Positions 1 through 64,000 of a DNA stretch of 64,000 bases are shown here, piece by piece. The DNA is from an uncultured Lachnospiraceae bacterium. Its GTDB lineage: Bacteria > Bacillota > Clostridia > Lachnospirales > Lachnospiraceae. The stretch is taken from NCBI GenBank assembly GCA_947630005.1, contig CANRGB010000001.1, positions 5,119 through 69,118 of the forward strand, given 5' to 3'. Each line of letters begins with the position of its first letter. Position 1 is the stretch's first letter. The position numbers and the translations under genes were made by a program. The notes under the pieces are model-generated. The model did no database searches and was not told where the DNA came from. It was given only the letters and a program-made list of their open reading frames with translations.

Positions 1-301
1 ATTCAAAACCGCGCATCATGACAGGAATAATGTTTTTCTTTTTACGGATTGCATACGCTATTTCCTTGCGAACCCAGTCTTCCGAATTCATGCATCTGTC
101 CAAACCGTCTTTCGGAAGAATGACAAGAACATCCGTACATTCATCAATCACCTGAAATAATCTCTGATTAAATTTTCCTGACCTCAGCGATTCCACATCA
201 AAAAAAACACGATACCCCCGCTCTTTGAGCTGATAGAATAACAGCTGCCCCAGAAATTCCGCGCCGTCCCTTCTATACGAAATAAAAATCTGATAACTCA
301 T
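1..301 (-). CDS. TIR-domain protein (TIR_2-like), 5' part only; runs off the window edge
   Basis: Manual translation from ATG at 301 (RBS AAGGAGG): MSYQIFISYRRDGAEFLGQLLFYQLKERGYRVFFDVESLRSGKFNQRLFQVIDECTDVLVILPKDGLDRCMNSEDWVRKEIAYAIRKKKNIIPVMMRGFE. Shows the FISY box 1, the F-x-D motif, the WVxxE motif and IIPV. Confidence 0.9.
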   Translation of the reverse strand, partial: MSYQIFISYRRDGAEFLGQLLFYQLKERGYRVFFDVESLRSGKFNQRLFQVIDECTDVLVILPKDGLDRCMNSEDWVRKEIAYAIRKKKNIIPVMMRGFE

Positions 302-675
302 CCTGCGCCTCCTTGTCTATATTATTATTCTTTAACATGCGGATCTTTGCTGATCCTCTCCGCCTCGATCACTCTCGGCTTAAGCTCCGGGAACTTTACC
401 TCAAAAGGAATGTCACCCGGATTCCGGATAAAAATACTACATTTTAACTATACCGTCAACACACTGCCGGCATTATTTTACTGCAGAGCCTTAACCATGA
501 ACCGTTCCGTTTGTTGGAACGCATCGTTTTCCCACCCACACAGATGATTTTTTCAGTTTTTTCCCCTCATTGCTGTTCAGAAGCTCCTACTATTTCCGGT
601 ACAGCTGCTGCAGGTTCTCCGGGCGAATCATTCTTATCACACGCTGGATGGTGTCATGGGATGGGACACATATAA

Positions 676-1314
676 ATTAACCTCTGGATCGGTTTCAAGG
701 GCATAAGAGCTGATATGATCTTAAAAAACTGCGGCTTCTCAAAAAACCGCCTGGTGCTTCCGGCCCCTGCCTATGATGAGTACGCAGACTGTTTTGATGA
801 TTTATTCCGGCACGGCGCCTCCGATTTTCCTGACAGCCTTTTCCGTGAATCCATTCTTCTCAAGCTGTTTGCAATCCTTGCTGATCATTATTCCAGACAT
901 GCCTCAGACAATGCATACCGACAAATCGGATACAGCGCCAATCCCTATATAAACCGCTCTGTCGACTACATCAGCAAAATGTACAGGAATGGAATCGGAG
1001 TGTCCGATATCGCCGACAGTGTTGGTCTGAGCCGCGCCCATCTGAATCATTTATTTCAAAAAGAGCTTCATATTTCAATCCAGGATTTTCTGATGAATTT
1101 CCGCATGCAGAGATCTGCCAGCCTTCTTGTCAGCACAGAAAAGTCTGTCAAAGAAATCTCCATCCTTGTCGGATATAAGGATCAGCTTGTGTTTTCCCGG
1201 GCATTTAAAAGGAAATTCGGGATGAGCCCCAAAATTTACCGGGCGAATACCCGGCAGGAAAGTCCGACAGACGCAAAGATGGAGCAAAACGCCTGGGCGA
1301 AAAACTTTTCCTGA
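676..1314 (+). pseudogene. AraC-family regulator, N-terminally truncated (HTH intact)
   Basis: C-terminal AraC HTH (IADSVGLSRAHLNHLF...VGYKDQLVFSRAFKRKFGMSP). In-frame LWIGFKGIRAD upstream of ATG715 looks like the end of the cupin domain, but an in-frame TAA lies at 673, so most of the cupin domain is missing. Confidence 0.65.
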
Positions 1315-1481
1315 ATGAACACCCGGACATTTGGCCCCATTATCGTGACAGGATGTGGGAGACGGTTCTTACGCACAATGCCCATCCTGTCCGGCTCCGG
1401 CTCACAGGATGGGCATTTTTATTTTCACTTTTTTCCTTTGCAGAGAGGTGATGACGCTCACCCGCACCAGGAACATCCTCT

Positions 1482-4400
1482 TTACAGCAGTTCCAGCAGC
1501 TCCTCTCTGCTCATACTGCCAAGCTGTCCGGTCTCCCCGCCGATAATCTGTTCGGCCAGGTCGCCTTTCTTTTCCTGAAGATTCTGGATCTTCTCTTCGA
1601 TCGAGTTTTTCACAAGAAGCTTGTACACCGTGACTTTCTTCGTCTGCCCGATGCGGTGCGCGCGGTCGGTCGCCTGGTTCTGGACCGCCTGATTCCACCA
1701 CGGGTCGTAGTGGATGACCACGTCCGCGCCGGTCAGATTCAGCCCGACTCCGCCAGCCTTCAGCGAGATCAGGAACAGCGGTACAGCCCCTTCGTTAAAT
1801 TCCTTCACCAGCTGCAGCCGTTTTGCTTTCGGCGTGCTCCCGGTGAGCACAAAATACGGAATCTTCGCCTCGTCAAAGCGCTCCTGCAGCATGTCCAGCA
1901 TGGACGTAAACTGGGAGAACAGCAGTACCCTGTGTTCGCCGTCGAGCGCGCTCTGAACCAGATCCACGCAGGCCTCCACCTTAGCCGCCTCTCCGTGATA
2001 ATCCTCAAAACAGAGCTGCGGCGCGCAGCAGATCTGACGCAGCCTGGTCAGCTCCGCGAGAATCTGTATCTTGCTCCGGCTGAATTCGTCGTCGCTCTGT
2101 GAGGCAATGCTCTGCTTCATGTGAACCACCTGGCCATCGTAAAGCTTCTGCTGCGCGGCTCCGAATTTCACATAGCGGATCTCTTCCAGCTTCTCCGGCA
2201 GATCCCGCAGCACATCGCCTTTCAGCCTGCGCAGAATAAACGGGCTTACCATCTTCTGCAGACGTTTCGCGGCCTCTTCGTCGCCGTTCCTTACGATCGG
2301 AATTTCCAGCTCCTTCCGGAACACATCGTACCCGTACAGGAATCCCGGCATGAGATAGTCAAAAATACTCCAGAGTTCGCTGAGCCGGTTCTCGATCGGC
2401 GTGCCGGTCAGCGCGAACCGGATCCGGCTGTTTATCACTTTCACCGCTTTCGCGGCCGCCGTCGTGTGATTCTTTATGTACTGCGCCTCATCGATGATCT
2501 CATACCGGAACAGTCTGCCCTCGTAATACGCGATATCGCGCTTGAGCAGATCGTAGGAAGTCACCAGCACGTCCGCCTCCTGCCAGTGTTCGATCTTCGC
2601 GCGCCGTTCCTCCTGCGTCCCCGTGACCAGCACAACGGAAAGTTCCGGCGCAAACCTCCGGAATTCCTCGCCCCAGTTGAATACGAGAGAGGATGGCGCT
2701 ATCACAAGGGAGACGCCGTGTTCCGCCTGACCGGCTTCCTCCGTCCCGGACAGACTTTCCTGCTTTGCCGCAAGCAGCACCGCGATGACCTGCAGTGTCT
2801 TCCCAAGTCCCATATCGTCGGCCAGGATTCCGCCGAACTTCCACGCCTCCAGCGTCCGCAGCCACTTAAAGCCGTCCTTCTGATATTTCCGCATGATTCC
2901 GGACAGGCTCTCCGGCTCCTCGTAATCCGCGTCTTTTACGGTCTTGAACCCTTTGATGATCTCGCGGAAATGACTGTCGCGGCGGCTGTAGATATCTTCG
3001 TTTTCTTCCAGCATCCGGTCAAGATAGAGCGTGCGGAACATCGGAAGATGCATTTTCCCCCGGATAAGTTCCGCCGGCTTCAGATGCATGGAATCCGCAA
3101 GCTCCGCGAGCGCCCGCAGATTCTGTTCCTCAAGATCCACAAAATCCCCGTTTTTCATCCGGTAGTATTTCTTTTTGAGCCTGCAGCTTTTCAGGATATC
3201 CAGCAGCTCGCTCTGCGGAATGTCGTCGGTCGTGACCGTAAGATCCAGCATCCCTCCCGCGACCGAGACGCCCACCGACACTTTCACGCGCCGGATTACG
3301 CGGCGGTTCAGGAACCGTTTTGTGCAGTGCACTTCGCCAAGCTCCATCAGCCGCTCCGCCCCGCTTTCAAGCACCTGGTACATCCTCTGTTCATCCCCGC
3401 CGCAGGACAGTTCGTCCTTGTCCCAGTCCATCTCCGGAAACCACTGCGACGCCAGAAACAGGATTTCATTTTCTTTTTCCGCGTCCCGGAAGGGAGCCGC
3501 GTCATGCCCCGGAACGGCCGTATCAAACACGGAAAACTCTCTTTTTCCGTACCGGGCATAGATCCGGCAGGTCATATCGTCGTTTTCCGCGTCCAGATAG
3601 AAGGCAAAGGACACCTGCGGCGGCAGATAGGACCGGAGTCTTTCCGAATCTTCCTCCGTGACGTCCACAATATCCTCCAGCTGCGGAAGCAGATCGTAGT
3701 AGAACTGCGCCATATGATTTCTTCCCAGCCGGAAGGAAAACTGATCTTTTGAGGAGAGCTTTGACAGCGGTTCGATCCGCTCTGTAAACTTCCTGTCCGC
3801 GCGGCTGAAGTGTTCTCCGTTGATAAAGTACTTGGAGTCCGTCCCCTCATACATTCGTGGAAGCGTTCCCTGTACGCAGATCCCGTGAAACTCCCGCCCC
3901 TTCTTTGAATCCTCGTCGGCTGTGATCTTCATCGTCACTTTCGGGTTCGCGTCCGCGGCGGACAGCATCGTTTTCGTCTTGACCGGAGCGTCCTTGTCCT
4001 CAAACTCCACCGGCCCGTCCAGCAGTCTTGCGTAAAACTCATCCAGCCTCCAGCCGTACAGATTCAGAAAGCTTCCGACCCCCAGTCCTCCTGATCCGTA
4101 ATAACGCCAGGAGTCCGCCATCCGCTGGGCAAATTCCTGCTCCTCGCGCACAATCTGATTGATAAAGCGGATCCAGTTTCTTCCCTTTTCCGTGAAATTA
4201 CTGATATTATGATTGATCTGCATGGTCGTGCCGTACTGCGCGGTCTCCGAATTCTTCACATTCCAGCAGAACTCATCCAGTTTTTTCACCACATACATCC
4301 GGCTCTCGCCGATGCGGAACGACAGAGTCAGCCTGCCATTGCTCCTGATCAGTCTCGGCTCCAGACGGAGATTCATCCTGCCGGACGGGATGTCGGACAT

Positions 4401-5021
4401 GATCTGGTTCTCATGTTTTTTGTAGAACGTATTCAGGAAGATCATACCCTTCCGGTCCGTCGCGTCCCCGAGACTGTGTGCTCTGAGGTATTCTTCCATA
4501 AAAATAAGAAGTCCCGCCTTATAGGGGCAATTAGCGGACGTCGGATCCCAGGTGTAGTATTCGTTCCGGCATTTCATACATCCGCAGGCAAGCCGCCGCA
4601 CCTTCGACTGTGAAAAGAGCAGCTCCATGGAAAACTCCCGGCCGCCTTCCTTTCCGAACGCGCTCATCTGTCCGAGCTTTTCTTCCGAATTGACCTCATA
4701 CCCTGTGGTGATCTCATTGAGCGCGATCTTCCCCATCGAAAGGAGGTCCCGGCCCCTGTTCTGCATATCCCGGGAAATTCTTATGGATCTGAAGATCTTT
4801 TTTCCGTTAAAATACGTATATTTCTCAAGAGCGCCAAGCCTGCGGTCCGCATCCTCCGCGTCCGCGTCCTCATCCCTCGGATTCTGCGTCTCGGAAAATT
4901 CTCCTTTTCTCGCCTGCCACGCGGCTTCATTTTTCTTTCGTTCTTCCTGATGGCGGAGCCATTCTTTTTCTTCTGTTTCCTCCTGGCCGAGCCAGTCTTC
5001 TTTTCCCCGCTGATCTGCCAT
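1482..5021 (-). CDS. SNF2-family (Swi2/Snf2) helicase/ATPase with SNF2-associated domain
   Basis: GILADDMGLGKT, DEAQ, LTGTPIENRL, LRRLK, SLKAGGVGLNL, DPWWN, DRAHRIGQ. Likely start MADQ at 5021 with GGAGG upstream; the longer ORF-track start at 5252 overlaps the GNAT gene. Confidence 0.93.
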   Translation of the reverse strand: MADQRGKEDWLGQEETEEKEWLRHQEERKKNEAAWQARKGEFSETQNPRDEDADAEDADRRLGALEKYTYFNGKKIFRSIRISRDMQNRGRDLLSMGKIALNEITTGYEVNSEEKLGQMSAFGKEGGREFSMELLFSQSKVRRLACGCMKCRNEYYTWDPTSANCPYKAGLLIFMEEYLRAHSLGDATDRKGMIFLNTFYKKHENQIMSDIPSGRMNLRLEPRLIRSNGRLTLSFRIGESRMYVVKKLDEFCWNVKNSETAQYGTTMQINHNISNFTEKGRNWIRFINQIVREEQEFAQRMADSWRYYGSGGLGVGSFLNLYGWRLDEFYARLLDGPVEFEDKDAPVKTKTMLSAADANPKVTMKITADEDSKKGREFHGICVQGTLPRMYEGTDSKYFINGEHFSRADRKFTERIEPLSKLSSKDQFSFRLGRNHMAQFYYDLLPQLEDIVDVTEEDSERLRSYLPPQVSFAFYLDAENDDMTCRIYARYGKREFSVFDTAVPGHDAAPFRDAEKENEILFLASQWFPEMDWDKDELSCGGDEQRMYQVLESGAERLMELGEVHCTKRFLNRRVIRRVKVSVGVSVAGGMLDLTVTTDDIPQSELLDILKSCRLKKKYYRMKNGDFVDLEEQNLRALAELADSMHLKPAELIRGKMHLPMFRTLYLDRMLEENEDIYSRRDSHFREIIKGFKTVKDADYEEPESLSGIMRKYQKDGFKWLRTLEAWKFGGILADDMGLGKTLQVIAVLLAAKQESLSGTEEAGQAEHGVSLVIAPSSLVFNWGEEFRRFAPELSVVLVTGTQEERRAKIEHWQEADVLVTSYDLLKRDIAYYEGRLFRYEIIDEAQYIKNHTTAAAKAVKVINSRIRFALTGTPIENRLSELWSIFDYLMPGFLYGYDVFRKELEIPIVRNGDEEAAKRLQKMVSPFILRRLKGDVLRDLPEKLEEIRYVKFGAAQQKLYDGQVVHMKQSIASQSDDEFSRSKIQILAELTRLRQICCAPQLCFEDYHGEAAKVEACVDLVQSALDGEHRVLLFSQFTSMLDMLQERFDEAKIPYFVLTGSTPKAKRLQLVKEFNEGAVPLFLISLKAGGVGLNLTGADVVIHYDPWWNQAVQNQATDRAHRIGQTKKVTVYKLLVKNSIEEKIQNLQEKKGDLAEQIIGGETGQLGSMSREELLELL

Positions 5022-5200
5022 GTGTCCGTCCTGGCCTCCTTCTTCATCTTGGTCCGTTCCGTCTCTGCACAATAAACTTCCGTGTCCGCGCTGCGGAGGA
5101 AAGCCCTCCGGACCGCTTCGTGCTTTTTGCGCTCCCGCACTCCTTTGCCGGCATTTTCTCCGGCACATATCTCCAGCGCCGCATGTCGGCTCCGCAGGCT

Positions 5201-5746
5201 TTAATACTCCGTCAGTCCCTTTTCCAGCGTTTTCTCCAGCACATATCTCCAACGTCCGTGGTATATGGCTTCTTTCCGAACCTCATACCCCAGTCCCCGC
5301 ATGTTTGACAGACTGTATACATTATCCGGATGGATCATGCAGAGAAGATATTTCACATCTTCACGCTCGCGGATGACCTCCGCCTCCGCGGCCTCCGCCA
5401 TCCTTCTCTGGAGTCCGTACCCGCGGTATTCTGCCGCGACCGACGCCGTATCCATCATGACCGCCTGCGCGATCTGTTCCGGAGAATAGGACAGGAAATG
5501 CCCGAGATTCTTCTCAGGTTCCGGATAAGTCACGACAAAATAACCCGCGATTCCGCCGTCAGGCGCCTGCGCGACCAGCGTAAATCCGTCTTTTGTCGCC
5601 CTGCCGTCCTCCGATACGCGCTTTCGCATGTACGGCTCATTGTCCTGAATGTACCAGTCCGGATGCTCCGGGTCGGCGGCCGCCTCCATGATGCGCATGA
5701 TCCCCGGAATGTCGGCAGTCCGCGCTCTTCTGATCTCAAATTCCAT
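5201..5746 (-). CDS. GNAT-family N-acetyltransferase
   Basis: IRRARTADI start, V..EYRGYGL acetyl-CoA motif, HPDN..S...GLGY; RBS AAGGAG. Confidence 0.88.
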   Translation of the reverse strand: MEFEIRRARTADIPGIMRIMEAAADPEHPDWYIQDNEPYMRKRVSEDGRATKDGFTLVAQAPDGGIAGYFVVTYPEPEKNLGHFLSYSPEQIAQAVMMDTASVAAEYRGYGLQRRMAEAAEAEVIREREDVKYLLCMIHPDNVYSLSNMRGLGYEVRKEAIYHGRWRYVLEKTLEKGLTEY

Positions 5747-5797
5747 ATGGTTTCTCCTTTTGCATCTTTTTCCCGCCGGGCCGGCGTGTAAACACTT

Positions 5798-7417
5798 TTA
5801 TTTCACCGTGACCTTCCGCTCCCCGCTCCAGCTGCCGTAAACTTTCGTGCTGCCGGACTTGTAATACGCGCGCACCCGCACGTAGTAAGTTTTCTTTGAA
5901 ACCAGGCCGCTGATCTTTCTGCTCAGGGATTTTACCGCAAGTGTTTTTGTACCCGGCAAGCCAAAAGCAGGCTGGAAGAGATCATCCGGATTTTTTCCGT
6001 CCCAGCTCATATTCAAAGTCAGAGACGAGGTATACTGCACCTGATATCCCGTCGCCTTCGCGACTTTCTTCCAGGAGGCGCTGATCGTCTTTTTCGAGGC
6101 ACTTTTTGCGGTGAAGCCGGAAGGCGTGCCCGGCCTGACTGTGACCGCAACTTTCAGAACAGCCGCCTTGCAGGACGGAGTAGCCGAAGCCCTGACCGTA
6201 ATCACCGCTTTGCCCGGAGCCTTCAGCGCGACCTTCCCCGAGGCGGATACCTTCACCACTTTCGTATTGCTGGATTGATACGTCAGTTTCCCGTCCCCGC
6301 TGGTTTTCGCCTTCAGGGAGAACGCTTTGCTGCCGTACAGCTTATTATAAGAGGATGCCCCCGTTGTGATCGTCTGCTCTTTGCGCAGGCTGTTGTCCGC
6401 CGCTTTGCTGATCGAGAAGCGGTAGCAGGTGAGTGCGTACTGCGCGGCGCCGGCGTACTGCTCTGTCCCGTAAATCCGGGCCGTATAGGAGCCGGCACGC
6501 AGATGTATCTTTTTCGACGCGTGTTCAAACGTCTGCAGCCGGCCGATGTCAACGCCGGTCACATAGGAATTGCTGACCGCGGCCGACGGGGTCGGGGATA
6601 CCGTGTGCCAGATGCTCACGTACTCTCCTGTTCCTTCAAGCGACAGCGCCGCGTTATTGTTCGCCCACAGGTCGATCGTGTAATCCCATTCTTCCGGAAC
6701 CGTAAAATGAACATAATGCTCGCAGGTATCCCGGAAATTCTGGAACGGCGTCGTGAGATTAAGCACGCGGTAGCCGTTGTTGACTGCCCCGGAGAACGTC
6801 TGTCCGAGCGTATAGGAAGCGCCCGGCTTCCGGAACAGAGTCGATCCCGGCGCGCTCTGCGCATGCGGAAGGAACCGGATATCATATTGATATGTGCTTG
6901 CAAAACCAGAGCATTTCGAATACAGATCATACGTACCCGGCTCCAGAAACGTCTCAAAGCGCCCATAGCCCGCGCCGTCTCTCTGCGCGTAAAAATGCGT
7001 GGCGTCCCCATCGCTCCCGATCGGAAGGCTGTTCATCCAGGATTTGTCGTCAAAGGGCTCTGACGCCTCTTTCAGATAGGTCATCACCTGCTGCGGACAG
7101 AAGAATGAGGGCACGCTGTCAATCCTGATGTGCACGCAAAGCACGCCCGCGGTTTTTATATCCAGGCGGAGACAGTCCGTATCAAAAAGCGCATACTGAG
7201 AGTTCCAGGGATTGTCGTCTCCGTCCTTCTCATCCGGATGGTAGCTTCCCGTAAAGGTCAGTTCCCCGGCCCCGCCGATCGTGACGCGGTCGGGATCGGA
7301 CGGACGGTTCCCTCCTTCCTTTTCCGAAAAGGACTCCGCGGACACCGCAAGCGGAATCAAAAGAAACATGGCAGCCGCAGCCAGAAGAATTAAAAAGTTT
7401 TTCTTTCCTGTCTTCAT
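5798..7417 (-). CDS. Secreted protein with C-terminal Ig-like (Big_2-like) and fibronectin type III domains
   Basis: Signal peptide MKTGKKNFLILLAAAAMFLLIPLAVSA; TYQSSNTKVVKVSASGKV (Ig-like); WKKVAKATGYQVQY...GLVSKKTYYVRVRAY...YGSWS (FN3). Confidence 0.82.
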   Translation of the reverse strand: MKTGKKNFLILLAAAAMFLLIPLAVSAESFSEKEGGNRPSDPDRVTIGGAGELTFTGSYHPDEKDGDDNPWNSQYALFDTDCLRLDIKTAGVLCVHIRIDSVPSFFCPQQVMTYLKEASEPFDDKSWMNSLPIGSDGDATHFYAQRDGAGYGRFETFLEPGTYDLYSKCSGFASTYQYDIRFLPHAQSAPGSTLFRKPGASYTLGQTFSGAVNNGYRVLNLTTPFQNFRDTCEHYVHFTVPEEWDYTIDLWANNNAALSLEGTGEYVSIWHTVSPTPSAAVSNSYVTGVDIGRLQTFEHASKKIHLRAGSYTARIYGTEQYAGAAQYALTCYRFSISKAADNSLRKEQTITTGASSYNKLYGSKAFSLKAKTSGDGKLTYQSSNTKVVKVSASGKVALKAPGKAVITVRASATPSCKAAVLKVAVTVRPGTPSGFTAKSASKKTISASWKKVAKATGYQVQYTSSLTLNMSWDGKNPDDLFQPAFGLPGTKTLAVKSLSRKISGLVSKKTYYVRVRAYYKSGSTKVYGSWSGERKVTVK

Positions 7418-7604
7418 TTTTATCTCCATTCTCCGCCGGCCGGGCGGTACAGACAATAAATAATCATATCACGCTTTTCCTGAACATAAGCGCATACCTT
7501 TTTGCCCCCATGATGCCGCGGATTTCTCCGCACTTCGTACTCCCGAAATCCTGGTATCATAAAATTTATTTTATCATATCTACTTTTTATATACAATCAT
7601 GTTC

Positions 7605-8450
7605 TTACGGCCTCAGCAGCTGCGCATAGATCTCCCGCTTGGAAACGCCGCGGTCCTTTGCCGCCTGCTTCATCGCCTCTTTCCGGTCCATTCCGAGCGC
7701 CTCATAATGTCCTACATGTTCCTGCACGCTCAGTTCTTCCCATTTTTTCTGCTCCTCGCGGCGGAGCTCCCGGCGGCTGCGCCCCTCCATCACGATCACG
7801 CACTCGCCTCTCGGCTCATTCTGTTCATAGAAGGAAAGCGATTCCGACAGCGTTGACGCGAAGACCGTCTCATGCTTCTTCGTGAGCTCCCGGCAGATTG
7901 TGACCCTCCGTTCCCCGACTGCCTCGTACAGGTCCCGCAGGGTTTTCTGCAAACGGTGAGGGGCTTCGTACAGAATGACCGTCCGCGTCTCCTCCTTCAG
8001 TTCCTCCAGGATCTCCTGCTTCTCCTTCTTATCCTGCGGAAGAAACGCCTCAAAACAGAAGCGCCTCGTCGGAAGCCCGGACAGCGTGAGCGCGGTCACA
8101 CAGGCGCAGGCCCCCGGCAGCGAAGTCACCTCGATCCCCGCCTCCATGCAGAGCCGCACCAGATCCTCCCCGGGATCCGAGATCCCCGGCGTCCCGGCGT
8201 CCGTGATCAGGGCCACGTTCTTCCCTTCCCGCATTTTCTGTATCAGGACATGCGCTTTCTCGATCCGGTTGTATTCATGATAACTCGTAAGCGGTGTCTT
8301 TATCTCAAAATGATTCAGCAGCTTTATGCTGTTGCGCGTATCCTCCGCCGCGATCAGATCCGCCTCTTTCAGAATCCGCACTGCCCGGAACGTGATATCC
8401 TCAAGATTTCCGATCGGCGTCGCGCAGAGATACAGTTTGCCCTGCTCCAT
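7605..8450 (-). CDS. rsmI: 16S rRNA (cytidine1402-2'-O)-methyltransferase
   Basis: GKLYLCATPIGNLEDIT, AAEDTR, DAGTPGISDPG, YEAPHR, RELTKKHE. Confidence 0.96.
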   Translation of the reverse strand: MEQGKLYLCATPIGNLEDITFRAVRILKEADLIAAEDTRNSIKLLNHFEIKTPLTSYHEYNRIEKAHVLIQKMREGKNVALITDAGTPGISDPGEDLVRLCMEAGIEVTSLPGACACVTALTLSGLPTRRFCFEAFLPQDKKEKQEILEELKEETRTVILYEAPHRLQKTLRDLYEAVGERRVTICRELTKKHETVFASTLSESLSFYEQNEPRGECVIVMEGRSRRELRREEQKKWEELSVQEHVGHYEALGMDRKEAMKQAAKDRGVSKREIYAQLLRP

Positions 8451-8522
8451 GACCTGCCCCCTTTCCCAAATATCCTTCGATCCCATAATGCCGCGGATAA
8501 CCGCAGGGAAATGAACCGTAAT

Positions 8523-9260
8523 TTAAAACCCGTACACGGTTCGGACCTCCTCCGTATATTTCCCCGGCTCCTCAAACACGATCAGCGGCCGCTCCACCGT
8601 CATCCTCGGTCTGCCGCCGCGCACCGACTCGATCAGCACCAGGTTCGGCTCCCGGTCCGCGTAAGGGTGCACCATCCGCATCCGCTTCGGCTCCATGTGA
8701 TACTGCGACAGCGTCCGTATGATCTCCGCCAGCCGGAACGGCCGGTGTACCATATAGAATCTTCCGCCTGTGCGCGCCAGATACGCGGCCGCTCTGACCA
8801 CATCCTCCAGCGTGCACAGAAGCTCATGACGCGCGGCCGCTTTTTCCGGGTCGGGATTTGTCAGTCCGTGCTTCCCCGTCATGTACGGCGGGTTCGACGT
8901 GATGACATCAAAAGAAGCCGGAGCAAACAGACTTCCGGCCTCTTTTATATCTCCCTGGACAATTGCGATCCGCTCTTCAAGGCCGTTCAGCGCGACGCTG
9001 CGCCTGGCCATGTCCGCGCTCTCGGGAAAAATCTCAAGCCCGGTAAAATGCCGCCCCTGCGTTTTCGCCTCAAGCAGAATCGGTATGATCCCCGTGCCGG
9101 TACCGAGATCCAGCACAGTCTCCCCCGGCTTTACCCGGGCAAACACCGACAATAGAACGGCGTCCATGCCAAAACAGAATTTTCCTTCCTTCTGTATGAT
9201 CCGGTATCCGTTCCGCTGAAGATCATCGAGACGTTCTCCTTCTTTCAGCTCAATTGCCAT
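8523..9260 (-). CDS. tRNA1(Val) A37 N6-methyltransferase (YabB/TrmN6-like)
   Basis: FCFGMDAVLL, LDLGTGTG, SNPPY, ARHE; conserved position between yaaT and rsmI. Confidence 0.92.
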   Translation of the reverse strand: MAIELKEGERLDDLQRNGYRIIQKEGKFCFGMDAVLLSVFARVKPGETVLDLGTGTGIIPILLEAKTQGRHFTGLEIFPESADMARRSVALNGLEERIAIVQGDIKEAGSLFAPASFDVITSNPPYMTGKHGLTNPDPEKAAARHELLCTLEDVVRAAAYLARTGGRFYMVHRPFRLAEIIRTLSQYHMEPKRMRMVHPYADREPNLVLIESVRGGRPRMTVERPLIVFEEPGKYTEEVRTVYGF

Positions 9261-9370
9261 TCAGCTTCGACTTCCCTTCCTTCTTTTGGCTCAATTGTCA
9301 TTCAGCTTCGACTTCCCTTCCTTCTTTTGACTCAATTGTCATTCAGCTTCGATTTCCCTTCCTTTTTTTC
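9249..9370. repeat. Three tandem copies of a 41-bp unit covering the yaaT stop / methyltransferase start junction
   Basis: Unit CTCAATTGYCATTCAGCTTCGAYTTCCCTTCCTTYTTTT.. starts at 9249, 9290 and 9331, with no spacers. Confidence 0.92.
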
Positions 9371-10264
9371 CAGAGCTTCCAGCTGCTTCAGCTCCTTCTC
9401 CAGCTCCGCGTCCTTCTCTTTTCCTTTTCCCTTGTCTTTGTCCTTGCGGCGTCTCGGCCGGAACCTCAGATCCCTGACGTCATACTCCTGCAGCTCTTTC
9501 TCGTCGTTTACATCGACCAGCACGCGCACCTTCTGGCGCAGCACGTTCACGCTGTGCACCTCTCCCCTGACGCCGGAGGAAGTCGTCACCTGCTCTCCCA
9601 CGCCCGGCAGACGGCTGTTCAGATATTCATAGGTTTCCTCCTCATTTTTAAGGCAGCACATCAGACGGCCGCAGACGCCGGAAATCTTTGTGGGATTCAG
9701 CGACAGATTCTGCTCCTTCGCCATCTTGATGGACACCGGCGCAAATTCGGAGAGGAACGTATGGCAACACAGCGGCCTCCCACAGATCCCGACGCCGCCG
9801 AGAATCTTCGTCTCATCCCGGACACCGATCTGCCGCAGCTCGATCCGCATCTTGAACACCGCCGCCAGATCCTTCACCAGCTCGCGGAAATCAATCCTTC
9901 CGTCCGCCGTAAAATAAAACAGCACCTTATTATTGTCAAACGTATATTCCGCGTCGATCAGCTTCATCTCAAGGCCGTGCTTCTGAATCTTCTCCTGACA
10001 GATCACCATCGCGTCTTTCTCGCGCATACGGTTCTTTCTCGCCTTTTCGTCGTCCTCCGCCGTCGCGACGCGCAAAACCGGCTTGAGCGGCTGGATGACT
10101 TTCTCGTCCTCCACTTCCCTGATGCCGCCCACGACGGTCCCGTACTCCACTCCGCGCGCCGTCTCGACGATCACATGATCCTTCGGGCTGATCCTGTATC
10201 CCCTCGGATCAAAATAATATACCTTGCCCGCGTTCCTGAATCTCACGCCAACTATTTTAATCAT
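9332..10264 (-). CDS. yaaT: Stage 0 sporulation / PSP1-domain protein (YaaT/RicT)
   Basis: GVRF...GKVYYF, FYFTADGRIDFRELVKDLA, CGRPLCC, KISGVCGRLMCCL. Confidence 0.95.
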   Translation of the reverse strand: MIKIVGVRFRNAGKVYYFDPRGYRISPKDHVIVETARGVEYGTVVGGIREVEDEKVIQPLKPVLRVATAEDDEKARKNRMREKDAMVICQEKIQKHGLEMKLIDAEYTFDNNKVLFYFTADGRIDFRELVKDLAAVFKMRIELRQIGVRDETKILGGVGICGRPLCCHTFLSEFAPVSIKMAKEQNLSLNPTKISGVCGRLMCCLKNEEETYEYLNSRLPGVGEQVTTSSGVRGEVHSVNVLRQKVRVLVDVNDEKELQEYDVRDLRFRPRRRKDKDKGKGKEKDAELEKELKQLEALEKKEGKSKLNDN

Positions 10265-11255
10265 GCATATTCTCCTTAATCACAAGGAACAGCAGTTCCA
10301 TCGTCAGTTCAAAATTTACGTTCGCGTCAAGCCGCGCCTTGGCGCTCTCGATCGCTTTCATGACCTCATCGATCCCTTCGTAAGAGCAGACGTTCACGGT
10401 CTCCTGAATGCTGCGGATCTGATCCTTGAACACGATCGCGTTCACGTCCCTGGTGGCCTTAAAATATACCATATCGCGGTACCAGAGCGCAAGAATGTCC
10501 AAGTAATCCTGTATCGAAAGCTTGAATTCCTGGATTCCCTTCACCGCTTCCACAATCTCGCCGAACTCCATCTTCCCGGCATTCTTGATCAGATGCAGCG
10601 CCGAGGATTTGATCGCGTCAAAATCCTCCGAGGACGCGAGGCGGACCGCCTTTCCGATATTTCCCTGCGCGAAAGCCACGCAGATATCCGCCTGGTAATC
10701 CGGGATCTGAATATGCTCCATCAGATACGCCTTCACCTGACTGTCCGGAACCGGCTTCATGGGAAGGATCACGCATCTGGAACGAATCGTATCCAGAAAA
10801 TGCTGCTCGTTCGTCGTCAGAAGAATGATGATGGCATATTCCGGCGGCTCCTCGATCGTTTTGAGAATCGCGTTCTGCGCCTGAACCGTCATCTTTTCCG
10901 CCTCCGGAATGATATAGATCTTGTATTTTCCGCTGTACGGACGGATCTGCACATCTCCGACCAGCTGATCGCGGACATCATCGATTCCGATGCTGTTCGG
11001 CTTCTCGTGCGCAATGCAGATAATATCCGGATGATTCCCGCTCTTTGCCTGCCTGCAGGAATGGCATTCTCCGCAGGGAACCGTACCCTGCCCTGTACAT
11101 TGCAGCGCCATCGCCCACGCCAGCGCCAGCGTCTTCTTTCCGCATCCCTTTTCACCGCTGAACATATAGGCATGTCCAACTTTCCCTGTCTCTATCACAT
11201 GCATCAGCTGCCGTTTGATCTGCTCACGTCCGATAATCTCTTCCAGCTCTGTCAC
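10257..11255 (-). CDS. holB: DNA polymerase III delta-prime subunit
   Basis: HAYMFSGEKGCGK, PCGECHSC, NHPD, AQNAILKTIEEPP, TIRSRC; probable GTG start at 11255. Confidence 0.93.
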   Translation of the reverse strand: MTELEEIIGREQIKRQLMHVIETGKVGHAYMFSGEKGCGKKTLALAWAMALQCTGQGTVPCGECHSCRQAKSGNHPDIICIAHEKPNSIGIDDVRDQLVGDVQIRPYSGKYKIYIIPEAEKMTVQAQNAILKTIEEPPEYAIIILLTTNEQHFLDTIRSRCVILPMKPVPDSQVKAYLMEHIQIPDYQADICVAFAQGNIGKAVRLASSEDFDAIKSSALHLIKNAGKMEFGEIVEAVKGIQEFKLSIQDYLDILALWYRDMVYFKATRDVNAIVFKDQIRSIQETVNVCSYEGIDEVMKAIESAKARLDANVNFELTMELLFLVIKENMHD

Positions 11256-11418
11256 AACAATGCACCCCCTTTTGTTTTCCTGCGCGCTTCCTCCCCGCTG
11301 TCGGAGGCCAAACGCGCGCTCTCTCCATAATAGCATACTTTACAGCAAACGACAAATAAATTTACGGTTTATCTATAAATAGTATGCGGAATATCATAAA
11401 TTGCGTCCTCTTTTATTT

Positions 11419-12021
11419 TCAGGCATCCTGGTTCCGGAAGGACTTTATCAGCTCCGTGATTTTCTCCACGCAGTCCTCTTGTCCGCCGTTGTTGGAAAAT
11501 CTGCGCGTGATTCCCGCCGCGCGGATATTCTCCTCCGAGAAATCCTCCTGATCCGCCAGAAAGCGGCGGCACATTTCCCCGTAATCCGGGACCTTCTCCC
11601 TGTTCTCCCGGAAAAGCGCCCTTCTCAGGCGCTCGCCGTCTTCCACCTCAATATAGATCGGAATGATCCGGTCTTCTCCATAATACCGGCGCAGCTTCCT
11701 GTAGGATTCCAGCGTCCCGACGGCCAGATAATCGTCGTCCGCGAGACGGATCCGCTCATCATCCGCCGTAAAATAATACCAGATCCCCTGCACGGTGTCA
11801 TAGGAGCGCAGTTCAATGATGCGGCCCTCTTTCTCCATCCGGCGCATCTTTTCCTCATCCACAAAGTGGTACTCCACGCCGTCCGTCTCATGCGACCGGA
11901 TCGGCCGCGTGGTGTAGATCACGAAAGGGCGCAGCCCGAGCTCCCTGCGGGAGAGAAGATCCGCGTAAACGCTGTCTTTCCCGGACGCGCTCTTCCCCAT
12001 TATATAAAATATTTTTCCCAT
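11419..12021 (-). CDS. Guanylate-kinase-like nucleoside monophosphate kinase
   Basis: P-loop GKSASGKD; YTTRPIR..E.DGVEYHFV typical of the Gmk family. Confidence 0.85.
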   Translation of the reverse strand: MGKIFYIMGKSASGKDSVYADLLSRRELGLRPFVIYTTRPIRSHETDGVEYHFVDEEKMRRMEKEGRIIELRSYDTVQGIWYYFTADDERIRLADDDYLAVGTLESYRKLRRYYGEDRIIPIYIEVEDGERLRRALFRENREKVPDYGEMCRRFLADQEDFSEENIRAAGITRRFSNNGGQEDCVEKITELIKSFRNQDA

Positions 12022-13547
12022 TTTCCTGCCTCCTGCTCCGAAGTTCCTCTGCCGTCCTCGGGTTCCGCAATCACAAGGATCGTCTCCCCCGAATAGTCCG
12101 TCAGTCCCTGCAGCTCAAATCCCTGTCTGCGGCAGCCGTCCAGCCGGTCGAGAAGGCGCCGGGTAATCCGCTCCCCCGGAATCAGAAGCGGTATCCCCGG
12201 AGGATAAAGGTAAATATATTCTCCCGAAACGCGGCCCGCGCTTTCGCAAAGCGGCAGCCTGCGCTTCTCTCTGTTCTCGGCCTCCTCAAGGCTCAGGACT
12301 TCCTCGTTCGCGGGCTCTGTATCCGCGGTGTGCAGGGTTTCGCTCTGCCGCCCTGTTTCTTCCGAAGTATGTAAGACTTCAGTCTGTCTCTCTGTCTCTT
12401 TCTCCGCCGCGCCCCCGGCTCCGGTCAGCTCCGCGTCGATCTCCAGCAGCGCGCCGCACAGCCGGTCAAATCCCTCCTGTGTGTCCGCAACCGAAGTCAG
12501 AAACGTCACGTAATGCTCCGCAGCCATCTCCGCCTGAATATGATACCGGTCAAGAAGAATCCGATACAGTTCACGGCCGCCCGCCGCGCAGTTCTCCGTC
12601 GAGACCAGAATCCTGGATCTGTCATAGTCATAGCAGTAAAGCTCTTTTTCCGTCCCCGTGACCAGATGCAGCGTCTTCATCTCCGACAGACGCGCGCGCG
12701 CCGACTCGATCCGCCCGCAGAACAGATCGAACAGCTCCCGGCCGCGCTCCTCCATCAGGGCGACACAGCAGTCGATTCCCGCCATCAGGACATAGCTCGG
12801 GCTGCTGCTCTGATAAATTTGAAGATACTTCTTCAGCCTGGCGCGGTCCACTCTCGGGCCGCAGACGTGGAGCAGAGCCGTCTGAGTCAGAGACGGCATG
12901 GTTTTGTGAATGCTGTTTATCACAATGTCCGCGCCGCATGAGACAGCCGACGGGGGAAAATACGGATGCATCGCAAAATGCGCCCCATGCGCCTCGTCGA
13001 CGATCAGGAGCGCCCCGTGCTCATGCGCCGCGGCCGCGATTTCCCGGATGTCGGACACCACGCCGTCGTAGGTCGGGGAAGTCAGAAAAACCGCGGATAT
13101 CCCGGGATTCTGTTCGAGAAGCCTTCGCACCTTTCCGGGATCCGCGCTTCCGTAAATCCCGCGCGTCATATCCGTGTCCGGATAAAGCCACACCGCGCGG
13201 AGCCCGTTCAGAAACAGCGCGTGGTACGCGGATTTGTGGCAGCTGCGCGCCATCAGGATACGCCCTCCGCGCCGTGATGAGGCCGATATCGCCGCCAGAA
13301 TCCCCGCCGTGCTTCCGTTTACAAGATAATACGTCTCCTCCGCTCCATACAGGCGCGCGGCCCGCTTCTGCGCCTCAAGCAGAATCCCTTCCGCGTGATG
13401 CAGATTGTCAAATCCTTCGATCTCCGTGATATCGATCGCGAACGCGTCCTGAAAATGGCGGATATTCCGCTTATGTCCCGGCATATGAAACGGATAGTAA
13501 TCCCGGCCGCTGTATTCCCGCAGCAATTCATACAGATTCTTCGTCAC
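12000..13547 (-). CDS. Orn/Lys/Arg decarboxylase family, PLP-dependent (YaaO-like)
   Basis: PFHMPGHK, VNGSTAG, DEAHGAH, SIHKT (PLP lysine), SSPSY, YPPGIP. Confidence 0.92.
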   Translation of the reverse strand: MTKNLYELLREYSGRDYYPFHMPGHKRNIRHFQDAFAIDITEIEGFDNLHHAEGILLEAQKRAARLYGAEETYYLVNGSTAGILAAISASSRRGGRILMARSCHKSAYHALFLNGLRAVWLYPDTDMTRGIYGSADPGKVRRLLEQNPGISAVFLTSPTYDGVVSDIREIAAAAHEHGALLIVDEAHGAHFAMHPYFPPSAVSCGADIVINSIHKTMPSLTQTALLHVCGPRVDRARLKKYLQIYQSSSPSYVLMAGIDCCVALMEERGRELFDLFCGRIESARARLSEMKTLHLVTGTEKELYCYDYDRSRILVSTENCAAGGRELYRILLDRYHIQAEMAAEHYVTFLTSVADTQEGFDRLCGALLEIDAELTGAGGAAEKETERQTEVLHTSEETGRQSETLHTADTEPANEEVLSLEEAENREKRRLPLCESAGRVSGEYIYLYPPGIPLLIPGERITRRLLDRLDGCRRQGFELQGLTDYSGETILVIAEPEDGRGTSEQEAGKWEKYFI

Positions 13548-13889
13548 TTATTCCCCTCCGTCTCTCGTTGTACATCTAAACCTGAACTGATCGTTTCAGG
13601 TATCTTAAGCTTATCTGTGGTTCTGATCCGCCGTCCTCCTGTCTGACTCCCGTCCGGCAGTTCCGCAAAGAGCGGCGGCATCCCAAACCGCAAAGCTTTT
13701 ATAGCATATCCTCCGGAAACAATCAAGCGGAAAGGATGAGCGCGGCGCGTTTAACAAATTCTTAACAACGAGCGCGCCCAAAACGCCCGTTTTTAGCGGT
13801 CATTCCTGAAAATAAGGCGAATCCCGCCCCGCAGAATCCCCCTTCTGAAAAAAATGACTCCAACATTTAACATTTTTTTAAAAAATCTG

Positions 13890-13918
13890 TTGCAATTTCG
13901 TGGAAGTTATATTATAAT
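13890..13918 (+). promoter_or_regulatory. SigA-type promoter with no downstream ORF
   Basis: TTGCAA (13890-13895), 17 bp, TATAAT (13913-13918); A-tract upstream. Confidence 0.75.
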
Positions 13919-13921
13919 CTC

Positions 13922-14030
13922 TTTTGTAAAAAGAATTTACCCTTCAAAAATTTTTTTTACAAAACCCCTTATTAATTATTTATACTCCCCTCGAGACAGC
14001 CGATAGCTCCCCTATCGGCTGTTTCACTTT
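13922..14030 (+). ncRNA. Candidate small RNA of about 105 nt with C-rich motifs
   Basis: Follows a consensus promoter. 5' hairpin 13922-13964, C-rich linker, terminator-like hairpin ACAGCCGATAG-CTCCC-CTATCGGCTGT followed by TTCACTTT. Confidence 0.6.
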
Positions 14031-14059
14031 GCGCCAAAAGCAAAGCGGAGAGTTTTCTC

Positions 14060-16991
14060 TTAAAATTTTAACCGGCCAAGCCGCACTTCTTCCATATAGC
14101 GCGCCATATCTTCATCGAGACTGTCAAACAGATAATTTCTCCCGCTGCTCTCCCGCCTGCTGCGGCAGACCTGACGGATCTGTTCATTCATGATCAGAAT
14201 CTCTTCCTTCAGATCCGACGCAGACAGTCTTCTCGCCCCCCTCGCCAAGGATAATGACCTGTTCCAGGCGGTCGGAGGTCGCCACGGTGACATGATAGCG
14301 TCTTCCGATCTCGCGCACGGTCTTCTCAATATACTGATCGGCCGTCTCCGCTTCCTTTGTGTAGACGATATAAATATTGTGATACTTTACAACTTCCCCT
14401 GTAAATCCTTCCACCTTGTACGCGTCAAACACCAGGATCAGCCGGCAGCCGGAAAATCCCTGATAATTGCAGAGAACGTCCATCAGCTTTGTCCGCGCGG
14501 CCGCGATATCCGTATCGGCAAGCTCCTTCAGCTCGTCCCACGCGAAAATAATATTATAGCCGTCAACCAGCAGATACTCATCCACAGGTTCCTGCTTCTT
14601 TGCCTGGCGGCCGGACGGACCCGCCTCGTTCTTTTCCGCCCCGCCGCCCGGACGGGAGGAATTTCTCTCCGCCGCGCCGGAACTTTTCTTTCCCGCGCCG
14701 CTCCCCGCCGCAAAAGTGCTTCCCTTCGTACGTTTCCACGCCGTCCGCGATTCCCCCGTGGAAGTCCCGTAAGTCCGGTCAAAAATCGCCTTCAGTTCTT
14801 CCTCGTCATGAAACCGGTCCGCGTACGCCGTCCCGGACGGCACACCCATCCTGCGCGGCGCTCCCGCGCCGGACGTATCCTCCGCCGGCGTTTCCTCCGC
14901 CATTCCCGCGCCGGCGTCAGAGTCCGCAAAAGACCGCCTGCCAAAGAGCGCTCTCTTTTTTCCGTCCCGATCCGTGACCCACTCCACGCCGCCCGAAACG
15001 TGCATGTAGGAGTCCGCCTTGTCCCAGCTCACCACGAATCCCGCCCCGTGCGCGCAGAAAACAGATCCCGTCGGATTCTCCAGGTCTCTCTCCGAATCGT
15101 ATCCGGCCGCCTCGATGATCTCCTCCGCGTTGTGGCACGGCCTGTACCCGTCAAGGCGGAATGCCAGCCGCCCGCGTCCCTTCGTGTACGCGCTGACCTC
15201 CGTCTGGTAGCCGCGCATCTCGGATACGGGCGCGCTCCCCGTCAGCACGGTCATATCGCCCGCGATCTCAGGCGGCTCGAAAGAACCGCACATGCGCTGG
15301 ATATCCGAGAGCGCCCGTCCGACCATCTCCGACGGGACCTCAAGGCGGAACGCGTAAAACGGCTCCAGCAGAACGCTCTCGGCCTTCTTCAGCCCCTGCC
15401 GCACCGCCCGGTAGGTCGCCTGCCGGAAATCTCCGCCTTCCGTATGTTTCAGGTGAGAGCGGCCCGCCGTCAGCGTGATCCGCACGTCCGTCAGCGGCGC
15501 TCCGGTCAGAACGCCGGCATGTTCTTTCTCCAGCAGATGCGTGAGCACCAGCCTCTGCCAGTTCAGGTCAAGATCATCGGTGCTGCAGGCGGACTCGACC
15601 TGGATCCCGCTCCCCGGCTCCCCGGGCTCAAGCAGCAGATGCACCTCCGCGTAATGGCGCAGCGGCTCAAAATGTCCGGCCCCCTCGACCGGTTCCCGGA
15701 TTGTTTCCTTATATACAATATTGCCCGTGCCGAACGTGACCTCCATCCCGTAACGGTCCCGGATCAGGCTCTGCAGGATCTCGATCTGCACCTCGCCCAT
15801 CACCTGCGCGTGTATCTCGCCAAGCTGCTCGTTCCACACGATGTGAAGCTGCGGTTCCTCCTCCTCGAGCTGCCGCAGTTTCTGCAGCGCCGTATGCGCG
15901 TCGCAGTCCTCCGGAAGGTCAATGCGGTAAGTCAGCACCGGGGAGAGCACCGGAAGCACCGTCTCCCGCTCAATGCCAAGTCCCTGCCCCGGCCAGGTCT
16001 TCGCAAGCCCCGTCACGGCGCAGACAGTCCCGGCGGGCGCCTCCTGCACCGGCTCGAATTTTGTCCCAGAGTAAACACGGATCTGATCCGCCTTCTCCTC
16101 CCAGATCTGATCCTCCGGAATTTCCTGGTCCATTCCGCCTTCCGGCGCCTCCGGCCGGCGGTTCGTCAGCACCATCCGCGCCCGCAGACTGCCACCGGTG
16201 ATCTTCATGTGCGTCAGGCGCTTCCCCTGCTCGTCGCGGGAGATCTTGTAAACCCTGGCGCCGAATTCCTCCGGATAAATCGGGGCAAGCGTATAGTCCG
16301 CCAGTCCCCCGATCAGCTCCTTTACACCGGTCAGCTTCAGCGCGGAGCCGAAAAAGCACGGGAACACTTTCCGCTCCCGGATCATCCGCGCCGTGTCCTC
16401 CTTCGTCACTTCGCCCGTCTCCAGGTAACGCTCCATCACGTCCTCGTCGCACATCGCGAGATTTTCAAGAAATTCTTCCGAACTGTGATCCTCTCCAAAA
16501 TCAATGCAGTTTCCGTCCAGCCTGCGGACAAGCTCCTCCATTCTTGCTTTCCGGTCCGTCCCCGGCTGGTCCATTTTATTTACAAATAAAAAAACCGGCA
16601 CCCGGTACTGCGCGAGCAGTTTCCAGAGTGTCTCCGTATGTCCCTGCACGCCGTCCGCGCCGCTGATCAGAAGCACAGCGTAATCCAGCACCTGCAGCGT
16701 GCGTTCCATCTCCGCCGCGAAATCCACATGCCCCGGCGTATCAAGAAGCGTCAGCTCCATATCTCCGAACGTAAGCCGCGCCTGCTTGGAAAAAATCGTG
16801 ATCCCCCGCGCGCGTTCCAGCTCAAACGTGTCGAGAAACGCGTCTTTGTGGTCGACGCGTCCCATCTTCCGGATACTGCCGCCAAGATACAGCAGAGCTT
16901 CCGACAGAGTTGTTTTTCCCGCGTCGACATGGGCGAGGATGCCAAGGCAGATATGTTTTCCAGACTTTCCCTTTTTCGTCTGTTCTCCCAC
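14060..16991 (-). CDS. EF-G/TetM-like translational GTPase fused to a C-terminal NYN (YacP/Rae1-like) RNase domain; apparent +1 frameshift near the C-terminus
   Basis: GTPase motifs AHVDAGKT, RGIT, DTPGH, NKMD; EF-G-like domains III-V; NYN motifs LLVDGYNIIFAW, VFDA, ETADQYIEK, VATSD. As read, the ORF ends at 14184; the natural-looking tail (GARRLSASDLKEEI...LGRLKF) is in another frame ending at 14060. Confidence 0.88.
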
Positions 16992-17148
16992 AAAAATGCC
17001 TCCTCTCGTAAAAATACTTTGTCAAGTATATCACAGGAAGAAGCATTCGTCGAGGTATCGCTCCCTATAAGAGCAGGAACTTTTTGGTCTTGTCTGGTTC
17101 TTGTGTCCTCACGGGATTTTGCGCCGGGACCCGCGGGCAGATTCCGGA

Positions 17149-18258
17149 TCACGGCGTTATCCGGCCAAAGCCCAGCTTCCGGGCCAGTCCCAGGGACGCT
17201 GTATTCTGCGGATGAATCCTGACCAGAACCGTATCCGAGTGCAGCACGGCAAACGCGTAATCCAGCACCGCCCGGCACATCTCATATGCAAAGCCCTGCC
17301 TGCGATAATCCTCCGCGACAGCATAGCCGAGTTCAAGGCAGAACGGTTCTTCCGCGCTCCCGGGCAAATGTTCACGCACAGCGTCCTTCCTTAGGACAAC
17401 GTACCCGTTATCCTCCCCTGCTTCATAATCCTTCAGACCACAGCGGCCGATCACCGTTTTCTGGCGGCCCGATTCCATCCGCTCGACGGTCCAGTACCCA
17501 TATCCGTAAAACGGATAAACATTCTTAATATAAGAACAAAATTTTTCTTTTTCACTGTCCTCTTCCGAAATGCAGAAGCCGGTCTTCTCCTGTTTTTCCC
17601 GGCTCTCCCCGCAAAACTCCGGAGCCGATTCCAGCTGATAAACCGCCTCAAAATCTTCCGGTACGCTTTCGCGGATCAGCAGACGCTCCGTGCGGGCTAT
17701 CACAACCGGATCTCCGTAAAAACGGCAGCAAAACTGTTCGAGTTCTTCCGGCTCCCTCTCTTCAAAACTCTCCCACACCATCCGGACATGTGGAAAATAT
17801 CCGGAGGCTGCGCCTTCTTCCCGTCCCGCCGTTTCTGCTGACGTTTCTTTCGCTGCTTCCGTTTCTTTCGCTTCTGCTGCTGCTTCCATTTCTTTCGCTT
17901 CTGCTGCTGCTTCCGTTTCTTTCGCTTCTGCTGATTCTTTTGTTTCTGCTGCCTCTTCCGCTGTTTTCACTTCTGCTGATTCCTTCCCTTCTGCCGGGCA
18001 GTATCCGACACAGGCAATTTTCTGCAGTTCGCAGAGTCCGGCCGCTTCCGCATCATCCGTGATCACCAGAATCCGCCGGGCAGAAAGCGCAAAGGAAGGC
18101 TCCGACGGATCCGCCGGAACATCCGCCCCGTTTTTCTCATTTTTCCCCGTTTCTTTGCACATATGGCAGGGGATTCCCCGCGCCTTCAGTTTCCGCATAA
18201 AAGAAACGCAGTCTGCCCGATGGCGCTCCTGTTTCATATAAAATAGTATCTGATTCAT
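17149..18258 (-). CDS. GNAT (RimJ/RimL-like) acetyltransferase with an N-terminal extra domain and Ala/Glu repeats
   Basis: TERLLIRE, GYGYW, IGRCGL, LELGY.VAEDYRRQGFA, NTASLGLARKLGF; RBS GGAGG before ATG18258; 27-bp repeats at about 17850-17935. Confidence 0.82.
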   Translation of the reverse strand: MNQILFYMKQERHRADCVSFMRKLKARGIPCHMCKETGKNEKNGADVPADPSEPSFALSARRILVITDDAEAAGLCELQKIACVGYCPAEGKESAEVKTAEEAAETKESAEAKETEAAAEAKEMEAAAEAKETEAAKETSAETAGREEGAASGYFPHVRMVWESFEEREPEELEQFCCRFYGDPVVIARTERLLIRESVPEDFEAVYQLESAPEFCGESREKQEKTGFCISEEDSEKEKFCSYIKNVYPFYGYGYWTVERMESGRQKTVIGRCGLKDYEAGEDNGYVVLRKDAVREHLPGSAEEPFCLELGYAVAEDYRRQGFAYEMCRAVLDYAFAVLHSDTVLVRIHPQNTASLGLARKLGFGRITP

Positions 18259-18348
18259 TTTTCCTCCGATTTCCGTTCCGGTCTGATATACAGAGTTTCG
18301 TTCCTGATCATGATACCATAATACGCTCAAAAAAATTTAAAAAAGTGC

Positions 18349-18377
18349 TTGCATTTTCCGGGAAACAGTGCTACAAT
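18349..18377 (+). promoter_or_regulatory. SigA promoter of the tRNA locus
   Basis: TTGCAT, 17 bp, TACAAT, with extended -10 TG. Confidence 0.7.
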
Positions 18378-18422
18378 GAACAAGCTTGAGTTGAGAAGCA
18401 CTAAAATACTTCAGGCTCGCGG

Positions 18423-18496
18423 CGATGCGTGGCTCAGCTTGGTAGAGCGCTGCGTTCGGGACGCAGAGGTCGCAGGTTCAAATCCTGTCGCATCGA
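18423..18496 (+). tRNA. tRNA-Pro (CGG)
   Basis: Acceptor stem CGATGCG/CGCATCG, anticodon arm CTGCG-TTCGGGA-CGCAG, T-loop GGTTCAAATCC; CCA not encoded. Confidence 0.95.
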
Positions 18497-18572
18497 CTCC
18501 TTGGCAGGGGCAGCGGAACCCTTGATAATCTGGGGTTCCGTTTTCTTTATAAAAATATCGAATATAAAATAT

Positions 18573-18643
18573 GCGGGTGTAGTTCAATGGTAGAACACCA
18601 GCCTTCCAAGCTGGACACGTGGGTTCGATTCCCATCACCCGCT
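18573..18643 (+). tRNA. tRNA-Gly (TCC)
   Basis: GCGGGTG/CACCCGC acceptor, anticodon arm CCAGC-CTTCCAA-GCTGG, GGTTCGATTCC. Confidence 0.96.
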
Positions 18644-18715
18644 TTTTTATGTCTTAAAGGGATACTGCACGCAGTATCCCAATTTTTACAGGCAGGCACG
18701 ATTTTTTTACAGGCG

Positions 18716-18744
18716 AGGCCCTCATATCAAAGATATGAGGGCCT
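18716..18744. terminator. Hairpin between the convergent tRNA and XRE genes
   Basis: AGGCCCTCATATC-AAA-GATATGAGGGCCT perfect inverted repeat. Confidence 0.6.
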
Positions 18745-18957
18745 CTACATCACCGTTTCATCAGGAATATGCTCCATAATGTCCTCTACGCGGCAGTTCA
18801 GAATCGTGCATAGCCGGTCAACCGTATTGACTTCTATATTCTTGTTTTTTCTGAGGCGGTCAAGCAGAGAGCGGTTGATACCATATTGCGTATAGAGTGC
18901 GTATTGTGTGATCCCTTTTTCTTTCATGGTGACCCATAATGGACTATACGTAATCAT
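18745..18957 (-). CDS. Small XRE/Cro-like HTH regulator
   Basis: MITYSPLWVTMKEKGITQY...TVDRLCTILNCRVEDIME; RBS AGGAGGT. Confidence 0.88.
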   Translation of the reverse strand: MITYSPLWVTMKEKGITQYALYTQYGINRSLLDRLRKNKNIEVNTVDRLCTILNCRVEDIMEHIPDETVM

Positions 18958-19433
18958 GATTTAACACCTCCTTATCTCCAGTAACAGCTGGTTTTATTTG
19001 CACAGACAAAAACGGAACATCTGTCCGGGCAGTATAATTGGTGTATAAAATCAGTTTTACATCTACTCTTATTATGGTGTCAAAATCATAATAATGGTAG
19101 TGTTCTTATAAAAACAATTTTATCAGTTTTCACAAAATTGTGTCAAAAAACCAGCATTAATTGAGGAAAATTCTGAATTATTTGCAATATTGTTCCATGT
19201 GTGTGGCATTTTGCATGGACAATGGTATAAGTTTTTCCAAAAACTGTATAAATTCAAAAAAAGAACATATTCTATATGTGTAATTCCGCATGATCCTGAA
19301 TCTTATACTGGAAAAATCCGGCGTTATGAGGTATTATAGTCCTGATACAGGAGCTGAGATATCATTCTGTCCGGCGCAGATGACAAGAACTGCCGGGCAT
19401 GGATATATAACAAAAATAAAGGAGGATAACAAT

Positions 19434-19589
19434 ATGAAATACGTATGCGAAGTATGCGGGTGGGAATATGATGAGACCGCCGGTGATCCGGAGCATGGCA
19501 TCGAGCCGGGAACCAAATGGGAAGATCTCCCGGATGATTTTGAATGTCCGGTATGCGGAGTAGGCAAAGATCAGTTTGCCGAAGCATAA
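19434..19589 (+). CDS. rd: Rubredoxin
   Basis: [13 protein letters not shown]...[20 protein letters not shown]; RBS AAGGAGG. Confidence 0.97.
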
Positions 19590-19614
19590 AGCAGACCCGC
19601 ATCACTCAAAGGGA

Positions 19615-19702
19615 ATCGAGCAGGAGGCGGCTTTTCCTCCTGCTCGTCTGCGCGGCCCAGGTGCTGCGTCAGCAGCTGGTTTCCATGCCTGGGCCTGTGC
19701 AT
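19615..19702 (+). repeat. Interspersed structured repeat of about 90 bp, copy A
   Basis: ATCGAGCAGGAGG..CCTCCTGCTCG..GCGCGGCCC..TGCTG.CAGCAGCTG.TTTCCA..GGGCCTGTGCAT; similar copies at about 36512, 50914 and 52285. Confidence 0.85.
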
Positions 19703-19806
19703 GAGACAGGAACGAGCCGAAATACGCCGCGCGGGTTTCGACTCGTTTCTTTTTTGTAATGTTGTTTCTTCTACGTTCGATAATTTCACAGAATACGGGG
19801 AAATGT

Positions 19807-20328
19807 TCAGGCTTTCTTCGGCTCCGGATATTCCACGCCGAACGTCTCCGCCGTGATCGATCTGATCTTCTGCTCCGCCAGAGGCTTGTCGCGGAAATCC
19901 GTGCGCGTCTCGGCGATTTTGTTTACGACGTCCATGCCTTCCGTCACCTTTCCGAACGCCGCGTACTGGCCGTCAAGGTGCGGAGCCGCTTTGTGCATGA
20001 TAAAGAACTGACTGCCGGCGGAATCGGGAGCCATTGCGCGCGCCATCGAGAGCACGCCCGCGTCATGCTTCAGCGGATTCGCGAAGCCGTTGTACGCGAA
20101 CTCTCCGGGAATGCAGTATCCCGGACCGCCCGTGCCGGTTCCCTGCGGACATCCGCCCTGGATCATAAATCCGCGGATGACTCTGTGAAAGATCAGCCCG
20201 TTGTAAAAGCCTTTGCCGACGAGGCTCAGGAAATTATTGACGGTGTTCGGAGCGATTTCCGGATAGAGCTCCGCTTTGATGATATCGCCGTTTTCCATAG
20301 TTATTGTGATGATCGGATTCTGTGCCAT
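19807..20328 (-). CDS. ppiB: Cyclophilin-type peptidyl-prolyl isomerase
   Basis: [39 protein letters not shown]. Confidence 0.93.
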
Positions 20329-20407
20329 TTTTTCCTCCTTATCGCTTACCTGTTTTCCACCTGATTATAGCCTGTTTGCGGGGGGAATGCAAGTTTCTTT
20401 CCCTTTT

Positions 20408-22309
20408 TTACGCTCTCCACCCGCTGTGATATTTGTTTTTCAGCGTTCCGTTCGTCAGCTTTCCCCATCCGAGCGGATAGCCGTCCGCGCAGACCAGCTG
20501 CCATCCCCCGGCGCGGGCAGGCGTTTTGTCGTCCGTTTCAATCGTCTCGCCTTTCAGGTAACGATACACCCTCCTGTCATCCGAAGAGAACGCGATCACA
20601 GAAGCGTACTCATCTCCCCGCAGCGCCATCGCGAATGACTGCGACGGCTCAAACCGGTCTTTGCGGATCTCTCCCATATAGAGTCCGTTCCGCAGAAACG
20701 GGATTCCCTGCACCTCGGGCAGTTCTTCCGGCACAAGGTAAACCTGTCCGCTCCGCACTTCGATCCGCTTCTCCGGGAAATCTCCCCTGACGTCCCGCAG
20801 AAATTCCCGCAGGATCTCCCGGTCTGTCCCGGAAAGCACATTCTTTCCAGAAGTGCCGTTCCCGCGCGCTTTGCCAGACTGCTTCCGGCCGTTTTTGTCT
20901 CTGGCGTTTCTGCTGTCTTTACTGTTTCTGCTGTCTCTGCTGTTCCTGCTACTGTCTTTACTATATTTGCTGTCCCTGTTCTCCCCACTTCCACTTTTCC
21001 GGACCCTGTCCGCTTGCCCGGTCCTATCCTTTCTGTCCCCGGCACGACAGTTTTCGCTCCCTCGATCTCCTTCGTGCCTTCCGCTGTCATCCGGCCTGTC
21101 TTTGCCGGACTCGTTTCCGCAGACAATAGAATCCCCGAAAGAGACAGCCCGCGCCGCCTGCTCAGATACAGTCCCGGAAAAACTTCCCCCCGCCCGCTCC
21201 CGTTTCCTGAATAAAGCGAGGAAATGCCCCTCCCCGCGCATTCTGTGCGGAAAGATGCGCACACATTTTTCCAGCTGCGCAAGAATCCCGCCGTCTTCCC
21301 GAACATTTTCTTCCTTCCCAAAAAGCGGACTGCCGTCACTGGTTCTGTCACTGACAGCGCTTCCGGCGCTTTCTGCCTCCGCCTGGCCGCCAGGACCGGT
21401 CTTTGCCAGGTCACTCTGCCAGGATTCCCTTCCCAGCTCCGGCCTGCCGTGCGAAAATCCCTCATACCACGGAATATCACAGAGCTCCATCTCCGGAAAT
21501 TCCCGCAGAAGATACGCGGCCGCCTGTTCGTCCTCCTCAGGAGCGAACGTACAGGTGGAGTACAGCAGCATTCCCCCCGGCCGCAGCATGGAAACGGCCG
21601 AGCGGAGAATCCCCTTCTGAATCCTCGCGCACTCCTGCACTTTCTCCGGGCTCCATGCCCTCGCGTTCGCCGCGTCCTTCCGGAACATCCCTTCCCCGGA
21701 ACAGGGCGCGTCCACAAGGATCTTGTCGAAAAACAGCGGGAACTGCTCCGCCAGCTTCGGAGGCGCCGCATTTGTCACAAACGCATTCATGACACCGAAC
21801 ATTTCCAGGTTTTTCAGCAGCGCCTTCGCGCGGGAAGCGCTGATATCGTTTGCCACCAGAAGCCCCCTGCCTTTCAGCTTTTCCGCAAGCGCGGTCGCCT
21901 TGCCGCCCGGGGCCGCGCAGAGATCCAGCACACGCTCCCCCGGTTCCACGGGAAGAACGCCTGCAGGCGTCATCGCGCTCGGTTCCTGCAGATAATACAG
22001 CCCCGCATAATAAAACGGATGGCGGGACGGCTCCGTCAGAATGTCTTCTTCTTTCAGAAACGCCGCGCGCCCGCCGTCCGTCCCGCCGCCGGATCCAGCC
22101 GCGCGCTTCTCATACCAGTAGCCGCCCGGGATCCACGGCAGCCGTCTGACCGGAAACGGAGCGATCCGTTCAAATTCTTCCGCGCTGATCTTCAGTGTGT
22201 TCACCCGAAGGCCAAAGCAGCGCGGGGCCCCGTACGTTTCAAGAAATGTCTCGTATTCCTCTCCCAGCAGCAGTTTCATCCGCTCCAGAAATTCCTGCGG
22301 CAGCTTCAT
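20408..22309 (-). CDS. RsmF/NOL1/NOP2-family RNA m5C methyltransferase with low-complexity insertions
   Basis: YLQEPSAM, LDLCAAPGGK, VDAPCSGEGMFRK, YSTCTF, LKNKY. Confidence 0.93.
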   Translation of the reverse strand: MKLPQEFLERMKLLLGEEYETFLETYGAPRCFGLRVNTLKISAEEFERIAPFPVRRLPWIPGGYWYEKRAAGSGGGTDGGRAAFLKEEDILTEPSRHPFYYAGLYYLQEPSAMTPAGVLPVEPGERVLDLCAAPGGKATALAEKLKGRGLLVANDISASRAKALLKNLEMFGVMNAFVTNAAPPKLAEQFPLFFDKILVDAPCSGEGMFRKDAANARAWSPEKVQECARIQKGILRSAVSMLRPGGMLLYSTCTFAPEEDEQAAAYLLREFPEMELCDIPWYEGFSHGRPELGRESWQSDLAKTGPGGQAEAESAGSAVSDRTSDGSPLFGKEENVREDGGILAQLEKCVRIFPHRMRGEGHFLALFRKRERAGGSFSGTVSEQAARAVSFGDSIVCGNESGKDRPDDSGRHEGDRGSENCRAGDRKDRTGQADRVRKSGSGENRDSKYSKDSSRNSRDSRNSKDSRNARDKNGRKQSGKARGNGTSGKNVLSGTDREILREFLRDVRGDFPEKRIEVRSGQVYLVPEELPEVQGIPFLRNGLYMGEIRKDRFEPSQSFAMALRGDEYASVIAFSSDDRRVYRYLKGETIETDDKTPARAGGWQLVCADGYPLGWGKLTNGTLKNKYHSGWRA

Positions 22310-22389
22310 ACATCCGCCTCCTGTTATAAATGGGGCCGTCCGATACCTTTTGAGACAGCCCCATATTCCCGTCATATTGTCCGCGGTTT

Positions 22390-22893
22390 TTATTCCCGCC
22401 ATGTCGTCCGCGTCAGTTCCCCCGCCAGCTTCATCCCCGGAAATCCGTTCTGGCGCAGCGCCTCATAGAGCACCACAGCCACAGAGTTTGCCAGGTTCAG
22501 AGAGCGCGTTTCCCCGATCATCGGAATCCTCACCGCCGTATCCGGATAATTGCACAGGATTTCCTCAGGAATCCCGCCGCTCTCCTTGCCGAACATCAGG
22601 AAACAGTCCGGCTCGTACCTCACTTCCGTGTACAGCCTGTGCGCTTTCGTGGAAGCCATATAGATTTTCGCGCCCGGATTCCTCTCAAGAAATTCCTCAT
22701 AATCCAGGTAGCGCGACACATCAATCTGATGCCAGTAATCCATCCCCGCGCGCTTGAGCGCCTTCTCCGACAAGCTGAACCCCAGCGGCTCGATCAGATG
22801 GAGCTTCGCTCCGGCGGCCGCGCAGGTCCGTCCGATATTTCCCGTATTCGAGGGGATCTCCGGCTCAAACAGCACAATATTCAGTCCTGACAT
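22390..22893 (-). CDS. trmL: tRNA (cytidine/uridine34-2'-O)-methyltransferase
   Basis: PEIPSNTGNIGR, LKRAGMDYW, FGKESGG, RSLNLAN. Confidence 0.95.
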   Translation of the reverse strand: MSGLNIVLFEPEIPSNTGNIGRTCAAAGAKLHLIEPLGFSLSEKALKRAGMDYWHQIDVSRYLDYEEFLERNPGAKIYMASTKAHRLYTEVRYEPDCFLMFGKESGGIPEEILCNYPDTAVRIPMIGETRSLNLANSVAVVLYEALRQNGFPGMKLAGELTRTTWRE

Positions 22894-22965
22894 ATCTCCC
22901 AACATCTTTCTCAAAAGTCTGTGTTTTCTGCCCGGTCCGGCGCTTCGCCTCCCGAAGCTGCCGGC

Positions 22966-24144
22966 TCAGCGGCCCTGCTCCGCCTTCAGTTTCTTAATAA
23001 AACGGTCGATCCGCGCAAGCGCCGCCTTCAGGGCCTCGATCGAATAGGCGTAGGAGATCCGCAGAAATCCTTCTCCGCAGGCGCCGAACGCCGTGCCCGG
23101 CACAACGGCGACATGCTCCTCCTCGAGCAGGCGCATCGCGAACTCATCCGAGGTCAGGCCAAACTCGGCGATGCTCGGAAATACATAGAACGCGCCGAAC
23201 GGCTCAAAACATTTCAGTCCCATTTCCTTAAACGCGTGCATCAGGAACCGTCTTCTCTGATCATACGACTCCCGCATCATCTGCACGTCCTCGTCTCCAT
23301 TGCGCATAGCCTCGACCGCCGCGTACTGGCTCGTCGTGGGCGCGCACATAATCGCAAACTGATGAATCTTCGTCATCTGCTCCACGATCTTCTGCGGGCC
23401 GCAGATATAACCGAGCCTCCATCCGGTCATCGCGTACGCTTTTGAAAAACCGTTGATCGTCAGCGTACGCTCCCACATGCCGGGCAGGCTCGCGATTGAG
23501 ACATGCTCCGCGTCCCCGTAGGTCAGCTCCGAATAGATTTCATCCGAAATCACATACAGATCATGTTCGATCACAACTTCAGCGATCTCCTCCAGATCTT
23601 TGCGGCGCATGACGGCGCCGGTCGGATTGTTCGGAAACGGCAGCACCAGTATCTTGGTCTTATCGGTGATCTTCTCAAGCAGCTCTTCTCTTGTCAGGCG
23701 GAACTCGTTTTCCTCCTTGAGCTGGATTGTCACCGGCACGCCGTCCGCGAGAACGACGCACGGCAGATAGGAAACGTAGCACGGCTCCGGGATCAGAACC
23801 TCGTCGCCCGGATTCAGCATCGCGCGCAGGGCGATATCGATCCCCTCGCTTCCGCCGACGGTCACAAGCGTCTCTTTCATCGGATCATATTCTATATTGC
23901 ATCTGCGCTTCAGGTATCTGGTAATCTCGACCCGAAGCTCCTTCAGTCCGGAATTTGAGGTGTAAAACGTCCGTCCCTTTTCAAGGGAATAGATGCCCTC
24001 GTCCCTCACATGCCACGGCGTGTCAAAATCCGGCTCACCCACACCGAGCGAGATCACGTCGTCCATCTCATTCGCGATATCAAAAAATTTGCGGATGCCG
24101 GAGGGCTCAATCGATAAAACTTTCTCTGACAGTGGATTTCTCAC
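22966..24144 (-). CDS. Class I/II PLP aminotransferase (YugH/AlaT-like)
   Basis: LGVGEPDF, PNNPTG, SDEIY, GFSKAYAMTGWRLG; coupled to the Lrp gene. Confidence 0.92.
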   Translation of the reverse strand: MRNPLSEKVLSIEPSGIRKFFDIANEMDDVISLGVGEPDFDTPWHVRDEGIYSLEKGRTFYTSNSGLKELRVEITRYLKRRCNIEYDPMKETLVTVGGSEGIDIALRAMLNPGDEVLIPEPCYVSYLPCVVLADGVPVTIQLKEENEFRLTREELLEKITDKTKILVLPFPNNPTGAVMRRKDLEEIAEVVIEHDLYVISDEIYSELTYGDAEHVSIASLPGMWERTLTINGFSKAYAMTGWRLGYICGPQKIVEQMTKIHQFAIMCAPTTSQYAAVEAMRNGDEDVQMMRESYDQRRRFLMHAFKEMGLKCFEPFGAFYVFPSIAEFGLTSDEFAMRLLEEEHVAVVPGTAFGACGEGFLRISYAYSIEALKAALARIDRFIKKLKAEQGR

Positions 24145-24623
24145 GGTGTCATCAGCATCCTTTCATCCTTATTTTTCTTTCCGAGGATCGTGCCGTAATC
24201 CTTGTATTTTTTCAGCACAAAGTAGGTCGCCGTGCTCAGGACCGCGTCAAGCGTAGCCAGCTTGTCGCTGACGAAATTCGACACCTCGCGCAGTGTCTTC
24301 CCCTGCAGAATGACCAGAAGATCATACGCGCCGGCGATCAGATAGACGGACTGAACCTCCGGATAATTGTAGATCCGCTCGGCGACAGAGTCATATCCCT
24401 GCCCGCGCTGCGGAGCGACACGCACTTCGATCAGCGCCGTCGTCTTCTCCGAGGAAGTCTTCTCCCAGTCGATCAGCGTGTGATACCCGCAGATGACCTG
24501 CTCCTTCTCCATATCCGCCACTTCATTGGCGATAATCTCCTCCGACGTGCCCAGCAGCACCGCCAGCTCGCCGAGATCTATTTTGCTGTTTTTTTCCAGA
24601 AACGTTAAAATCTGCTCTCTCAT
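24141..24623 (-). CDS. Lrp/AsnC-family regulator (YugG-like)
   Basis: N-terminal HTH, VYLIAGAYDL, STATYFVLKKYK. Confidence 0.9.
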   Translation of the reverse strand: MREQILTFLEKNSKIDLGELAVLLGTSEEIIANEVADMEKEQVICGYHTLIDWEKTSSEKTTALIEVRVAPQRGQGYDSVAERIYNYPEVQSVYLIAGAYDLLVILQGKTLREVSNFVSDKLATLDAVLSTATYFVLKKYKDYGTILGKKNKDERMLMTP

Positions 24624-24651
24624 AATTTCCTCCATAATATCCGCGGCATAT

Positions 24652-25857
24652 CTATGATAACAGACGCCGCGGCGGTTTTGTTCCGTCCGCCTGCCGGCAC
24701 GGAATCTTTCTTTTATACCATGCGTCCTGCGGCGCGCGGTCCAGACAGCGCTTTTCCTCTCCGTTCAGGATAAACCGCCCGCTGCCGGCCGTCACCCTTC
24801 CGATCACCGCCGCCGGCACCAGGCAGTCCGCCAGATGCCGCGCCAGAGCCTCTCCGTGCTCCGTCCCCACAAGCAGGGATCCGGCAGAATACAGTTCGTA
24901 CGGATTTACATCAAAATATTCACAAATTTCTATCGTCTCCTGTTTTACAGGTATTTTTCTGAGATCCACTTCGAGTCCGACACCGGCCCGCTCCGCCATT
25001 TCGCGAAGCCCTCCGAATATCCCGCCCTGCGACAGATCGTGCACGGCGGCCTGCCCGAAGTGGTTAACGGCCCGGGCATCCTTCGCCACCGACATCAGTT
25101 TTTCGAACTCCTTCGCCCGGTCAATCAGCCGATACGGATACCGGCCTTTCAGTTCCTCCTCATAGTTCAGCGCAAGAGCCGCCGTTCCTCCCAGGGCGAT
25201 CCATTTCGTCACCACAAGTTCGTCTCCCGGCCTCAGCAGACGTCTGACGCCGCGGAAACTTTCCGCCGGCCTGCCGTCTCCGGACCGTCTCTTATCTGCC
25301 TCGGAAGTTCCGGTCAGTTCCCCCGTCCGGTCCATTCCGGAAATCCCCAACAAGTCTTTCGCTCGGCACGTTCCGGAAACCCCGGGCGTCTCTTCCGCCC
25401 GGCCCGCGGCCTCCGCCGTCCCGATTCCGGTCACTGTATAGACGGCCTCCTGCACCGCATCCGAGACCTGCGTATGTCCGCCGAGGATCTTCATCCCCTG
25501 CTTCGCGGCCTCCGCGGCGATCTCATCCATATCGCTTCGCAGATCGTCCTCCTCATACCGGCAGGGAAGCACCGCCTGCAACATCAGCGCGGCCGGAACG
25601 GCTCCTCCCGCGTACAGATTGTTCGCGGCCGCCAGCACCAGCCTGCCCGGATGGCGCTCAAACCCCGGAACGGCGCAGACCGACGTGTAGGCCGTCGTCA
25701 TCCCGGACGCGTCAGGCGAATGCGATTCCCCCCGCCCCGGGTCAAAAAAAGCGCAGTCTTCCCCGTAAAACTCTCTGCCGAGCGCAGCGCGGTCCGCGTG
25801 GAACCTGCCAAGAACAGACCGCCGCAGAGCGGTCTCGGGAATCTTCCCTGTACGCAT
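24652..25857 (-). CDS. AIR-synthase-related (PurM/HypE-like) protein
   Basis: GEDCA, NNL, ILGGHT, HDLSQGG, SAGSLL. Confidence 0.82.
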   Translation of the reverse strand: MRTGKIPETALRRSVLGRFHADRAALGREFYGEDCAFFDPGRGESHSPDASGMTTAYTSVCAVPGFERHPGRLVLAAANNLYAGGAVPAALMLQAVLPCRYEEDDLRSDMDEIAAEAAKQGMKILGGHTQVSDAVQEAVYTVTGIGTAEAAGRAEETPGVSGTCRAKDLLGISGMDRTGELTGTSEADKRRSGDGRPAESFRGVRRLLRPGDELVVTKWIALGGTAALALNYEEELKGRYPYRLIDRAKEFEKLMSVAKDARAVNHFGQAAVHDLSQGGIFGGLREMAERAGVGLEVDLRKIPVKQETIEICEYFDVNPYELYSAGSLLVGTEHGEALARHLADCLVPAAVIGRVTAGSGRFILNGEEKRCLDRAPQDAWYKRKIPCRQADGTKPPRRLLS

Positions 25858-25934
25858 ACTGCTGTCCCTCCGGTTTTCCTGTTATTCAGTCCTCTTTTGG
25901 TCCCGGCCGTCTCTCCGACTCCGCGCGGAACGGT

Positions 25935-27521
25935 TCAGGCAGCCGGAACCGACTCCGCCGGAGCGTCCGTCTGCGGCGCCTGTGTCTGCGGCGCGTCCGT
26001 CTGCGGTGCGTCTGTCTGTACCTGCACCGGAGCGTCCGTCTGCGGCTGAGCCGGAGCCTGGGTCTGCGGCTGGACCGGAGCCTGCGTCTGAGGCTGCGGA
26101 GGAGACGCGAGAAGCGCCTGCACCTGCTGCAGATTATTCTCCGCAACCGCGCTGTTCAGAGCCGACGCGAGAAGCGCGTTCGACGTGCTCACGCCCACTT
26201 CATAAATGGCCGGACTCGCCTCATAATAGCTTGAATTGACCTGAACGGTATCCGTCAGATTGCCGTCGATATAAATCTTCTTCCACAGGACGGCCGAAAG
26301 CCCTTCATGCGGCGTCTGCGTCTGCGCCACATAGCCGGCGCTTTGATCCGACCGGGCGACCAGCCGGATATTCGAAGACGGATCCGTGCGGCCCGTCACC
26401 TCGCTGACAAACTCAAGCGTGCGGTTCGCCGGGCGCGTCTCCTTGCCGTAAACCGAAAAAGTCAGCGTCCCGTAGTAAGCGGATCCCGCTATATAGATCG
26501 GCGAATCAAGATTATTCGTAAATACAAGATCCATCAGCCCTTCCGCGATCGCGGCGTCCTTCGACGGATCGACATACGAGACGGTCATCGTGTGGTTTGA
26601 TCTCTCATCGATCTCGATCTCCGCTTTCAGAAGCGCGTTGTACAGCGTCGTGGAAACCTGGCACATGCCTCCGCCGTACGTATCGACCACCTGTCCGCTC
26701 TCATAAGACGGGGCCGGCTCGTAGCCGTTCTCCGCGGTGAACGGAGTGACCGCCGCCGTGACCGAAAATCCCTCTCCCGGCATCAGAAGCGTGCCGTCGA
26801 TCTTGGATACTCCCGTCTCGATATTCTGCGCACGCGCGGATGAGGAAGAGGAATAATCCGTAGTCGCCGTTCCGAGAACATGATTCATATCGCTCAGCGT
26901 CTCGGCGGTCAGCACCGGGGAAGTCCTCGTCACCTCCACCGGCACAACGATATTCTCCATTTTCCATTCGGTTATATACTCGTTCAGCGTCCCAATCGTC
27001 GCGTCCTCCTTCAGGGTGAGCCCGTCCGTGCCGCCCTCCACATAAAGCATGCCGTCGTCCCCCATATGAACCGTACCTTCAACCGGTTCGGAATTGAACG
27101 CGCTGCACAGCTGAACGAATTTCCGCTCCGATTCCTCGTCAACCGCGTATTTTATATCATAATGAACATTCTGATTCTGGAGATCCTTCTTTTCTTTATA
27201 GCGCTGCATGACATTGCCGGAAGTTCCTATCCTGCTGATCTTTTCGATCAGATCCGTATTCTCCCAGGTAAGTCCCAGCTGGCCAAGTGTCGCGGAAACC
27301 TGGTCGTCCCCCATCTGGAGCGTGACCAGCGCGCTTGAGAGCTGGCTGACCTGCTCGCGCACCATCTTTTCCGCCTCCTCCGGCGTTTTTCCTCCTACAT
27401 CCATATCTCCGATAAAGACTCCGTCGCTGATAACCCCGCTCTCCCCCGCAAAGGCTGTCGCTGCGCGGAGAACAGAGAAAGTGAGAACACAGAGCAGTCC
27501 CCTCATCCATCTGATCCGCAT
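25935..27521 (-). CDS. VanW-family (YoaR-like) secreted protein with C-terminal Gln/Pro/Thr repeats
   Basis: Signal peptide; R..NI, GGGMCQVSTTLYNA, ERSNH...YV...DAAI, DLVFTN; QTDAP repeats. Confidence 0.9.
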   Translation of the reverse strand: MRIRWMRGLLCVLTFSVLRAATAFAGESGVISDGVFIGDMDVGGKTPEEAEKMVREQVSQLSSALVTLQMGDDQVSATLGQLGLTWENTDLIEKISRIGTSGNVMQRYKEKKDLQNQNVHYDIKYAVDEESERKFVQLCSAFNSEPVEGTVHMGDDGMLYVEGGTDGLTLKEDATIGTLNEYITEWKMENIVVPVEVTRTSPVLTAETLSDMNHVLGTATTDYSSSSSARAQNIETGVSKIDGTLLMPGEGFSVTAAVTPFTAENGYEPAPSYESGQVVDTYGGGMCQVSTTLYNALLKAEIEIDERSNHTMTVSYVDPSKDAAIAEGLMDLVFTNNLDSPIYIAGSAYYGTLTFSVYGKETRPANRTLEFVSEVTGRTDPSSNIRLVARSDQSAGYVAQTQTPHEGLSAVLWKKIYIDGNLTDTVQVNSSYYEASPAIYEVGVSTSNALLASALNSAVAENNLQQVQALLASPPQPQTQAPVQPQTQAPAQPQTDAPVQVQTDAPQTDAPQTQAPQTDAPAESVPAA

Positions 27522-27606
27522 AATATCCCCTGTCCTTTTGTACTGAAATCCCGGTCCATGGCCTCCATCTCCGCGCCGGAAACGTCGGCGGCCCGGGCCC
27601 GTAAAG

Positions 27607-27714
27607 TTAGTTTATAAAAGCCGACGCAAACAGCCCCAGCACCATGGCCGCCACGATAACGATCACGATCACCGCCGCGATCTGCTGCTTTTTCTTACTG
27701 TTGAAATTCATCAT
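27607..27714 (-). CDS. 35-aa single-TM microprotein (not in the ORF track)
   Basis: MMNFNSKKKQQIAAVIVIVIVAAMVLGLFASAFIN; purine-rich RBS, starts 6 nt after the exonuclease stop. Confidence 0.75.
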   Translation of the reverse strand: MMNFNSKKKQQIAAVIVIVIVAAMVLGLFASAFIN

Positions 27715-27719
27715 GTCCT

Positions 27720-28433
27720 TCACCTCTTAAGTTTTCCATACTGCGAAATAATACGGTCAATCATACGGGACGCTTCATTCTTTGTCAGCGTCTCAATTTT
27801 TACGTTGCTTTCTATTCTATGATATTTTATCAGATCCCGCAAGTAAACTTTTTGCGAATTTGTGATCGGACTGATTCTGCGCACCCGGCACGTCATCGGC
27901 TCCGGCTCAAACAGTTCCGGATACCGTTCCCCGAAGTCCTCCCTCAGTCTCTCGCAGATCCGCGCCGCCGTCAGCGCGTCGTCAAGCGCCCGATGATGCT
28001 GCTCCTGCGGTATCCCGAGATACGCGGAGACCTGGTCGAGCGATTTTTTCTCCAGCCCCGGCAGGCAGGTCCTCGCCATCTTCAGCGTATCCAGGCCGTT
28101 TCTCTCATAGGGAAGACCCAGCCGCGCCGCCGTGTGCTTCATAAAGCCGTAATCAAACGGAAGATTATGTCCGAGCAGCGCGTAATCCCCCGAAAAATCA
28201 AGAAATCCCCTGACCGCTTCCTCCGTGCAGGGGCTCCCCTCAACCATCTCGTCCGTGATCCCGGTCAGCTGCGTGATGAGCTGAGGAATCGGAATTTCAC
28301 ATCTGACGAATGTCTCATAGGAAGCTGTCATTTCACCCGCCTCAATCCGAAGCGCACCGATCTCGAGAATCCGGTCGTTCTCCGGGGACAGACCCGTCGT
28401 CTCAAGATCGAGCGCCACATAAGTATCCGTCAT
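27720..28433 (-). CDS. DEDDh 3'-5' exonuclease (DnaQ/PolC-exo-like)
   Basis: ALDLETTG, GHNLPFD, DTL, HRALDDA. Confidence 0.92.
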   Translation of the reverse strand: MTDTYVALDLETTGLSPENDRILEIGALRIEAGEMTASYETFVRCEIPIPQLITQLTGITDEMVEGSPCTEEAVRGFLDFSGDYALLGHNLPFDYGFMKHTAARLGLPYERNGLDTLKMARTCLPGLEKKSLDQVSAYLGIPQEQHHRALDDALTAARICERLREDFGERYPELFEPEPMTCRVRRISPITNSQKVYLRDLIKYHRIESNVKIETLTKNEASRMIDRIISQYGKLKR

Positions 28434-28458
28434 TTTATCTTCTCCTTTATCCTGCCGC

Positions 28459-30588
28459 TTATTCTGGCTGCACCAAAACCTCCGTCACGGCCGCCGCGTA
28501 ATCGAGCGGGTCACGTCTCGCATAATCGAACAGCAGCCATTTTCCTTCGCCTGCGTATTCGAGGTGCGTCATTTTCATAAGCTGCTTCCATGTACGTCCC
28601 TGATAGTGCGGAAGCCAGTGCCGCGTCCGTTCCTCTTCCTGATAAAATCCGATAATCCGGTCTTTTTGCGGTTCCTGCCCTTCGGCCCAGACCGGCCGCG
28701 TTTTCGCGTTCTCGCGCAGATACAGATCCTGTATCAGAAGTCTGTCATACCGGAGCATGCGGTCTTCCTGTCCCGCCGCCCCTGCTGCCGAATCCTGCGC
28801 GCACATCTTCTCCGGCACGTCTTCTGCCCGATCCTGTGCGCACATCTTCTCCGGCACGTCCTCTGCCCGATCCTGTGCGCACGTCTTTTCCGGCACGTCT
28901 TCTGCCCGATCCTGTGCGCACGCCCTCTCCGGCACGTCTTTCGTTCCGGTTTTCTCTTTCTGACCCGCCTCCGCCTTTTCCAAAGCCGCCTCCGCTGCCG
29001 ATCCAAAGCCGTTCTGCTGCAGTGTTTCGTGCGCGAACTCCCGCAGAAGCTCCAGCCGCTGCATTCTCGTATAAGAACATTGTCCGCGCTGATCTTTTTC
29101 CCGCGCGCGGTAAAACAGGGCCAGCGCCTCGTACAGCGCAAACGGGCGGTCAAATTCCCGTTCCAGCTCCCCGATCGTCCGGTCAAACTGATGGCTGTTG
29201 TAATACACCTCCAGCATTTCCTCGATCTCCTTCAGCCGCAGAAGCTCCTCACAGGAAATCCATCTCGTCTGAAGCACCTCGTACGGCGGCTCCGAGCGGA
29301 AGAGAATCCCGTATTCTTCTGCGCGCCTGTGCATCTCGGACCCGCGCAGAACTTTCAGAAACCCAAGCTGAAGCTCCTGCGGGCGCAGGGTATAGACCGC
29401 GTCAAACGAACGGCCGAAGCTCTCATAGCCCTCAAACGGAAGGCCCGCGATCAGATCCAGATGCTGATGAATGTTATGCGCCGCCGCGATCCTTCTGACA
29501 TGCGCCGCGATCTTTTCAAACAGAGCCGTCCGGCGGATTGCCGCAAGTGATTCCGGATTGACCGTCTGCACGCCGATCTCCAGCTGCACCAGTCCCGGCC
29601 GCATCTCCGCCAGAAGCGCAAGTTCTTCTTCCGTCAGCAGATCCGCCGATATCTCAAAGTGGAAATTCGTGACGCCGTTGTCATGCTCCAGCAGGAAACG
29701 CCAGATATCCGCCGCGTGGGAGTGGCTGCAGTTAAACGTGCGGTCTACAAACTTGACCTGGCGCACCCGGTGTTCCAGAAAGAAGGCCAGCTCCTTTTTC
29801 ACCAGCTCCGGGCTGCGGAACCGCACCGTCTTTTCCAGCGACGACAGGCAGTAACTGCAGGAAAACGGACAGCCCCTGCTGCTCTCGTAATAAATGATCC
29901 GGTTCTCAAACCGCCGCAGGTCCTGATAGACAAACGGGAGCGCGTCCAGCGTGCGCTCCGGCAGAGCGGGGGGATTTTGTCTGATCAGCGGCGCGCGCCA
30001 CGCGATCCCCGGAATCTCCTCAAGCGTCCGGTCAATGTCCGGCACATCACCATAAACCGCCGGGAAGCCGTCCCCGTCCCTGCTTTGTCCGGCACAAGTC
30101 CGAGCGGCGCCGGTCACAGACAGATCCTGAGCCTCCTGCGATCCGACAGGAAGCTCAGCTGCCGAACCGTCAGATTCCCCGCTGCCGCGGGCTGCAAAAT
30201 ATCCCTCATAGTACCGCAGCAGCCGGTAAAACGTCCGCTCCCCTTCTCCGATCATCACGCCGTCAAACTGGGGATTTTCCCGCAAAAACAGCTCCGCGTC
30301 CCACGAAACCTCCGGCCCTCCGGCCCAGATCACCGTATCCGGCAGGACTTTCCTGATATTTTCCGCAATCTCCAGGACTTCTTTCCTGTTCCAGATATAG
30401 CAGGAAAACAGCAGAAGATCCGGCTTTCTCCGATAAATTTCCCCGAAGATCAGATCCGTGCGGTGATTGATCGTGAACTCCGCCAGCTCCACCTGCCCTT
30501 CAAACTCCCGCGCCGACGCTTTGAGACTGTAGACAGCCAGATTTGAATGAATATATTTCGCGTTGATGGCAGTCAGCAGAACTCTCAT
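28459..30588 (-). CDS. B12-binding radical SAM protein (DUF4080-type C-terminus)
   Basis: INAKYIHSNL, GGPEVS, GEGE, SRGCPFSCSYC, HLDLIAGLP; 39-bp tandem repeats at about 28797-28940. Confidence 0.92.
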   Translation of the reverse strand: MRVLLTAINAKYIHSNLAVYSLKASAREFEGQVELAEFTINHRTDLIFGEIYRRKPDLLLFSCYIWNRKEVLEIAENIRKVLPDTVIWAGGPEVSWDAELFLRENPQFDGVMIGEGERTFYRLLRYYEGYFAARGSGESDGSAAELPVGSQEAQDLSVTGAARTCAGQSRDGDGFPAVYGDVPDIDRTLEEIPGIAWRAPLIRQNPPALPERTLDALPFVYQDLRRFENRIIYYESSRGCPFSCSYCLSSLEKTVRFRSPELVKKELAFFLEHRVRQVKFVDRTFNCSHSHAADIWRFLLEHDNGVTNFHFEISADLLTEEELALLAEMRPGLVQLEIGVQTVNPESLAAIRRTALFEKIAAHVRRIAAAHNIHQHLDLIAGLPFEGYESFGRSFDAVYTLRPQELQLGFLKVLRGSEMHRRAEEYGILFRSEPPYEVLQTRWISCEELLRLKEIEEMLEVYYNSHQFDRTIGELEREFDRPFALYEALALFYRAREKDQRGQCSYTRMQRLELLREFAHETLQQNGFGSAAEAALEKAEAGQKEKTGTKDVPERACAQDRAEDVPEKTCAQDRAEDVPEKMCAQDRAEDVPEKMCAQDSAAGAAGQEDRMLRYDRLLIQDLYLRENAKTRPVWAEGQEPQKDRIIGFYQEEERTRHWLPHYQGRTWKQLMKMTHLEYAGEGKWLLFDYARRDPLDYAAAVTEVLVQPE

Positions 30589-31523
30589 CAGCACACCATC
30601 TTCGCCGCGCCGTAAATTCCCGCGTCGTTGCCCAGAAGCGCCAGAGCGAAGTCCGTCTCCCTGCAGGCGCTGAACGTATATTTTCTGTAATTTTTCTCAA
30701 TAAAATCCAGCAGGATCGGACCTGCTTTTGAAACGCCTCCGCCGATCACGATCACCTGCGGATCCACCACGCACGCAAAGCCCGCGAGCGCCTTGCCGAG
30801 ATATACGCCGAAACGCTCCGCCACGCGGATGGAAAGCGCGTCTCCCTCTTTGACCGCGTTGAAGACCGTCTTCGCCGTGATGCGCTCCTGCCCGCGCAGA
30901 AGGGAATCCTCATCGCACGCCGCCAGTTCTTCTCTTGCCAGGCGCGCGATGCCCGTCGCGGACGCCACCTGTTCCAGGCAGCCGCAGTTGCCGCAGTTGC
31001 ACGGATCCGTAATGGAATCATCCACATGGACATGGCCGATCTCGCCGCCCGCACCGTGGAATCCCGGAACGATCTTTCCGTCGATGATGATTCCGCCGCC
31101 GACGCCGGTCCCGAGCGTCACCATGATCATGCTGCGCGCGCCGGCTCCGCCGCCCTTCCACGCCTCGCCGAGCGCCGCGACATTCGCGTCATTTCCGGCC
31201 TTTACCGGAATCCCGGTCATCTCTCTTAACTGTCCTTCAATGTCCACAAATCCCCAGTGGAGATTTACCGCGCACGGCGTACAGCCGTTCTCGTTGACCG
31301 GACCCGGTATACCGATTCCGATCCCGGTCACGGCATCCTTTGCGATATCCTTTTCGGCAAGCTTCTCCAGGATCGACGCGGCGACATCCGGCAGGATATG
31401 CCTGCCGTTCTCCTCTTTTCTCGTATCAATCTCCCACTTGTCCAGCAGAACGCCTTCTTCCGAGAAAAGTCCGCATTTCACGGTAGTGCCGCCCACGTCA
31501 ATCCCAAAACAATACTTTTTCAT
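30588..31523 (-). CDS. glcK: ROK-family glucokinase
   Basis: GIDVGGT, NDANVAALGE, TLGTGVGGG, GEIGH, CNCGNCGCLE. Confidence 0.92.
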   Translation of the reverse strand: MKKYCFGIDVGGTTVKCGLFSEEGVLLDKWEIDTRKEENGRHILPDVAASILEKLAEKDIAKDAVTGIGIGIPGPVNENGCTPCAVNLHWGFVDIEGQLREMTGIPVKAGNDANVAALGEAWKGGGAGARSMIMVTLGTGVGGGIIIDGKIVPGFHGAGGEIGHVHVDDSITDPCNCGNCGCLEQVASATGIARLAREELAACDEDSLLRGQERITAKTVFNAVKEGDALSIRVAERFGVYLGKALAGFACVVDPQVIVIGGGVSKAGPILLDFIEKNYRKYTFSACRETDFALALLGNDAGIYGAAKMVC

Positions 31524-32470
31524 ATCCATCCTTCCTTTTCTTCCTTGTTTCTCGTCAGGCTGTTCTGCACACGGTTGTACAGCTCTCTCGCCGCGTTGTA
31601 GCCCATCCGCTTCTGCCTGTGGTTGACAGCCGCCACCTCCACGATCACAGCCAGATTGCGCCCCGGACGGATCGGCAGGGAATGGCAGACTACGCGGTTG
31701 CCCAGAAATTCCGTATATTCTTCCTCAAGACCGAGGCGGTCGTACTCTCTGTCCCGGTTCCACTCCTCCAGCTTGATTACCAGATCGATCGACTGCGTCT
31801 TCTTCACGCTCTCAACGCCGAACAGAGTCTTGACGTCAATGATGCCGATACCCCGAAGCTCGATGAAATGCCTCGTAATATCCGGAGCGGTTCCCACCAG
31901 CGTATCGTCGCTGACCTTACGGATTTCAACGACGTCATCCGTCACAAGGCGGTGTCCGCGCTTGACCAGTTCCAGCGCCGCCTCGCTCTTTCCGATGCCG
32001 CTCTCGCCCATGATCAGAACGCCCTCGCCGTAGACATCGACGAGCACGCCGTGAATCGAGATGCAGGGCGCCAGCTCGACGTTCAGCCAGCGGATGATCT
32101 CCGCCATAAAAGCGGACGTCGACGCGTCGGTCACAAAGATCGGCACCTCATACTGCAGAGCCAGACGGAGCATGTCCTCATCCGGCTTCGTCTGCGTCGT
32201 GTAAATGATACAGGGCACATGGTAAGACAAAAATTTTTCATATACCTGAGCCTTCTGCTCTCTCGTGATACTCTGCAGATATGTATACTCGACGTATCCG
32301 ATGATCTGTACCCTCTCCGAATAAAAGTGATCAAAAAAACCTGTCAGCTGGATCGCCGGACGATTGATCTCCGAGGTAACAATCCGCTTCCCCGTCATAT
32401 CAATCTGCGGGAGTACATTTGTCAGTTTCATCTTCTCTGCCATCCTGGCAATTGTTACGCTGCTCGCCAT
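31520..32470 (-). CDS. hprK: HPr kinase/phosphorylase
   Basis: HGVLVDVYGEGVLIMGESGIGKSE, GHRLVTDD, ELRGIGII, PGRNLA. Confidence 0.97.
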   Translation of the reverse strand: MASSVTIARMAEKMKLTNVLPQIDMTGKRIVTSEINRPAIQLTGFFDHFYSERVQIIGYVEYTYLQSITREQKAQVYEKFLSYHVPCIIYTTQTKPDEDMLRLALQYEVPIFVTDASTSAFMAEIIRWLNVELAPCISIHGVLVDVYGEGVLIMGESGIGKSEAALELVKRGHRLVTDDVVEIRKVSDDTLVGTAPDITRHFIELRGIGIIDVKTLFGVESVKKTQSIDLVIKLEEWNRDREYDRLGLEEEYTEFLGNRVVCHSLPIRPGRNLAVIVEVAAVNHRQKRMGYNAARELYNRVQNSLTRNKEEKEGWI

Positions 32471-32625
32471 AAACAAATTCCTCCATGATGATAAAATAAA
32501 GCTGTTAGGTCAAAAAGTCTTCTGCGTCCATGACGCCCCGAACTTCCTCTTCGGCGTTATGGATACTATGGTATTGTAAAATATATCATAATATTATAAG
32601 GAGGAAAAGGATAATTTTACTTAAT

Positions 32626-34548
32626 TTATTTTTTGTTTTCCGCTCCTCCATGGAAATACTCATACACTTTCCGCGCACTCGCCGCGTTCATCGACTCCGC
32701 GTTCGCAAGCTCCTCAAGGCTGGCGTCACGGATCCCTTCCAGCGACTTGAACGTGCGCATCAGCGCCTTGCGCCTTGTCGGCCCGATCCCCTCAATCTCA
32801 TCGAGCAGCGAGTGTACCTGCTGTTTGCTGCGCAGGCTCCGGTGATACTCGATCGCGAAACGGTGCGCCTCGTCCTGGATCCGCGTGATCAGCTTGAAGC
32901 TCTCGGAGCGCGTGTCGATCGGAAGCTCCTCGTTATGATAATACAGCCCCCTCGTCCGGTGAAAATCATCTTTTACCATACCGCAGACAGGAATGTCGAT
33001 CTGCAGCTTCTCAAGCACGCGCAGCGCCACATTGACCTGCCCTTTTCCGCCGTCCATCAGAATCAGATCCGGAAAACGGCTGAAGCTGCCAAGCTCCTCG
33101 CTCTGATTCTTTGCCGCGAGCTCCTTTTTCTCCTCAAGGCCGTGCGTAAACCGGCGCGTCAGCACTTCCTCCATGCTCGCGTAATCATCCGGTCCCTGCA
33201 CGTTCCTGATCTTAAATTTCCGGTAATCGTTGCGCTTCGGCTTTCCTTTCTCGTAGACGATCATCGAGCCGACCGACTCAAAACCGCTGATGTTTGAGAT
33301 ATCATACGCTTCCATGCGCGCCGTCCCCTCAATCCCCAGGAGCCGTTCCAGCTCGCGCACCGCGCCGATCGTTCTCCCTTCCTCGCGCTTGATGCGTTCG
33401 CGGTCCTTGCTCAGCACGATTGCCGCGTTGTCGGCCGCCAGCTCCACAAGCTTCTCCTTCGTCCCTTTCTTCGGAACACGCAGATAGACGCGCCCGCCGC
33501 GCTTTTCCGAAAGCCACTGTTCTATGATATCATGATCCTCGACCTCCGCCTCGAGCATCAGTTCCCGGGGCACAAACGGCGTACCCGCGTAGTACTGCTT
33601 GATAAAGCTGTTCAGAATCGCGGACTTCGTGTCGTCCGGGGCTGCCTGCAGGTAAAAATGCTCTCTCCCGATCATCTTTCCGCCGCGGATGAAGAACACC
33701 TGGACGACCGCGTCGCCGCCATCGGCCGCCAGCGCCAGCACGTCCTTATCCTCCCCGTCGCCGCGCGTGATCTTCTGACGCTCCGCAATCTGACGCACGC
33801 TCGCGATCAGCTCCCGGTACTCGATTGCCTTCTCAAATTCCATCGCTTCCGAGGCCTCATTCATCTTCCCCTCCAGCATTTTGATGACCGGCATATGGTT
33901 CCCGTTCAGAAAATCCATCGCCTCCCCAACCGATTTCCTGTATTCCTCCTGGCTGATATACCCCTGACACGGAGCTTTGCACTGTCCGATATGATAGTAC
34001 AGGCAGGGCCGCTCCTTCCCAATCTCTTTCGGCAGACTGCGGTTACAGCTTCTGAGCTGATACAGCTTCCTCAGAAGATCGATCGTGTCCTTCACCGCGC
34101 CGGCGCTCGTAAACGGCCCGAAATACCTGCATTTATCCTTCTTCATCCGGTGCGAGAAAAGCACCCGGGGATACGCCTCCCCGAGTGTCACTTTGATAAA
34201 CGGATACCCTTTGTCATCCTTCAGCATCGTGTTGTACTTCGGCCGGTGTTCTTTGATCAGGTTGCACTCCAGCACCAGAGCTTCCATCTCGGAATCCGTC
34301 ACGATATACTCAAACCGCCGGATGCGCTCCACCATCTGCAGGATTTTCACGCTCTTGTTCCGGCTGCTCTGGAAATACTGGCGCACTCGGTTCTTCAGGC
34401 TGATCGCCTTTCCCACGTAAATGATATCGTCATGTTCGTCGTGCATGATGTAGACCCCTGGACGGCCGGGGAGCTTCTTCAGCTCCTCCTCGATATCAAA
34501 CGCAAGGTCGGTTTCCGCCTCATTCCGCTTCTCCTCTGCTTTATTCAT
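32626..34548 (-). CDS. uvrC: Excinuclease ABC subunit C
   Basis: GIY-YIG motif [32 protein letters not shown], HhH motif GIGP. Confidence 0.97.
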
Positions 34549-34710
34549 CGTCTGCTCAAACCTCCTCCGATCTCCATGCAAACCGCTGTCCGCTTCCTGT
34601 TTTTATCCGCTTTCATTTATGACAGCGGCTCGCAGCGCGGACATGAAAGTCTGCTGTCACTCTCTGTAAATCGTGAACGTAACAGCGCTTCGCGAAACAA
34701 CAATTCTCTG

Positions 34711-36426
34711 TTATTGTCCTGCGATCAGCACACGTCTCCCTTCAAACGCAAAGCCATAGCTTCGGATACGCTCTTTTGAAATCCCCTTAGCCGTCAGAAC
34801 CGCGTCATACTGTTTTTCCCTGATCTGCCTCAATGCCCGCACGGCAGTTTCCCGAAGATCCTTCTCTCTTCTGAAATCAAACACTTTAAATTCCAGAATT
34901 ATGGCAGGATCTTCCGGTTTCAGCGGCTCCAGCATCACATCATATCTTCCAAAACCGCTTTCTCGGTTGGATGTCACCACATATCTCCCGGTCAGTTCGA
35001 CAAGCAGACCCAGCACAAACCCATGATAAAACCGCTCCGGTTCGTTTTTTTCCGGAAAATCCCCTTCCCGGTGATTTCCTCCGGTATCAAACGAGCTGAA
35101 TGTGACCCGTATCACCTGATTCATGAAATCATTCATTGCCTCAACATCATCCCGCAGCAACGCTTTTATAAAGTCATTGTATCCGGAAGACGGACGCGCA
35201 AACCATCGTCTGACCATATCATAAAACATCAGACGTACTTCAAGATTCGTGAGCATAATCTCGTATTCCGGAACAGCTTCCCCAAAATATCCCTGCTTTT
35301 CCTGGCAGTCGGTAATTTTCAGGTATCCGCCTGCCACAAGCAGGCTCCAGACCGCGCGATCGTCTCTGTCCAGCCTGTCGTACACAATCTGCTCATCCAG
35401 ATTCATCTTCACACGGCCGCCGCGCAAAAGCTCTTCAAAGATACTTTTTATTTCCCGGCTGCCTTCCCGGATCAATTTGTCCGCAAGACCGTTTTCGCTT
35501 GTATTTGCCCAGTAAGGAGCCAGTTTCCCCGTATCAAGGTAATTGATCACAGACCACGGGTTATAGATATCCTTCAGCTTTCCAAAGCAAAATCCGTCAT
35601 ACCATTTTCTGACTTCACTCATGCTGCTGCCAAGCCCGAACTCTTCCAGGGCGCAGGCAACCTCCTGCTCTGTAAAACCGAAACAATCCGCGTATTCGTC
35701 AGACGTCGTCGTCACTACTTTCAGATTATTCAGATCGGAAAAAACCGATTCTCTGCTTACGCGGGTGATCCCGCTAAGAATCGCTCTGTCCAGATACGGA
35801 TTTGTTTTAAAGGAAGCGTTGAACAGACTTCGCATAAAGGCAGTGAGCTCTTTCCAGTACCCATTGACATATGCCTCCTGCATGGGGGTGTCATACTCAT
35901 CCAGCAGAACGATCACCTTTTTCCCATAACAGCGGCTCAGAAAACAGCACAGGCGATGAATCGCCAGCGTTGCGTCCACTTCCGGCATATCCGGAAGAAC
36001 GCTCTCGAAATACTGCCTCTCAGGAGAACTGAGCAGGTTTCCTTCCAGAAGGAACCGATATCTTCCATACAGATCTGTCAGAATCTGATTCAGACGCAGC
36101 CTCGTATTTTCATAAGTACTCTCCTTCACATTGGCAAAAGAAAGTCCGATCACAGGTCTGGTTCCCTGCAGCCTGCGATATTTTTCATTTTTCCATATGT
36201 CCAGACCTTCAAACAGTTCTCCCCTGTTGGCATACTCGACAGAGAAAAACTGCTCTACCATGCTCATGGCAAGCGTCTTTCCAAATCTCCGGGGACGCGT
36301 GAGCAGGGTAACACTGTCTCCCTTCTCCCACCATCTGCTGATGAACGAGGTCTTATCAATATAAAAATAATCGTTCGTTCTGATTGTCTCGAAATTTTGA
36401 TGTCCAATGCTTACCGTACCTGGCAC
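34711..36426 (-). CDS. AAA-ATPase-like + PD-(D/E)XK nuclease (PDDEXK_9) protein, paralog 1
   Basis: YIDKT, RPRRFGKT, LLDEYD, YNPWS, ERFYHGFVLG, SNRESGFGRYD...ILEFK, QIREKQY. Confidence 0.9.
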   Translation of the reverse strand: MPGTVSIGHQNFETIRTNDYFYIDKTSFISRWWEKGDSVTLLTRPRRFGKTLAMSMVEQFFSVEYANRGELFEGLDIWKNEKYRRLQGTRPVIGLSFANVKESTYENTRLRLNQILTDLYGRYRFLLEGNLLSSPERQYFESVLPDMPEVDATLAIHRLCCFLSRCYGKKVIVLLDEYDTPMQEAYVNGYWKELTAFMRSLFNASFKTNPYLDRAILSGITRVSRESVFSDLNNLKVVTTTSDEYADCFGFTEQEVACALEEFGLGSSMSEVRKWYDGFCFGKLKDIYNPWSVINYLDTGKLAPYWANTSENGLADKLIREGSREIKSIFEELLRGGRVKMNLDEQIVYDRLDRDDRAVWSLLVAGGYLKITDCQEKQGYFGEAVPEYEIMLTNLEVRLMFYDMVRRWFARPSSGYNDFIKALLRDDVEAMNDFMNQVIRVTFSSFDTGGNHREGDFPEKNEPERFYHGFVLGLLVELTGRYVVTSNRESGFGRYDVMLEPLKPEDPAIILEFKVFDFRREKDLRETAVRALRQIREKQYDAVLTAKGISKERIRSYGFAFEGRRVLIAGQ

Positions 36427-36511
36427 GAATATCCGACCCCTTTCCGCAGTCTTTTCATCCGGATAAACCAAAACCAGAATCCTGTCATTTTGTGCAGACT
36501 TTCATTATAAA

Positions 36512-36603
36512 ACCAAGCAAGAGGCAGTTTTTCCCTTCTGTCCGCCGCGCGGCCCGCACGCTTTTTCAGCAGCTGATTTCCATATGCGGGCCTGCGCATA
36601 AAA
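36512..36603 (+). repeat. Interspersed structured repeat, copy B (first hairpin degraded)
   Basis: GCGCGGCCCGCA..CAGCAGCTGATTTCCATATGCGGGCCTGCGCATAAAA. Confidence 0.8.
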
Positions 36604-36643
36604 TTCAAAATTTGCAGATCTCTGTCCCGGTCAAGCAGTCCGG

Positions 36644-38662
36644 TCAGCAGATCTCCGCTCCGGACGGCATCTCCTTCTCGGGAACCATCAGCGCCAGATT
36701 GCCCTCGGCATCCTCCGCGCAGAGCAGCATTCCCTCGGAAACCACTCCCGCCAGCTTTGCGGGCTTTAAGTTCACGAGAACCATGACCTTCTTGCCGACC
36801 ATCTCCTCCGGCGTGTAATGCGCTTTGATCCCGGAGACGATCTGTTTCACCTGATTTCCGATCTTCACCTGAGAACAGAGAAGCTTGCGGGATTTCTTCA
36901 CAGCTTCGCAGGCAATGATTTCTCCCACCTGGAACTGCATCCTGCCGAATTCCTCAAACGTGATCTCCTCCTTTGGCTCAAGATTAATCACATCCGCCGC
37001 GCTTCCTTCTCCCGCATTTGGCGATCCGCTCTCGGTTCCTTTTCCGTCCGCGGTCTTTGCATTTTCGTCTGCGGATTCCTCCGCCGGCGCCGGATGTCTC
37101 TCCTCCACCTTCTTCATGACCTCCTTCAGGTCAAGGCGCGCGAACAGAATTTCCGGCTTCTCCGTGACCTTCGTCCCGGACTCATACAGACCGTACTGCT
37201 CCATCTCGTCAAGCGTTCTGTCCTTCGCGTTCAGCTGTGCGAGAATCTTCTCCGACGTCTCCGGCATAAACGCCTTCAGCAGAGAAGCTCCGATGCTGAT
37301 ACATTCCGTAAGATTATAGAGAACCTCCGCCAGGCGGTCCTTCTTCGCCTCGTCCTTCGCAAGCGCCCACGGCATTGTCTCATCAATATATTTATTGCAG
37401 CGCTTAAACAACGTGAAAATCTCAGAGATCGCATCCGCCACACGCAGATCGTCCATCTTCTTCGACACGATGCCCGGCGCCGCGAGAGCGACCGCTTTCA
37501 GTTCCTCATCCACCGGCTCAGTCACGCCTGTCCTTGTGACGACTCCGCCGAAATATTTATTCGTCATCGAGATCGTACGGTTCACAAGGTTGCCGAGCGT
37601 GTTCGCGAGGTCAGAGTTGAGCCTCTCTACCATCAGCTCCCAGGTGATGACGCCGTCGTTCTCAAACGGCATCTCATGCAGTACAAAATAGCGCACGGCA
37701 TCCACGCCGAAGAACTCCACAAGCTCGTCCGCGTACAATACGTTCCCTCTGGATTTGCTCATCTTGCCGTCACCCTGAAGCAGCCACGGATGCCCGAACA
37801 CCTGCTTCGGAAGCGGAAGATCAAGCGCCATCAGGAAGATCGGCCAGTAGATCGTATGGAAACGGATGATATCTTTCCCAATCAGATGCAGATCGGCCGG
37901 CCAGTCGCGCTTAAACTGTTCCGTCGATTCCCCGCCACAGTCATATCCGATCCCGGTGATATAGTTGGTCAGAGCGTCCAGCCACACATAGGTGACATGC
38001 TTCGGATCGAATGTGACCGGGATACCCCATTTAAACGACGTTCTCGACACGCAGAGATCCTGCAGACCCGGAAGCAGGAAGTTGTTCATCATCTCATTCT
38101 TCCTGGAAACCGGCTGAATAAATTCCGGATGCGTGTTGATATGCTCGATCAGGCGGTCCGCGTACTTGCTCATCTTAAAGAAATACGCTTCCTCCTTCGC
38201 CGGCGTAACCTCGCGCCCGCAGTCCGGACATTTCCCATTCACAAGCTGGGACTCCGTAAAGAACGACTCGCACGGCGTACAGTACAGTCCCTCATAGTAT
38301 CCCTTATAGATATCGCCCTGATCGTACAGCTTCTTGAAAATCTTCTGCACCTGCTTCTCATGATCCGCGTCCGTGGTGCGGATAAACTTGTCGTAGGAAG
38401 TGTTCATCAGATCCCAGATCCGGCGGATCTCACCGGCCACTCCATCCACAAACTCCTTCGGCGTCACGCCGGCTTCCTGCGCCTTGAGCTCGATCTTCTG
38501 TCCATGCTCATCCGTACCTGTCTGGAAAAACACATCGTAGCCCTGCATTCTGCGGTATCTCGCGATGCTGTCCGCCAGCACGATCTCATACGTATTTCCG
38601 ATATGCGGCTTACCCGATGTGTAGGCAATCGCGGTTGTCAGGTAATATTTCCCTCTTCCCAT
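36644..38662 (-). CDS. metG: Methionyl-tRNA synthetase with C-terminal tRNA-binding domain
   Basis: HIGN, GTDEHGQK, CTPCE/CPDC, KMSKS, C-terminal Trbp domain. Confidence 0.98.
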   Translation of the reverse strand: MGRGKYYLTTAIAYTSGKPHIGNTYEIVLADSIARYRRMQGYDVFFQTGTDEHGQKIELKAQEAGVTPKEFVDGVAGEIRRIWDLMNTSYDKFIRTTDADHEKQVQKIFKKLYDQGDIYKGYYEGLYCTPCESFFTESQLVNGKCPDCGREVTPAKEEAYFFKMSKYADRLIEHINTHPEFIQPVSRKNEMMNNFLLPGLQDLCVSRTSFKWGIPVTFDPKHVTYVWLDALTNYITGIGYDCGGESTEQFKRDWPADLHLIGKDIIRFHTIYWPIFLMALDLPLPKQVFGHPWLLQGDGKMSKSRGNVLYADELVEFFGVDAVRYFVLHEMPFENDGVITWELMVERLNSDLANTLGNLVNRTISMTNKYFGGVVTRTGVTEPVDEELKAVALAAPGIVSKKMDDLRVADAISEIFTLFKRCNKYIDETMPWALAKDEAKKDRLAEVLYNLTECISIGASLLKAFMPETSEKILAQLNAKDRTLDEMEQYGLYESGTKVTEKPEILFARLDLKEVMKKVEERHPAPAEESADENAKTADGKGTESGSPNAGEGSAADVINLEPKEEITFEEFGRMQFQVGEIIACEAVKKSRKLLCSQVKIGNQVKQIVSGIKAHYTPEEMVGKKVMVLVNLKPAKLAGVVSEGMLLCAEDAEGNLALMVPEKEMPSGAEIC

Positions 38663-38814
38663 TTTGAAGGCCTCCTTAATCTGAATTTTTTGTAAAACGG
38701 TCATGCCTGTGCTGCAGGCACCACCATAAATGAAAGCGCACGGAGAATCCCTGCATTCTTCGTTGAAAAAGAAACTTTTTCATGCGGCAGAAAATCCTGC
38801 GGAGTTTCCTGCTG

Positions 38815-39282
38815 CACAAAATAAGCGCCCTGTCTCCATACAGAAGACGAGCGCTGCCCGTGTTACCACTTCTCTTCATCCTGCCTCACGGCACAGACCT
38901 CTGCGGGTACCGGGCTTACCTTTTTGCGAACCATACCAGCAATGACATTCGCAATATGCGCAGACCATACCCTGCCGCTGTAACAGGCGGAACCTGTCGT
39001 ATCCTAACCGATTACCCGCGCCAACTGAAATGCTGCCATCCACTGTGTAACTACAGGTCACAGCGGCTTTCTGAGATGCAGAATCCGCCTCAGAATTATT
39101 TTTGAAGCCTTTCAGTCAAAACCCGGCACCGGCTCAGATACGCCCCTCCGAAACCATCTTCCACGGATATTCCTGCAGTCCTTCTCACCAGCCGGAACAA
39201 CATACATGAAAACAGCCTCATCATGTCTTCCGAAGACCTCTCTGTAACAGTACCCTTCCGTGTACTCTTTTCTTCCATGAGT
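38815..39282 (-). promoter_or_regulatory. Met-specific T-box riboswitch leader
   Basis: T-box AAGTGGTAACACG (38859-38871), terminator at about 38818-38855, stem I with AGAGAG and GGTGAGA motifs, specifier AUG at 39155-39157; TTGACA promoter near 39331-39336. Confidence 0.9.
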
Positions 39283-39346
39283 TTGCAATAATCACTGATA
39301 AAAGTAACGATAACACAGTTCTGACATTTGTGTCAAGGTTTCTGTC

Positions 39347-39694
39347 TCAATTCCATATGTATTCCCATGCCTTGCATGACTCCATTCGTTTCATCCAGTC
39401 CAAAACCTTTTGTGTGGGCTCCCAGTCATCAGATTCCATTGCCCGCAGTTCATCCATAGAAAATGATATTGTATGATTCTGTTCCAGCTGTCTATAACTA
39501 TGATCAAGGTGTTCCAGATACTCAGCGTTCTGCTTTGCCTTTACCAATTCACTGTAATCTTTTTCCGATACCATAACTACATTCTCGTTTTTCGGTCTGG
39601 CAATGATTACCGGTTCGCCCCTGAAAGCAAAATCCATATATCTTTTAAGATTCGTTCTAAAATCAAGTGGTTTTATAGTTATCATATCTTTCAC
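39347..39694 (-). CDS. Phd/YefM-family antitoxin with no adjacent toxin
   Basis: DFRTNLKRYMD...GEPVIIARPKNENVVMVSEKDY...NAEYLEHL..S..QL. Confidence 0.88.
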   Translation of the reverse strand: MKDMITIKPLDFRTNLKRYMDFAFRGEPVIIARPKNENVVMVSEKDYSELVKAKQNAEYLEHLDHSYRQLEQNHTISFSMDELRAMESDDWEPTQKVLDWMKRMESCKAWEYIWN

Positions 39695-39715
39695 TTCCCT
39701 TCACACACTTAAACA

Positions 39716-39764
39716 TGTACATTTTATATACATTTATTATATGGTGTTCATTTCTCCTGGTCAA
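39716..39764 (-). promoter_or_regulatory. Antitoxin promoter and TGTACA-type operator
   Basis: TTGACC (39764-39759), 17 bp, TATAAT (39741-39736); TGTATA and TGTACA hexamers just downstream (39732-39716). Confidence 0.72.
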
Positions 39765-39935
39765 GTCCCTTTGCCTGTGTGCTGTTTTGAAAGGTAAATC
39801 CTTATTGACCACAGATAGCAAATCTGGTAAGCTGTAAACATGCAAAATGTAACGGTATTCATTGTATTGGAAGTGATTCCCCCGACAGACCAGCAGGGTC
39901 AGATCACGGACAGACGAAAGGAGTGACGCAGCCTT

Positions 39936-41507
39936 ATGGGAACCTATCTGAATCCGGGAAACGCAGGCTTTCAAACGATCCGCAACAGCCTTTATGTTGA
40001 CAAGTCCGGCCTGATTTCCTGTATAAATGACACGATCGGAACCGTCGATAAGCTCACCTGTGTCAGCCGTCCCAGAAGATTCGGGAAATCTTTCGCCGCA
40101 AAAATGCTGAGCGCATATTATGACAGAAGCTGCGATTCCAGGAATTTATTTCTCGATCTTGAGATTTCCAAAGATCCTTCTTTTGAAAAACATCTGAATA
40201 AATATGAAGTACTCTACCTGGATCTTATCTGGTTTATCTCCAATGCGCCCGATATCAGCCAGACTATTTCCTGTCTTCATGAAAAAGTAATATCCGAACT
40301 AAAAGACACTTTTCCAAATGTAAAGCCAGCGGATGTTCTTCCGGAAATGCTCGAATATATTCATAAGCAGACGGGACTCCAGTTTATCGTCATCATCGAC
40401 GAATGGGACGCCCTGTTCCGCGAAGCAAAAGAAAATACTGACCTGCAGAAAGAGTATATCCGCCTGCTGCGCGGCCTGTTCAAAAGCAGCCAGACCGACA
40501 AAATGATCGCGGCGGCCTATATGACCGGCATCCTTCCGATCAAAAAATATGGAACCCAGTCGGCGATGACCGATTTCAGAGAATACACAATGCTTCAGCC
40601 GGGACCGCTGGCCAGATATTCAGGCTTCACAGAACAGGAAGTTCAGGCTCTCTGCAGCCAGTTTCACATGGATTTCACAGAGGCCAGAAAATGGTATGAC
40701 GGCTATACACTCGGAAGGCTTACGTCCGTTTATAATCCGAATTCCATTATAAGAGCCATGAAGCTGCAGGAATATGATTCCTACTGGACCCAGACAGAGA
40801 CATATGAATCTCTCCGGATTTATATTGACATGAACGAAGATGGTCTGAAAGAAGCGCTCATTCAGATGCTTGGAGGTTCCAGTTTCCCAATAGATACAGG
40901 AACTTTCCAGAATGACATGACCTCAATCAGCAGCAAAGATGATATCTTCACTCTGCTGGTTCATCTCGGCTATCTTGCTTATGATTCCAGGACAGAATCC
41001 GTATTTATTCCCAACGAAGAGATTCGCCGGGAATTTATCCGTTCTGTAAAATTCGGGAAGCATACGGAGATTGCGCGGATGATCCGCGCATCAGACCAGC
41101 TTCTTTGGGACACGTTCAGCCTGAACTGTGAGGCTGTGGCTGCCGCAATCGAGCAGGCGCACAGCGTTGGAACTACCCCCCTGCTCTACAACAACGAACA
41201 GGCGCTGAGAAGTGTTATTCGTTTCGCGTATATCAGCTGCATGAACGAATATACAGAAATACAGGAACTCCCTTCCGGACATGGTTTTGCCGATATTGTT
41301 TATCTGCCAAACCGACATTCCGATAAACCGGCCCTGGTGATCGAATTGAAATGGAACAAAACCGCCGCCGGTGCGATCCGGCAGATCCGGGAGCGCAGAT
41401 ATCCGCAGGTTCTGGAAAAGTTTACTCACGATATCCTTCTGGTGGGAATCAATTATGATGCGGAAACCAAAAAACATACCTGCCAAATTGAGAGATATCA
41501 GAATTAG
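39936..41507 (+). CDS. AAA-ATPase-like + PD-(D/E)XK nuclease protein, paralog 2
   Basis: MGTYLNPGN, YVDKS, RPRRFGKS, IIDEWD, YNPNS, ELPSGHGFAD...VIELKW, QIRERRY. Confidence 0.9.
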   Translation: MGTYLNPGNAGFQTIRNSLYVDKSGLISCINDTIGTVDKLTCVSRPRRFGKSFAAKMLSAYYDRSCDSRNLFLDLEISKDPSFEKHLNKYEVLYLDLIWFISNAPDISQTISCLHEKVISELKDTFPNVKPADVLPEMLEYIHKQTGLQFIVIIDEWDALFREAKENTDLQKEYIRLLRGLFKSSQTDKMIAAAYMTGILPIKKYGTQSAMTDFREYTMLQPGPLARYSGFTEQEVQALCSQFHMDFTEARKWYDGYTLGRLTSVYNPNSIIRAMKLQEYDSYWTQTETYESLRIYIDMNEDGLKEALIQMLGGSSFPIDTGTFQNDMTSISSKDDIFTLLVHLGYLAYDSRTESVFIPNEEIRREFIRSVKFGKHTEIARMIRASDQLLWDTFSLNCEAVAAAIEQAHSVGTTPLLYNNEQALRSVIRFAYISCMNEYTEIQELPSGHGFADIVYLPNRHSDKPALVIELKWNKTAAGAIRQIRERRYPQVLEKFTHDILLVGINYDAETKKHTCQIERYQN

Positions 41508-42039
41508 CAGATGGAAATTCTGAGTTGAAAAAGGGACTGCTGAATCCCGAAACTTACTCTTGAATTCTGCACGCAGGGCACAGATCTGTATCAGCGGATA
41601 TTTTCCAGCGGGCGAAACACACTAAACAGGTTTCGCTCGCTGCTGCTGGCATACTCAGATAATTTCCAGACATATCTCTTTCACACAGATTCAAATCCCT
41701 GTTCTTTTCAGAACCTTGCTTTATTCCGCTGACATTTAAAACCGCAACAAACATATCGCATAATTCACACTACCGCTTCCACAAGCACCTTGCCATCCAT
41801 CAGAATAACTGATTCCTGGCCTGCAGACCCGCATCATACTCTTTGCTGTCAACCAGTTCCTCTGACAAAAAAAGATTATACAGTAAAGTCTCAAAAATAC
41901 GGTTGGAAATGGCGACATTTCCTTCGCTGTTTTTCACCAGTCCAAACATTTCCGCTTCCTCAATTGACTTATTTAACGGATTATAAGGAATATTTTTTCC
42001 GGTACTTGAGAGTTAAAAGTTTATACCATTAAGAATCCA

Positions 42040-42345
42040 GTAAATTCTCACAGGCTTCTGGCATATCCTCCTGTTGTTCCTAAATTATCTTCGTTACGCG
42101 TAATTCCGGGTTCTAATCCAAAAAGCTGAAAAAATGTTTCCTCAATCCATCACCGCAACCTCGGATATCCTTCCTCTGGGTGGAGGCTTCTGGTATCGGA
42201 GCTGGTCCGGGCTGACCTTTCCCATAAAACGGAGAGACAGGATTCGAAGGATCCCCATCGCGATACAGGACAATTCCATATGCATCCCAATGGCATGTAT
42301 GGCCTCCAGCACTTTTTTACGGGAACTCTCTGTTTTCACCTTCTA
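42040..42345 (-). pseudogene. Probable C-terminal remnant of a DDE transposase
   Basis: KVLEAIHAIGMHMELSCIAMGIL...QLRYQKPP.RGRISE resembles, from memory, the C-terminus of Lachnospiraceae IS transposases; broken by stops and frameshifts. Confidence 0.5.
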
Positions 42346-42442
42346 TTTTCACGGAGTGCGACTACCTTTACGGCATGCCCTGACCTCGTGTCAATGGAGA
42401 TACCACTCTCTCCTATCCCGACCACTACTGTAAATTCACTTT

Positions 42443-42486
42443 CGGCAATTCATCCCACCACCTATAGAGACGGGGGAATTCTTGCT
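42443..42486 (-). mobile_element. IS200/IS605-type terminal hairpin (element end remnant)
   Basis: GCAAGAATTCCCCCGTCTCTATAGGTGGTGGGATGAATTGC: an imperfect subterminal hairpin of the kind seen at Firmicutes IS605 ends. Confidence 0.55.
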
Positions 42487-42619
42487 GATTGTTGTTTACC
42501 AGTATTCAATATTTTTTTAATATATCATCGGATTTGTTAGCCTTCTAAAACCAAACTTCCTGATATAGTATTCAAGCGATTGTAAATAAACAGGGAGAGG
42601 CTTTTTGCAGAATATTTGT

Positions 42620-43972
42620 TCACTTATAGTTATTAATTTCATCATATAAATTTACTGCATTTGAAAAATCATACTTATCAAAAAGAGGTGTCCCATTATA
42701 ATTATAGTATTCTGCCCACTTCTCATCATTCGAAAAAAATAATATAATACCATCTTCGATACTGCTAATTTCTTTGTCATGGTCAAAAGTAGTTAATATA
42801 TTACCTTTCATGTCATATATTTGTATTTCAGTATCGTTTTTTATCATTAAAAAATCTTCATTTAATGAAAAATCTTCTCTGTCTTCTATATATACAGGAT
42901 CCATTACTTCTTCCATGTTGTCATTATTAACTAGTCCTACATATTCGCGATCATCAGCACCTTCCATAGTAAAAGCAAAAAAATCATTACTAATTTGAGC
43001 ATATGTAGACGTTTGAGATTTATACACGTAATCTGCAAACTTTCCTGAATATTTTTTGATTTTTTTACTTTCCATATTATATATATAAAATACATCATCT
43101 ACTACAAAAAGAACATAATTTTCAGATATTCCTTTTACCCTTGGATCATGCTCCCAACTAAAAGATAACTTAGGAATATCTATATGTCGTACTTCTCCAT
43201 ATGAATTTACCAACATTAGAAAAGAAGGATATTGTTCGTCATCCTGATCAGCATAGTCAAACACGGTATATTTGTCGTTTTCAAATTTAATATCAAAATT
43301 CCATGGAACATCATACTCGTACCATTTCCCCGATTTAGTAAAATAATATTTATCCCATGGGTCAGAAAAAACTCCTTCTCCGCGATAGTAAAATGTGTAA
43401 CCATCTAATTCGTCTTCCATTTCATTAACTTCCCATTTATCGAGCCCCTTAAAATCGTAGACTAAATTTGTTTCCTCTTCCCCATCTGGCCGAAATAACG
43501 TATATGTATACCCCCCTGGATTATCCCACGATGTCTTTTCTTCTGTTATTGTCCATGTGTATCCCCCTGCCACCCTAAGAACTTTATCTGCTTGATAACT
43601 AGATACTATTTCTCCTGTTTGATTAATTATATATATATTATCCCCAAAATCAAACCAAGAATATCCATCATGAAACTGAGTATAATTTAGTCCTTCAAAA
43701 TCCCAATCTAAATCATTCCAGAACTCACGATCATAATCATCTTGATAATTCCATTCAATATAAAACATCAATTTCCCCTTTTTATTGATGAATCCACGGT
43801 AAAGCAATTCCCCATCACTAAACAAAATTGTAGCAATCTCATCATTATACGGACCAGCTGCATATATACTTATTTTATCAGTATCAAAACATTCTGCATT
43901 TACAGAATATGTACTTAATATGAAAGAAATAAAAATTGACATACATAAACATATAATTATCTTTCTTTTCAT
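42620..43972 (-). CDS. Low-GC secreted acidic protein, probably WG-repeat / beta-propeller-like
   Basis: Signal peptide; repeats such as YRGFINKKGKLMF, FHDGYSW...IINQTGEIV, IYDMKGNIL, YYNYNGTPLF; very AT-rich. Confidence 0.68.
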   Translation of the reverse strand: MKRKIIICLCMSIFISFILSTYSVNAECFDTDKISIYAAGPYNDEIATILFSDGELLYRGFINKKGKLMFYIEWNYQDDYDREFWNDLDWDFEGLNYTQFHDGYSWFDFGDNIYIINQTGEIVSSYQADKVLRVAGGYTWTITEEKTSWDNPGGYTYTLFRPDGEEETNLVYDFKGLDKWEVNEMEDELDGYTFYYRGEGVFSDPWDKYYFTKSGKWYEYDVPWNFDIKFENDKYTVFDYADQDDEQYPSFLMLVNSYGEVRHIDIPKLSFSWEHDPRVKGISENYVLFVVDDVFYIYNMESKKIKKYSGKFADYVYKSQTSTYAQISNDFFAFTMEGADDREYVGLVNNDNMEEVMDPVYIEDREDFSLNEDFLMIKNDTEIQIYDMKGNILTTFDHDKEISSIEDGIILFFSNDEKWAEYYNYNGTPLFDKYDFSNAVNLYDEINNYK

Positions 43973-44074
43973 TATTATTTATCCTTTCATTTTATATTTA
44001 AAAATTAAAAGTTTTCAATAAAAAATTCTTTTACATGTTCTTATAGTATTTAACTGCAAATAATGAACGCATAA

Positions 44075-44295
44075 GATATCTTCCACATCCCAAAAAGAAA
44101 CATTGGAAGTATAGCTTTCCTCCTGTCCGGCAAACGTGATTCCGTTCTGCCGGTATAAGTATTCCAGTCTATCTTTGAACTTCTTAAATGAATGGAACGC
44201 TCACAAAATCCTGGTCGTTCACTTTTCCCAGATGAGACAATCACTGGAAAGTCTCATAGTAGCCGAACATCAAGACGTCCATTTCATTTATGATG
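44075..44295 (-). pseudogene. tnpB: TnpB (IS200/IS605) fragment
   Basis: Manual translation VLMFGYYETFQ*LSHLGKVNDQDFVSVPF / frameshift / KFKDRLEYLYRQNGITFAGQEESYTSNVSFWD matches the TnpB segment G..NNQNFV.IPF...LEY....GI....EESYTS. Confidence 0.72.
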
Positions 44296-44936
44296 ACTAT
44301 TTCTAACAATTTCAGCACATCCCCGGCTTCATGATCTTGCAGTCAATGTCGGATTTTTGCACTTCCTCTACAAACGTATCCGCATATAAACAAAAAATTG
44401 TTTATATATTGTCCAACACTAGAAGATACTCCTGTTCATTCAGATAGTAAGTAATAAATCTATATTAATGGCAGAAGTTAATCTTCCATCTAATCTGCAT
44501 GCTGTAAGGGTTCCTTATACCGTTGACACTCGTCTGGAACCAGATCTAAATGCCAGCAGTTCTTGTTTAAAACCACTCAAAACAAAGCGAAGATCCATAT
44601 GCCAAGTGGCACATGTTTAATACCGATTTTGAGCTCCCATGACGCTTGTTTAGAATCGTCCGGAACGAAATGGAGACTCGAAATGACGTAAGAAGTACAA
44701 AATTCGAATTTCTACAAAAACAACACAAGGAAAGGCCCATATCAAACACGCTTTCGCTAACGTTCGAAACCCGTACAGTGAGTTTCGGCCCATCTAAAGA
44801 TATCTGTCAAAACAGACACAAATCTCATGCGCAAGACTCACGAGTAAACCTTGAACAAAGATATCATCAAAAAAGCAGATAAACCTCCTTCAAGATGATC
44901 CCGATTCCGAGATGTAAGACAAAACTTTCTCGCAGA

Positions 44937-45527
44937 TCATTCCCGGATATTATAGGTAACTTCATTCTCGCCAATTTTAAAAGTTAAAACCAACGGTTCT
45001 GTTCCTTCAATCACAGCATTGGGAAGCGTGCAGCCGATCATATAGAGGCCCTCATACATTGGATCAATACTAAACTGTTGATCTGAAGAAATTCCATCCT
45101 CTGGTTGTCCATCTGCATTCCGTTGAAAAGTCCAGCCTGCATATTGATATTTTTCATTATAAGTCACTACTATTGACGATATATCAGCGTTAAAATCTAC
45201 TGTCTCAGTTTGTTTATTTAATAAAGAAAAATATAAAATAATATAATCTGCTGTATTTCCAGAACTTTCCCAACCAGAACCAAACACATAAAACTCATCT
45301 TGGACAACATACTCTGTCGGTGTAAAATCTGCATAATCCTCTATCTCGACTTTTTTGCCTATTTTAATATCATCCAGTGAAACTGGTTCTGATGTATCTT
45401 CCTCTTCGCCGCCGCCAATCATTACCACACCGAGATCCTGCTCTTCCTCTGCTGCTACTGCCGTACCCAGGATCATTGCCGCTGTCATTACACAGGCTAA
45501 CACGCTCAACCATTTTCTTTTTTTCAT
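44937..45527 (-). CDS. Secreted acidic hypothetical protein, beta-rich
   Basis: Signal peptide MKKRKWLSVLACVMTAAMILGTAVA; RBS GGAGGT. Confidence 0.78.
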   Translation of the reverse strand: MKKRKWLSVLACVMTAAMILGTAVAAEEEQDLGVVMIGGGEEEDTSEPVSLDDIKIGKKVEIEDYADFTPTEYVVQDEFYVFGSGWESSGNTADYIILYFSLLNKQTETVDFNADISSIVVTYNEKYQYAGWTFQRNADGQPEDGISSDQQFSIDPMYEGLYMIGCTLPNAVIEGTEPLVLTFKIGENEVTYNIRE

Positions 45528-45616
45528 TTTCTTTTACCTCCGTTTTTCTTTTCTATAGAGAAACCACAGAAGACGCTACCGTCTGAACTGCGTTTACTCC
45601 CATTTTCGTATTCGCT

Positions 45617-45993
45617 CTACGTCTTATTTCTGAACAGATAAATGTATTTTTTTAACGTAATTTCAACATCTGAGCTGGTTATGTTTCTCTGCTGTCCATC
45701 TGCAATTGTCCGGTCAATTGCGCCATTCTTTAATGTCTCACAGAAGGAAACTACGTTCGCAACATTATATCCTTCTGTCAGCTTCGCGATTTCTTCCACG
45801 CACACATCAGGATCATGCGGCACTCCCCCTATTGCCTTATTAACCAGAAATAATCTCGCCTCATAATCCGGCAGTCCCACATAAATCTTTTCTGTCAAAC
45901 GAGGCGGCCTTAAAAATGCACTGTCAATATCCCACGGTCGGTTGGCCGCCGCCAGAAACAGCAGATTAGAACTGTCTGAAACAGAAAACTCAT
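45617..45993 (-). pseudogene. C-terminal fragment of a classical AAA ATPase (CDC48/Vps4-like)
   Basis: In-frame upstream of the listed ORF: LLFLAAANRPWDIDSAFLRPPRLTEKIYVGLPD (second region of homology). Walker A/B are absent. Confidence 0.78.
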
Positions 45994-46179
45994 CCTTTTC
46001 TTTTGTCGTAATATACTTTTTACTTATTTACATTGTCTCTTATCTGATATAAGTATTTTTCTTCCCTGTGTGGTTTCTCTTCTTTCAGTGCATACTTATT
46101 ACAATTAATTTTAGAGTTTATAACTCTAAAAGTCAATGCCTTTTTCCTGATTTTATATAATCCGTACTGAGGTATAGAT

Positions 46180-46404
46180 ATGAGATACAATGAACGTATA
46201 CGAGAAATTAGAGAAGACCACTTTCTGACACAACAAAAAATAGCTAATTTACTACACATAGGCCAGAGGACATATTCTGATTACGAAAGCGGCAAAACAA
46301 GAATTCCTGTAGACAGTCTTTTAATCTTAGCGAAGTATTACGATGTGTCAATGGATTACATAACTGCCGCAAGTAACATTAAAAACAAATATCCAAGAAA
46401 ATAA
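46180..46404 (+). CDS. XRE-family HTH regulator
   Basis: RIREIRED..LTQQKIA.LL.IGQRTYSDYESG...LAKYYDVSMDYI. Confidence 0.9.
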   Translation: MRYNERIREIREDHFLTQQKIANLLHIGQRTYSDYESGKTRIPVDSLLILAKYYDVSMDYITAASNIKNKYPRK

Positions 46405-46782
46405 TTGAATCCACCTGAAAAATTATTGAGTAGCTTTTTATAAGACAAATATTTCAATTTTAAAAAGTCAGTACAATAAAAATATACCTGTCTGAAAAGA
46501 GATTAAAATCCTTGGAATTATGGCGGCCCAACTTGTTTTTATTATTCAGACAATCTGTCATAAATCTATGAAAAGATGCCAAGGTCGAAAAGTCATGCGT
46601 TCCATGTTCACATGGAAGAGCATGTCACTGAGACCCCAAAAACACCGAAAAGGAGCCATTTTTCATGGAAAAATGTACAGATTTGAGATGTTTCAGGGTG
46701 CGCTTCTTCAATAAAATTTTCATAGGATGGTTTTTTGTCGTGACAAAACAGAAGAAGCCGGACATAAAACACAATTTCCCCT

Positions 46783-46940
46783 TTGATCTGCGCGGACGAG
46801 TTTACAGGGCTTAAGAAAACGATTAGAAGATTAGAACAGCGTTTCCAGCAACAGGATACCGAGATATCTTGTACACCAGGTAAGAAATACGCTGGAATAT
46901 GTTTTAAAGAAAACAAAAAACCATTTCCAGCAGGTCTGTC
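46783..46940 (+). pseudogene. IS256-family transposase remnant
   Basis: Frameshifted pieces ICADEFTGLKKTI / AFPAT / LVHQVRNTLEYV match the IS256 motif ICADGL.G...I..AFP....QRCIVHQVRNTL.YV. Confidence 0.68.
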
Positions 46941-47128
46941 TTCCCCAATGAATAGATAATAAACCGAAAAAAGGTAGACTGAAACCAGAAGCCCGCCAGG
47001 AAAGCACGCTTCCACCGGTTATCATAGAAACCCGGCATTTTCAGCCATCCTTTCACCCGCCCTCTGTCATCTTTTTTCCTGTCCCTTCATACACTTTTCG
47101 TAAGAATCTCCCGCGGAGCTATCTCCTT

Positions 47129-49213
47129 ATGCGCCATTTATCCCGATGCAAAAAAACAATCCTGGCCGCCCTCTTTCTGTTTGCCGCCAGTCTCCTCGTT
47201 TCTGTTCATTTCGGACTGCCTGTCCCCGGAAGCAGTCAGCTTGAAGCCTTTCTGTCCGAAAACCATTTGTTCGAAGCCATTCTTCCGGAAAGCCGCCGTT
47301 TCGACAACTTTACGAGAGAGGTCTTCCGCTCGGAGCTTGCCGGGAACACTCTGAGCCTGCACTACACCGTCGCCGATCCCAAAGCTTTCGGTCTGGACAA
47401 GGCGGAAGCCACTCTGGGAAATCCGGGGCCCGACGGCAGGAAACAGTATTTCTCGGCGCTCGAAAACTATCTGTCCGCCCTTCAGAAATTCGACTATGAC
47501 AAACTTACACAGAAACAGCAGCTCACGCATGATATCTTCCTGGATTATCTTCAGACGGAACTGGAAGCGGCTGACATGTTTCTGTATGAGGAACCGCTCG
47601 GCCCCACGCTCGGCACGCAGGCGCAGCTTCCTGTCCTGCTCGCGGAATATCCTTTCCGCACCAAAAAAGATATCGAAGACTACCTGACTCTGCTCTCCCA
47701 GATACCAGATTACTTCCAGTCCATCCTCACTTTCGAGAACACAAAGTCCGCCGGCGGGCTGTTCATGAGCGATGCGTGCGCACACGAGGTCATTGCACAG
47801 TGCCAGGAGTTTATCGCGGATCCTGAGGAAAATTATCTGCTGGAAATTTTTGACGAAAAGATCGATTCGATCTCCAATCTGACCGCCGATGAAAAAATCG
47901 CTTACAAAAACCGCAGCCGCCAGCTTCTGCAGTCCTGCGTGATTCCCGCGTACCAGCGTCTGATCGACGGTCTGACCTCCCTGCTCGGCACAGGGGTCAA
48001 TCCGAAAGGATTATATTATTATCCTTCCGGATCCGCCTATTACAGATATCTTGTGCGCAGCAGCGTCGGGGACGACCGTCCGGTCGAGGAGATCGAAGCC
48101 GCCATTAAAAAGCAGATGATAGCCGACTATTCCGAGATTCAGAAGCTGCTCGCGGACCGCGGCGCCGTCAATTCCTCCGGTCAGAGCGCCGGTTCTTCCG
48201 CCACGGAAAACAGTTCTGCTGAGACTGACGCTTCCGGTCAGAGCGCTGGTTCCTCCTCCACGGAAAACAGTTCTGCCGAGGCTGACGCTTCCGGTCTGAC
48301 CGCCGATTCTTCCGCCACAGAAAACAGTTCTGCCGAGGCTGACGCTTCCGGTCTGACCGCCGGTTCTTCCGCCACAGAAAACAGTTCCGCTGGGACTGGA
48401 GAATCCGGCACGGCAGCCTCCTCCGATGAGCTCGCGCAGGCGGCATGGGCGGTTGAAGCGCTCTCTCCCGCGGTATCGTCGGATCCCGGATCCATACTGG
48501 AGGAACTGCGTCAGAAGATCATGCAGGATTTCCCGCTTCTTCCGAATGTCACCTGCCAGGTCAAATATGTGCACCAGTCTCTGCAGAAATATCTGAGTCC
48601 GGCTTTTTACCTGACGCCGGCGATCGACGACTATCGGAACAATGTCATCTATATCAATCCGTCCGGCAGTTACAATGATCTGGAACTGTTCACAACGCTG
48701 GCCCATGAGGGATATCCCGGACATCTGTTTCAGTCTGTCTGTTTCAGCAGTTCCGATCCGGATCCGCTGCGTACCATTCTGGGACCGAACGGATACATAG
48801 AGGGCTGGGCTACTTACGCTGAAATGTACGCGTATGGCCTTTGGACAAAAGATACGGCGCTTGCGGCGCTCGGCCAGCGCAATCGTTCTTTCATGCTCGG
48901 GCTGGCTTCCCTGCTCGATATCGGTATTCATTACCGCGGATATTCCCTGGAACAGGTGGAGTCTTTCCTGAACCGTCTGGGTTTTGAGGACAGCACGGCC
49001 GCCTCCCTGTATCAGAGCATCCTGGAGTCACCGGCCAACTATCTGCAGTACTATGTGGGATATCTGAACTTTATGGATCTGAAAGACTATGCCAGAGAAC
49101 TGATGGGAAATGATTTCTCTCTGAAAAACTATCATACGCTGGTGCTGAATGCGGGGCCTGCGCCGTTTCCGATCCTGCGTGCGTATCTTGCAAAGCAGTG
49201 CCAGACACGCTGA
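47129..49213 (+). CDS. DUF885-family membrane-anchored protein (possible metallopeptidase) with an internal Ser/Ala repeat insert
   Basis: N-terminal TM; SPAFYLTP, TLAHEGYPGHL, EGWATYAE, YYVGY, GPAPF; 60-bp tandem repeats at about 48173-48395. Confidence 0.9.
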   Translation: MRHLSRCKKTILAALFLFAASLLVSVHFGLPVPGSSQLEAFLSENHLFEAILPESRRFDNFTREVFRSELAGNTLSLHYTVADPKAFGLDKAEATLGNPGPDGRKQYFSALENYLSALQKFDYDKLTQKQQLTHDIFLDYLQTELEAADMFLYEEPLGPTLGTQAQLPVLLAEYPFRTKKDIEDYLTLLSQIPDYFQSILTFENTKSAGGLFMSDACAHEVIAQCQEFIADPEENYLLEIFDEKIDSISNLTADEKIAYKNRSRQLLQSCVIPAYQRLIDGLTSLLGTGVNPKGLYYYPSGSAYYRYLVRSSVGDDRPVEEIEAAIKKQMIADYSEIQKLLADRGAVNSSGQSAGSSATENSSAETDASGQSAGSSSTENSSAEADASGLTADSSATENSSAEADASGLTAGSSATENSSAGTGESGTAASSDELAQAAWAVEALSPAVSSDPGSILEELRQKIMQDFPLLPNVTCQVKYVHQSLQKYLSPAFYLTPAIDDYRNNVIYINPSGSYNDLELFTTLAHEGYPGHLFQSVCFSSSDPDPLRTILGPNGYIEGWATYAEMYAYGLWTKDTALAALGQRNRSFMLGLASLLDIGIHYRGYSLEQVESFLNRLGFEDSTAASLYQSILESPANYLQYYVGYLNFMDLKDYARELMGNDFSLKNYHTLVLNAGPAPFPILRAYLAKQCQTR

Positions 49214-49418
49214 CAGCACGCAAGAAAATAAATGACGACAGACTGTTCCGCCTTTGCCAGGGGAGAACAAATCAGCCGCCAGACGCGCTTCACATCAAGG
49301 GGGCGGGCGGCCCCTTGCGGAAACCGCCCATGTGTGACACTATAACAAGTCACCGATGAATCAAAAAGGCGCTTCAGATTACGCATCTGAAACGCCTTCG
49401 TTCATCGTGTTAAGAATA

Positions 49419-50315
49419 TCACCGTCCGATTATTTTGTCAAGATCCTTCGGAATATTTTTCACGCAGGTGATCGCCACGGCACCGGGTCCGATATGACAC
49501 GATACGCTCAGAGAAAGCGGTTCCGGAATCATTTCCTGATTCGGATATTTTCCCCGCAGCTCGTCTCTCCACGAATTGATCTCCGTCAGATCCGTACCGG
49601 AATAAACCAGAGAGAGCGTCACGTCGCTCAGATCCGGGGCCGCGTGAAATCTCTCGCGGCAGTCTTTCTCCACAGCCTCGAGCATCGTCGCCTTCGCCGC
49701 TTTTAACGTCCTGCTCTTTGCGTAGGCGTCCAGCTTGTCTCCCTGAATCTGGAGCACCGGCTTGAGGCGCAGCAGCGTGCCCAGCGCGGCGGCCGCCGGC
49801 GTGATCCTCCCGCCTTTTTTCAGATAATACAAGGTATCGAGCGTGATATAGATTGTGGAGTCATACTGTGTATCCTCCAGATATTTTTTGATCTCCGGCG
49901 CGCTCCATCCCGCGTCCGCGAGCGTCTTCGCGTCTTTTACCGCAAGTTTCTGTGTCGCCGAGATCCTGCGGTTGTTCACCACCTGGACCTTTCCCTCGTA
50001 GTCCTGCGCCAGCATAATGGCCGTCTCGCACGAGCCTGAAAGCCCGCTGGACATCGGAATATGCACAACGGAGTCATACGTTTTAAGGAGTTCATCCCAC
50101 AGATCCGTCACATCACTCACCGCCGGCATGGAGGTCGAGATCTCCGCCTTATTCTTCAGATGTTCATAAAACTCCGGCTGGGTCAGCGTTAAATCCTCCA
50201 GATACAGTTTCCCGTCAATGTAAAACGGCATCGGCAGAACATAAACTCCCCATTCTTTGGCCACCTGCTTTGTAATCCCGCTGTTGCTGTCTGTCACGAC
50301 CGCGATCTTTCCCAT
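49419..50315 (-). CDS. DegV/FakB fatty-acid-binding protein
   Basis: IAVVTDS, STSMP, SSGLSGS, LKKGGRI, HIGPG. Confidence 0.94.
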   Translation of the reverse strand: MGKIAVVTDSNSGITKQVAKEWGVYVLPMPFYIDGKLYLEDLTLTQPEFYEHLKNKAEISTSMPAVSDVTDLWDELLKTYDSVVHIPMSSGLSGSCETAIMLAQDYEGKVQVVNNRRISATQKLAVKDAKTLADAGWSAPEIKKYLEDTQYDSTIYITLDTLYYLKKGGRITPAAAALGTLLRLKPVLQIQGDKLDAYAKSRTLKAAKATMLEAVEKDCRERFHAAPDLSDVTLSLVYSGTDLTEINSWRDELRGKYPNQEMIPEPLSLSVSCHIGPGAVAITCVKNIPKDLDKIIGR

Positions 50316-50519
50316 GCTTATTCCTCCTGCATTCTAATCTCTGTCCTTGTCCAAATATGCAGAAGCGAGCCCCCTCCCTCTCCGGTACGTCCTACAGATT
50401 TGATACAATCGAAAGCTACTATAACACATATCCTCAAATGCCGCAATATTTCCTCTTGCCTTTCTTTTCGTTTATCGCTATACTAAACGGTAAGAAGACT
50501 GACAGAGGAGCATATTTTT

Positions 50520-50900
50520 ATGGAAATACTTGAGATTTTTCTGCATTCGCTTATCAATCTGGCTATCCTGCTGTTTGAATACATAGGTGTCCTCATCATC
50601 GCCTTCTCCGGCATACAGGGGATCGTCAATTATCTGCGCGGGAATCCCGAGACCCGCCTGATCCTCGCAAAGGGACTGGCTATGGGACTTGAATTTAAAC
50701 TTGGCGGCGAGATTCTGCGTACGGTCATTGTCAACAGTCTCGGGGAGATCGCGATCGTGGCCGGCATTATTATCCTGCGGGCAACGCTGACCGTTTTGAT
50801 TCACTGGGAAATCAAAAATGAGCAGCACGAAAAGATGGAAAATCCGGAAAGAAAGGAAGATCCGGCGCAGCCGGACGGATCTGAACCCCCGGCGGAATAA
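50520..50900 (+). CDS. DUF1622 membrane protein
   Basis: RLILAKGLAMGLEFKLGGEILRTV...IILR. Confidence 0.85.
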   Translation: MEILEIFLHSLINLAILLFEYIGVLIIAFSGIQGIVNYLRGNPETRLILAKGLAMGLEFKLGGEILRTVIVNSLGEIAIVAGIIILRATLTVLIHWEIKNEQHEKMENPERKEDPAQPDGSEPPAE

Positions 50901-50913
50901 AGGATGCCAAAAA

Positions 50914-51004
50914 ATCGAGCAGGGGCGGTTTTTCCCTCTGCTCGCCGCGCGGCCCGTATGCTGCGTCAGCAGCTGACTTCCTTACACGGGCCTGCGCATA
51001 AAAA
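50914..51004 (+). repeat. Interspersed structured repeat, copy C
   Basis: ATCGAGCAGGGG..CCCTCTGCTCG..GCGCGGCCCGTATGCTGCGTCAGCAGCTGACTTCCTTACACGGGCCTGCGCATAAAA. Confidence 0.85.
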
Positions 51005-51163
51005 CAGAACAGCCATGCGGAGAAATTTTTAAAATCTCTCTGCATGGCTGTTCTTATCTGTCACAGAAAGCAGGCTCCCTGCCTTTGCTGCAGCAATTAA
51101 TTTCATGCGGCCCGCGCAGTCCTTTATGATAAACGGCAGACGCCTCTGCTGTCTGCCCTAATT

Positions 51164-51700
51164 TCATACCCCAATCAGTCCTGCCAGCTTTACACTCGCC
51201 GCAAGCCCCGCCAGCGTCGCCAGCAAGGCTCCGGCAAGTGTATATCTCGTTTTCTTAATTTCGACAGTCATAAAGTAAACGCTTATGGTGTAAAAAACCG
51301 TCTCGGTACTACTCATCATCAGCGAACTAATCAACCCGACTCTCGAATCTGTACCATATTCCTTATACAGATCAAGCAGCAGTCCTGTAGCTGCACTTGA
51401 TGAAAACATGCGGATCATCGATAGCGGAATCAGCACCGGCGGGAAAATATCCTTAATCTGCCATACCGCCTGCGATAACAGGGAAGCAAGAAAATCCAGA
51501 AATCCGGAAGCCCGCAGGATACCTGTCGCTGTCATCAGCCCGATCAATGCCGGAGCAATCTTCGCGACTGTCCGGATACCGTCTTTCGCGCCGGCGACAA
51601 AACTGTCATAGACCGAGACTTTCATCATGAGTCCATATCCTACAATATAAAAGATCATGAATGGTATTATGTATTGGGACAAATAAATAATAAACTGCAT
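51164..51700 (-). CDS. spmB: Spore maturation protein B (nucleoside-recognition Gate domain)
   Basis: VYDSFVAGAKDG, LRASG, SSTETVFYT..VYF....IKKTRY. Confidence 0.88.
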   Translation of the reverse strand: MQFIIYLSQYIIPFMIFYIVGYGLMMKVSVYDSFVAGAKDGIRTVAKIAPALIGLMTATGILRASGFLDFLASLLSQAVWQIKDIFPPVLIPLSMIRMFSSSAATGLLLDLYKEYGTDSRVGLISSLMMSSTETVFYTISVYFMTVEIKKTRYTLAGALLATLAGLAASVKLAGLIGV

Positions 51701-51766
51701 CCAGATAACCCTCCTGCTCTCTTAATTACAGTTTATTTCCTATTTCCCCAATTCAGAACTTGTTTA

Positions 51767-52147
51767 TTACTCTGCGAATCTGTATTGCGTAATCAGGGTT
51801 TCAAGTTCCTGAATAAAGCTCTCTTTCATTTTAATCTCTGAATTAACCAGAATATTTTTCACCATACTTAACGCTAATCTGTTCTCGTTAAAATCACCGA
51901 GCTCTCTGGCAATGCATTCTTCCCTCGTCATTGCGGCCTTATAAGCCCGTGCCAGCACCGTCTTTGTCTGAACAATTTCCGCTACATAGATGTATCCTGC
52001 CTTGTGCAGATTCTTCAGAACAATGTTGGTCGTGTTCTTATTCAATGAAGGCTTTTTTTCAATAATGCCGGAAATCGAAAGCGGTTCATCGTTTTCCCAA
52101 AATACTTCCATAACTTCAAGTTCTTTTTTCGAGGACAGCAACTCCAT
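51767..52147 (-). CDS. BlaI/MecI/CopY-family repressor
   Basis: LSSKKELEVMEVFW, NTT..VLKNLHKAGYI, ARAYKA..TREE. Confidence 0.85.
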   Translation of the reverse strand: MELLSSKKELEVMEVFWENDEPLSISGIIEKKPSLNKNTTNIVLKNLHKAGYIYVAEIVQTKTVLARAYKAAMTREECIARELGDFNENRLALSMVKNILVNSEIKMKESFIQELETLITQYRFAE

Positions 52148-52284
52148 CCTTCTCCCCCCTTTCTCCTGGTATTTTTTTTATTATAACCTTTAAAGCAAAG
52201 ATATGACAAGTGTAAACATATGAAACTACGAATATTAATTTCTTATTACTATTATAATTAGTATGTTGTACGAGCGGGCCTGTG

Positions 52285-52375
52285 ATCGAACAGGAGGCGG
52301 TTTCCCTCCTGTTCGCCCGCGCGGACCGCATGCTGCTTCAGCAGCTGATTTCCATATGCGGGCCTGTGCATAAAA
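52285..52375 (+). repeat. Interspersed structured repeat, copy D
   Basis: ATCGAACAGGAGG..CCTCCTGTTCG..GCGCGGACCGCATGCTGCTTCAGCAGCTGATTTCCATATGCGGGCCTGTGCATAAAA. Confidence 0.85.
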
Positions 52376-52501
52376 AGCTGCCATGCTCTATTCTGGCATG
52401 GCAGCCTCTTTTTTATCTTAGTTCCTGTAAGATCAGCCATATCTGCCAAGGGTTTCCCCGGTACAGCTATTTTTATTCTATTTTTGACTTATGCTTCACG
52501 T

Positions 52502-55500
52502 TTATTTTCTGGCCCTGCGGCGTCTTCTGCCGCCCATGAGGAAGGCTGTTCCTGATACGAGCATCAGTGCAAGGTACTCCGCCCACGGGGTCTCATCCCC
52601 GGTCTGCACGGAACTGGATCCTGTCCCTGTCGTGTCCGAACCGGAACTGGCCGTCCCGCTCGACGCCGATCCGTTCTCAGAAATATAATCCGAGTAGGAT
52701 CCGCCGCCGCCGACATTATTTTCACCGGACGAATAAATATCATTCCAGTCGTCCTCCGTCGCCGTCCCCGCGATCGTATTCAGTATAATCGACTGCACCT
52801 CCGTAGTTTCCTGCGTAAAATGCGCGGTCGAATTGATAACCCTCGTGTCATAGCCGAACGAAGATCCGCTCTGCACGACCCTTCCGTTCGCGTCAACCTC
52901 CGCCACATAGATCGTGGCCTCCGAGGCGGATCCAAGATTCAGCGACAGCTTCAGCGTAACGGAATTGTTGTTCTGTATGTTCAGCGGTACCGGATCCGCG
53001 TACAGCGTTGTGAACTGCGGATCACGGAACAGTCCCGCGTAGAACGTCGCGTTCACATTCTGCAGGGTCGAACCTCTGTATACCCTCTTCGTCAGATAGA
53101 GCGTCACTTTCGAGATCCTGTCCTTGTTTGTCACAACCACCTTCTCATCGGCGCTCTTCGTCAGCGTCACCTGCGTTTTGTCGATCGACGGCGTGTACTT
53201 GAAATCAGCCGAGCTCTCCACCCGTTTTCCGTTTGCGTCAACCTCCGCGAAGTAATAAGTCACATCGCTGGAGCCGGAGAGAAGGATTCTCCTCGTCACC
53301 GACGCCGAAGCGGCATTGTTCAGATCAAGCCGCACAACCGTCGGCGTATCGCTGTAATCGGAGTTGCGGTATATTCCGACATAGAAGCTCTCCGACACCG
53401 CCTTGGCGGCATTCGAGGAATCCACCACCTGCTTCTCGATCGTAAGCCGTGCCGAATAGCGGAATCCATCCGGGAGAGCCGCGTAATTCTCACTTGCGAC
53501 CGCCTGCGCGTTTGCGCTGGCCGCCGTCACCCTTCCGCCGTCCGCGTAGGAGATCGTCCTCGTTTCGTTGGAAGTTCTCACCCTTCCGTACTGATCCGTT
53601 TCAGCGACATAGTAGGTCCTGCCTTCCTCCAGATTCTCGAACGTCGTCGTGCCGGTAAATCCGGAGATCGTCACGGACTGTACGTTCGTCGCCTTCTGTG
53701 TATGCGCGCTGTCCAGGAACAGGGCGATGTACCGCGTGTATGTTCCGGCCGCCGCGTACTGTCCGGACGACGTATCCTGCGCATACAGCTGGTCGCTGCC
53801 CGCGTAGACCTGCACGCCGACCGTCACCTTGCCGCTACCCCGCGCCACGCTGTTCACCAGCACCGCGTCGGTTGTCAACCCTGGCACTACATTGAACTGC
53901 ACATCTGGTACCGGCATATAACCTGCCGGCGCTTTTATCTCAGACAAATAGTAAACCCCTGCCATATAAGAGCCTTTTTCTTGCGGGATATTTATGATTG
54001 TATCTTCACTTTTTGACTCGAATATACTCGTTTTAGAGAACGATAGAGGATTTCCATCGGCGTTCTTAATCGCAAATTTTGCCCCCGGAAGATGCCTGCC
54101 GGCGCTATCGACAACTCTTATCCTTATCACAGAACTTCCAAGAATATTCGTCAGGGTAAGTTTCGCTTCTTTCCCATAGGTCACAGTCAGTCTGCCGTTT
54201 GCATTCTCTTCACCATAAGTACTCTTGTCATAAGTATACGTTCCGTTCCCCAGTGTTTCAACCGGAGTTCCGTCGGCGTTTGTCTCCGCCGCGAAATAAA
54301 CGGTCTCCGCGGACGTTACCTTTACTTCGCCGGTCGTCACGGTCCCCGTACTTGCATTATTCAGAGCGATCACCGGCAGCGTCTCCACAAGCATCTTGTG
54401 GGCCGTGTCTTTGAACAGAGAGATATAGAACTCATCTGTCACAGCCTGGGCATTTCCGATTTTATCCTGTACGTTTTTCGTGACGCTGACCGTCGCCTCG
54501 TAGCTGAACAGGTTGTCCGGATAAACGCTTGTGTACTTGCGGTGAAGCACCGCCGTCTGGTTCCCTCCGCTTTCCGCCGTGTACGCGATTGACGACAGAG
54601 CCTTCCCCGACGTATCCTCGACGACTCCTCTATAATCCGTACCTGTCACGGGAACTCCAAGCTCATCCGTCTCAGCCAGATAGAAGGGGCCTCTCCCCGG
54701 AACATGGAGCGTCGCGCTGGCGGAAGCCGTACTTCCGCTTGTCTGCGTCAGCTTCTGAACTCCGGTTATCCTCTGCGTCAGTTCTTCGTCCGAGAACAGC
54801 GCCGCGAAAAACTCCATATCTTTTTCCGCTGTCAGAAGCGTCGTCTTATAGCTGGTCTGCGCCGTCAAATGAAGCGTGTTCGCGTTCTGTACGTTGGCTC
54901 TACTATTGATGATCTGAACCAGCTTTCCTTCCGTGTCCTCAGCCGCTATCACGATCTCCTGATCCTGCGCGGGCAGATAACCATTTTTCGCCGTGAGCTG
55001 AGACAGCCAGTAGGTTCCCTCCGGAAGCGTCACAGCCGCTCTTCCGGTCGATGTGCCGGGAATCACCATGAAGTAAACGGGCCGGCCGGCCGCGTCCGTT
55101 ATCACATTCTTGTCCGCATCCTTGATCACAAAGGTCGTCTCTGACGGCGCCTCGACTACAAGCATCCCTTTCGGAAGAGACTCGCCGTCTGAAAGCTGAT
55201 ATACAAAATAATTCAGATTCGTGACATGCTGTTCCTGACTCTGCCCGACCAGTACATTCCCCTGCCTGCTGATGCGGAAATATACCCGCGCGCCCGGCAG
55301 ATACTCTGTCTGAGGAGCGTCCGCCTCCATCTCCACATAATAGCTTCCGCTGTTCGTGAGGTGGGATCCGACCGCCTCTCCCTCCGCGGTACTTTCAAAC
55401 GTCCAGACCGGCGCGTCCTTTTTGTGAACCACCTCTCCTGTGCTGCTTGTTATGTCCTCCGCCGCCTTCAGCGACATCCGGATCCCGGCCACAGAAGTGT

Positions 55501-57079
55501 TGTTCTCGGCGGCGCTGCCGTTCCGAACATGTATCGTCAGATCAACATTGCTTACCAAATCAGCCTGAAGCGCTTCGTTCTCGTCGATCAGATCAAGTTC
55601 CGTCTCCTCTTCTGTTTCTTCTTCGGTGTCCTCTTCCGTGAGGAATTCCGTCTCTTCCTCGGTGTCTTCTTCCGTAAGGAACTCCGTCTCGGACTCTCTG
55701 CCGTTCTCCTCCGTTTCGGATTCCGTCTGCGTCTCCCCGCTCAGTTCGGTTTCCTCCGCTCCCTCCGCCAGGACCGCCTTTTCAAGAGAAACTCCGGCGG
55801 AAACATTTACCGTATTCGCGTATACAGCTCCGCAGAGGCCGGAGGTGACATTTACCGAGGCCATCGGCGCGAGCCAGGTTCCCGTCAGTCCGGCGCCGCT
55901 GGAAAGAGTCACCGTCCCTGTATAATCTATAAACTTTATCTTATTTTCATTAACATATTCAAAAGCGGAGAAGTTGTAGAGAACTTTTTCCGCGTCGTAA
56001 ATATCATATCCGGAAAAGCTCAGGCTCTGATTCGCCGAGGAAGCGACGACATTCACCACAACCAGCTCGTCTTCCACATTCGGGAGCTTTACGGCGAGCG
56101 CTTCCTGCAGCTTCTGATCGTCAATCTCTCCGTCTTCACTCACATAGAGATTGACCACCTTCACCGTTCTTGTACCCCTGCCGTTGGCAAGTTCGATCGA
56201 GAAACTCTCCAGCATGCCCAGAATATCCGCCGCGTCCGCCCCGGACAGGATATCCGCCGTCATTCCTTCCGCCGCGTCACCGGTATCTTCCGAACCGGGC
56301 GCCGCCTCCGAAAAACCGTTCTCCATGCCGGTTCCGCTCTCAGGCTCCGCTTCTTCCGCTTCGCCGGATTCGAGACCCGTCACCTGATTGGCTACGATCA
56401 GATACGGAAGCGCGTCAATCAGACCGTCCTTTACAACAGACAGCCTTATCCTTGTGCCGTCGTTCTGGCGGTCCTTTACTTCCGTCTGCGCTTCGGTCTC
56501 GGTCTCCGACTCGGACTCCGTCGGGAACTCGGGAACAGGAGGCGCCGGGGAATCCGATTCATCCGGCCTCTCTTCCTCCGTCTCCGCGGGCTTCTGCGTC
56601 GCCGGTTCCGTCTGTTCCGTCTCTGTCGGCGCCTGTGTTACAGGCTCCGTCTGCTCCGTCTCTGTCGGTGCCTGCGTCGCCGGTTCCGTCTGTTCCGTCT
56701 CCGTCGGCGCCTGTGTTACCGGCTCCGTCTGCGGCGGCTCCGTGGGTGCCTGCGTCACGGGCTCCGTCTGTTCTGTCTCCGTCGGCGCCTGCGTCGCCGG
56801 CTCTGTCTGCGGCGGCTCTGTCGGCGCCTGCGTCACCGGCTCCGTCTGCGGCGGCTCCGTGGGCGCCTGCGTCGCCGGCTCCGTCTGCGGCGCTTCCGTG
56901 GCGGGCGCCTGCGTCGCCGGTTCCGTCTGCGGCGGTTGCGTCTCCGCCGGAGGCTGCGTCATGGCTTCTGTCGAGGTCTCCGACATATTTTCCACGGCCG
57001 TCACAACAGTTCTCCCCTGTTGGACTACCAGTACGGTAATCAGCAGCATTGCAATTAATTTTCTGATTCTACCCTGCAA
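52502..57079 (-). CDS. Large sortase-anchored surface protein (adhesin-like) with repeated Ig/SpaA-like domains
   Basis: Signal peptide; 13-aa TQAPTEPPQTEPV repeats; E-box-like YYLSEIKAPAGY; repeated FY..LF.D...Y.AE.D..G domains; VQTGD + TM + RRRRRARK sorting signal. Confidence 0.88.
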   Translation of the reverse strand: MQGRIRKLIAMLLITVLVVQQGRTVVTAVENMSETSTEAMTQPPAETQPPQTEPATQAPATEAPQTEPATQAPTEPPQTEPVTQAPTEPPQTEPATQAPTETEQTEPVTQAPTEPPQTEPVTQAPTETEQTEPATQAPTETEQTEPVTQAPTETEQTEPATQKPAETEEERPDESDSPAPPVPEFPTESESETETEAQTEVKDRQNDGTRIRLSVVKDGLIDALPYLIVANQVTGLESGEAEEAEPESGTGMENGFSEAAPGSEDTGDAAEGMTADILSGADAADILGMLESFSIELANGRGTRTVKVVNLYVSEDGEIDDQKLQEALAVKLPNVEDELVVVNVVASSANQSLSFSGYDIYDAEKVLYNFSAFEYVNENKIKFIDYTGTVTLSSGAGLTGTWLAPMASVNVTSGLCGAVYANTVNVSAGVSLEKAVLAEGAEETELSGETQTESETEENGRESETEFLTEEDTEEETEFLTEEDTEEETEEETELDLIDENEALQADLVSNVDLTIHVRNGSAAENNTSVAGIRMSLKAAEDITSSTGEVVHKKDAPVWTFESTAEGEAVGSHLTNSGSYYVEMEADAPQTEYLPGARVYFRISRQGNVLVGQSQEQHVTNLNYFVYQLSDGESLPKGMLVVEAPSETTFVIKDADKNVITDAAGRPVYFMVIPGTSTGRAAVTLPEGTYWLSQLTAKNGYLPAQDQEIVIAAEDTEGKLVQIINSRANVQNANTLHLTAQTSYKTTLLTAEKDMEFFAALFSDEELTQRITGVQKLTQTSGSTASASATLHVPGRGPFYLAETDELGVPVTGTDYRGVVEDTSGKALSSIAYTAESGGNQTAVLHRKYTSVYPDNLFSYEATVSVTKNVQDKIGNAQAVTDEFYISLFKDTAHKMLVETLPVIALNNASTGTVTTGEVKVTSAETVYFAAETNADGTPVETLGNGTYTYDKSTYGEENANGRLTVTYGKEAKLTLTNILGSSVIRIRVVDSAGRHLPGAKFAIKNADGNPLSFSKTSIFESKSEDTIINIPQEKGSYMAGVYYLSEIKAPAGYMPVPDVQFNVVPGLTTDAVLVNSVARGSGKVTVGVQVYAGSDQLYAQDTSSGQYAAAGTYTRYIALFLDSAHTQKATNVQSVTISGFTGTTTFENLEEGRTYYVAETDQYGRVRTSNETRTISYADGGRVTAASANAQAVASENYAALPDGFRYSARLTIEKQVVDSSNAAKAVSESFYVGIYRNSDYSDTPTVVRLDLNNAASASVTRRILLSGSSDVTYYFAEVDANGKRVESSADFKYTPSIDKTQVTLTKSADEKVVVTNKDRISKVTLYLTKRVYRGSTLQNVNATFYAGLFRDPQFTTLYADPVPLNIQNNNSVTLKLSLNLGSASEATIYVAEVDANGRVVQSGSSFGYDTRVINSTAHFTQETTEVQSIILNTIAGTATEDDWNDIYSSGENNVGGGGSYSDYISENGSASSGTASSGSDTTGTGSSSVQTGDETPWAEYLALMLVSGTAFLMGGRRRRRARK

Positions 57080-57238
57080 TATCTATCCCTCCCAATTTCT
57101 CAACAAAACGCCTCCAAACTCATTGTCCGGTATGCGTTTCCGTATTATCGTAATATTGAATCAACATACAGTATAATACTTTATGAGAAATTCGTAAACA
57201 AAAATATTCTTAAAATTTGTTTTATGACATACGGCTGT

Positions 57239-57868
57239 TTATTTTGTTCCGAAGATCCTGTCACCCGCGTCGCCCAGTCCGGGAACAATATACCCATGCT
57301 CATTCAGATGATCGTCGAGCGCTCCGATATAAAGATCGACATCCGGATGTTCTCTGCGCATCCTGTCCACTCCCTCCGGGGCGGCGATTATGCACAGAAA
57401 GCGGATGTTCTTCGCTCCTTTGTCCTTCAGCATCTGAACTGCCGCAGAAGACGAACCCCCGGTCGCCAGCATCGGATCGACCACAAACACTTCCCTCTCC
57501 TCGATATCCGCCGGAAGCTTACAGTAATATTCCACCGGATTCAGAGTCTGAGGATCGCGGTATAACCCGATATGGCCGACTTTTGCCGCGGGGATCATTG
57601 CGAGCATTCCGTCCACCATTCCAATGCCTGCTCTGAGGATCGGAACAACCGCCAGCTTCTTGCCGCTCAGCTCTTTCGCGGTCGTTTGGCAGATGGGCGT
57701 CTCGATCTCGACATCCCGGAGCTTCAGATCGCGGGTGGCCTCGTAACACATATACATGGCGATTTCCCCGATCAGAGCTCTGAAATCCTTCGAGCCGGTC
57801 TCTTTCCTTCTGATAATCCCGATTTTATGCTGGATCAGCGGATGATCCATGATTACGGCCTTCGACAT
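57239..57868 (-). CDS. upp: Uracil phosphoribosyltransferase
   Basis: [37 protein letters not shown]. Confidence 0.98.
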
Positions 57869-58009
57869 AACAGTTATCCCTCCTCTTTCACTTTGTCCTG
57901 ATCCGCCGCGCCGCCGTTTGGGCAAAGCGCGGATTCAAATCGGTTCCGGACGGTCTGTCCCCGCCTCCGGGGCCGGGATTTCCTGCCGGAACCGCGGCTT
58001 CTTTATCTT

Positions 58010-58456
58010 TCAGTCCTGCGCCTCCGGATCCTCGTCGATCATGCGCACACGGCGCGCGTGGCGCTCCGCTCCGGAAAACGGCGTGTTCAGGAACGTCTCG
58101 ACGATCTTTACGCCAAGGCCCGGGCCGACCACTCTCGCTCCCATCGCGAGAATGTTCGCGTCGTTGTGAAGCCTCGTCGCCTCCGCGCTGAAGCAGTCTC
58201 CGCAGACAGCCGCGCGGATCCCTTTGTAGCGGTTCGCCGTGATCGAGATCCCGATGCCTGTCCCGCAGATCAGGATGCCCTTGTCACACGCACCCGACAG
58301 AATCTCCCTGACGACGGCCCGCGCGTAGATCGGATAGTCCACCGGATCCTCCGAATAGGTACCGCAGTTCTTATAGGCGATGCCTTTCTCATCAAGATAT
58401 TTGATAATCTCCTTCATCAGCGGAAAACCACCCTGATCACATCCTAAAGCTAACAT
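58010..58456 (-). CDS. rpiB: Ribose-5-phosphate isomerase B
   Basis: DYP, ICGTGIG, HNDAN, RHARRV. Confidence 0.93.
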   Translation of the reverse strand: MLALGCDQGGFPLMKEIIKYLDEKGIAYKNCGTYSEDPVDYPIYARAVVREILSGACDKGILICGTGIGISITANRYKGIRAAVCGDCFSAEATRLHNDANILAMGARVVGPGLGVKIVETFLNTPFSGAERHARRVRMIDEDPEAQD

Positions 58457-58917
58457 AACAGTTCCTCCTCATTTAATAATATTACAAGCCTTGAAATCAG
58501 GGCTTCTAACTCCGCAAAACATTTTCCATAGTCCGCAAGCGTCCCGCCGTATGGATCCGTCAGCTGCTGCGGCCTGTTTACAAATTCGTCCAGCACATAT
58601 ACCGGAAGGTCATCCGGAAGAGAAAATTCCTTGCGAAGCTTCTTGCAGGTATCGCTGCTGATGGCAAGCACCAGCGTCCTGTCGTTAAAATCCTCTCTCA
58701 CGAACGGCTCGCTCACATGGGTCTTCATCGTCAGGCCGTTGCTCACAAGCACCGCCTCCGCTTTCGGATTGATCGGCTCCGGGAACAGCACAACGATCCC
58801 CTTTGAGTCGATATCCAGTACATCCAGAAGATATTTGCTCTGCATGATCGCCTGTGCCATAGGTCCGACGGCGGTATCACTGTTCGTGGCAAAAATCAGT
58901 TTATCGTATCGCTTCAC
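58450..58917 (-). CDS. LMW protein-tyrosine/arginine phosphatase-like protein (YwlE position) with degenerate catalytic loop
   Basis: LIF.......PMAQAI, SKGI, TDPYGG...Y; lies between tsaC and rpiB. Confidence 0.82.
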   Translation of the reverse strand: MKRYDKLIFATNSDTAVGPMAQAIMQSKYLLDVLDIDSKGIVVLFPEPINPKAEAVLVSNGLTMKTHVSEPFVREDFNDRTLVLAISSDTCKKLRKEFSLPDDLPVYVLDEFVNRPQQLTDPYGGTLADYGKCFAELEALISRLVILLNEEELLC

Positions 58918-58938
58918 TTCGTTGACTCCTCTTACCTT

Positions 58939-59979
58939 TTATCCTTTAATGACCTGATGCCCCGCCGCCTTAAGCAGCCTGTTCATAATGGCCTGTCCCA
59001 TATGGGGCGTCTCGAATGATTCCGAATAAATTACAGAAATGTCCGAATGATCAAATTCCCGCAGTATGCTGTAAAGATGCCGTGATATCGTAATCTCATC
59101 CGCGCGCGTTCCGATGCTTTTCACCAGTCCGCACGTATAATACTCCTTCGACTCATCCGTCCCGATGATCCCCGGTTTCTTTCCTTCCTGAACGGCCTTC
59201 CTGGCCAGCTCGTCAATGCGCACGCGCACCTGCCGGCGCGTCCCCTCCACAATAAAAAGCTCCGCCTTCGGCGCGTAATGACGGTACTTCATTCCGGGCG
59301 CTTTCGGCCGGACATTCTCTCCGCACAGCGCCGCGTCCACCGCGACGGTGCCGAGCACTGCCTCAAGCATCTCCTGGTTGATATATCCCGGCCGCAGGAT
59401 CGTCGGCACTTTGTCCGTCAGATCGACGATCGTGGACTCAAGGCCGATCTGCACGCTGCCTCCGTCGATGATCATGTCGATCGCTCCGTCGAGATCCTCC
59501 GCCACATGAGACGCCTCCGTCGGGCTCGGCCTGCCGGAGGTGTTCGCACTCGGCGCCGCAATGTACCCGCCGCCCGCGCGGATCAGCGCGCGCGCAATCT
59601 CATGGTTCGGCATACGCACGGCCACCGTGGACAGCCCGCCGGTCGTCGTCAGAGGGACGGCCTCCGATTTCGGGAGGATCATCGTCAGAGGTCCCGGCCA
59701 GAACGCCTCCGCGAGCCGCTTCGCGCTCTCGGGTATCTCCGATACGATACGGCCGATCGCCTCCCAGTCCGCAATATGAATGATCAGAGGATTGTCCGAC
59801 GGCCTTCCCTTCGCGGCATAAATTTTCGCCGCCGCGTCCGCGTCGAGCGCGTCGGCTCCCAGTCCGTAGACCGTCTCCGTCGGAAAAGCTACAAGACCGC
59901 CCCGCCGCAGAACGGCTCCCGCGCGGTCGATCACGGCCTGATCCGGTCCGGAGCGCAGATCCTCCGTCACTGTCTGCAT
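58939..59979 (-). CDS. tsaC: L-threonylcarbamoyladenylate synthase (Sua5/YwlC)
   Basis: AFPTETVYGLG, KGRPSDNPLI, APSANTSG, PGMKYRHYAP. Confidence 0.95.
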   Translation of the reverse strand: MQTVTEDLRSGPDQAVIDRAGAVLRRGGLVAFPTETVYGLGADALDADAAAKIYAAKGRPSDNPLIIHIADWEAIGRIVSEIPESAKRLAEAFWPGPLTMILPKSEAVPLTTTGGLSTVAVRMPNHEIARALIRAGGGYIAAPSANTSGRPSPTEASHVAEDLDGAIDMIIDGGSVQIGLESTIVDLTDKVPTILRPGYINQEMLEAVLGTVAVDAALCGENVRPKAPGMKYRHYAPKAELFIVEGTRRQVRVRIDELARKAVQEGKKPGIIGTDESKEYYTCGLVKSIGTRADEITISRHLYSILREFDHSDISVIYSESFETPHMGQAIMNRLLKAAGHQVIKG

Positions 59980-60268
59980 ACACATCCCATCCTTTATTTT
60001 CGCGGACAACAGCCCCCGGCGCCCGCACCTGCACGGGCATCCGGCAGATACCGCGCAGACCGGCCGCTTTGCCGTACGGGCAGCGCCGCGAATCCGATAC
60101 CCCGCCTTCTGAAGCGGAGCGCTTGATTATCTTGTTCAAAAATTATCATACATTTCGTATTATACCACCGGGTATTTATTTTGGGAACAGTTTTCTTAAA
60201 ATAATTCCTGTGCAAAATCGAAACTCTGTGTTAAACTAGTAGGCAAAGGAAAAGAATGGAGGATAAAT

Positions 60269-61447
60269 ATGAGTGAGACATTGAACACCCAGACAGATGA
60301 AACACTGAACACACCGGCAGCTGAGGCTGCGGTTCCCGAGGCGGAAACAGCGGCGCCCGCGGAAGTTCCCGCTGCCGAAGCTGCAGCTCCTGCGGAAGAA
60401 GCTCCCGCCGCTGAGGCTGAGGCTCCTGCTGAGGAAGCTCCTGCCGCTGAGGCTGAGGCTCCTGCTGAGGAAGCTCCTGCCGCTGAGGCTGAGGCTCCTG
60501 CTGAGGAAGCTCCCGCCGCTGAAGCTGAGACTCCCGCTGAAGAAGCTCCCGCCGAGACAATGGCAGACTACGAGTCAGAGATCAACGCTTCGTTCAAGCG
60601 CGTGCATGAGGGCGACATCCTGACCGGCACAGTCATCGGCGTCTCCGAAGATGAGATCGTTCTCGACTTCGGTTCCTACACCGACGGCGTCGTCAAGCTT
60701 GCGGACGCGAGCGACAACCCCGCGTTTACCTTCAACGAGATTCAGGTCGGACAGAAAGTGAGCGCCACCGTCATCCGCCGCGACAACGGCGAGGGCAGAC
60801 TGCAGCTCTCCATGAAGGAAGCCACGGCAGTGCTCGCCTGGGACCGCCTGCAGCAGCTCATGGACGACAAGACCAACCTCACCGTCAAGATCGGCGGCAT
60901 CACAAAGGGCGGCGCGATCGCGTATCTCGAAGGCATCCGCGGCTTCATCCCGGCGTCCAAGCTTTCTCTTTCCTATGTGGAAAATCTGGAAGACTGGCTT
61001 AACAAGGAAATCGAAGTCCGCGTCATCTCCGTCGACAGGGAAAACAAGCGTCTCGTTCTGTCCGCGCGCGACATTCTGCGCGAGAAGGCGGCCGAGGAGC
61101 GCAAGAAGAGAATTTCCAACGTACAGGTCGGCCTTGTCACGGAAGGCGTCGTCGAGACACTGCAGCCGTACGGTGCGTTCGTCAACCTCGGCAACGGTCT
61201 CTCCGGCCTGGTTCATGTATCGCAGATCAGCCAGCAGCGCATCAAGCATCCGAACGTTGTGCTCAAGGAAGGACAGACCGTAAAGGTCAAGATCATCGCC
61301 GTGAAGGACGGAAAGATCAGCCTGAGCATGAAGGCTCTCGAGGAAGCTGCCGCAGAGCAGATCGAGGAGGAGACCTACGAGCTTCCGCAGACCGAACAGC
61401 TCACAACCTCGCTGGGCTCCCTGTTCAAGAATATCAAGCTCGACTAA
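60269..61447 (+). CDS. Ribosomal protein S1-like protein (three S1 domains) with an N-terminal Ala/Glu/Pro repeat
   Basis: S1 motifs GFIPASKLS, YGAFV..G.SGLVHVSQIS; 36-bp tandem repeats at about 60370-60555. Confidence 0.88.
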   Translation: MSETLNTQTDETLNTPAAEAAVPEAETAAPAEVPAAEAAAPAEEAPAAEAEAPAEEAPAAEAEAPAEEAPAAEAEAPAEEAPAAEAETPAEEAPAETMADYESEINASFKRVHEGDILTGTVIGVSEDEIVLDFGSYTDGVVKLADASDNPAFTFNEIQVGQKVSATVIRRDNGEGRLQLSMKEATAVLAWDRLQQLMDDKTNLTVKIGGITKGGAIAYLEGIRGFIPASKLSLSYVENLEDWLNKEIEVRVISVDRENKRLVLSARDILREKAAEERKKRISNVQVGLVTEGVVETLQPYGAFVNLGNGLSGLVHVSQISQQRIKHPNVVLKEGQTVKVKIIAVKDGKISLSMKALEEAAAEQIEEETYELPQTEQLTTSLGSLFKNIKLD

Positions 61448-61477
61448 CCCGGCATTTCCGAATGCCAATGCGGAGCA

Positions 61478-61505
61478 AAAAAGGCTGCCTTCCGGCAGCC
61501 TTTTT
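61478..61505. terminator. Bidirectional intrinsic terminator
   Basis: AAAAAGGCTGCC-TTCC-GGCAGCCTTTTT between convergent genes. Confidence 0.85.
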
Positions 61506-61555
61506 GCTGTATCGCGAAACGTGCTTCGTTCGCGAACCGCGGGGAGCAGGCAGTA

Positions 61556-61942
61556 TTATTTCTCCTGCACCTCAAGAATTCCCATCGGACAGGCTTTCGC
61601 GCAGATTCCGCACGCGATGCACTTGGAGGAAGTCGGCTTGTCCTCCGCCTTGACCATAACGCCCATCGGACATACTTCCACGCACTTGCCGCAGCCCGTA
61701 CACAGCTTCTTGTCTACGACATAAGTACCCTTCGCGTTCTGCTTGATCGCGCCGGCTTCGCAGTTCTTCGCGCATTTTCCGCACTGAAGACAGACATTCG
61801 TCTTTACCTCACCGTTCTTCTCCACGATGCGGATGCAGGATTTGTCCGGGTTGAATTCTTTGTAGAAAGCCTCGGAACAGGCCATCACGCATGCAAGACA
61901 CGCCATACATCCCTTCTTGTCAGTTACCACAAGTTTCTTCAT
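61556..61942 (-). CDS. Polyferredoxin-type 4Fe-4S binding protein
   Basis: Four CxxCxxCxxxC motifs. Confidence 0.92.
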   Translation of the reverse strand: MKKLVVTDKKGCMACLACVMACSEAFYKEFNPDKSCIRIVEKNGEVKTNVCLQCGKCAKNCEAGAIKQNAKGTYVVDKKLCTGCGKCVEVCPMGVMVKAEDKPTSSKCIACGICAKACPMGILEVQEK

Positions 61943-62056
61943 AAGTATACCTCCGTATTCGTACTCTGGACCTCTCCGGCCACAGGTAATTCAAGTATAC
62001 CATCCGGACAATAACGCGTCAAACTTTATTGTTCATTCTCTTTAACTGCCGGATCG

Positions 62057-62710
62057 TCATTCCGCATGGCCGAAATCCTTTCCGAACCGGATCTTTATGT
62101 AGGAGCGGATCTCCTGGACGCACCCGTCAAAGCCAAGCCGCTCGCTGTTCAGGCACAGATCATAATTCCTCGCGTCGTGCCAGTCCTGGCCGGTGTAGTA
62201 GCGGTAAAAATCGCTGCGGTATTTGTCCGTCTTCGCGATAAATTTCTCCACATCCTTCCCCGTATACGCGTTCCGCTCGATCGCCTGCTTTATGCAGTAC
62301 TCTTTGGACGCGTGGACAAACACGCTCACCACGTTCGGATTGCCCTTGAGCACAAAATCCGCGGCCCGCCCGATGATCACGCAGGACTCCTTCGCCGCGA
62401 GATCACGGATGATCTTCGCCTGATAATTAAACAGATTTTTATCGCTGACAAACTGGTCGCTGTCCGGGGTGATCAGTTCCCCCGTGTATTCCGCCCGGCC
62501 GCTCCCGAACCGCGCGGACAGCGGCGTGCGCTTCAGCTTCTCGTCCGCCTGATTGAACAGCGCCTCGCTGATGCCGCTCTCCTCGGAAGCCATCCGGATG
62601 ATCTCCCTGCCATAGCACGGCACCCCTGTCTCCCGGGCCAGCATCTCACCGATCGTCTTTCCCCCGCTTCCAAAATGTCTGGCAATTGTTACGATTACAT
62701 GATTACCCAT
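62057..62710 (-). CDS. Cytidylate-kinase-like family protein
   Basis: TIARHFGSGG, VIIGRAAD, D..R..FY.YYTG..W....NYDL; RBS AGGAGGT. Confidence 0.9.
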   Translation of the reverse strand: MGNHVIVTIARHFGSGGKTIGEMLARETGVPCYGREIIRMASEESGISEALFNQADEKLKRTPLSARFGSGRAEYTGELITPDSDQFVSDKNLFNYQAKIIRDLAAKESCVIIGRAADFVLKGNPNVVSVFVHASKEYCIKQAIERNAYTGKDVEKFIAKTDKYRSDFYRYYTGQDWHDARNYDLCLNSERLGFDGCVQEIRSYIKIRFGKDFGHAE

Positions 62711-62944
62711 ACTGACACCTCCTGATTGCTTCTCTATACAAAAAGGTGTACATTTCCTCGCGATTTCTGCCTCTGTAATCTCCTGCATGACAGTCCCTGC
62801 GGATTCCTGTACACCCTCACGTTTTATGTGCTGCATCTTTGTATACTCTCAGCTTCTCTGCTCTCCTCTGTTCCACAGATCTTCTGTTCAGGGTATCCCT
62901 GCACAGCATCCTGTTATCCCGCCAGACGACAGGGACAGCAGCTT

Positions 62945-63655
62945 TTATTCTCCCAGATACGCTTTCTTGATCGCCGGATCCTCAAGCAGCGTATGCGCCT
63001 CGCCCGACGTCACGATCCGGCCGGTCTCAAGCACATAAGCGCGGTCCGCGATCGAGAGCGCCTTCTTCGCGTTCTGCTCGACGAGGAGAACCGTCGTCCC
63101 GCCGGCGCTGACGCTCTGGATAATATCAAAAATCTCGTTGACAAGAATCGGGGAAAGTCCCATCGACGGCTCATCCATCAGAATGATCCGCGGCCGCGAC
63201 ATCAGCGCGCGCCCCATCGCGAGCATCTGCTGCTCGCCGCCGGAGAGCGTTCCGGCCAGCTGGTTCTTTCTCTCTTCCAGGCGCGGGAAACGCTTGTAGA
63301 CCGTCTCCAGCGTCTGCTGAATCTCATTCTTGTCCTTTCTCGTATAAGCCCCCATCATCAGGTTCTGGTACACGGAAAGCTCCGCGAACACGCGCCGTCC
63401 CTCCGGCACATGCGCCATTCCCAGACTGACGATCCGGTGGGCCGGAATTTTTGTGATATCCTTATTTTCAAAGATGACCTGTCCCTTTTTCGGGGAGAGC
63501 AGGCCGGTCACCGTGTGGAGGATCGTCGTCTTGCCCGCGCCGTTCGCGCCGATCAGCGCTATGACCTCGCCCTCGTTGACCTCGAAGGAAATCCCTTTGA
63601 TCGCCTGAATCATGCCATAGTATACTTCCAGGTCTTTTATTTCAAGCATCGCCAT
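62945..63655 (-). CDS. livF: Branched-chain amino acid ABC transporter ATPase
   Basis: GANGAGKT, VPEGRRVF, LSGGEQQM, DEPSMGL. Confidence 0.95.
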   Translation of the reverse strand: MAMLEIKDLEVYYGMIQAIKGISFEVNEGEVIALIGANGAGKTTILHTVTGLLSPKKGQVIFENKDITKIPAHRIVSLGMAHVPEGRRVFAELSVYQNLMMGAYTRKDKNEIQQTLETVYKRFPRLEERKNQLAGTLSGGEQQMLAMGRALMSRPRIILMDEPSMGLSPILVNEIFDIIQSVSAGGTTVLLVEQNAKKALSIADRAYVLETGRIVTSGEAHTLLEDPAIKKAYLGE

Positions 63656-63668
63656 CGTTCTTTCCCTC

Positions 63669-64000
63669 CTATTCCCCAAGATATGCCGTGATGACCTGCG
63701 GATCGTTCAGCACGTCCGCGGTCTTTCCCTGCGCAAGGATCTCGCCGAAGTTCAGCACGCTCAGTTCCTCGCAGATTCCGGATACCAGGCGCATGTCATG
63801 CTCGATCAGCAGGATCGTCATGTCAAAGTGATCCCTGACAAAGCGGATCATGTCCATCAGCGCCTGCGTCTCGTTCGGGTTCATGCCGGCCGCCGGCTCG
63901 TCGAGCAGGAGCAGCTTCGGATCTGTCGCAAGCGCTCTGGCGATCTCCAGCTTCCTCTGCTTGCCGTACGGAAGATTGGAGGCCAGCGTATTCACATCCT
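63669..64000 (-). CDS. livG: Branched-chain amino acid ABC transporter ATPase, 3' part only
   Basis: LPYGKQRKLEIARAL, LDEPAAGMN, IEHDM, VITAYLG. Confidence 0.93.
   Translation of the reverse strand, partial: DVNTLASNLPYGKQRKLEIARALATDPKLLLLDEPAAGMNPNETQALMDMIRFVRDHFDMTILLIEHDMRLVSGICEELSVLNFGEILAQGKTADVLNDPQVITAYLGE

Follow-up and report, generated by a model that had tools for sequence, protein, structure and literature searches.

A translational GTPase beside the Tet proteins, fused to a Rae1-type NYN nuclease in Lachnospiraceae: a candidate clostridial form of Rae1

The fusion gene, its reading frame and its surroundings

The gene described here lies on the minus strand of the window (the whole stretch of 64,000 nucleotides that was analysed). 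As intact relatives encode it, it joins an EF-G-like GTPase to a nuclease of the NYN_YacP type through a long linker. The features of the locus are as follows, in the direction of transcription.

17025-17053, minus strand: promoter-like site, TCGACG-17-TATACT with TG (consensus match only)
16999-17004, minus strand: Shine-Dalgarno sequence AGGAGG, 7 nt 5' of the GTG start (sequence read directly)
14060-16991, minus strand: entire gene as found in intact relatives (976 codons when the break is bridged)
16293-16958, minus strand: G domain, residues 12-233, GTP_EFTU (G1-G5 motifs; Pfam)
15999-16265, minus strand: EF-G domain II, residues 243-331 (Pfam, AlphaFold2 model)
15729-15941, minus strand: EF-G domain III, residues 351-421 (Pfam, AlphaFold2 model)
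15378-15722, minus strand: EF-G domain IV, residues 424-538 (Pfam, family alignment)
15129-15374, minus strand: EF-G domain V, EFG_C, residues 540-621 (Pfam)
14937-15128, minus strand: family-specific folded C-terminal module of the GTPase, residues 622-685, roughly 50 aa (alignment, AlphaFold2)
14583-14936, minus strand: disordered G/A/S-rich linker, residues 686-803 (pLDDT below 50, AlphaFold2)
14763-14810, minus strand: conserved short helix within the linker, residues 728-743, HDEEELKAIFDRTYGT (alignment, AlphaFold2)
14238-14582, minus strand: NYN_YacP (Rae1-type) catalytic core, residues 804-918 (Pfam, AlphaFold2, alignment)
14236-14241, minus strand: G6 run (C6 on the plus strand), frameshift site, one base over the frame of all relatives
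14063-14236, minus strand: C-terminal part of the NYN domain, in the shifted frame only, ARRLSASDLKEE...RLGRLKF (Pfam profile positions 111-165)

In the assembled sequence the gene is divided between two frames of the minus strand, an ORF of 935 aa at 14184-16991, which opens with GTG at 16989-16991, and a second ORF at 14060-14329. The initial annotation treated the interval 14060-16991 as one protein and overlooked the extra G at 14236-14241; the interval is not one open frame. In the intact relatives a single frame runs throughout (...VIILG(D/E)GARRLSASDLKEE... in the alignment), and the C-terminal part of the NYN domain was in frame in all of those examined. The profile searches that had been proposed for GTP_EFTU, EFG_C and NYN_YacP all gave matches, but that of NYN_YacP is split across the two frames: within the long ORF it breaks off at profile position 116 (of 166), and ORF 14060-14329 takes it up again at positions 111-165. 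The assembled 935-aa product, which is also the public protein record for this contig, is thus without the C-terminal part of the NYN domain.

The one-base insertion in the G6 run stems either from a faulty assembly or from a recent mutation. If it is a real mutation, the nuclease half may be weakened or abolished, and the window copy would be a pseudogene of recent origin or an allele that has partly lost its function; we regard this as possible, though doubtful. In its favour, the assembly contains the frameshift and the public record carries the same product. An assembly full of indel errors was considered as the cause, and the other long ORFs of the window (1266, 1526 and 745 aa) are unbroken, so that the break may be real. 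On the other hand, the shifted segment shows no sign of decay: its 58 codons run without a stop to the stop codon at 14060-14062, it reaches 26 bits with the Pfam profile, and about 49 of 57 residues match the relative P0005 (counted from the alignment), which matches the window protein at 80% over its whole length. Moreover, the genome assembly consists of 222 contigs and is 83% complete, homopolymer miscalls are a frequent assembly artefact, and there is no second NYN_YacP copy that could compensate for the loss of this one.

The neighbours of the gene are housekeeping genes. An RsmF-type 16S rRNA methyltransferase and a RimJ/RimL-type GNAT acetyltransferase are encoded upstream, followed in the list of neighbours by a yaaO-tmk-holB-yaaT-rsmI cluster. 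No mobile-element genes occur among the flanking genes examined. An upstream regulatory RNA or leader like that of tet(M) was not found, and the Rfam search of the window returned only two tRNAs.

The Rae1-type nuclease and the distribution of the fusion

The NYN_YacP match of the long ORF spans residues 807-920 (PF05991, profile positions 1-116) and scores 143 bits against a cut-off of 24.6. All four acidic motifs listed in the initial annotation are present, VDGYN at residue 809, VFDA (as VFDAY) at 854, ETAD at 882 and TSD at 905, and within the family their aspartates (D810, D856, D885 and D907) either never vary or are kept in at least 90% of the members. The features that define Rae1/NYN_YacP proteins (PMC5499597) include GYN after the first Asp and four acidic residues, both of which the window protein has. 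They also include the C-terminal part (profile positions 111-165) on the same polypeptide, which is described as two helices with basic residues (PMC5499597) and which the window copy does not have.

The best-known relative of this half is Rae1 (YacP) of B. subtilis (PDB 5MQ8/5MQ9), with which about half of 114 aligned residues match (E 1e-22). The NYN_YacP fold, the GYN motif and the four conserved aspartates are common to both. Unlike Rae1, which is free-standing and was crystallised as a chain of 181 aa, the nuclease of the fusion forms the C-terminus of a GTPase plus linker of about 800 aa, and so has a dedicated, putatively ribosome-binding module attached to it. The linker had been described as Gly/Ser-rich and longer than 100 aa, in agreement with the 138 residues from 666 to 803, which are rich in G, A and S. 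Among family members, 76-208 aa separate FC..G.G from VDGYN, and E732 and I736 of the short linker helix are retained in at least 90% of them.

The distribution of the two modules was assessed in 120 genera of the family to which the window belongs and in a class-wide sample of 150 genomes. Exactly one NYN_YacP copy was found in 107 of the 120 genera, and in about 100 of these it is part of the fusion. The class-wide sample contains 51 genomes with the fused form and 44 with the free-standing one. The initial annotation had asked whether genomes carrying the fusion are without a separate Rae1, and this is what we observed: not one of the 120 genera, and not one of the 150 genomes, has both. 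Its expectation that the architecture would be widespread in Lachnospiraceae is likewise borne out, and extends beyond the family, since the fusion occurs in many other families of the class. The architecture is common to more than 130 clusters at 50% identity, and the window protein is 61-83% identical to public proteins of the same architecture among the matches listed.

In the window's own genome, a profile search identified the fusion as the only NYN_YacP protein. The ancestral slot after cysS-mrnC-rlmB is empty in this genome, and in the relative G060 it is occupied by a free-standing yacP. From these data, the fusion appears to have replaced free-standing Rae1 in most genomes of the family. 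As the sole Rae1 homologue of its genome, it presumably takes over the role of Rae1.

The fusion itself is not new. It was catalogued as TetM-like-NYN_YacP by Atkinson 2015 in BMC Genomics (PMC4342817) and by Matelska et al. 2017 in NAR (PMC5499597); these surveys list about ten species and leave the function open. The initial annotation knew of no functional characterisation, and in this respect it stands, as we found none in the literature for any member of the family; the architecture, however, had already been noted in these two surveys. The window protein has the identical architecture, its EF-G/Tet-like GTPase and NYN catalytic core sharing one frame, and it groups with the catalogued fusions in both the GTPase and the NYN trees. 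It differs from them in being frameshifted 58 codons before its end.

The same two surveys (PMC4342817, PMC5499597) proposed that the nuclease acts on rRNA or tRNA, either to mature these RNAs or to destroy defective ribosomes, with the GTPase positioning it on the ribosome. The free-standing yacP does reside in a cysS-mrnC-rlmB-yacP operon, beside genes for rRNA processing and modification, and the rRNA methyltransferase and GNAT genes upstream of the fusion would fit such a role. Given the extent to which the NYN core matches Rae1, a nuclease of mRNA, we consider it unlikely.

The association of the two modules is strict in the window's family, where all 13 genomes without an NYN gene are likewise without the GTPase, and no GTPase occurs without an NYN gene. 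An obligate partnership nevertheless breaks down in the class-wide sample. Seven Clostridia genomes (G136, G254, G183, G213, G151, G164 and G247) encode an unfused GTPase and no NYN_YacP protein at all, and among the 44 genomes with a free-standing NYN protein only 2 have the GTPase. The unfused GTPases are 45-51% identical to the window protein and 633-671 aa long, and the unfused form is also encoded on a Ligilactobacillus megaplasmid. A substitute nuclease beside the unfused genes was considered and rejected: their neighbours are varied (SpoIVA, a DinB-type polymerase, a glycosyl hydrolase, LarA and others), and no nuclease was found among them. The presence of the unfused GTPase in genomes without a Rae1 gene means that the GTPase has a nuclease-independent role of its own.

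The GTPase half and its relation to the Tet proteins

The description of the first half as an EF-G-like GTPase with its G motifs and domains II-V was confirmed by Pfam and by the motif positions. The G motifs comprise G1 AHVDAGKT at residue 20, G2 RGITI at 62, G3 DTPGH at 84, G4 NKMD at 138 and G5 GSAL at 215. The catalytic His of DTPGH is retained and, together with the other GTPase motifs, is conserved across 138 family members (at most about 65% identity). GTP_EFTU, EFG_III, EFG_IV and EFG_C exceed their Pfam cut-offs, and EF-G_D2 scores 25 against a cut-off of 27. With G1-G5, the catalytic His and domains II-V, the protein has the complete set of features of the five-domain translational GTPase superfamily. 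In the AlphaFold2 model, confidence is high for the GTPase, its additional C-terminal module and the NYN core, and the linker is disordered. The best Foldseek matches of this model are ribosome-bound EF-G structures (E 1e-53).

Two segments set the family apart. The first comprises the domain-IV tip loops GH.EPLRHYAEV and G..H.KHTEGGDFR, which are family-specific and almost invariant. The second is the folded module that follows domain V, composed of a helix, a beta-hairpin and a short helix. The hairpin bears the SVFCAHGAG segment at residue 643, as pointed out in the initial annotation, and C619, C646 and H664 are conserved. This module is absent from Tet proteins and EF-G, and the unfused family members stop just past it. 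It has no match in Pfam, and no hit of an Atlas search with residues 612-686 reached a score of 0.9.

A quick IQ-TREE search, rooted on RF3 and including Tet and EF-G sequences, provided the tree against TetM and EF-G that had been called for. The window protein falls in a clade of its own (support 98), sister to the Tet clade (support 94, SH-aLRT); the Tet clade, with Tet(M/O/Q/B(P)) and Otr(A) (SH-aLRT 99), leaves it out. Neither the GTPase tree nor the NYN tree resolves its basal branching. Some of their branches force at least two fusion or fission events, in an order that the trees do not show.

Like Tet(M) and Tet(O), the protein is a five-domain EF-G-like GTPase with a short G' insert, G1-G5 and a DFR motif in domain IV. 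Unlike the fusion family, the Tet proteins have a YSPVS loop and a Tet-type C-terminal segment, and the family in turn has conserved loops and a C-terminal module of its own. At the Tet loop position, the window protein has RSHLKHTEGG and the family has (R)AH.KHTEGG as its consensus, as opposed to SPxST in all six Tet references. Residue numbering in this domain-IV tip loop follows Donhofer 2012 and Arenz 2015. The protein is 28-31% identical to Tet(M/O/S/Q/B(P)) and Otr(A), about as close as it is to EF-G (26-28%). The Tet loop, Y(Y/F)SP(V/A/S)STP, has been described as dislodging the drug (PMC4342817). Compared with EF-G and EF-G2, the overall fold is the same and a His occupies the position of the EF-G domain-IV tip His, but loop I of EF-G, GGRGQYGH, is replaced by EPLRHYAEV in the window protein, and the G' insert is shorter. 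The EF-G model TIGR00484 scores 289.8 bits against a cut-off of 659.4. Judged by its sequence, the GTPase is neither a tetracycline-protection protein nor an EF-G, and represents a separate clade beside the Tet proteins.

These comparisons bear on the suggestion of Atkinson 2015 (PMC4342817) that the fusion is a tetracycline ribosomal-protection protein with an added RNase domain, which would dislodge the drug in the manner of Tet(M) and Tet(O), possibly aided by the RNase. The sister relationship, the short G' insert and the DFR motif agree with this suggestion, as do the public annotations, which carry the tetracycline-protection name, and the rank of tet_protect (NF012153) as the top-scoring NCBIfam model. 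We nevertheless think it very improbable. With tet_protect the protein reaches 400 bits, far short of the curated 775, and the allele-level models are likewise far under their cut-offs; identity to the Tet proteins hardly exceeds that to EF-G; the Tet loop is exchanged for the family-invariant H.KHTEGG, and the Tet C-terminal segment for a different module. Genomes with the fusion also hold separate Tet-type genes of 639-644 aa, with 30-32% identity. Furthermore, Tet genes are mobile, whereas the fusion is chromosomal, lies amid housekeeping genes here and occurs in nearly every genus sampled (about 100 of 120), a distribution like that of a vertically inherited housekeeping gene.

The warning in the initial annotation that an automatic tetracycline-resistance label would mislead is thus justified by the score, the missing YSPVS loop and the separate clade. 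Its consequences reach beyond this locus: thousands of such genes in gut metagenomes are automatically annotated as TetM/TetW-family tetracycline resistance, and resistome counts are inflated as a result. Curated cut-offs, loop residues and tree position alike speak against that label.

An anti-phage or toxin-like system that stops translation by cutting RNA on ribosomes is scarcely credible: translation-targeting nucleases are common in defence systems, but nothing here points to one beyond the domain types, PADLOC returned no match, nearly every genus has just one copy of the gene, in housekeeping surroundings and in no island, and the fusion replaces a housekeeping gene, rae1.

Possible action on stalled ribosomes

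We favour, with moderate confidence, the interpretation that the gene is the clostridial form of Rae1, in which a GTPase tethered to the NYN nuclease targets mRNA cleavage at stalled or collided ribosomes. Rae1 was recently placed at the centre of Gram-positive collision rescue by a 2025 NAR paper and a 2026 preprint. The B. subtilis enzyme cuts the mRNA of stalled ribosomes 12 nt upstream of the A site (PMC12407103), and the tmRNA tagging that is induced by collision requires it (PMC13622287). The means by which Rae1 itself locates stalled ribosomes are not yet settled (PMC12407103).

We infer each step of the following working. The Tet-sister five-domain GTPase would be tethered to the Rae1/YacP NYN nuclease by a disordered linker of 60-190 aa. 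(i) In its GTP-bound form, the EF-G-like module would dock at the factor site of the ribosome, and its conserved domain-IV tip would enter the decoding centre of a stalled or collided ribosome. (ii) Docking would raise the local concentration of the tethered nuclease, which would cut the mRNA at or behind the ribosome, as Rae1 does. (iii) GTP hydrolysis would release the factor. (iv) The truncated mRNA would be passed to trans-translation. By analogy, the ribosome recognised could be either the leading one, its A site being empty as with Tet proteins, or the rotated trailing one, as with EF-G. With regard to the last step, ARAGORN did not find a tmRNA in the window's genome (83% complete); SmpB is present there, cut off at a contig end.

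The delivery of the nuclease by the GTPase is weakened a little by the unfused GTPases, because their occurrence in Clostridia without an NYN_YacP gene means that the two modules are not obligate partners. Alternatively, the fusion could bring together two factors with a common site of action, in which case the GTPase would not "deliver" the nuclease.

More tentatively, the GTPase half may represent an uncharacterised family of surveillance factors that recognises stalled or collided ribosomes by itself, distinguished by its domain-IV loops (EPLRHYAEV and H.KHTEGGDFR) and its Cys/His-bearing C-terminal module. Its fusion to Rae1, present in most gut Clostridia, would then constitute a GTP-gated, single-polypeptide enzyme of no-go decay, in which GTP hydrolysis might license or proofread mRNA cleavage ahead of trans-translation. 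Such self-reliant recognition would explain why the GTPase survives unfused in Clostridia without Rae1 and on Lactobacillaceae megaplasmids.

For a clostridial form of Rae1 acting through its GTPase, functional analogies exist in other organisms (PMC12407103, PMC13622287). SmrB of E. coli and Cue2 of yeast are likewise endonucleases that act on mRNA at stalled or collided ribosomes, and Hbs1-Dom34 includes a translational GTPase that recognises the stalled ribosome. None of these is homologous to the fusion: SmrB and Cue2 have SMR domains and no GTPase, whereas Hbs1 is EF-Tu-like and has no nuclease. In contrast to these systems, the present gene puts both predicted activities in one polypeptide. 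The fusion points to a new branch of translational GTPases, and since the dominant gut Clostridia have Rae1 almost only as the GTPase fusion, it gives a natural point of entry to the question of nuclease recruitment.

The fused protein and its interrupted reading frame

The main open reading frame (ORF) of the fused gene runs on the minus strand from a GTG start at 16991, preceded by AGGAGG at a spacing of 7 nt, to 14184, and encodes 935 aa.

Features of the ORF at 14184-16991 (minus strand), by residue; domains are Pfam matches, and motifs were read in the protein
12-233: GTP_EFTU
20: AHVDAGKT
62: RGITI
84: DTPGH
138: NKMD
215: GSAL
Also within the ORF: EF-G domain 2, EFG_III and EFG_IV
540-621: EFG_C
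643: SVFCAHGAG
666-803: linker rich in G, A and S
807-920: NYN_YacP
809: VDGYN, NYN domain motif
854: VFDA, NYN domain motif
882: ETAD, NYN domain motif
905: TSD, NYN domain motif

Every motif named in the initial annotation is present at its expected position, and the three profiles by which it proposed to verify the domains (GTP_EFTU, EFG_C and NYN_YacP) were all matched. The first half is apparently a competent translational GTPase. The AlphaFold2 model, based on an alignment of 72 family members (mean pLDDT 86, pTM 0.73), is confident over residues 8-686 and 800-922, and its top Foldseek matches are ribosome-bound EF-G structures (E ~1e-53). The pLDDT is below 50 at residues 687-728 and 744-799, and between these two disordered stretches of the linker lies a short helix (residues 728-741) with conserved E732 and I736. 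A linker occurs in every fused member and is always disordered, the spacing from FC..G.G to VDGYN being 76-208 aa (median 110). The NYN core is identical to Bacillus subtilis YacP/Rae1 (PDB 5MQ8/5MQ9; E 1e-22) at about half of 114 aligned positions, and like that enzyme retains the GYN motif and four acidic residues.

In the 935-aa ORF the NYN profile ends at position 116 of 166, and positions 111-165 continue in a second frame (ORF 14060-14329). The originally annotated interval, 14060-16991, does span both frames; the break between the two ORFs at a G6 run went unmentioned. Close relatives (72-83% identical) read ...EQVIILG(D/E)GARRLSASDLKEEI...NYLFDSL...RLGRKKF within one frame. At the break the window reads GAG GGG GGC GAG, and the G6 run at 14236-14241 is therefore one base longer than the frame allows. 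The assembled sequence encodes a product without the final 58 residues, which form the C-terminal part of the NYN domain, described as two helices with conserved basic residues (Matelska 2017, PMC5499597). The shifted stretch contains no stop and about 49 of its 57 residues (counted by hand) match P0005, a close relative, so that no decay is seen. The source assembly comprises 222 contigs and is 83% complete, and the other long ORFs of the window are unbroken; the break may be either an assembly error or a recent, real mutation. At least two further genomes of the samples (G228:C2:126183-128749 and G099:C41:29065-31757) also seem to have a broken fused gene, its GTPase and NYN parts lying in adjacent separate frames; such breaks may recur, or these cases may likewise be assembly errors.

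Affiliation of the GTPase half

The GTPase scores 400 bits against the NCBIfam tet_protect model (cut-off 775) and 290 bits against the EF-G model TIGR00484 (cut-off 659). In tblastn comparisons it is 28-31% identical to Tet(O), Tet(M), Tet(S), Tet(Q), TetB(P) and Otr(A)-like proteins and 26-28% identical to EF-G. A tree built over 643 columns from 58 sequences (quick IQ-TREE search under LG+C20, rooted on RF3) groups the fused proteins with their unfused relatives in a single clade (SH-aLRT 98). Its sister (94) is a Tet clade (99), and EF-G falls outside (99). The domain-IV tip is clearly distinct among the three groups.

Domain-IV loops of the three groups
Tip loop: Tet proteins, Y(Y/F)SP(V/A/S)STPADFR; EF-G, GSYHEVDSSEMAFK; fused family, (R)AH.KHTEGGDFR
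Loop I: Tet proteins, PPNPFWA; EF-G, GGRGQYGH; fused family, EPLRHYAEV

By its sub-cut-off score, separate clade and different tip it is not a Tet protein, and by its low score against the EF-G model, its tree position and the tip it is not EF-G. The tree thus separates the GTPase from both TetM and EF-G, and the warning of the initial annotation that a tetracycline-resistance label would mislead is borne out: on score, clade and loops, the label is not supported. Among 138 members of ~45-65% identity, the loops peculiar to the family vary little or not at all, which suggests a conserved ligand within the decoding centre.

A family-specific module of ~50 aa follows domain V (GY..C(H)N..E.I....YD...D..N...SVFC.HGAG..V.W.....MH), whereas Tet proteins and EF-G lack it. 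It is modelled by AlphaFold2 as a helix, a hairpin and a short helix with pLDDT >90. C619, C646 and H664 (residues 619-664, window 15003-15137) are conserved family-wide and, together with the often present H620 and H648, could form a metal site.

Other GTPases were seen alongside. The window's genome encodes an EF-G paralogue of ~691 aa (G000:C24:24415-27774, locus L003) with degenerate motifs (G1 GHGGAGKTS, G2 RKFSIST, DTPGY without the catalytic His, G4 VSNMD), which groups with a similar paralogue of the relative G060, apart from canonical EF-G. Several genomes of the window's family carry, beside the fusion, extra genes for 639-644 aa proteins (30-32% identical); the ones sampled belong to the Tet clade. 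A further group of EF-G/Tet-like proteins, possibly a third related family (644-679 aa, 32-35% identical to the query), occurs in G091:C12 (L033), G159:C91, G190:C160 and G236:C13, four genomes that all carry a free-standing NYN_YacP; the G091 protein forms a long branch next to the Tet clade.

Distribution of fused and separate modules

The best 120 word-indexed matches listed all have the GTPase-NYN architecture (896-1075 aa), and ~137 of the best 150 representatives of 50%-identity clusters are >=830 aa. Their public names include 'TetM/TetW/TetO/TetS family tetracycline resistance ribosomal protection protein', 'translation factor GTPase family protein' and 'NYN domain-containing protein', and the organisms named include Blautia, Oliverpabstia, Diplocloster and Monoglobus, the last from a record in a plasmid collection.

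Among 120 genera of Lachnospiraceae (one genome each), 107 carry NYN_YacP, never in more than one copy; it is fused in ~100 (a few copies being cut by contig ends, and G077 being counted with its very divergent GTPase half) and free-standing in six or seven. In 150 genomes from ~57 families of Clostridia, 51 fused and 44 free-standing copies were found. The architecture is thus widespread, as had been supposed, and no genome in either sample combines a fused with a free-standing copy, as expected if fusion-bearing genomes lack a separate Rae1. In the window's genome the fused gene is the sole NYN_YacP, and at the ancestral yacP position TrkH/TrkA-like genes come immediately after cysS-mrnC-rlmB; in G060 a free-standing yacP follows cysS-mrnC-rlmB, and then a sigma-factor gene at the sigH position. 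In fusion-bearing genomes the fused gene is therefore the only Rae1 homologue, replacing free-standing rae1. In the NYN tree, a branch with 97% support separates fused NYNs and the family's free-standing NYNs from all other free-standing ones.

The fused gene of G077:C10 (L028:1129-4065) has a well-conserved NYN (151 bits) and a GTPase (tree branch 4.3) that has lost both the domain-IV loops typical of the family and the C-terminal module, which suggests decay of the GTPase half with retention of the nuclease.

In four genomes of the family (G033, G060, G078 and G083) the modules are unfused, with a 654-658 aa GTPase encoded at one locus and an NYN at another. In none of the 120 genera does the GTPase occur without an NYN, and all 13 NYN-less genomes also lack the GTPase. 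An obligate partnership, which would hold within the family, is broken class-wide by seven genomes (G136, G254, G183, G213, G151, G164 and G247) with an unfused GTPase (45-51% identical, C-terminal module complete) and no NYN_YacP; only G155 and G268 of the class sample have both modules unfused. The Ligilactobacillus salivarius megaplasmid pR1 (L006:3980-5914) also encodes an unfused 644-aa homologue (49% identical). From its presence on pR1 and in genomes lacking NYN_YacP, we infer an independent function for the GTPase; in the fusion, two ribosome-associated modules that can each act alone are combined. Next to the pR1 gene, and in divergent orientation, lie an extra rpsN (S14) gene and one for a small 'putative metal homeostasis protein'; this could suggest a connection with alternative ribosomal proteins. 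The neighbourhoods compared revealed no conserved neighbours or nuclease beside unfused GTPase genes.

Proposed function and genomic setting

A TetM-NYN_YacP fusion in some Clostridia was reported by Matelska 2017 (PMC5499597), who called its role unclear, and our literature search found no functional study of it. The fusion is real and belongs to this catalogued family, its function being predicted from sequence. Of the functions considered, stall-coupled mRNA cleavage has the most support and is, in our judgement, somewhat probable. The GTPase would bind a stalled or collided ribosome at its factor site, and the disordered tether would let the nuclease reach mRNA at or behind this ribosome; GTP hydrolysis would release or license the enzyme, and trans-translation would complete the rescue. 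The state bound may be either non-rotated with an empty A site, as for Tet proteins, or rotated and trailing, as for EF-G. Collision-induced tmRNA tagging needs Rae1 (2026 preprint, PMC13622287), and SmpB is encoded in the window's genome.

A PADLOC search for defence systems gave no match, and the flanking genes examined include no mobile-element genes; the neighbourhood is one of housekeeping.

Neighbours of the fused gene
Upstream: gene for an RsmF-type rRNA methyltransferase
18423-18643, plus strand: tRNA-Pro(CGG) and tRNA-Gly(UCC), in an AT-rich gap between the RsmF-type and GNAT genes
17149-18330, minus strand: RimJ/RimL-type GNAT, 393 aa (Acetyltransf_3, residues 216-388), directly upstream
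Downstream cluster: yaaO-like decarboxylase, tmk, holB, yaaT (PSP1), methyltransferase, rsmI

The GNAT protein carries an N-terminal extension of ~215 aa without a Pfam match.
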